Shown here in pieces: positions 1-64,000 of a stretch of DNA of 64,000 nucleotides. Below the pieces are notes generated by a model, which saw only the letters and a list, made by a program, of their open reading frames with translations, made no database searches and was not told the DNA's origin. Made by a program: the position numbers and the translations under genes. This stretch comes from Octopus sinensis. Lineage: Eukaryota. Positions within the stretch are counted from its first letter, which is position 1. Each line of letters opens with the position of its first letter. Location: positions 68,758,001-68,822,000 of the forward strand of contig NC_042997.1 in NCBI RefSeq assembly GCF_006345805.1. Reading direction: 5' to 3'.

Positions 1-859
1 TTAAAGCTCATGACGTAAGGAGCTGGAACATAAAATATACAATTCGACGGCTGTCAATGTTTCAGACAAGGAAACATAATTTTGAGTGAGCATATCTGCT
101 GGTAAGAGTGGAATTCTGAGTATATTTGCATCTCTTTCGGTATATCCTATACGAGTATTATTTTTATACACTTTTTAACAACCATCTTGTGGCATGGTAT
201 AGTTGCACTGATTTAAACTACACAGTAGGGTTATTTGTTAAACTTTGTGTGGCAGCAAACACACAGAATACAACGAATTTAAATATTTTGCTGGATTGTA
301 AACTATTTCTTTAAGAACTATAGAGTCTATTTACTTTTAGCGTTGTACTATTTTCTCGAAGTGGCTGTAAAGGCTACCAATTTTTGCAGTTTCTCAGACA
401 CTACTTTTTGTATAGCTACTTGCAGGTTAATTGATAATATTACAGCTTAATTAAGCATTTCGATGTATAAAATATCTCCTGTCTTCACGCCAGCACTTGT
501 TTGGGTTGGATCTTTCGTGTCATTACTCTCAGATAAAAGTTTTCCCTCTCTAGCTCATACATGTTTGTCAAAACAGAATGACGGTCATTTTTGTAGATAG
601 TTTTCTTATATTTGATCGAAAGTAATGATAATTTAATGCAACTGCTAATTTCAACGACTTTTGTTCTATTTGGGATTATTAGCAGTGCATGACATTGCCA
701 TTTCTTACCATCCGATTTTAGATCATTTGTCATGCAAGTCCCGTAATATCCTATCTAATACGCTTTAATTAATTTTGGGCTGTAGAGGATTCCAAGCCGA
801 ATCTCTAGGCAGCCGAGTAAATATCACGGCGAAGCCACAGTAGTTTCTCTTAATCGACC

Positions 860-1950
860 GATTAAGCGACCTATTAGCGTTAAGCATGATTTGTTTTTCT
901 AGACCTGATAATGTGGAAGCTTATTCTCCCACTTACCTCTCTTCTATTACCCCTGAGTTGAAGTTAGAATTCAGACTTTATCTGATAAACTCGAACAGTT
1001 GCAATTCTCAATATATTCAACCCGCTAGAATTCTCGTGGCCAAGGGAATTTCTAGGAAGTGTAGAAAGGCCTACAATGTTTTGTTAGGTGGAGGCGCAAT
1101 GGCCCAGTGGTTAGGGCAGCGGACTCGCGGTCATAGGATCGCGGTTTCGATTCCCAGACCGGGCGTTGTGAGTGTTTATTGAGCGAAAACACCTAAAGCT
1201 CCACGAGTCTCCGGCAGGGGATGGTGGTGATCCTTGCTGTACTCTTTCACCACAACTTTCTCTCACTCTTACTTCCTGTTTCTGATGTACCTGTATTTCA
1301 AAGGACCGGCCTTGTCACGCTGAATATCCCCGAGAACTACGTTAAGGGTACACGTGTCTGTGGAGTGCTCAGCCACTTACACGTTAATTTCACGAGCAGG
1401 CTGTTCCGTTGATTCGGATCAACCGGAACCCTCGTCGTCGTAACCGACGGAGTGCTTCCCCCACAATGTTTTGTTGGTATCATAATCGTTTTTCGGTTAA
1501 TGTCCACAACTTTATTCAACCGTATCCTTTCAAATCATCTGTCCAACGGCAGGAAAGAGCCGTCGCCAGGGATTAAGTGCAAGTACATCGCTGGGGGCGG
1601 GGAGGGGGTTCTTTCGATATGTCACATATTCCAGCCTATGACACGATTTCAAAACATCGATTCCTATCTGATACACGAGAAGCTTGCAACATTAGGCCCG
1701 TGAAATTCTTAAGCGATTTGTGGAAACCATCATCTATTATATTACAAGCTATTAAGCGTTATCTTACTTCTACTTTCGGTGAAAAATCTGACATTGGGTC
1801 TTAATTTGAGGCGTCAGTTCAAATGGTTCTTTATAATTGCCAAACTTCCGTATCCTAACCTTGGTACCGACTTTCTGCATCATTTTGATCTTCTTGTAGA
1901 TTTGAAATAAAGGCGAATGATAAATTCAGAAATGGAATTTTCTACGTAGA
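860..1950 (+). mobile_element. Decayed Ty3/Gypsy gag-protease relic, interrupted by a SINE
   Basis: Frameshifted translation gives RFLSDTREACNI (degenerate FLxDTG protease motif) and LTLGLNLRRQFKWFFIIAKLPYPNLGTDFLHHFDLLVDLK (ILGxDFL motif). The gag assignment of 860-1070 is weaker. Confidence 0.7.
1086..1462 (+). mobile_element. Full-length tRNA-derived SINE with 13-bp TSD
   Basis: A-box TGGCCCAGTGG and B-box GGTTTCGATTCC. TSD ACAATGTTTTGTT at 1073-1085 and 1463-1475. Related pieces at about 9843-10015 (-) and 50580-50800 (+). Confidence 0.9.
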
Positions 1951-4136
1951 GGTAGTAAGCTAAGTCTCTCGGCAGTTTGACCTACGAAAAGCTCTTGGTT
2001 AGGTTGCATATGACTGAATACCATTCTCTAGCGATCCTAGTATAAAGCATGCTTCTCACTCAAAATAAGTGGATTTATTTTGCCATTCACTATTTGAAAA
2101 TCTTGAAATATTCTATGGAGAAGTTATTGAAAGAAGCCTTATTATTTCTACTAAGGGTACTGTGAAGCATATTTTCACCTGTCCTTCAACGAAGAAATCG
2201 TACATCCTTTATCCGCATTAATTATTATTTGATATTTAATAGGATGGAACCTCATGATGTAAACTTTTTCTGCATATGGATCATGCTGCTATAGTTTGAA
2301 GAAAGTTGTCAATTTTACATCGAAAAGACATGAAACTTACAACTGTAAGCTGTAAGCTATTACAACGTCGGTATTTATTTGATTTTACTGTATTGCAGAA
2401 ATAAGAACTGATTTTACATTAAATGACTCGGTGAGGAGTGGGAGAAGGTAGAGAACTATTGTCCTCTCATTTTGCTCTCTCTAACCAATGATTAGGATAT
2501 CTTTGTCTTCTTTAAAACGGATAGCTCTCTTCAGTTGTTTGTGCCTCGTTGCTAAATGGTCTTGAAAACCCTTTCTTGCATTTGTTAGCTTCCACGCAAG
2601 TGACCTTCATTTGAGACGGTGACAGGAGCCATGAAACACCTTGGTTTCAACAATACTTTCAACAAACACTTTCTCCCTCTGTGCATCTAAATTCTCTGCA
2701 GATATGACAAGACCAATCTATTACAAGTGAATCTTAATTATAAACTACATCCGAATTATTCATATGGTAAACTATAGTTTTCTTCTGCACTGTTGATAGA
2801 AGCAGAAGTTGTAACTAATTTCTTATAAACGAAACTGAAATTAACTGTTAACGAGTTTTGAGCTTGTGCTCGCAAAATGCATATTATTGCTTAATATAAA
2901 TCAGCTATTACGTTATAAATGCCAGTAACCTTGCAATCAATTTTCTGCTGATTCTGTGAATTTAGATTCTAGAGGAGAAGAGTAAGTAGACAAACAAAAG
3001 GTGTGTTGATAGTATGAGAAAAGAAAGTATATGAGAAAAAGAGAAAAAGTAAAGAGGTAAGAGAACATAAAATGAGAGTTATAACTTGTTATACAACGAA
3101 TGAGAAAAAGGAAAAAAAATTAATTAGGTCACAAAGCTTTCAGTCAGAAGAAAGAGAATTAGAATCGTATAACCAACGATTCAGCTATGTAGTAGCTGAT
3201 AAGAGCAAAGTCTGATGGATATTCAGGCGGATAAACACATGCGCGCGCGCACTCACACACACACAAACACACACGTACATGTAAGTGCACATAATATTTC
3301 TAAAAACGAATTCATCATGTTTAATCGCTTTGCAACAATAAGATTACCACATATTTTGACTTTAGTTCTCTTGTACGTAACAATTACCATATAGCCTGAC
3401 TGAAATCCCTACTTTGTAAAAGAGTTAATATGGTCTACTGAGCATTTTACCAAAAAAGCAGTTAGGTATTATATTCTTTCGCCCTAATCAGCACTCTTTC
3501 CGCTATAATAGTATTAAATAACAGTATGTAATATAGAAAATATATTACATAATATAGAATTCGAAATCTTTTATAGAAGATGACATCAATCTATGTAACA
3601 ATAAAACTTATGCATGATATTGGAATACATGCATTCCTAAAGATGTGAGAGTCTGTCTGTTTTACAATATTAAGATTGTTGTTCGACAGAAAATATCGTT
3701 TATCAATAGTTAAATCACTGACACAATCGAAGTTGCTCATTACATAAATTAAGTGCGAAGCAATTGCTGAAACAAGAAAATAACAATATTTATTGGGACC
3801 AATTTTCAAAGGTCTATCTTTCGTCTGTGGTTGTCTGGGGCTTCAATTAGGAAGGTCGGCCGAAATTGATGGGATGTGCGTGACCGAAACCACACTATAA
3901 ACGTAGAAGTGAGCACCAGGTTCCAAGATAATTGAATCTTCACGAAACTGTATTGCAGAGTCCAAACAGAAAGGTGATACATCGCACTCAAACAGTTCTA
4001 CTGCAAGTGAATATTACTGTATATTCTACGGCAAATAATTTTCTGCTAAAAATTCGCAACTTATAAACAACACATTACCTGCTTCCTTTGTCTATTTGTA
4101 GAAGCTTGGTCATTCTCATATCTGATGAATAAACCA

Positions 4137-4177
<41 letters not shown>

Positions 4178-4338
4178 CACACGCACACACACATGTACAC
4201 ACACACTTATATATGTATCTATCTAACTATCTATCTATCTGTCTGTCTGTCTCTTTGTCTGTCTATCTATCTATCTATCAATATATATATATATATATAT
4301 ATAATTGATCAAAATAAAAACATGATGCCAAGGATTCA

Positions 4339-4416
4339 GCGGTACATATGTTTCGGGCCTTTATTAGATAGATTTATAACAATGCATAATGTATGTCTGT
4401 GGCCTTCTTCAGCCGC
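4339..4416 (-). ncRNA. Minimal type I hammerhead ribozyme motif (Penelope-like-element type)
   Basis: Minus strand reads GCGG-CUGAAGA-AGGCC...GGCCC-GAAA-CAUAUG-UA-CCGC. Helix I is GCGG/CCGC, the core is intact, helix II is GGCC/GGCC, helix III is palindromic, and the cleavage triplet is GUA. Confidence 0.78.
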
Positions 4417-4619
4417 GCACAACAGCTTCCTCAAGGACATGTGTTACATCACAAATTCTTGGTTGGGGATGCAAATCCTCTCATTCGCGTACGACATAAT
4501 TCGGCAACAGCATAGAATTGAAGCGTCCATCTCTTTCTTCTCTCAATGTAGAATGAGGAAATTTGGATGTTGAAGTAATGTAAATAAATTAATAAATAAA
4601 TACATATATAGACGTGAAG

Positions 4620-4930
4620 GAACCTGGTAATAAGAGTAAATAGGAGTAAAGATGGAGGGGCGAGAATTCAGGACGAAGGATAAAAAATATATAAAAAATA
4701 TATAAAAAGTGTAAGTATAGAAAAATATAAAAATGTAGAGTATAAAGATATAAAAAGATATAAGGAGATATAAAGGAGATATAAAGAATATAAAAAAATA
4801 TAAATGAATATAAAGGCATAAGTTTATAAAGTAAAAATAGAAATAGAAATAAAAGTAAAGAAATAAAAATAGGAATAAAAATGATAAAAATCTAAAAAAA
4901 TATAAAAATATAAAGATAAGGGATGTATAG
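4620..4930. repeat. A-rich low-complexity tract
   Basis: Degenerate ATAAAA/ATAAAG units; source of spurious F/Y/I-rich minus-strand ORFs. Confidence 0.8.
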
Positions 4931-5508
4931 AGGTTACGGACCAAACATGGTGGTCAGGAAATTGACAAAATTTAGTTGTAGAAGCTTTGGGTGTCAATAA
5001 ATCAACAGGGTCGTATATATATATATATATATGTAGTTTTATCATGGCTACCGAATAATTGTCACATATCACATGTACAGATAAATTCCTCTATTTACGT
5101 AATATCGAGGTCTCTTTCTCTCTTTTGCTGTCTTACCAATTTTATCAATATATTAATTATTATATTATTAATTTATTAATTTTTAGGCACGAAAATACTT
5201 ATCTTACTACAGAAACCCGCGATATATGCTGAGGAGTCTGCGACAGCTGAACCGCGATGAGATAATCACCTAGCGAGTTCCCCTTAAAAACGAGGCTTTT
5301 CCCCACTCCATATTTTAAAGAGTTATCAGGCCAGCAGTGCTTTGGGTCTGAAGGCACGCCGTAAGGCTAAAACCCTTCCGAACGAGAAACACAGGGTAAC
5401 CCCATAAACCGTCCTACCCCACTATAATATTAACTGCTCTATATTTTAGAGTGTGCTTCTCCTCCGGATTTAAGTATTTCTACAAACGATCCACATACAC
5501 ACACACAC

Positions 5509-5544
<36 letters not shown>

Positions 5545-5763
5545 TATGTGAAATAGAAAGATGAATAATCTTGTAGTAGATTAATCAACAGTTTAACCGA
5601 TACCTTAGTAGCAAAAATCACAGCAGTAATATATATATATATATATTGGCCTGCTCGCTTAGCCAGCGGGGTGGCGTCATTTGAAGGCTAAAACAATGCG
5701 AAGCGCATTGTGACCAGCGATGTGTAGCAACATCTGATAGTCTGGTCGGTCAAAGTGATCGCG

Positions 5764-5795
<32 letters not shown>

Positions 5796-5799
<4 letters not shown>

Positions 5800-5958
5800 G
5801 GATCAGGCGTGGGTGTGTGTTAAGAAGCTTGTTTCCCAACCACATGGTTCCGGGTTCAGTCCCACTACATGGCACCATGAGCAAGTGTCTTCTACTATAG
5901 CTTCGCGCCGACCAAATCCTTGCGAGTGGATTTGGTTGACGAAAGCTAAAAGAAGATC

Positions 5959-5998
<40 letters not shown>

Positions 5999-6157
5999 GG
6001 ATCAGGCGTGGGTGTGTGTTAAGAAGCTTGTTTCCCAACCACATGGTTCCGGGTTCAGTCCCACTACATGGCACCATGAGCAAGTGTCTTCTACTATAGC
6101 TTCGCGCCGACCAAATCCTTGCGAGTGGATTTGGTTGACGAAAGCTAAAAGAAGATC

Positions 6158-6202
<45 letters not shown>

Positions 6203-6390
6203 CCCCACCATCGCTTGAAAATCGACGTCGGTGTGTGTACGACGCCGTAACATAGCGATTTGGAAAAAGAGACCGATAGAATAAGTACTAGGTTTACGAA
6301 GTATATGTCCCAGGGTCGATTTCTACGAGTAAAGGCGGTGATGCAGCATGGCCGTAGTCAAATGACTGATACAAGTAAAAGAATAAAAGA
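5796..6390 (+). mobile_element. tRNA-derived SINE (CORE-like body, internal (TA)n) with tandemly duplicated 5' half
   Basis: 199-bp unit repeated at 5796 and 5995, B-box-like GGTTCAGTCCC, tail GGCGGTG..CAGCATGGCC..GTCAAATGACTGA. Other copies at about 7005-7395 (+) and 15380-15720, 26255-26590, 29315-29700, 36170-36290, 40085-40290, 49316-49730, 51120-51340 (all -). Confidence 0.85.
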
Positions 6391-7999
6391 ATATATATAC
6401 ATGCACTATGCGCATGCCTGGTGGTTAGGGTACTGCACTCACGATTCCCATGTCGTGGATTCGATTCCCAGACGGAGCGATACGTTGTGTTCTTCGGCTT
6501 CATTTCACATTCTACTCCAGTCAGCTGTAAATGGATAACACTGCAACGAACTAGTTTTATGATCAATTGGAATGCTGGCTTTCTCTTCTAGCCAGTGATG
6601 TGGCATCTTTCGAAAGCAAAAACGATGCGAAGCAACGGTGTATAACAACATCTGGTAGTCTGATTGATCACGTAATCACATAAAATAAACTTACATGCAT
6701 GACTGTATGTCTGTCAGCCTGCATGCATATATGTATGTATGTATGTATGTATGTCATATATGTATGTATGTATGTATGTCTGTCTAACCCAAATGGGTTA
6801 ATGTTTTTTGTAAATGTAGCGAATCGTTCTTGATGCTCGTATTTACTGAGGCTGCGAAAAGTGTAAATTTTTTTTGCGTTCATCCTCTGAGGAAGTTTCC
6901 GTTGTTATTGTATTTAATGATTTAGAATAGCTATAACCACACTGTAAGCCAAATACATGAGCATAATACAGTTTCTTCTTGCAGTCATTTTACACAAAAT
7001 AATCATTCTGTGTGGTAAGAAGTTTGCTTCACAACCATATGGTTCCGGGTTCAATCTCGGTACGTGGCACTTTGTGCAAGTATCTTCTAGTATAAACGCA
7101 GGCCGACCAAAGCATTGTGAGTGAATTTGGTGGGCGGAAAAATAAAGAAGCCTGTCATATGAATCTGTATAACTATGGTTGTGTGTACTTCTGTTTGTCT
7201 TCCACCACCGCTTGACAACAAGTGTTCATGCGTTTTCGCTTCTGTAACATAGCGGTTCGGCAAGAGAGTCCGATAAAATAGGAGCTATCCTTTAAAAGAA
7301 GTAAGCCCTAGTGTCAATTCGTTCTACTAAAATATTATTCAAGGCATTGTCCCAACATGGCCGTAATAAAAAATGAATGATAAAAGATAGGAATTTATGA
7401 ACAGCAACGACGTTGGTGACACATTGCAATGGACAGTTCACAGTTTCACTACCTTTACAACGGTGATATTCATATTTGTGTATGTGTTAAAGTTAGGCGG
7501 AATGCAATGGGAACACATACGTAATGCATTGAGTCTTGAAGTAAACTTTGTATCCGCCCTCGATAATTTCAGTTTATCTCATATGGAGTATTAAGAGATA
7601 CTTAATAAAAGCAGGGCATCATGTCTACCATTATATTAGGATAAAGTCTTGTATTTACGCAAGAAAACATTTCAGATCTTGTTGAATGCTCTGGTTGAGT
7701 TGAAATAATTCTGTCAAGAACCTAGATTGCAATTTAACGTTTATTGACATCATGCAGCTTAAATTAGTTAACAAATCAAATAATCTTCAAATAATTCTCT
7801 TCATTAAGTTTTAATAATCAAGATCGTTTCATTATCTAATAAAAATATAAACTATTATTGAAGAATAAATTACAATACAGTCGATATGAAGCATGACGAT
7901 ACGATATAAAAAATTTGATAAAACTAATTTAGCATCTTGTATTATAATATATGTCTGTCTATCTAAATTGATCAATTACCTGTTTTTTTTTTCTCAAAG

Positions 8000-8086
8000 G
8001 GATGAATATATTTGTTGCCTTCTTCGTATTGCTATTATTATTAGCAGAGTCAACACCACCTGCAGCTTCAGCAATTCCACTAATTG
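8000..8086 (+). CDS. nAChR-family (Cys-loop) subunit, internal exon encoding M2 and the M2-M3 loop
   Basis: Polypyrimidine tract plus AG at 7998-7999; GTAAGT donor at 8087. Exon is 87 nt, phase 1/1, and translates (G)MNIFVAFFVLLLLLAESTPPAASAIPLI(G). It aligns to nAChR M2 and the P..S..PLIG loop; an 87-nt M2 exon is the alpha7-like gene layout. Confidence 0.93.
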
Positions 8087-9779
8087 GTAAGTCTAGTTTT
8101 TTCATTTTTCGAATTATTTACTTATCGATTTTTAATCAATGTGAGAGCACAGTCATTTATTTCAAAAGTGGTAAAACACAAGCTATAACCCTCATGCTTT
8201 CAGCATGTCATCAACGGAATGATTTAAGCTGAAACAGGAACCGCAACAGTGTCACAGACAAGGTTCACTCGGAGTATATAAATGAGTTCTTCAGGACCTT
8301 GCCATATTTGTGTTTGAAGTAAACATACAATTGCATAATGTTAAAAGGTTCAGTTGCATAATGTTAATATATTTATTCGTAGTTCTTGGATGTTGATGAT
8401 AAATTCTTTAATTACTTACATAAAATTTATATTCTTTATATTCTTTACATATCTCAACGATTCGATTTAAATCTCAAATCACAAATGTTTCTTGCATGTG
8501 AATAGGTTTTAAAAAGGAGCTAAGTTTCTGGAAGATTACCTAATGCTTTCTTGGTTTCCTGTATATTTGAAGACTTGAATTGCTCTTAGCATATGTCCAC
8601 AAGGAAATTTGATTACGTTTCAGCTAAAATACCATGTAGGGAATCACTCCTTGACGCGAAACGTCAACAAATTGAATGAGCCATCGAAAGCAATGTGCCG
8701 ACAGGAACGTAATGAGTATTCAGAACAAAACTACGGAAATAAAATTCCTGAAAGTTCAGCAAGAAGTATTTGGTGCAAATCATCATCGGAAATTTTATTT
8801 GGCTTCAGATTAATGCCATTTCACCTATTTTACATCGCTAAGATATGTCAGAAATCTATTTTCAATTCCATTTAAACTTAAACGATGCTACTTAGATGAG
8901 AGAATCCAAACCTCTCTTTCCTTCTGCTCGTATTTTATTGAGTTTGAATTTATTCTTACATTTCTTTAAATCTGAAGAATATCACAATTGCAGTTATGTA
9001 TCAAGAATCCTGCAGCTGTCAATGGGGCACATATATTAGCCAAGTCCCAAGTGTTTATTTGCTATCAACCTTATTTTTTGAGAGTAAATTGCTGACATTT
9101 GATAATAGTCTTAACATGAAGACTATAATCCGCATTTTCTTTGTAGACCTCTAATATTTAACACTTACCTAAGAATATGTTATTTTGTCTATCTTTTCCC
9201 TAAAAATTTTAACAGTAATTACAACTGTCACAAATTTAATTGGTGTAAATTCACCATCATACCATCATAAATGCCAATTTTCTTTTCTAGGAATTAGTAT
9301 TTATTTGCAAGTAGATCAAAATATTTTTAGTTCCATGGTTAAATTTGAAATCGTGGTCTTCATTAATATAACATGGGAGCAGGTAGAAAAGGAGTCTTGA
9401 ATGAAAATCGAAATCATCTCGCAGACTCGCTAATATAGCAACATAAATCATATTTAACGGTGTTTGTAAAGTCGCCTATATATCAGTTGCATTCCTTAAC
9501 CTATGCAGAGTCATGGATCAACTGTCAACTCTTCTACATAGATTAATCTTATGATGTCTGGCGATTATTATTGACACATAAACACAAAGCAACACACATA
9601 AGAAGACAGGCATTGAAAGTTATAAATGTCATACGATATGCAAGAAAGCTTTGATCATGTTAACTGTGTCTATAGCTTGCAGAGTTTTAAAATATAACTT
9701 GACAGTTAGCTAGTGATCCATATATAACGTACATCCTCATCATTACCGTTCTTTCAACTTTTTCTCTATCTGTCTGTCG

Positions 9780-9844
<65 letters not shown>

Positions 9845-11634
9845 TGGCATTCCGTCGGTTACGACGACGAGAGTTCCAGTTGATCCGATCATCGGAACAG
9901 CCTGCTTGCGAAAGTAACGTGCAAGCGGCTGAGTACTCTACAGATATGTGTACCCTTAACGTAGACCTTGGGAAGATTCAGCGTGACACAGGATGTGACA
10001 AAGCTGGCCCTTTGAAATATATATATATATATCAACCACGATAGTGGTTGAATGTATTCTTAAGTCCACCATTTTTTCAATTGCAGCAGCTTCCAAGCTT
10101 CACCACAAATTCACTCCTCAACTAAGTTGCAAACTGTTGACAGTTTTAAAGAGGACACCTCCTCAGCTACGCTTTGGCATAAATAGCTTCAGATTTGGTT
10201 CAGTAGTAAAAAGGTTACATCAAAATATCTGCGACCTCAAGGGAGGCAGCAAGGCACCTATTCACCTTAAATTAACATAAACTTTTTAATTTTAAAATAT
10301 AAGTATACTTTTCTTAAGCTTAAATGATAGAAAAATGTATGAGGAATTCACAGTTGTATGAAAAGTTATGGGGTGAAATACCACGAAATTTCGTGTAAGT
10401 AAGAGAGAGAGAGAGTAACGCTTATCAATAAGAATATTAAAGAATATAATGCTAAAGTGAATACTTATTGTTCTAACACGGTGAACTGGCAGAAATGTTC
10501 GCGTCCCGGTCGAAATGTTTGACGGCATTTCGCCTATTGTATGCTTTGAGTTCAAATTCAGCTGAGATCTGCTATGCTTTTTATCCATTTCGGATCTATT
10601 CAATTTGACGTACAGATTATTTAATTAATTTTTTAAAACTAAATACTCTGAAACTTCCGATACTGGTACAAAGTGTCACATAAAACAGGGTTTGCTCTTA
10701 TCGTTTCTGACAAAATTTTGCATTTTAGAAGATATTTTGTCACAAGTTACAGAGTGTCAATGGGCAAATTCGTATTTGATAACTGCCAATACACGAAATT
10801 CTCAGTTTTAACTTACTCTCTAACTTCTGCCGATGATATATATGTATATTATACATATATGTGTAAAGGAATTTCATTACCCAATCAAACCAATGAAAGA
10901 GTCTCTACTTGGTCGCCCGAAACGCTAAAAATAACAGCCAATGTATCCCCCTGCTCAGTATTTTATAAGGGAAAATCCTAAAATCCTAAAATCCTGACAC
11001 ATTACTAATTATCTTATAACAGCAATGCCTTGAAAAATCATGGATTACATGGAAAAATGCGAGTATGAAAAGTAATATTCCTGGAAACGTACAGGACAAG
11101 TTATACTTATTACAACTGTAAAAGTATAGGACAAACTATTGCTTCAAATAAAGTAAAGAATAAGAAACTTTTTACTTAATAGATTGCAACTAAAATTAAA
11201 ATTTGAATATTAAAATATATTTTATTATAGTTTACAAATAACACTATATTTATTTAAATAAAATTTGGCTAATTTACTACCCTAAATACAGAAAAAAGTG
11301 ACTAATTAGACAAAGTTACAAATTAGCTGAACAGTTCTGTACAATAAATTTAAAAGATGAGAAATGTAAAAGTGAGGACCGTAAATTAGAAGAACTGGCA
11401 TTCTTTGCTGCAATATTTTTAAGTAAAAATTTTCTTACATCAACATCCAGTTCTTGAATTATACTCATTTTATCGGTCCTAAAAGGATGAATGGCGAAGT
11501 TGACCTCGATGTTGACAAATTCGAACCTACGCGCTCTTATGTATGTAGGTATTTATACACTATATATATGTGGGTGTGGTTTTGGTGCGTTAGTGTGAAT
11601 GTGTGTGTATGTATATGTAGGAATCTACCTATCC

Positions 11635-11758
<124 letters not shown>

Positions 11759-12526
11759 ACGCTGTCTGTCTATCTGTATGTACGCATGTTACTCTTTTGA
11801 TCCCGAATTCATTCATTATTTGTACTTTCTTTTTCTCATTTATTTTTCATTCTAATTTTTAAAATTGTAATACTATTTGTATAAATTACAATATGATGTA
11901 TATATCTACCAATAACTCTATTTCTATTTTAACGTTATGATTTCATTTGCAAGACTAAGTTTTACTCTATGGTAGTCCCTTAGGACTAGGTCTTTGTTGT
12001 CACTACCAAGAGGAAACAAATATATTCAATACAATTTCCTAAATTAAAACAAACACGATAGATTTCTAAACTCAGCACAAAGATGAAACGAGATGAAATT
12101 TAATTATGGTGTTCATGTCTTACTCTGTCTTATAAATTATACAGAGGAGCACTTCCATTTTGATAATAAATAGATATTGTTATTCCAGTCCGCTGTACAA
12201 AATCTGAATCATGGATTATATACGATGTATCACGCGGGCACCTAATTATTTCTTTCTTCAGATAACTTTTTTTGCGTTGCATAAATATTGTCACATAGTT
12301 TTTAAAGTATATAAATTAACTAAGAAATATTCTTTGTTCATGCACGATCACACTCTTAAACATGTACGAGCTAACACAAAATTGCACATGATATATTCAT
12401 GAGAAACTTAGTTACTGGTTAAAAAAAGACAAACCTCTCAACCACACAATAGGTACATCCAGTCTACTAATTAGGAAATTCTTCTTCTTCTTCTTCTTCT
12501 TCTTCTTCTTCTTCTACTACTACTTC

Positions 12527-41442: not shown

Positions 41443-41807
41443 TGAGATATGCATTGTCATCTTCCATGAAAAGTGGATGTATTTGCGCTTTCAAAGGGGC
41501 TCTGTCCCGTATTATAAGCCCCATTATGTAGGTTGGATAATATTTTAAGAGGGGGAAATTTTGGAATTCGTCTTTATTTAGTACCTAGTATTTGTGTTGT
41601 TATTTTCATTGAAATCGGAGGTATTTGAATTTTCCAAGGGGCTATTTGCCCCACTTGAAGCCCCCTAATCTCAATGGAAAGTAACCTTTATGTAGCCCAT
41701 CGTCTTTCTCGTAAAAGTTTACATGAAAACACATATTTTGTTTCTATGTATCTTCTATTTTCTTTTGTCCTATAGAGACACACAGATGTTGAGCTTTGTT
41801 ATATAGA
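40041..41807 (-). mobile_element. Probable non-autonomous Helitron with nested SINEs and microsatellites
   Basis: GGCGTTGCTCGGG hairpin near 40055, as in the 48-49 kb Helitrons (terminal CTAG degenerate). Opposite end TTATATAGA|T at 41807. Confidence 0.45.
40705..41030 (+). mobile_element. tRNA-derived SINE
   Basis: TGGCTCAATGG A-box, GCTCGAATCC B-box, body TTGAGCAAGACACTTTATTTCACGTTGCT..CTCAGCTGTAGAAATGAGT. Confidence 0.85.
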
Positions 41808-43456
41808 TTTACATAACATGCATCACATGCAATTAATAGCTGTGACTGTCATCTAATCTCGGAAACGAGAATGTAAGTTTCAATAGATTGTTTCATGTCA
41901 AATCTTTTAACAAAACATAAATACTTGGAAACAGCTTGCTTGCTCGAGTGCAGTCAGTCGAAACCCCGCATACTGGAGGCCAGTGGATTTCAAGGAACAT
42001 CAGGAGAGATGATACTTTACAGCGAGGCACCGCACATACTCTAACTATATAGTATATTTGTAGTAGAGAATAGCGGCGAGTATAAGTCTTAGTGTATTGC
42101 CATACTAACAGAAGGATTTCTGGCGTATTGTTGTTTCATGACCAAGAAGAATTAGCTCTATGCCTGGCTTGAATTACTTTAGCTTGGTTTAAAATATCAT
42201 ACTCAAATATTTCGATTACTACAAGAATTGGTGAAAGTGTGGAAAACGAATACTTGAAAACTGGAATGAGTTCTAAAATCGGGATATTGGAAGCCGATAA
42301 AAAATGGAAAACATACAATGATTTATGTGAATGATTTTCTGTGAGCTGTAGATGTGGGAACAAAATGAATATGCATAAGTATTAATATAATCAATAAAAG
42401 TTATCGTCAAATAATCATTCTCGGTCTTTCCATTTACAGAGCTTAATTGTGTTTGAATAAAATCAACAGTTAAAATTTTCTATATTTATTAGTTTCCTAT
42501 AAGTAAATTTGATGTTTTAAATCAAGTGAAATATTTATTAGTTCAAAAACATTACAGAAATATTTGATTACTGAATTTGATATTTTATCTATATTAAATA
42601 GAAACATTAAAGTTATGCAATTGTTCATTTGTGATCTTATGTCTGGCTTGGAATAATTACAATAATTTTAATAGTATTGGGAACAATTGTGACATGTATC
42701 TGTTTACGGGTAAGCATCTGCATAAAACTGTTATATTATTCCATCTTACGGTTTTACTTCCCGTGTTCAAAGCTCCCAAGCTCGAATTTGTCTTTCCTGC
42801 TACAAGAATCAATAAAATTACTATCAATCACGTAGTAGATGCGTATTAAATAACAATACATGTTTCTTACACAATTGTGGTGTTCAGCTAATATTGTAAG
42901 TTAATCATTAATATAATGACAAGAATATTGGAAATGACTGAAACAGTGTCAAATTAAAGATATTACATTTACTTTCATTCTTCTAGTTGTGAGTTAAAAA
43001 TATCGCAATAATCGACTCTATCGATCATTTTTTGGCGAGATAGAATCAAATGAACACTAGCATTACAATAATCCAACACACTTTATTTTTGTAAAAAGAT
43101 TTTACTATTACAGAAAGAATGTATATTCGCAGAAGTAATTTCTATTATAGGCACTGCATTTTGGATTTGGACGGAAAGACGCAGCTGATTACATCTCAGT
43201 ATATTGGTGGTATTTAGTATATCGATGAAAGAGAATAGAAAGCAAGCTACAGACCAAAGTGATTTTAAATTAGAACGCAGTGAAATAACACATCGCATTA
43301 TGTAAACTACCCCGCAAAACTTGCCAACCACTTCATTAACAACAAAAAAACGATGATGATGATGATTATGATAGTGACGATGATAATGATGATTATTAGC
43401 CATGCAATATACCCTCATCCGGGCGGTTTCTATGGTTGTTACGGTTAATATATATA

Positions 43457-44681
43457 CAGGGGTTGGACAAAATAATGGAAACACCTAGCATCATACCATC
43501 ATAATATTGAAGTATCATAAAACTGTCAAAAGTTTGTTTATTTTTATGATTTTAGATTTATTATTAGTGTTGCTTAATATGTTTTGCTAAAATTGCTGTT
43601 TCCTTTCCTGATATCATCAGATAAAGGTAATTAAAATTCTTTAAAATGACAGATCTATCGAACTTTCAAAGAGGTCAAATTATTGATGTTTTTATGTTTT
43701 TACGTTTTATGTTTGGTGTATTATGATGTACTGTCTGGAAAGTAATAACAGCTTTCGCGAAAGAGGGAAAAACCTCCTCATCGATACAAAACTCCAGAAG
43801 ACAACCAAGACTTTCAGATAGGTACCGTCAGACTCTTACGTGAATTGTCAGAAAGAATCGCAAAAGTACAGCTCTCAAAATTACTGTAGAGCTTAATGAT
43901 CACCCAGTTTCCACAAGAACTGTTTGCCGGATTTCGCAAAGTTGGATTTGACGGGCGGGCTGCAATCAGAGGACTACTACTTTCAAAAACAAACGTTGTA
44001 AACCGTATAGAGTGGACTAAGACCCAACAGAATTGGTCCCTAGAGCAGTGGAAGAATGTTATTTTCTCGGACAAGTCATCCTTTACTTTATTTCCACAAT
44101 CGAGTATACGTGTGGAGACAGCCAGCAGAAGCATTTGATCCAGACTACCTTCCTCCAACTATTAAAATGGAGGAGGATCTGTGATGATTTGGTAGTCTAT
44201 ATCTTGGAAATCCGCTAGTCCAATGGTTTCCCTTCATGTCAGAATTAATAGTGAAGACTATTTAAGCATTTTAGCTGATCAAATTCATCCTATGGTAGGG
44301 AAACGCAGTCTTTCAGAGTGATAATACGCCAATTCACACAAGTAAAGTTGTTACTGAATGGCACGAGGAACATTCTAGTGAAGTTGAACATCTTATCTGG
44401 CCACTACAGTCCTCAGATCTCAATATTATTGAACATTTTTGGTGCATATTAGAAAAACAAGTAAGGAGTCGATATCCTCCACCATCATCACTACAAGAAC
44501 TGAAGACTGTTTTAACTGAATAATGGAAAAAATTCCTTTAGAAATAAACAATTCAAACTTTGTGTGAGTCAATACCTCGTAGAACTGAAGCTGCTAATTA
44601 CAGCCAAAGGCGGTCCTACCTCATATTAAAATAAATTTATTTGAAATTTTAAGCTGTTTCTATTATTTTGTCCAACACCTG
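43457..44681 (+). mobile_element. Full-length but decayed Tc1-family DNA transposon
   Basis: TIR CAGGGGTTGGACAAAATAATGGAAACACCT with its inverted copy at 44652-44681, and TA on both sides. Broken transposase 43646-44629 reads MTDLSNFQRGQI, VIFSDKSSF, DNTPIHT, WPLQSSDLNIIEHFW, AKGGPTSY*. Confidence 0.93.
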
Positions 44682-44905
44682 TATAATGCTCTTAATACTA
44701 ATTTCTAATATACGCATTAGCATTTTGCTAAATCAACTGTAAATTTTTACGACAAAAATATGTACATTGACTGCCGGATTTAGCCAACCTACCGAGCATT
44801 TGAGTAGTCGCTAGTGATGATGCTTACAAAATAGTCGAAACTAATCTAGTCTAGTGATTCTAATTCTAGAGACGATCATAGGGGAGGTATCTACTTGTCA
44901 GTATG

Positions 44906-44958
<53 letters not shown>

Positions 44959-45517
44959 TTCCTTATTTCTAATTTCTAACATATTGTTGCTTCGGCACAC
45001 ATTAAATGACGATAAGTTTTTTTCCTTTATGGTATTATATTGCGTCAAGCTGTTTATAGTAACATATTCACACTTTCATACAGGTATGAAAGTCTGTGTG
45101 TGTAAGGATCCGGTTGTAGGAAGTTCATAACATTTGAGCAGTCCTTAGAAGGTATAAAAAACAATTTTCAGGAACAATAGTGGTTTGCGGACGAAGAAGG
45201 TTGTAGATTTTTCCCAAAGCAAAGTTCGAAACGCTGAAAGATCTGAAAGTTCACGGTAAGCAACTAGATTTCTGTGTATGCGAATAAAAATCTCCTGTGA
45301 GTTACCACAGGATCCGTTGACGACAATGTAACCTTCATTTGTCTAAGGTATCTTTGGCCTGACGAGTAGCTAGCGGAGAACCCCTCGTTGAGTAATGACT
45401 ACTTCCGAGGTTCTGCTAACTAGGAAACACATGTAGCTTGAATTTTACTTACTCCATTCTGTAATTTTGGATTTTTATACACATACGCACGCGCACAAAC
45501 ATACAAATATATATATT

Positions 45518-45607
<90 letters not shown>

Positions 45608-45619
45608 ATATATATATAT

Positions 45620-45698
<79 letters not shown>

Positions 45699-45823
45699 CA
45701 TATGTATACTATATACACATACGTATATACATATATATGTACATTTATATTGACCGCTAACTCCAAAAGTTTTATTCTTTATGTTTATTTCATCGTCGTC
45801 TTTTGTTTTTTTCTGTAAATCTC

Positions 45824-45863
<40 letters not shown>

Positions 45864-45924
45864 CATATGTGTGTGGATATATATATAATATATATATCCA
45901 CCCACACACCACACACACACACAC

Positions 45925-45978
<54 letters not shown>

Positions 45979-45996
45979 TATATATATATATATATA

Positions 45997-46758
45997 TTTT
46001 TTTTTTTTTTATTTTATTTATCTAGTTTCAGCTCACGAGCTGTGGCCATGCTGGGGCACCGCCATTTGGTGTTGCTACATGATTTTACTTCACGAATGCT
46101 TTTTAGCAATTGCCATTTGGTGCATGAGAGAGTTCGATGCAGCTGCCCTCATCTCTGCATCTCCTGCCGTGAAGTTGGTTCGTCCGGGACACCTGACAGG
46201 AAGAGATCCGGTCCTACTTTAAAGACATCCGCATCCACCCCATGCAGGTCCCTCAGGTTCTTCGGGGGGATATTGAAGAGCTGTGGGCCTCTGAAGCCCA
46301 GGCTATCACAGTATCTTGTCCTACATCTTGATGGCAAATTTGGAGTCCTTGGCACCACGCAGTGGCGCTCAGTTCTGGCATTTGTGTAACTCTCGATGCC
46401 AAAGTTTGGGACAAGTCCTTCCAGGATCTTCCAGATGTATATTATGGCATATCTTTCTTGCCTACGCTCCAAGGAATAGAGTTTTAATAGAGTCTCAATC
46501 TCTTGCTGCCTGACACCCAATATGGTTTCCGACCACCGTTGGGTGTCAGGCAGCAAGTCATTTTCTTCAAGGAAGGTGATTAGTTTCCTTCTGACTATTC
46601 GTTCCATGACCTTGCTGATGTGTGAGGTCAGAGAGATAGGTCTGTAGTTCTTGGCCTCCGCTCTGCTACCTCCTTTATGAATAGGGCATATTTTACCTTC
46701 CTTCAGTTTTCTTGGAAGTTTGCCAGTTGCAAGGAAGCTCTGAAAGAGGAACCAATCC
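45997..46758 (-). mobile_element. CR1/L2-like LINE, 5'-truncated, with the RT core deleted
   Basis: KGGSRAEAKNYRPISLTSHISKVMERIV..LLPDTQ is joined almost directly to C-terminal YSLERRQERYAIIYIWKILEGLVPN..GPQLFN. A-rich tail present. Confidence 0.85.
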
Positions 46759-47948
46759 TAATAAAAATACTTATTTTTCGGGCTGTTGAGAGTCAATATA
46801 TTTTAACAGTCATGTATTTTATAGACAATCAAAGGTTGAAAGTTAAATTCAACGCTTGTTGATGTGAAATAGGAGGTAACGAAATGTCGTAATGGTTTGG
46901 AATGGTATTCAATTTTTTTTTTCATTCAATAATAATGAGGATGAAGACAGTCCGGGTTCTTTTCTAATTACAGCGGTGATGAAAAAAAAAGCAATTTAAT
47001 GAAGCAACGTGAATTATTCATTAAGTGGTTCATGATACTTGATTTTAATTAATGTATGCAAAATGAATTAAACTTACATTCATTTTACCCTTGTGGTCTA
47101 TGGGTAAAGTTTAGAGAAATAATATACAATTAAATTAAGTGGCTTAATCTGTTTAGATTAATCCCTTTATTCCCTTTCACTCAATGATATTAACCTAACT
47201 TTTATCACTGGCAACATATTCCCTAACTTCTCAAGAGGTTTAGCGACGCATTACAAAGGACTACTACTACTACTACTACTGCTGCTGCTGCTACTACTAC
47301 TACTACTACTACTATTACTGCTGCTGCCAACAAAATTGACTTACATATTCCATTAACTGTCTATAACTTTACCAATCTCCCCACTGCGGTATTTCGTGTA
47401 ATAATGGAAGAAAATGAGACGTTTTCAAATATTTAAGTGTACATATGAGAGAAGTAAATGTTATATAATAATTTTAAACAAAACGAACATATTCGATAAA
47501 GTAATTCACTAAAATCTCTAAAATATGCTCTACTCACTTCTAGACTGATAACTTACATATTTACAACTGTATATATTTTTCTATGTTTGGTAGCAAGATA
47601 GACAGTAAACGACATGTTAGCTTACTTCTTACGTCTGAATTTGTAATGATTCAGCATATCAAGAAGCCGTATATTCTGGGGATTAGATATTTTTACAAAA
47701 TGGAAACAATTAAAAACAAAAACAAAAAAAGATATAATACGTCTCAACACACACACAACGGATAAAATGACATGCTCATATAGAAACAAATTATTTTCAG
47801 ATTTACAAATAAGATGAGTTAACAGTATTTCCAATTTTTGCTCTACTTCCCAAATAAAATTTTTATGCGTAGACGCACACATACACACAACACACATACA
47901 TACACTCGTATACTGCACACACTCTCACACACGCAGAATTATGTATGT

Positions 47949-47989
<41 letters not shown>

Positions 47990-48047
47990 CGTAATAAGAT
48001 AAAAAAAACCAAGGCTGTATAGATATTAGAGCATTTATAGACACAAG

Positions 48048-48099
48048 ATCTTACAGCTGTCTCTAGGATATTATTTAATATTATCCCTTCATCGGAGAC
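48048..48099 (-). ncRNA. Near-intact minimal hammerhead ribozyme motif
   Basis: Minus strand GUCU-CCGAUGA-AGGGAUA..UAUCCUA-GAGA-CAGCUG-UA-AGAU. Helix III is palindromic; deviations are U4C and GAAA>GAGA. Confidence 0.55.
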
Positions 48100-48138
48100 A
48101 GTGTGAGAGGAAAATTAAGTCATAGTTAGTTTAATGTG

Positions 48139-48171
<33 letters not shown>

Positions 48172-48176
48172 TATTT

Positions 48177-48214
<38 letters not shown>

Positions 48215-48237
48215 TATATATATAATATATATATCTA

Positions 48238-48295
<58 letters not shown>

Positions 48296-48302
48296 ATATA
48301 TA

Positions 48303-49302
48303 CTAGCAGTATCGCCCGGCGTTGCTCGGGTTTGTAAAGGAATTAACTATATAAGCATTTTTAGAGAGTTACTTCCCTTATAGATGCCAATTCGGGCTTT
48401 CTTAGCCATTTCTGTTTTGGTGTCTTCAAGCCATGAAGTCGTTGTTCTAAAAGAACGCTGGTCTCCTTGACAACGCTTTACGACGTTGATTTCCTTACAC
48501 TCCCTTCTCCACAGCTTCACGAAGGAGAAGCAAACAGGTGCAGGTATGACCATGGACGCCAACTCCGCTGCCATCGACACACGAATAATTATGCATTAAA
48601 ATGGAATAAAAAATGATGTTAAATTATTTTTAAAATCGTAGACTCATCGTAGACGCGCGCTAATACTCAGACGGGCTCGATATGAATCACGACTATAAGA
48701 TATCCGAATTTAGTTAAACTGCACCGCAAAATGTGGGAGTAGTTAGGAATCTAAATCGAAGGGGACATACACTCACACAACTACAGTTTTATATATATAG
48801 ACTAGCAGTATCGCCCGGCGTTGCTCGGGTTTGTAAGGGAAATAACTATATAAGCATTTTTAGAGAGTTACTTCCCTTATAAATTCGGGCTTTCTTAGCC
48901 ATTTTTGGTTTGGTGTCTTCAAGCCATGAAGTCGTTGTTCTAAAAGAACGCTGTTTCCTTCACAACGCATTACGACGTTGATTTTTTACACTCTCTCCCC
49001 ACAGCTTCACGAGGGAGGAAGGGGGAGAAGCAAACAGGTGCAGCTGTGAGCGTGGACGCCAACTCCGCCGCCATCGACATACGATGCATTTATGCATTAA
49101 AATGGAATAAAAAATTATGTTAAATTATTTTTAAAATCGTAGACTCATCGGTGACGCGCGCTAATAGTCAGACGGGCTTGATATGAATCACGACTATAAG
49201 ATACCCGAATTTGGTTAAACTGCACCGCAAAATGTGGGAGGAGTTAGGAATCTAAATCGAAGGGGACAGACACTCACACAACTAGAGTTTTATATATATA
49301 GA
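48303..49302 (-). mobile_element. Head-to-tail dimer of a ~500-bp non-autonomous Helitron
   Basis: Copies 48303-48801 and 48802-49302. On the minus strand each starts TC and ends with the hairpin CCCGAGCAACGCCGGG and CTAG. The pair sits between A and T, with no TSD. Confidence 0.88.
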
Positions 49303-49531
49303 TATATGTATGTATTACTCTTTTACTCTTTTACTTGTTTCGGTCATTTGACTGCAGCCATGCTGGAGCACCACCTTTAGTCGAGCAAATCGACCCCGGA
49401 CTTATTCTTTGTAAGCCCAGTACTTATTCTATCGTCTCTTTTGCCGAACCGCTAAGTGACGGGGACATAAACACCACATCGGTTGTCAAGCAATGCTAGG
49501 GGGACAACACAGACACAACATACACACACAC

Positions 49532-49588
<57 letters not shown>

Positions 49589-49842
49589 TAAGACGGGCTT
49601 CTTTCAGTTTCCGTCTACCAATCCACTCACAAGGCTTTAGTCGGCCCGAGGCTATAGTAGAAGACTTTTGCCCAAGATGCCACGCAGTGGGACTGAACCC
49701 GGAACCACACAGCCACTCCTGCGCCTATGTATGTATGTGTGTACATATGTCACCTCATTAAGATGGTGCTTTTATTGGCTATTGATTGCCTTTAGGTTGT
49801 AAAATTGTGAATTAGCCACCCATATATATAAATATGTGTGTG

Positions 49843-49892
<50 letters not shown>

Positions 49893-50875
49893 AGTGTGCG
49901 CACGTGCTTGTGTGTGTCTGTCTGTATGTGTAAGTTTTTTCATTATATATATTGGCATTATTTTGACGTGTCTCTTTCGCTTAAGAGTAGATATTTACTG
50001 GAATATGAAAGCTTTAGTACTCTACACTTGATTTCTCACCAGTTTTATTGAGTTTTCTAACAGTCCGCTTAGCGCTGAAAAAATATGATGAATATAATTG
50101 CAAACTACTTATAACTATATTTGGTACTATAGTATATTTCTCTAATTTAATTTAGAATTTGTTTTTAATCTTATTTTATGTTTATGTTGTGTATGCTAGT
50201 GCATATATAAACACAATCATACACAGATATATATATGTAATATGTGTGTGTATGTGTTTGTGTGTTTATATGAATTTGAAATGAAGATTCATAAGAATTA
50301 AGGCACCGCAAGAGATGGCTACGTGCAATTTCAGAGCTATGTACGATATTATCAATATGCATGTAGCAAATCGAAATTAAGGTATAGTTTCGACTCAGGG
50401 TTGCGTCTTTCGTGTGGCATAGTTATAAAACTTGAACAGAAAAGATTTTTAAAATTCGCAACATCTGTTTCCGTAGTATTTAATTTAATCCAATCAAAAT
50501 ATTACATGATATTATTCAGTCCATCATGATCAGGTAAAAGTTTAAACATTGAAGGATAAAATAATGAAATTTTAAACATTAGGGTATTCGACGTCCGATC
50601 GTCAGGCCGTGAGTTCGATTCCCAGCCACACTTTGAGCAAGACTCTTTATTTACATTGCTCGAGTCTACGCTGGCAATAATGTGTAGTACCTGTGTTTCA
50701 AAGACCCAGCCTTGTCACACTCTGTGACACTCTGAATCTCCCCGAATGCTCGGCCACTTGCAGATTAATTTCACGTACAGGGTGTTTGGTTGATCGGCAG
50801 TTTATATGCTTATAAGTAGAGTGATACGTAGATATCTCTCTATATATATATATACAAACACACATATATCTGTAG

Positions 50876-50930
<55 letters not shown>

Positions 50931-51403
50931 CTTTGTGTGTGTGTGTGTGTGTGTATGTGCGTGTGTGAGTACGTGTGTGTGTATATATGTGTGCATATAT
51001 ATGTGTATATGAGTATGTGATCTAATCATTTATGACTGCATTAAATAAAATTCTACCGAAACAGCTGTCGTAAATTTTAAACGCCAATCGTGTTTACTTT
51101 AAGCGTGTGTCTATATTCTTTCGTTTTTTCATCTTTTTACTTGTTTCAGTCATTTGACTGCAGCCATGCGGGAGCACCACCTTAAAGGGTTTTACTCGAA
51201 GAAATCTATCCCAGAACATACTCTTTGTAAGCCTAGAATTTATTCTATCATTCTCCTTTGCCGAACAGCTAGAAAACACACACACCACTATAAACACACC
51301 AGTATCGGTTCTCAAATGATGGTGGGGGAACAAACAAACACACACACACACATGAACACATACACACATGAACATATACACACATGAACACACACACACA
51401 TGA

Positions 51404-51447
<44 letters not shown>

Positions 51448-51559
51448 GTACACACGAAAGGCTTGAAACAAGTAAGCGAACTCCTAAGTAACTCATACAC
51501 ACAGACAACTCATAGAACATTTATGAAACGAACACCTCTGCACACGCAAGTCTCCTGAC

Positions 51560-52750
51560 AAAGAATCACCAAGATACAAGAAAACTCGCAATTCCACTTT
51601 CAATGACAGAAGTAAAGGTGCTAACCATCCACCTTAATATAGAGGATCGCGTGAATCATCCCACCAAGCTACCATGTTACAAGCCTAATTTCCTCTCTAA
51701 CCGCAAATGCGTCCTGATCAACCCTTCTAAAAGTGGGATATGTATTGTTAAATCGTAATCTTGATACCATCGACACCAACATCAGAAGTGCTACAGGGTT
51801 AATCCAATAGGATGCAAGTGCAGTTGTTACCGACTGGTTTCGCAGTATTGAGAACATCCAGTAGATTCACGCCATTTGACATCATAGATTTCAACCCTCG
51901 TTTAACAAAACACTTCCTCCTGAGGCTAAAATTTTACTAAGCAATTCTCTAGAATATGCATGTGCATCTTTGTGTCTGGAAGACAAACGAGGTTCACAAC
52001 GATTTCTTCTGGCTGAAGAAAGCAGGCGAGCCATTGTTCGACGTTATATGGGTAGCCATGCGAAGCTGAGATCGCCGACTTGGTCGGGTTAAATTGGATA
52101 CCCTCAGGAGACGTACGCATCTGCATAGGAACGACGGTCTGGCAATATCAATCCATCTGAATGGACAAGTTCAGAAAGAACTTAATAAAAATATTCTAGG
52201 AATTCGGCCTGTCCATAATGGGAACCACCAACCTGAACACGTTCGACTTCTTGGATGTGACGTTAGACTTGACCACGGGTAAGTACTATCACTACAAGAA
52301 ACCCAACGAAGAAACTGTATACATCGACAAGAGCTCGAACTATCATCTCGCTATAATTAGAAACCATTTCTCAGGCTTTAGTAGAAGAATATCCACGTTC
52401 CAGGTCGATAGGGAGGTCTTTAACAAGGGCGTCCCTACTACACTGATGCTTTGGCTAGGAGCGGTTTCACATGCATTGCACAATTCAACAGACACAAAGA
52501 TACACACGCATAACTCCTAACACCAACATGCAACTGCTGAAAATCTGCCAGCTGCTCTTTAAGACAATCCTACCTCTCAAGGGCTGTAGTTTACACAGCC
52601 ACTCTCACATCATCCGATGGGATCACTAAGCACTACACGGGCATGACAGCTTCGACGAAACTGATGTCGCTAACCATTTAACATTATTGACTATAGCGCC
52701 ATGTGACCCTTCATGACAAATAACAGACCGTCTAACGGTAGCAATATTGG
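51560..52750 (+). mobile_element. Decayed Penelope-like retroelement (RT plus GIY-YIG remnants)
   Basis: Fragments AEIADLVGL, HRNDGLAI (degenerate YRDDGL), FDFLDVTLDLTTGKYYHYKKPNEETVYIDKSSNY, and AVVYTATLTSSDGITKHYTGMT (GIY-YIG-like). Confidence 0.8.
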
Positions 52751-55700
52751 ACTTACTGAACCTCCCCATTCAGTTTTACAGAAGACTGAAAAAGTCAGGT
52801 TCCGTTAGAGGGTCTGAGAAAATTAAAGTAGCACACAAACCTAATCGAACTCTTTTGAATAATATTTTGATTTGGACTGACAAAGCACCCATATTACAAG
52901 GCATAATAGTTAATAATTCGTAATGCTCTATGAAGCGCACAACACACAAACACACACACACACGCACGCACACGCGCACATACACAATCGCATATTAACA
53001 GGGGAGATAACTGCCCAGTGAGCGACTCTAGTATCACTTGAGTCACTCATATCAGTGTATATATATATTGTGCGATTCATAAAGGTTTTTCGTTTATGGT
53101 ATTATATACAAGCATATGTTTCAACTTTCCAATTTAAGATGACCAATATAGTTTTTTGATAAACATATTGTATTAATTGATGCAAGAACTATGAAAAATT
53201 CTTAGATATTGCCATCTTTAAACCTGATTACAATTTTTAGTGGCTCTGATATCTCCGATTAAGTTTGAATTCTGAACGGAAATTAAATCCCATGTTCCAT
53301 TGCTACATGATTGTGATAGTTATATCGTTTACAGCAAATGTGTTGTTTCAAGCGTCAATTAATTATTGTACATTATAAAGTGAGACTCTTGTGTCGTAGA
53401 TAAATTGCTGACTTGCCTAGTATTTCTTACGGCGTCTAAAATTTGAGTAACAGTTGTGGTCAACTGTAGATAATACGTATTGCTCTATACACAAATGTAT
53501 TTTTCCTATAATGGTCAATTTTATCATGAACAGAGCTATGAATAAAGGACAACCTTGGTATAAATTGTGTTGTCATATATGAGTTGGGAAAACTGTTGAC
53601 GAGCAGGAGCGGTCACTGAGTTAGCTAAAGCATTGTCCTCTGCGCACGAACACACACACACACACACACACACACAACACACACACGCAAACACAAACGC
53701 AAACACACATGCACATACATATATACAGATGCATACATATTTATAGGTTATGCAATCTTGTGATATATCTACTTAATTGCATAAACACACACACACACAT
53801 ACACACTCACAAATAAATACATACACATATAATTACTTCATTTTTATATGTTTTGTATATTTGTGCGTTATATTTCACTTTACTTTTTGCAAAATTTCAA
53901 GTGACAGCAAGTTTTTAAAAGTTGTTGTTAGCTTACTACTTGCTAAAATGCATTATAGATATACACATGCAACCTGTTAAAAGAAGAAAGAAAAAACAAA
54001 ATAAAAACGAAGCAATAAATATTTTCTGTAACATGCATGTCAAATGTAAAATCAATTAGAGACAACTATCTACAAAAGAGGAGTTTTCTTTTATTGTTTT
54101 AATTTTCTTTCAGTGTTCCCATTTTTCCTTAAAACATTTCACAACGTTTACCGACCTCGTCACGACTATCACTACAACAACAAAGAAAAAAATACCTTTA
54201 ATGTTTTATTAAGTGGCAGAACAATTATTTTTCAGTGAATAGCATGTTGTTTTCTACAATGCTTTGGCCATTACTCTCAGACACGCTAATGTACTTTAAG
54301 AAACTACCAATTAGCTAAGAGATATACGGATACTTGTTTTAATTAGCAATATCATCCATTTAATTTACATTTAAACAGTAGAAAAAAGAATACTTGATGA
54401 GACAAATTTTCCCATTAACATTATTTCTCACTTTTCTGTTGTGTAACCTGTTAGATATTGGTTAATATATTAAAGATAGTACCGATCGTCTAGTTTCTAT
54501 GATTCGTCTATCTTGTATAAAACTTTTACGGTAGACTGATGACCCCTGTTAGAAGATTTACAAAGCATAGATGGCAGTCCGACTGCAATCGTCCTTAATA
54601 TATTTCGATGTGATGACTGGACACTCAGGTCTCAGTTCGTGCAATAGAGTGGCTTCACATTATTTCGTCTGTCTCTACGTTATGAATTCAAATTCCGCCG
54701 GGGTCGATAAATTAGTTGCATACTGGGGTCGATCTAAACGAATGGCACCCTATTCCCAAATTTCGGGCCTTGAGCCTAAAGTAGAAAAGAGTGGCTTCAC
54801 ATTGTATGCTCTACACCTAATAAATGTCTTGAAAATGCCACACTGAACGCTAACGAAATGCGAGTCATAGAGCTCACAGCTATCTGCCGTTATATGGAGA
54901 CCGACACTAATGACTGAACACGTGTGGGGAGACATTTGTTTAACAATTCGGATTATCTTAATAGTTGTACATTAAAAAAAAATGGTCTGCACTTTTGGTT
55001 TATCCCGGACGGTGATAAAGTAGTACACGCTAGTGTTCGTTAATATCCAGTATTGATGACTGGTCACAATCTGGGAGACGTTTCTATTTAATAAATGAGA
55101 TTATCTTCATTGTTGTGCAATAAGAAAAATGCATTGCATCTTTGGTTTTGTCAGGACAGTGATAAAATAGTACACGGTGGTGTTTATTATTTTCATTAGA
55201 CACATTTAAATGTATTCAATTTTTCTATTTACTTAGATTTTAGAATTAACACATATAAAACAGTACAGAAGACGATTGTTGCTGAAAGGAGTGTCCTGAA
55301 GAAAATAGTACACAATCGACACCATTTGATCGATGCATTATGTGCTGTGTGTATTTATATGATTATGAATGCAATTATATATGTCGTAAGAAAGAGTTGC
55401 ATCGACATTAAAAGGTAAATCGAGATTGTACAAAAGACAGCGGCAAGTTAAAATGGGATTTTACATGATCGTCAGTGATGGTTAGGAACGGAGAAAAGGA
55501 ACTGGGTGTGAAATGTCCGATATACATACATATGTATATATGTGTGTGTATGTGCAATATATGTAAGAAGTGTATGTCTATATATAAATATAAATATTGT
55601 GGAGAATGTATTTACTTGTTTATTTTTAAACTTTTCTTCTTTACGTGGTTTGAGAAAAAATAATTGGACAAAACAAAACGAAAAAAAATAACCGTCTAGG

Positions 55701-56201
55701 TATCTTTAGGAAGGAAATTTCACATTGATAACTGGGTGCGTTTCCGCAAGTGGAAATGAATTAGAACGGATATGAGTGCATTAAGAAAGTACTGAGAAGC
55801 AATTAAAAAGACGCATGCCAATCGTTACTTGTACAAAATAATTCAATTAGCAACTGTTTTTTTTTCTGGGTTTTCTCTGTTATGACGTTTTACACTTGGG
55901 GATTTGTTCATGTTTTCTTTTGTTGTTTTTCTTTCACAGTAAAGGGGAGAGAGCTGAGACCTTTGGTTCTGTGTATGTCACATAATTTCTTTGCTCTCTC
56001 TCTCTTTCTCCCCACTTTCTCCCCTCTCTCTCTCTTTCTCTTCTCTCTCCTCTCTCTCTCTTACTTTCCTCTTCCACTCCCTCTCTTTCTTCCCTCTTTA
56101 TCCCCCTCTCTCTGTCTGACAAATGCTTTTTACTTATTGCAACCTTCACTTTTCACACAAATACCTGTGTGGTTTTCTATGTATCTATGTATCTATCTAT
56201 G

Positions 56202-56288
<87 letters not shown>

Positions 56289-56294
56289 CTCTTC

Positions 56295-56362
<68 letters not shown>

Positions 56363-57607
56363 ATATATATATATCCTCCTATCTATCGATCGATTGATCT
56401 ATCATCTACCACCTATCTGTTGGCCTGATTTTCTGCATGTTATATTTGTTTTACTTTCTATCCGCCACTGTGTGATTATTTGTTTATCATTCTGTCCACT
56501 TCTCTGAACAACTGGTCTCGATACACGATCCCTATTGATCATTTTTTTCTCTCCTTTTTACGATCCCTTTTGATCGAAAACCTACCCCACTTTTTTTTCT
56601 CCCCAAAAAGAAAAGCTCTACTTTGTAATTTGTCCCGTCTGTGTTCAGCCCTGGGTGGCTAATAAAGAAACATATCTTACAGAATAATTGGCGTACCGGT
56701 TTGTGCATACAGGTAAATTTATTCCACTCTCCTTTTCTCCTTCTCTTACACATTATCTATCTCCCTCCCTCCCTCTCTCTATATATATAGAGGACAACAA
56801 AATAAATGAGAGGAAAAATTACAGATGTTTGCAATACATTTCAGAAGCAACAAAAACTACTTATATGTTGTATGTATATGTGTATTTGTATATATTACAT
56901 GAGAGTATCTGTGAATGTATGTGTGCTCGTGTGTGACTCGCCTTTTATCTCTCTACTTGAATGTTTAATTTTATTATTTATGTCTTCCTGTAAAGGTATG
57001 TGCTACAAAATACTTTTTTGTCTTAATATTAACTCTCAATCTGGTCATGTCTATATGTCATTATTTTGCATCATTTAAAATACTGGTTTGACATATAGGG
57101 TGTGTAAACTTTGCATTTCGTTTCGACCTGCTAGAAATAGAAACCGAGTCTCCCTGGTACAAATCGCTGTTCTGTATCTCTTAATATTTCCACCATTGTA
57201 GAACTGATACCTGCAATATTTAAAAATTGCTTTTCTCATTAGTTTCCTTTTTGTTGTGTCTTGGACATGCATACACACAGACACTCACATACGTATAAAT
57301 ACGTATATACTTATACTTATGTAAGAATAAAGACACGGAAATCCTCATACATAAATATTAATTATCCTTTCACTAATATTTTTCTTTTCACTGATGTAAA
57401 CATTTTGTCCACGTGGATTCTCCTAATCAATCATACAGATCCTACACTTATTTCAGTTAAGCATACATTTATTGATCATTGTTTCTCAAATTGTTGTTCC
57501 TCTCTTGATATAACACAATGAAACTCAACACCCTGGTGAAAATAAGAACGCGCGCCGATACATTCACGCATCTATCCCTGTATGCTTATACACACACAAT
57601 ATACATA

Positions 57608-58481
57608 TCGTGAAACGGGGTTACTTTGAACCGTTTTAGACTTCTTATTGCTATGATTTCATAACCTTTTCCTCAATCTTAACTAAATTTGTTAGGGAGA
57701 TTAAATAGGTAAACTTATATATGAAATAAAAATAAGTTGCAGTCAATATTTGATTACTTTTTCTTATATAATTGTCGCTGTTCAATGTAACCACGAATCA
57801 GTAGTATATTTTTGCTTATGTTCAAAGTTACTCTTATTAGTCGATCCAAACTACAAGTTGATCCTAAAATAAACAAATTATGGTTTAAAGAATTAGACTT
57901 TGCAACAGAAAGAAAAACTGATTTTGGTTATCAAGCCATAATAAGAAAAAAATGAAAAATTTGGGGTTACACCTCATTAATTCTAAGGGTGAAATATTGT
58001 CCATAAATAACAAAAGCATCAAAAAATCTGAAATACCTAACTTATATTGGGCCCTATTAGTTTGACCCGTAGTAGCAGTTTGCTTACTGCCGGAAATAAT
58101 GATCGGGGTAACTTTGAAAGCATGTAATACAAGTTTTTACAAAGATACCAAAGTTATAAAAACACTTCAATAGAAAATTATTAACTAGTTATATTAACGT
58201 TATATTGTTACAAAAGCTTGTATCTTTTATGCAAGAAGTGCTTCAACTGAAATTTGCTGGGAGTTGAAGAAGTTGACAAATTCTTTCTTTGAGTAGATAA
58301 AGTTAAATTTACGAATTTTATTTTATGTATTGAAATTATACTACCATAGAAATTCAATTCTGAAGTTTAACAACGCATTAAACGATTCTGTAAGGAATTT
58401 TAGTAAGAAGCAACAAGAGGAAACAAAATATCATATTTTGTCCAAAGTTACCCGGGTGTTCAAAGTAACCCCAATTCACGG
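57608..58481. mobile_element. Non-autonomous TIR DNA transposon (pogo/Tc1-mariner-like MITE)
   Basis: Left TCGTGAAACGGGGTTACTTTGAAC follows TA; right GTTCAAAGTAACCCCAATTCACGG is followed by TG. Internal copies of the motif near 57780, 57820, 58105 and 58440. Confidence 0.75.
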
Positions 58482-58505
58482 TGCTTATATACCTATTCAC
58501 AGACA

Positions 58506-58543
<38 letters not shown>

Positions 58544-58582
58544 TATATGCATGGTTATACAGAGACACGTGTATACTTAGGT

Positions 58583-58628
<46 letters not shown>

Positions 58629-58629
58629 A

Positions 58630-58662
<33 letters not shown>

Positions 58663-58939
58663 CCAAATGTTACAAACACACACAGACACATCTATTTACA
58701 CCACAATAAACCCTGGGACCAATCAAAAATGGCCCACACACACAAACACAAACACGTATATATGTATATACACACACACGAAGACACACACACTCGCACC
58801 ATTCTGACCTCTAAAGACCAATACCCCAAATCCTTGAAGTTTGAAGGAGAGACAAAAAAACTTCTTTTCAGTTCCTCATTACTCTTTCTCCCTCCCACCC
58901 AAACACACCTACACTGTCCCTTGAAATAAAAAATAGTCT

Positions 58940-59645
<706 letters not shown>

Positions 59646-60021
59646 AGTGTACAGGCTGTTTGAGTGTACAGGCTGGTTCGCTTAAGTAAATTATGCAACG
59701 TAACATATTAAAAAGCACCTATATAATCTTTGTTAACAATCCCCTTATTAAATGTTAAAAAAATTGCATGAATTCAGGTGAAGTATTTCTGTTTGCTTTC
59801 CTTTCCTTTTTTTCTTTGGCAGAAGTAAGGAACATCGTCCGCATGATTAACTGAAGTGCGATAGGATGAGTTTCTGGGAGTGTATTTGACGCGGCACTCG
59901 CCCAAGATTGACAGGTCACGCACGGATTTATTTGTAATGAAATGTGTTTTTGTTTTGTATGTGGTTTTCGATTTCTGTTAACCACACTTTCACACATACA
60001 CACACACAACACACACACACA

Positions 60022-60059
<38 letters not shown>

Positions 60060-60499
60060 CACACACACAACACACACAACACACATACACACACATATTT
60101 ATATATCCAGATGTATAAAGTTGCTCCCTCGAATTCTTCTACTGAGACACAGAAATTAAACAACCAATATTGTAATAACTTACGTTATAGGTTTTTCACT
60201 CTTGTTAGGCCTTCACTGAGAATATAAACCTGTAACCGTTTTTACATTGTGAGAAATGTAGAAAATACCTTCGTTTATTCGTACAAATGTAAAAACAGAA
60301 TCAGATTCTATCACTGTTGTCTCTTTCCTATCAGTTTTCATATCGCCTTTCTCAGTGCTAATCTCTACCTGTCAGTTTCTGTTTATATAGTTCACCCTGT
60401 GTATGTGTGTGTATTTGTGATTGAGTGTTCAAATTTTGTGTTAGAAGAACCTCAATAATGTAAACAATATCGAAACCACAAACTAGCAGCTGCGGTAAT

Positions 60500-61290
60500 T
60501 CGTCAAAGGAAAGCCCATGCATTTCGTTTTGTTGGTATGACACCTGCTTCTGTTTTGCGTTTCTGTTTAGGTAGTCCCGTTCAGCCTGCTTTAGGTCGCA
60601 TGAAACTGTTGTATTCATAGAGTATCTGCACTGTAATTCTTCTCCAACTCGGAAGATGTTGTTGCTCTCACTTTTCAGTATGCATGGAATGTACTCATTT
60701 CTGTCTTTGCTGCTCAGCAGATGTTGTCTGAGAGGATACAATAATACGACATTCAAAGGCTGTTTAGACTAACCTAATGTTTCTTCCACCATCACTCTGT
60801 CTCACATAAATCCTATAGGTATTGCTATTAGTGTTTAAGTTGCTATTGGTGGTCAGTACCTTTCTAGTTGTGATGTCCAAGCTACGTATCTCATCAAATG
60901 TCCGGTCCAATATCCCAAATGTTGGTACAAGCGCTGGCATTGCAGAGGCATTGTGAGATAAGGTCTTGTTAAATGCAGACAACTCTAAGTTCCATATTTC
61001 TGGAATCCACAGAAGTACTCTTTTATTATTCTGGTTTTAGACATAGCACCAACATATGCTACATTCTCATCTATTCCGAGTATTAGAGATAAGAGAGGCA
61101 GTCGATTGACTATCATGAATGAGTATTTAACGTGCCCAAGCTTCATCCCTATATCATGTGAGAATGTTGTGTTGTGACTAATTCTAATTGTCTCACAAGA
61201 GTATAACTTTAGATCATAAACAACAAATTTGAGGGTGACATTAATTTCATTCGTTTTTGCATAGCCAGCATGTAAATTTGGCATTTTGCT
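60500..61290 (-). mobile_element. Decayed R4/Dong-like non-LTR retrotransposon fragment
   Basis: Minus-strand fragments FVVYDLKLYS (degenerate FxDDLKLY), FSHDIGMKLG, LGIDENVAY, SAFNKTLSHN..PTFGILD..LDITTRKVLT..RIYVRQSDGGR, and MHG. Confidence 0.75.
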
Positions 61291-61546
61291 ATCGAAGCTA
61301 AAATATCACTCAGGAATATACCTGTTGATAGCTTACTTCTGTTTGTAACAGTAGGTATTGCTTTAGTAGTTGTCAGTGATAACTGTGTTACTAGTTACTA
61401 GTTTTCAATGGCATTCACTATAGCAGCTGGTACTTTGGCAAGGTGTAATTGATTATATCATCCATGTGTGAGGGAAAGAGTCGAACGCCATCTTGTAGTC
61501 TAGTCATATCATTAAGAGATTACGGCGAAGTTGCTAGGCTTCCTAT

Positions 61547-62410
61547 TGTGATGAGAATCACGACACCCACTTGCGAGAAATAAAGTGGACCGGGCGATTA
61601 TAAATAGCAACGGTAGGAGTGAAGTTTGTGTTAGTTCGAGTTGAATTCGCAGTGAAGTCGGAAGGTGTCGGCTGGTAAGTTCGTTTGGAATGTTGATTGT
61701 TGGTTCGTGAAGAGATTGATCGTTACGTTGCTATTACGGCTGCATTGTTATGTTGTCTATTATTACTACACTGATACGATGTATCTAAACCATCCGTCAC
61801 AATATCGTGGCAATATTTGGAGATGGAGGATAGATCTGGCGTCGAGGGTTTCGAAGTCCAAACATATTATTTAACAATGTGTTCGTGATACCACTTGTTA
61901 AATGATGAAAGCCCTACTAGCTTCTATAATTCAGTTGCAACAGCAACAAGAAGAGCAACAGGAGTTGCAGAAGCAACTAGTACAGCAACAACTACAACAA
62001 CAACAATTATTGGAGCTATAACAGAGTTACTGCGAAGGATATAACTTTTGCAGCGTACTGCAAAAGGCATGAAGAAACTTTTAAGGAAGATTACAAAACA
62101 TGATCGGACGAAGAAAAAGTAAGATCATTATTATGTAAATTAGCTTCGTCCGAATGATGAATTTATTACGTATGCAGGAATGATGACTTTATTACGTATG
62201 CAGGAATGATGACTTTATTACGTATGCAGGAACAGTTTTAAACTCAAAATACTTACTCCTGAGATGTTTAAGTGCCTCAATTTTGTACAAGGTCTTACAA
62301 CAGATGAAGTTACAGAAATACGGACAAGAATTCTTTTGAAACTTGAACAAGGGAACCAAGATTTAATCCTGCAGACTGTTGCAGAAGATGGTGAACCTGA
62401 AACACGACGT
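61547..62410 (+). mobile_element. Gypsy-type LTR retrotransposon relic (putative LTR, PBS-like site, gag fragment)
   Basis: TGTGATG...CGTCACA bounds 61547-61801 and contains TATAAATA. PBS-like TGGCGTCGAGG near 61838. Gag-like NDDFITYAG..FKLKILTPEMFKCLNFVQGL..EIRTRILLKLEQ. Confidence 0.65.
62152..62229 (+). repeat. 3 x 26-bp tandem repeat inside the gag relic
   Basis: GAATGATGA(A/C)TTTATTACGTATGCAG at 62152, 62178 and 62204, directly abutting. Confidence 0.95.
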
Positions 62411-64000
62411 AAGTAAAATTGAAGAAAAGGAATTCGTATGGATAAAGTGTTGTTGAAAGTGAACGGGAATAAAAAATGAAAGAAAAAATTCAAATTTAAA
62501 CAATTCTCTAACGGAATATTCGATGTGGAATGATTGAGAGTTCCTGGCAGTTCTAGTCCGCTCGCTGATTCAGTATATGTCTGAACTGTTTTCTACTACT
62601 TGCGCCTCTTCTCTCTCATTCTCTGTCGTAGCCAATGCAGCGGAGACGGACGAGTTTTCCTTGGTTCAATCTTATGTGAATTACGGTATTTGAAAACAAA
62701 GTGTATCAAGAGACACAGCTAAACATTAAAAATTCTAAAGCTTAAAATAGTTAAATAAATATTCTTACAGTTCTTCCATCATTTGTTGCTTATTTTCGAA
62801 TAAACACAAGTACAGAAAGAAACTATCTATACATACTCGCAGCAATAAAGACATGAGATAAATTTGTAACATGGTGTAGAATATTGTAGACAAGTGATTT
62901 AGTAACATATTGAAGATTAGGTAATTTATCTAATTTGCTATTTAACATACATACATACATATGTGTGTGTGTATGCCACTCATGTATTGATTACATGTGT
63001 AATTACATATAAATATGTGTATTACGTGCGAAAAAATGCGCACCTCATCTTCAGGCCCTCGAATTGGTTAGGTGACAAATCAATATAGATACGTATGCCC
63101 GCTGAGGTCGACTTTGCCTTTCATCATATCTTGGTTGATAAATTAAGTACCAGTTGCGTACTGGGGTCGATCTAATCGACTGGCTCCCTCCCCAAAAGGT
63201 TCGGGCCTTGTGCCTAGAGTAGAAAAGAATATAGATTTGTATGCACCACCACCACCATTACCATCATAATCATGATCATTATCATGAAAACCATCATCAT
63301 CATCATCATTAAAATGTACGCTTTTCTCTATTTAGAATCACACGCATATATGTATTGGATATATGTATGTACATGTGTATGTATATATGCATGTGAGTAA
63401 ATAATCTTTTTGTATAACATTTATTGAAACAAGACAGTGCAATTTGAGATACAAGTAAAATCAAAAGTGGATCTAGGTCTGAAAATCAACTTGGTGTGCA
63501 ATCCCTTCTAGTGAAATTTCTTTGAAATTATTTCTTCTGTGCACAAACCATGTAAGGGTGTAGAACTGAAGTGGGAAGAAGAGAGCGTTGTATTTGACTA
63601 ATATACCATGAGCGTTTTCCATATACGGTGCCCATATAAATCAGAAGAACTTGTGGCAGGACTAACAATTTCTTTCCCTTCCATTGGCTTCCGTTATTCA
63701 TGATAGCGGACACGTACTAGAACAGTTTTATTATATGATTTGTGCTTTGTTCATTTATCACCAACCCTATAAAATTTAATATTCCTCTATACTATAGATA
63801 CAAAACGTGAAATGTTAGTTAGGGGGACGGGAATATAGCCAATTACCTGTCACATAGTATTCAACTGGTTCTTATTTCATTGATCCCAAAGGAAAGAAAG
63901 GCGAAGTGGACTTCGGTGAAATTTGTACTTAGAAAGTAAAGACGGACGAAAATTCGACAAGTGCTTAGTCTGGCGTGCTAATTAATCTACCAGCACGCCA

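What the first reader, a model, noticed from the sequence alone, without database searches (positions are those of the whole stretch)
4339..4416. Almost canonical minimal hammerhead ribozyme antisense within the presumed receptor intron
Seen: on the minus strand every type I hammerhead element is in order. These are helix I (GCGG/CCGC), CUGAAGA, helix II (GGCC/GGCC with a long AU-rich loop and an A-C mismatch at its base), GAAA, self-complementary CAUAUG, and a GUA triplet with predicted cleavage between 4343 and 4342. It lies in a short non-coding segment ending at a (TA)n tract. Established: Penelope-like elements and retrozymes carry minimal hammerheads whose palindromic helix III cleaves as a dimer. 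Inference: a possibly still active self-cleaving RNA that would cut antisense transcripts of the receptor locus.
Basis: partly seen in the sequence, partly recalled or inferred. Interest (0 to 1): 0.72.

Follow-up and report, generated by a model that had tools for sequence, protein, structure and literature searches.

The report
Hammerhead tail of Hydra-type retrotransposon
This is a real hammerhead (self-cutting RNA) motif, but it is the tail of one broken copy of a jumping gene with over a thousand copies in this genome; the family likely uses it to cut its own RNA in pairs, and this lone, backward-facing copy in a receptor intron likely does nothing.

Summary
The motif is real: every type I hammerhead element lies in order on the minus strand at 4416-4339, and no equally strict match arose in 1000 shuffles of the window. 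It is not a feature of the receptor gene. It is the 3' end of a 712-bp, 5'-truncated copy (5014-4303) of a young Penelope-like retrotransposon, inserted in (TA)n in a ~23-kb intron of a nicotinic-receptor gene, antisense to it. The genome holds 1,090 exact copies of the motif. Full-length copies encode an 836-aa RT-endonuclease with the Hydra-clade motifs, flanked by two hammerheads 4.77 kb apart. Across four subfamilies the core and helix I are invariant (21 of 21 columns against 48 of 110 in flanks), helix II shows two compensatory changes and the helix III palindrome changes while staying palindromic: selection on the family for a hammerhead that likely cuts as a dimer. This copy is solitary and carries a private change that weakens its predicted fold. 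Cleavage is untested. Hydra-clade hammerheads are published; this scan noted long-armed ones on other DNA of this genome before.

The parts
4303..5014 (-). 5'-truncated copy (712 bp) of the 3' end (pseudo-LTR part) of a Hydra-clade Penelope-like retrotransposon; no coding sequence
   Evidence: 96-99% identical to 40 of 40 scored copies over 4300-4620; aligns to the 3' untranslated end of ORF-bearing copies L032 and L062
4339..4416 (-). type I hammerhead motif, 78 nt, sense to the retrotransposon, antisense to the receptor gene
   Evidence: sequence; descriptor and shuffles; covariation
4406..4412 (-). core CUGAAGA
   Evidence: invariant in the majority lines of four subfamilies
4355..4405 (-). 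51-nt arm II: A10.1-C11.1 apposition, 4-bp helix GGCC/GGCC, 41-nt loop that is the remnant of a longer stem; private G-to-A change at 4369; AAUAAA at 4365-4360
   Evidence: sister subfamilies keep a distal hairpin whose 5' arm (11 nt) is deleted in this subfamily
4343..4354 (-). GAAA, palindromic helix III (ACAUAUGU) and GUA triplet; predicted cut between 4343 and 4342
   Evidence: palindrome kept as ACACGUGU in subfamily D (9 of 17 parsed copies); intermolecular duplex -7.0 kcal/mol
4303..4342 (-). 40 nt between the predicted cut and the 3' end of the insertion (the shorter of two preferred 3' ends of the family)
4281..4302 (.). (TA)n target tract, 3' side of the insertion
5015..5033 (.). (TA)n target tract, 5' side of the insertion
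7999..8088 (+). host gene: first receptor exon downstream of the intron (residues 267-296 of P0121)
   Evidence: tblastn
17386..17505 (+). host gene: exon for residues 296-335
   Evidence: tblastn, 100% identity
19739..20275 (+). host gene: last exon (residues 336-512)
   Evidence: 98% identical to an Octopus bimaculoides protein named neuronal acetylcholine receptor subunit alpha-10; Pfam PF02932 E 5e-6

Best explanation
The motif is the type I hammerhead at the 3' end of a young Penelope-like retrotransposon family with Hydra-clade motifs, carried into a (TA)n tract of the receptor intron as a lone truncated antisense copy; the family likely uses it, as a dimer, to process its own RNA, and this copy is likely inert. 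Shown: identity with the element's 3' end, same strand as the ORF, two hammerheads flanking full-length copies, conservation and covariation. Inferred: in a head-to-tail copy two hammerheads on one transcript pair through ACAUAUGU and cut after GUA, which would release a 4,769-nt unit (191-nt leader, ORF, 2,067-nt trailer), probably slowly or with the element's protein; reverse transcription starts about 40 or about 110 nt downstream of the cut site, so the copied RNA was uncut or re-joined there. At this locus the receptor pre-mRNA carries the reverse complement, which is no ribozyme; an antisense RNA would need a partner from another locus.
For: 1,090 exact copies, 0 for the reversed control pattern. 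ORF and hammerhead on one strand in L032, L034, L036, L038. L062: hammerheads at 2345 and 7114 around an open 836-aa frame; 3 of 150 scored endonuclease matches lie in an 842-codon open frame. Motifs RW, DKT, CxCx5C, GIY-YIG without internal cysteine pair, CxxC and CxH match the Hydra clade as defined in PMC8557442 section 11, which also reports hammerheads and (TA)n targeting. Core 13 of 13 and helix I 8 of 8 columns invariant over four subfamilies against 48 of 110 in flanks, Fisher p 2.6e-7. Helix II pair 1 G-C to A-U, pair 4 C-G to U-A, helix III U-A to C-G (96.5% of cells paired, 22-40% when slid). The double-hammerhead dimer equals the cofold minimum for 5 of 6 copies tested, this one included. 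3' ends of 64 motif-bearing ends: 25 at +29 to +43, 31 at +108 to +128, 8 run on into the next ORF, like the two start sites of the anole element (PMC11167929).
Against: No cleavage was measured. 5' ends of ORF-bearing copies do not gather at the cut site: 1 of 30 starts within 3 nt of it, 1 at +7, so the genome shows no footprint of cutting. With 20 or more flanking bases the predicted helix I is lost in subfamily A copies too, and no stretch folds better than shuffles. Position 10.1-11.1 is A-C, A-A or G-U, not the G-C that PMC4209133 calls highly conserved. Covariation rests on four related lineages, i.e. three events; the shuffle test for pairs with double changes is not significant (314 of 500). 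Clade assignment is by motifs, without a tree; Pfam names neither domain in this protein. In the anole element cutting needed the protein and was dispensable for insertion in vitro.
Confidence: 0.82

Rival explanations
1. One reading: an active ribozyme of the locus that cuts antisense transcripts of the receptor gene, possibly transcripts started from a promoter in the inserted pseudo-LTR itself.
For: Core, helix I, helix II and triplet are intact in this copy; the dimer fold is still the cofold minimum; family sequence is present in contigs of runs guessed to be RNA, so partners in trans may exist; pseudo-LTRs typically hold promoters (PMC6765202 passage).
Against: One of over a thousand copies, young, solitary; private change at 4369 weakens the monomer fold; nothing ties it to the host gene; 1,090 copies in 2.7 Gb make intronic insertions expected.
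Confidence: 0.06
2. The hammerhead fold is conserved in the family but works mainly as a structure bound by the element's protein (positioning reverse transcription or 3' end formation), with cutting rare or dispensable.
For: Copies extend 29-128 nt past the cut; no 5' end cluster at the cut; in the anole element catalytic mutants did not affect insertion in vitro and no RNA-seq reads ended at the cut site; an AAUAAA-like hexamer 16-17 nt before the cut and a U-rich tract after it recur in the subfamilies.
Against: All 13 catalytic-core positions and the cleavage triplet are invariant while flanks diverge to 53-83% identity, and the palindrome covaries; this is what selection for catalysis as a dimer predicts.
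Confidence: 0.09
3. A non-autonomous non-LTR retrozyme unit rather than a truncated autonomous element.
For: The window copy has no ORF; retrozymes are reported to derive from pseudo-LTRs (bioRxiv 10.64898/2026.07.22.740005, abstract).
Against: 5' ends of the copies are scattered from about 120 to over 1,500 bases upstream and run on into the ORF; no short head-to-tail array here.
Confidence: 0.03

Closest known systems
Hydra-clade Penelope-like elements and their hammerheads, including Hydra-1_Obim of Octopus bimaculoides (Craig et al. 2021, PMC8557442; seen: outline, passages, section 4 part 1, section 11, supplement parts 1-2 of 59 and passages)
   Same: C-terminal GIY-YIG, DKT, RW, CxCx5C linker, CxxC and CxH, no internal cysteine pair; sense type I hammerhead near the 3' end with near-palindromic helix III; many listed hammerheads have one extra letter on each side of helix II (often U and U); (TA)n targets; inverted and tandem pseudo-LTR structures; tail.
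   Different: A different family from Hydra-1_Obim (other hammerhead sequence in File S2, other N-terminus in File S4). About 4.8 kb with a 2.1-kb 3' trailer against 'generally under 3 kb'. Arm II is 51 nt (61-66 in sister subfamilies) against about 25 nt at most in the 26 Hydra-clade rows of File S2 as I read them; long loops are listed there only for two spike-moss elements. Tail about 70 nt against 30-40.
Minimal hammerheads of metazoan PLEs (Cervera and De la Pena 2014, PMC4209133; seen: parts 1-2 of 4 of the text)
   Same: In pseudo-LTRs, mostly found as single truncated copies, short helix I, palindromic helix III, predicted dimer action, low in vitro activity.
   Different: Here 10.1-11.1 is not G-C, and loop II is much longer.
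PAc Poseidon element of Anolis carolinensis (PMC11167929; seen: passages and part 2 of the main text)
   Same: Hammerhead upstream of two reverse-transcription start sites that define an optional tail; AT-rich targets.
   Different: Other clade; there the hammerhead overlaps the start codon, here the cut lies 191 nt before it; there protein-assisted cutting was shown, here nothing was assayed.
Metazoan non-LTR retrozymes (PMC7229834, passages; bioRxiv 10.64898/2026.07.22.740005, part 1 of 5)
   Same: Type I hammerhead, non-coding as it stands in the window.
   Different: No tandem units of fixed length; continuous with an autonomous ORF in longer copies.

Membership tests
Type I hammerhead ribozyme (PLE type) | CUGANGA, GAAA and NUH in order around helices I-III, ends in helix I | tested here: met
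Type I hammerhead ribozyme (PLE type) | Core conserved and helices covarying among relatives | tested here: met
   21 of 21 core and helix I columns invariant; two compensatory pairs in helix II; helix I never changes on both sides in the subfamily majorities
Type I hammerhead ribozyme (PLE type) | Palindromic helix III that allows a dimer | tested here: met
   ACAUAUGU; ACACGUGU in subfamily D; dimer fold is the cofold minimum in 5 of 6
Type I hammerhead ribozyme (PLE type) | G10.1-C11.1 pair | tested here: not met
   A-C, A-A or G-U by subfamily; unpaired letters at this place are also common in the published Hydra rows
Type I hammerhead ribozyme (PLE type) | Self-cleavage after NUH | not testable with these tools
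   only contigs were available; genomic 5' ends give no footprint
Penelope-like element, EN+ | Single ORF with RT and C-terminal GIY-YIG endonuclease | tested here: met
   836-aa frame with YRDD and VIY..YIG motifs; 1,594 homologues, one of four scanned has Pfam GIY-YIG; Pfam has no hit of either domain on this protein itself
Penelope-like element, EN+ | Partial tandems (pseudo-LTRs), inverted truncated 5' copies, optional 3' tail | tested here: met
   L060-L063, L073 tandem; L036-L042, L064, L066, L075, L076 inverted; two 3' end clusters
Hydra clade | DKT, RWK-like motif, CxCx5C linker, no CCHH, CxxC and CxH around E and N | tested here: met
   DKT 132, RWA 45, CNCRCASEC 702, CQLC 799, CIH 829; definitions; RWK is RWA here
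Hydra clade | Insertion into (TA)n | tested here: met
   both flanks of the window copy; most 3' ends
Hydra clade | RT phylogeny groups with Hydra families | not tested
   labelled reference proteins were seen only as passages of a supplement
Non-LTR retrozyme | Short non-coding units in head-to-tail arrays, each with a hammerhead | tested here: not met

The most novel reading that the evidence does not exclude
Octopus Hydra-type elements carry a long-armed hammerhead without the G10.1-C11.1 pair that cuts in trans as a dimer between RNAs of different loci; with over a thousand intact copies, lone intronic copies like this one would cut host or antisense transcripts whenever family RNA is abundant, and the AAUAAA in arm II would couple cutting to 3' end formation.
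Probability: 0.07. Interest if true: 0.65.

Novelty: new member of a known kind. Interest (0 to 1): 0.24.

Why it matters
As it stands it is an ordinary transposon remnant. The family is a usable test case for an open question, what hammerheads do for Penelope-like elements: it is young, has open full-length frames, four subfamilies with covariation in helix II and in the dimer palindrome, and a long arm that standard models (Rfam) miss. It says nothing about regulation of the receptor gene unless locus-specific antisense RNA is found.

Tried and rejected
Rfam: no hammerhead match up to E 10. Folding z-scores: not significant for this copy or a typical copy. My first reading of helix II (extra A, G10.1-C11.1, bulged C) was dropped: subfamilies B and D have A or U at 11.1, so only the in-line register fits all. 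A degenerate endonuclease C-terminus that I thought I saw at 4575-4490 is not coding: the ORF ends about 2 kb upstream in full copies. Naiad and Nematis/Neptune were rejected on domain order and motifs. Expression: no RNA holder listed on record; 6 runs guessed to be RNA and 2 of unknown kind were laid as contigs: they hold family sequence but show no strand or ends; the window's letters at 4431 and 4452 or 4501 had little or no depth, which is no proof of absence. 5' end clustering at the cut site: not found. The 3' end tally required four letters past the cut, so it cannot show copies that end at the cut. NCBIfam and PDB sequence searches gave nothing useful. The paper on dimer cleavage by small PLE hammerheads (Lunse et al.) is not held; I saw it only as cited in PMC6765202. 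Alignment A1 had wrong coordinates for two rows and was replaced by A2.

Full report
Observation. On the minus strand the window reads GCGG CUGAAGA A GGCC (41 nt) GGCC C GAAA CAUAUG UA CCGC from 4416 to 4339, so the predicted cut falls between 4343 and 4342. A descriptor for this layout finds only this hit in the window and none in 1000 dinucleotide shuffles; without the palindrome requirement 2 hits in 1000. Rfam has no match and the strand folds no better than shuffles.

Host. The last exon at 19739-20275 is 98% identical to an Octopus bimaculoides protein named neuronal acetylcholine receptor subunit alpha-10, so the genome is likely that of an octopus. Exons of this gene lie on the + strand at C1:68727366, 68741694 and 68742686 (upstream of the window) and at window 7999, 17386 and 19739. 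The motif is therefore in an intron of about 23 kb, antisense to the gene.

What it is part of. A search of the own genome with 4300-4620 gave 1,682 first-look candidates; the 40 scored are 96-100% identical. An exact pattern of the motif has 538 + 552 = 1,090 matches and 0 for the reversed control; the nearest listed ones are 2.0 and 3.6 Mb from this copy. Homology in the window runs from 5014 to 4303, between two (TA)n tracts. Other copies reach further 5' by variable amounts and run into an ORF on the same strand. In L062 an open frame of 836 codons from ATG lies between two hammerheads; cut to cut is 4,769 nt, with 191 nt before the ATG and 2,067 nt after the stop. 3 of 150 scored endonuclease matches are in such a full open frame. 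Tandem and inverted arrangements are frequent among the 31 long loci fetched, which were picked for being long copies.

Clade. The protein has RWA at 45, DKT at 132, YRDD at 363, CNCRCASEC at 702, VIY..YIG at 721 without a cysteine pair, CQLC at 799 and CIH at 829 (positions in the 842-codon frame). Section 11 of PMC8557442 defines the Hydra clade by these traits and reports hammerheads and (TA)n targeting. Its File S2 lists Hydra-1_Obim from Octopus with another hammerhead, so this is another family. No tree was built; Pfam names no RT or GIY-YIG domain in this protein. Six literature searches showed no paper on this family; Repbase and Dfam could not be searched, and I saw 2 of 59 parts of the supplement plus passages.

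Selection on the fold. From 20 loci with more distant endonucleases, three gave related hammerheads in the sense direction that seeded searches. I compared 27 copies of subfamily A (3 duplicates dropped), 5 of A2 and the best 20 each of B, C and D. In the majority lines of A, B, C and D, whose flanks are 53-83% identical, 13 of 13 core and 8 of 8 helix I columns are invariant against 48 of 110 flank columns and 18 of 37 loop II columns (Fisher p 2.6e-7). Helix II pair 1 is G-C in A-C and A-U in D; pair 4 is C-G in A and U-A in B-D; helix III is CAUAUG in A-C and CACGUG in 9 of 17 parsed D copies, still a palindrome; 10.1-11.1 is A-C, A-A or G-U (81 of 92 copies parsed). On 17 chosen rows 96.5% of cells pair against 22-40% when slid, but these are three events in related lineages and the count of doubly changed pairs does not beat shuffles. 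B, C and D keep a distal hairpin in arm II whose 5' strand is deleted in A, so the 'AU-rich loop' is a worn stem.

This copy. 22 of 27 subfamily A copies, this one included, have intact core and helices. It differs from the majority at 4 of about 258 columns, each private. One, G to A at 4369, breaks a pair of the inner stem: for the 78 nt alone the hammerhead is the minimum fold in 4 of the 5 other copies tested (helix probabilities 0.75-0.98 in all 5) but not here (about 0.1); the double-hammerhead dimer remains the cofold minimum (-27.0 against -19.4 kcal/mol for two monomers). With 20 or more flanking bases helix I is lost in typical A copies too, so these predictions are weak.

How it likely works. 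Inferred from anatomy and from PMC4209133, PMC6765202 and PMC11167929: a transcript of a head-to-tail copy holds two hammerheads that pair through the palindrome and cut after GUA, slowly or with help of the element's protein. The genome does not show this cut: of 64 motif-bearing ends, 25 stop 29-43 nt past it, 31 stop 108-128 nt past it and 8 run on (a few are duplicates, and ends at the cut could not be seen), and only 1 of 30 ORF-bearing 5' ends lies within 3 nt of it. The copied RNA was thus uncut or re-joined at the 3' hammerhead, as in the anole element. The window copy is a product of that process, truncated after 712 nt. The receptor pre-mRNA carries its reverse complement, and an antisense RNA would need a partner in trans.

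Expression could not be judged: all runs were contigs and none is on record as RNA.

Earlier notes of this scan (unchecked AI notes, read after my analysis) describe long-armed hammerheads of Hydra-type elements on other DNA of this genome; one with a 51-base arm may be this same family. They are not independent support.

Verdict. Observation confirmed; interpretation partly supported. A new family of a known kind, with a modest oddity (long arm II, unpaired 10.1-11.1). Interest 0.24.

Noticed in passing
window 52161-52520 (+): Decayed RT fragment of another, older Hydra-like element (37.5% identity over 88 residues to the L062 protein, E 7e-12, with stops); no hammerhead found near it by the descriptor.
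   Followed up: partly
window 4365-4360 (-) and 4325-4310 (-): AAUAAA 17 nt before the predicted cut and a U-rich tract after it; AAUAAA also in subfamilies A2, B, C and UAUAAA in D. Could be a poly(A) signal overlapping the ribozyme or just AU-rich chance; no poly(A) loose ends among those listed in the contigs.
   Followed up: partly
window 4405, runs X1, X4, X2: The same loose end joins the hammerhead core to the element's tail in inverted direction in three runs, likely one genomic copy with an inverted 5' junction.
   Followed up: no
window 31421-32332 (+) and 46149-46757 (-): Reverse-transcriptase fragments of LINE type (Pfam RVT_1, E 2e-13 and 0.01).
   Followed up: no
window 5767-6197: Tandem duplication of a 199-bp unit, 99% identical, each unit a short interspersed repeat bounded by (TA)n.
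   Followed up: no
G000:C16:13.3-13.85 Mb: Cluster of about 18 open frames of about 400 codons, 24-30% identical to the receptor over most of its length without introns; recalled, not checked: may be the cephalopod chemotactile receptor array.
   Followed up: no
L082 (sense 2637 and antisense 2399), L077: Short-armed type I hammerheads of unrelated families near Hydra-type endonuclease fragments.
   Followed up: no
L035, L039, L031, L028: Other retrotransposons (LINE type) sit inside or beside copies of this family, at the (TA)n ends.
   Followed up: no
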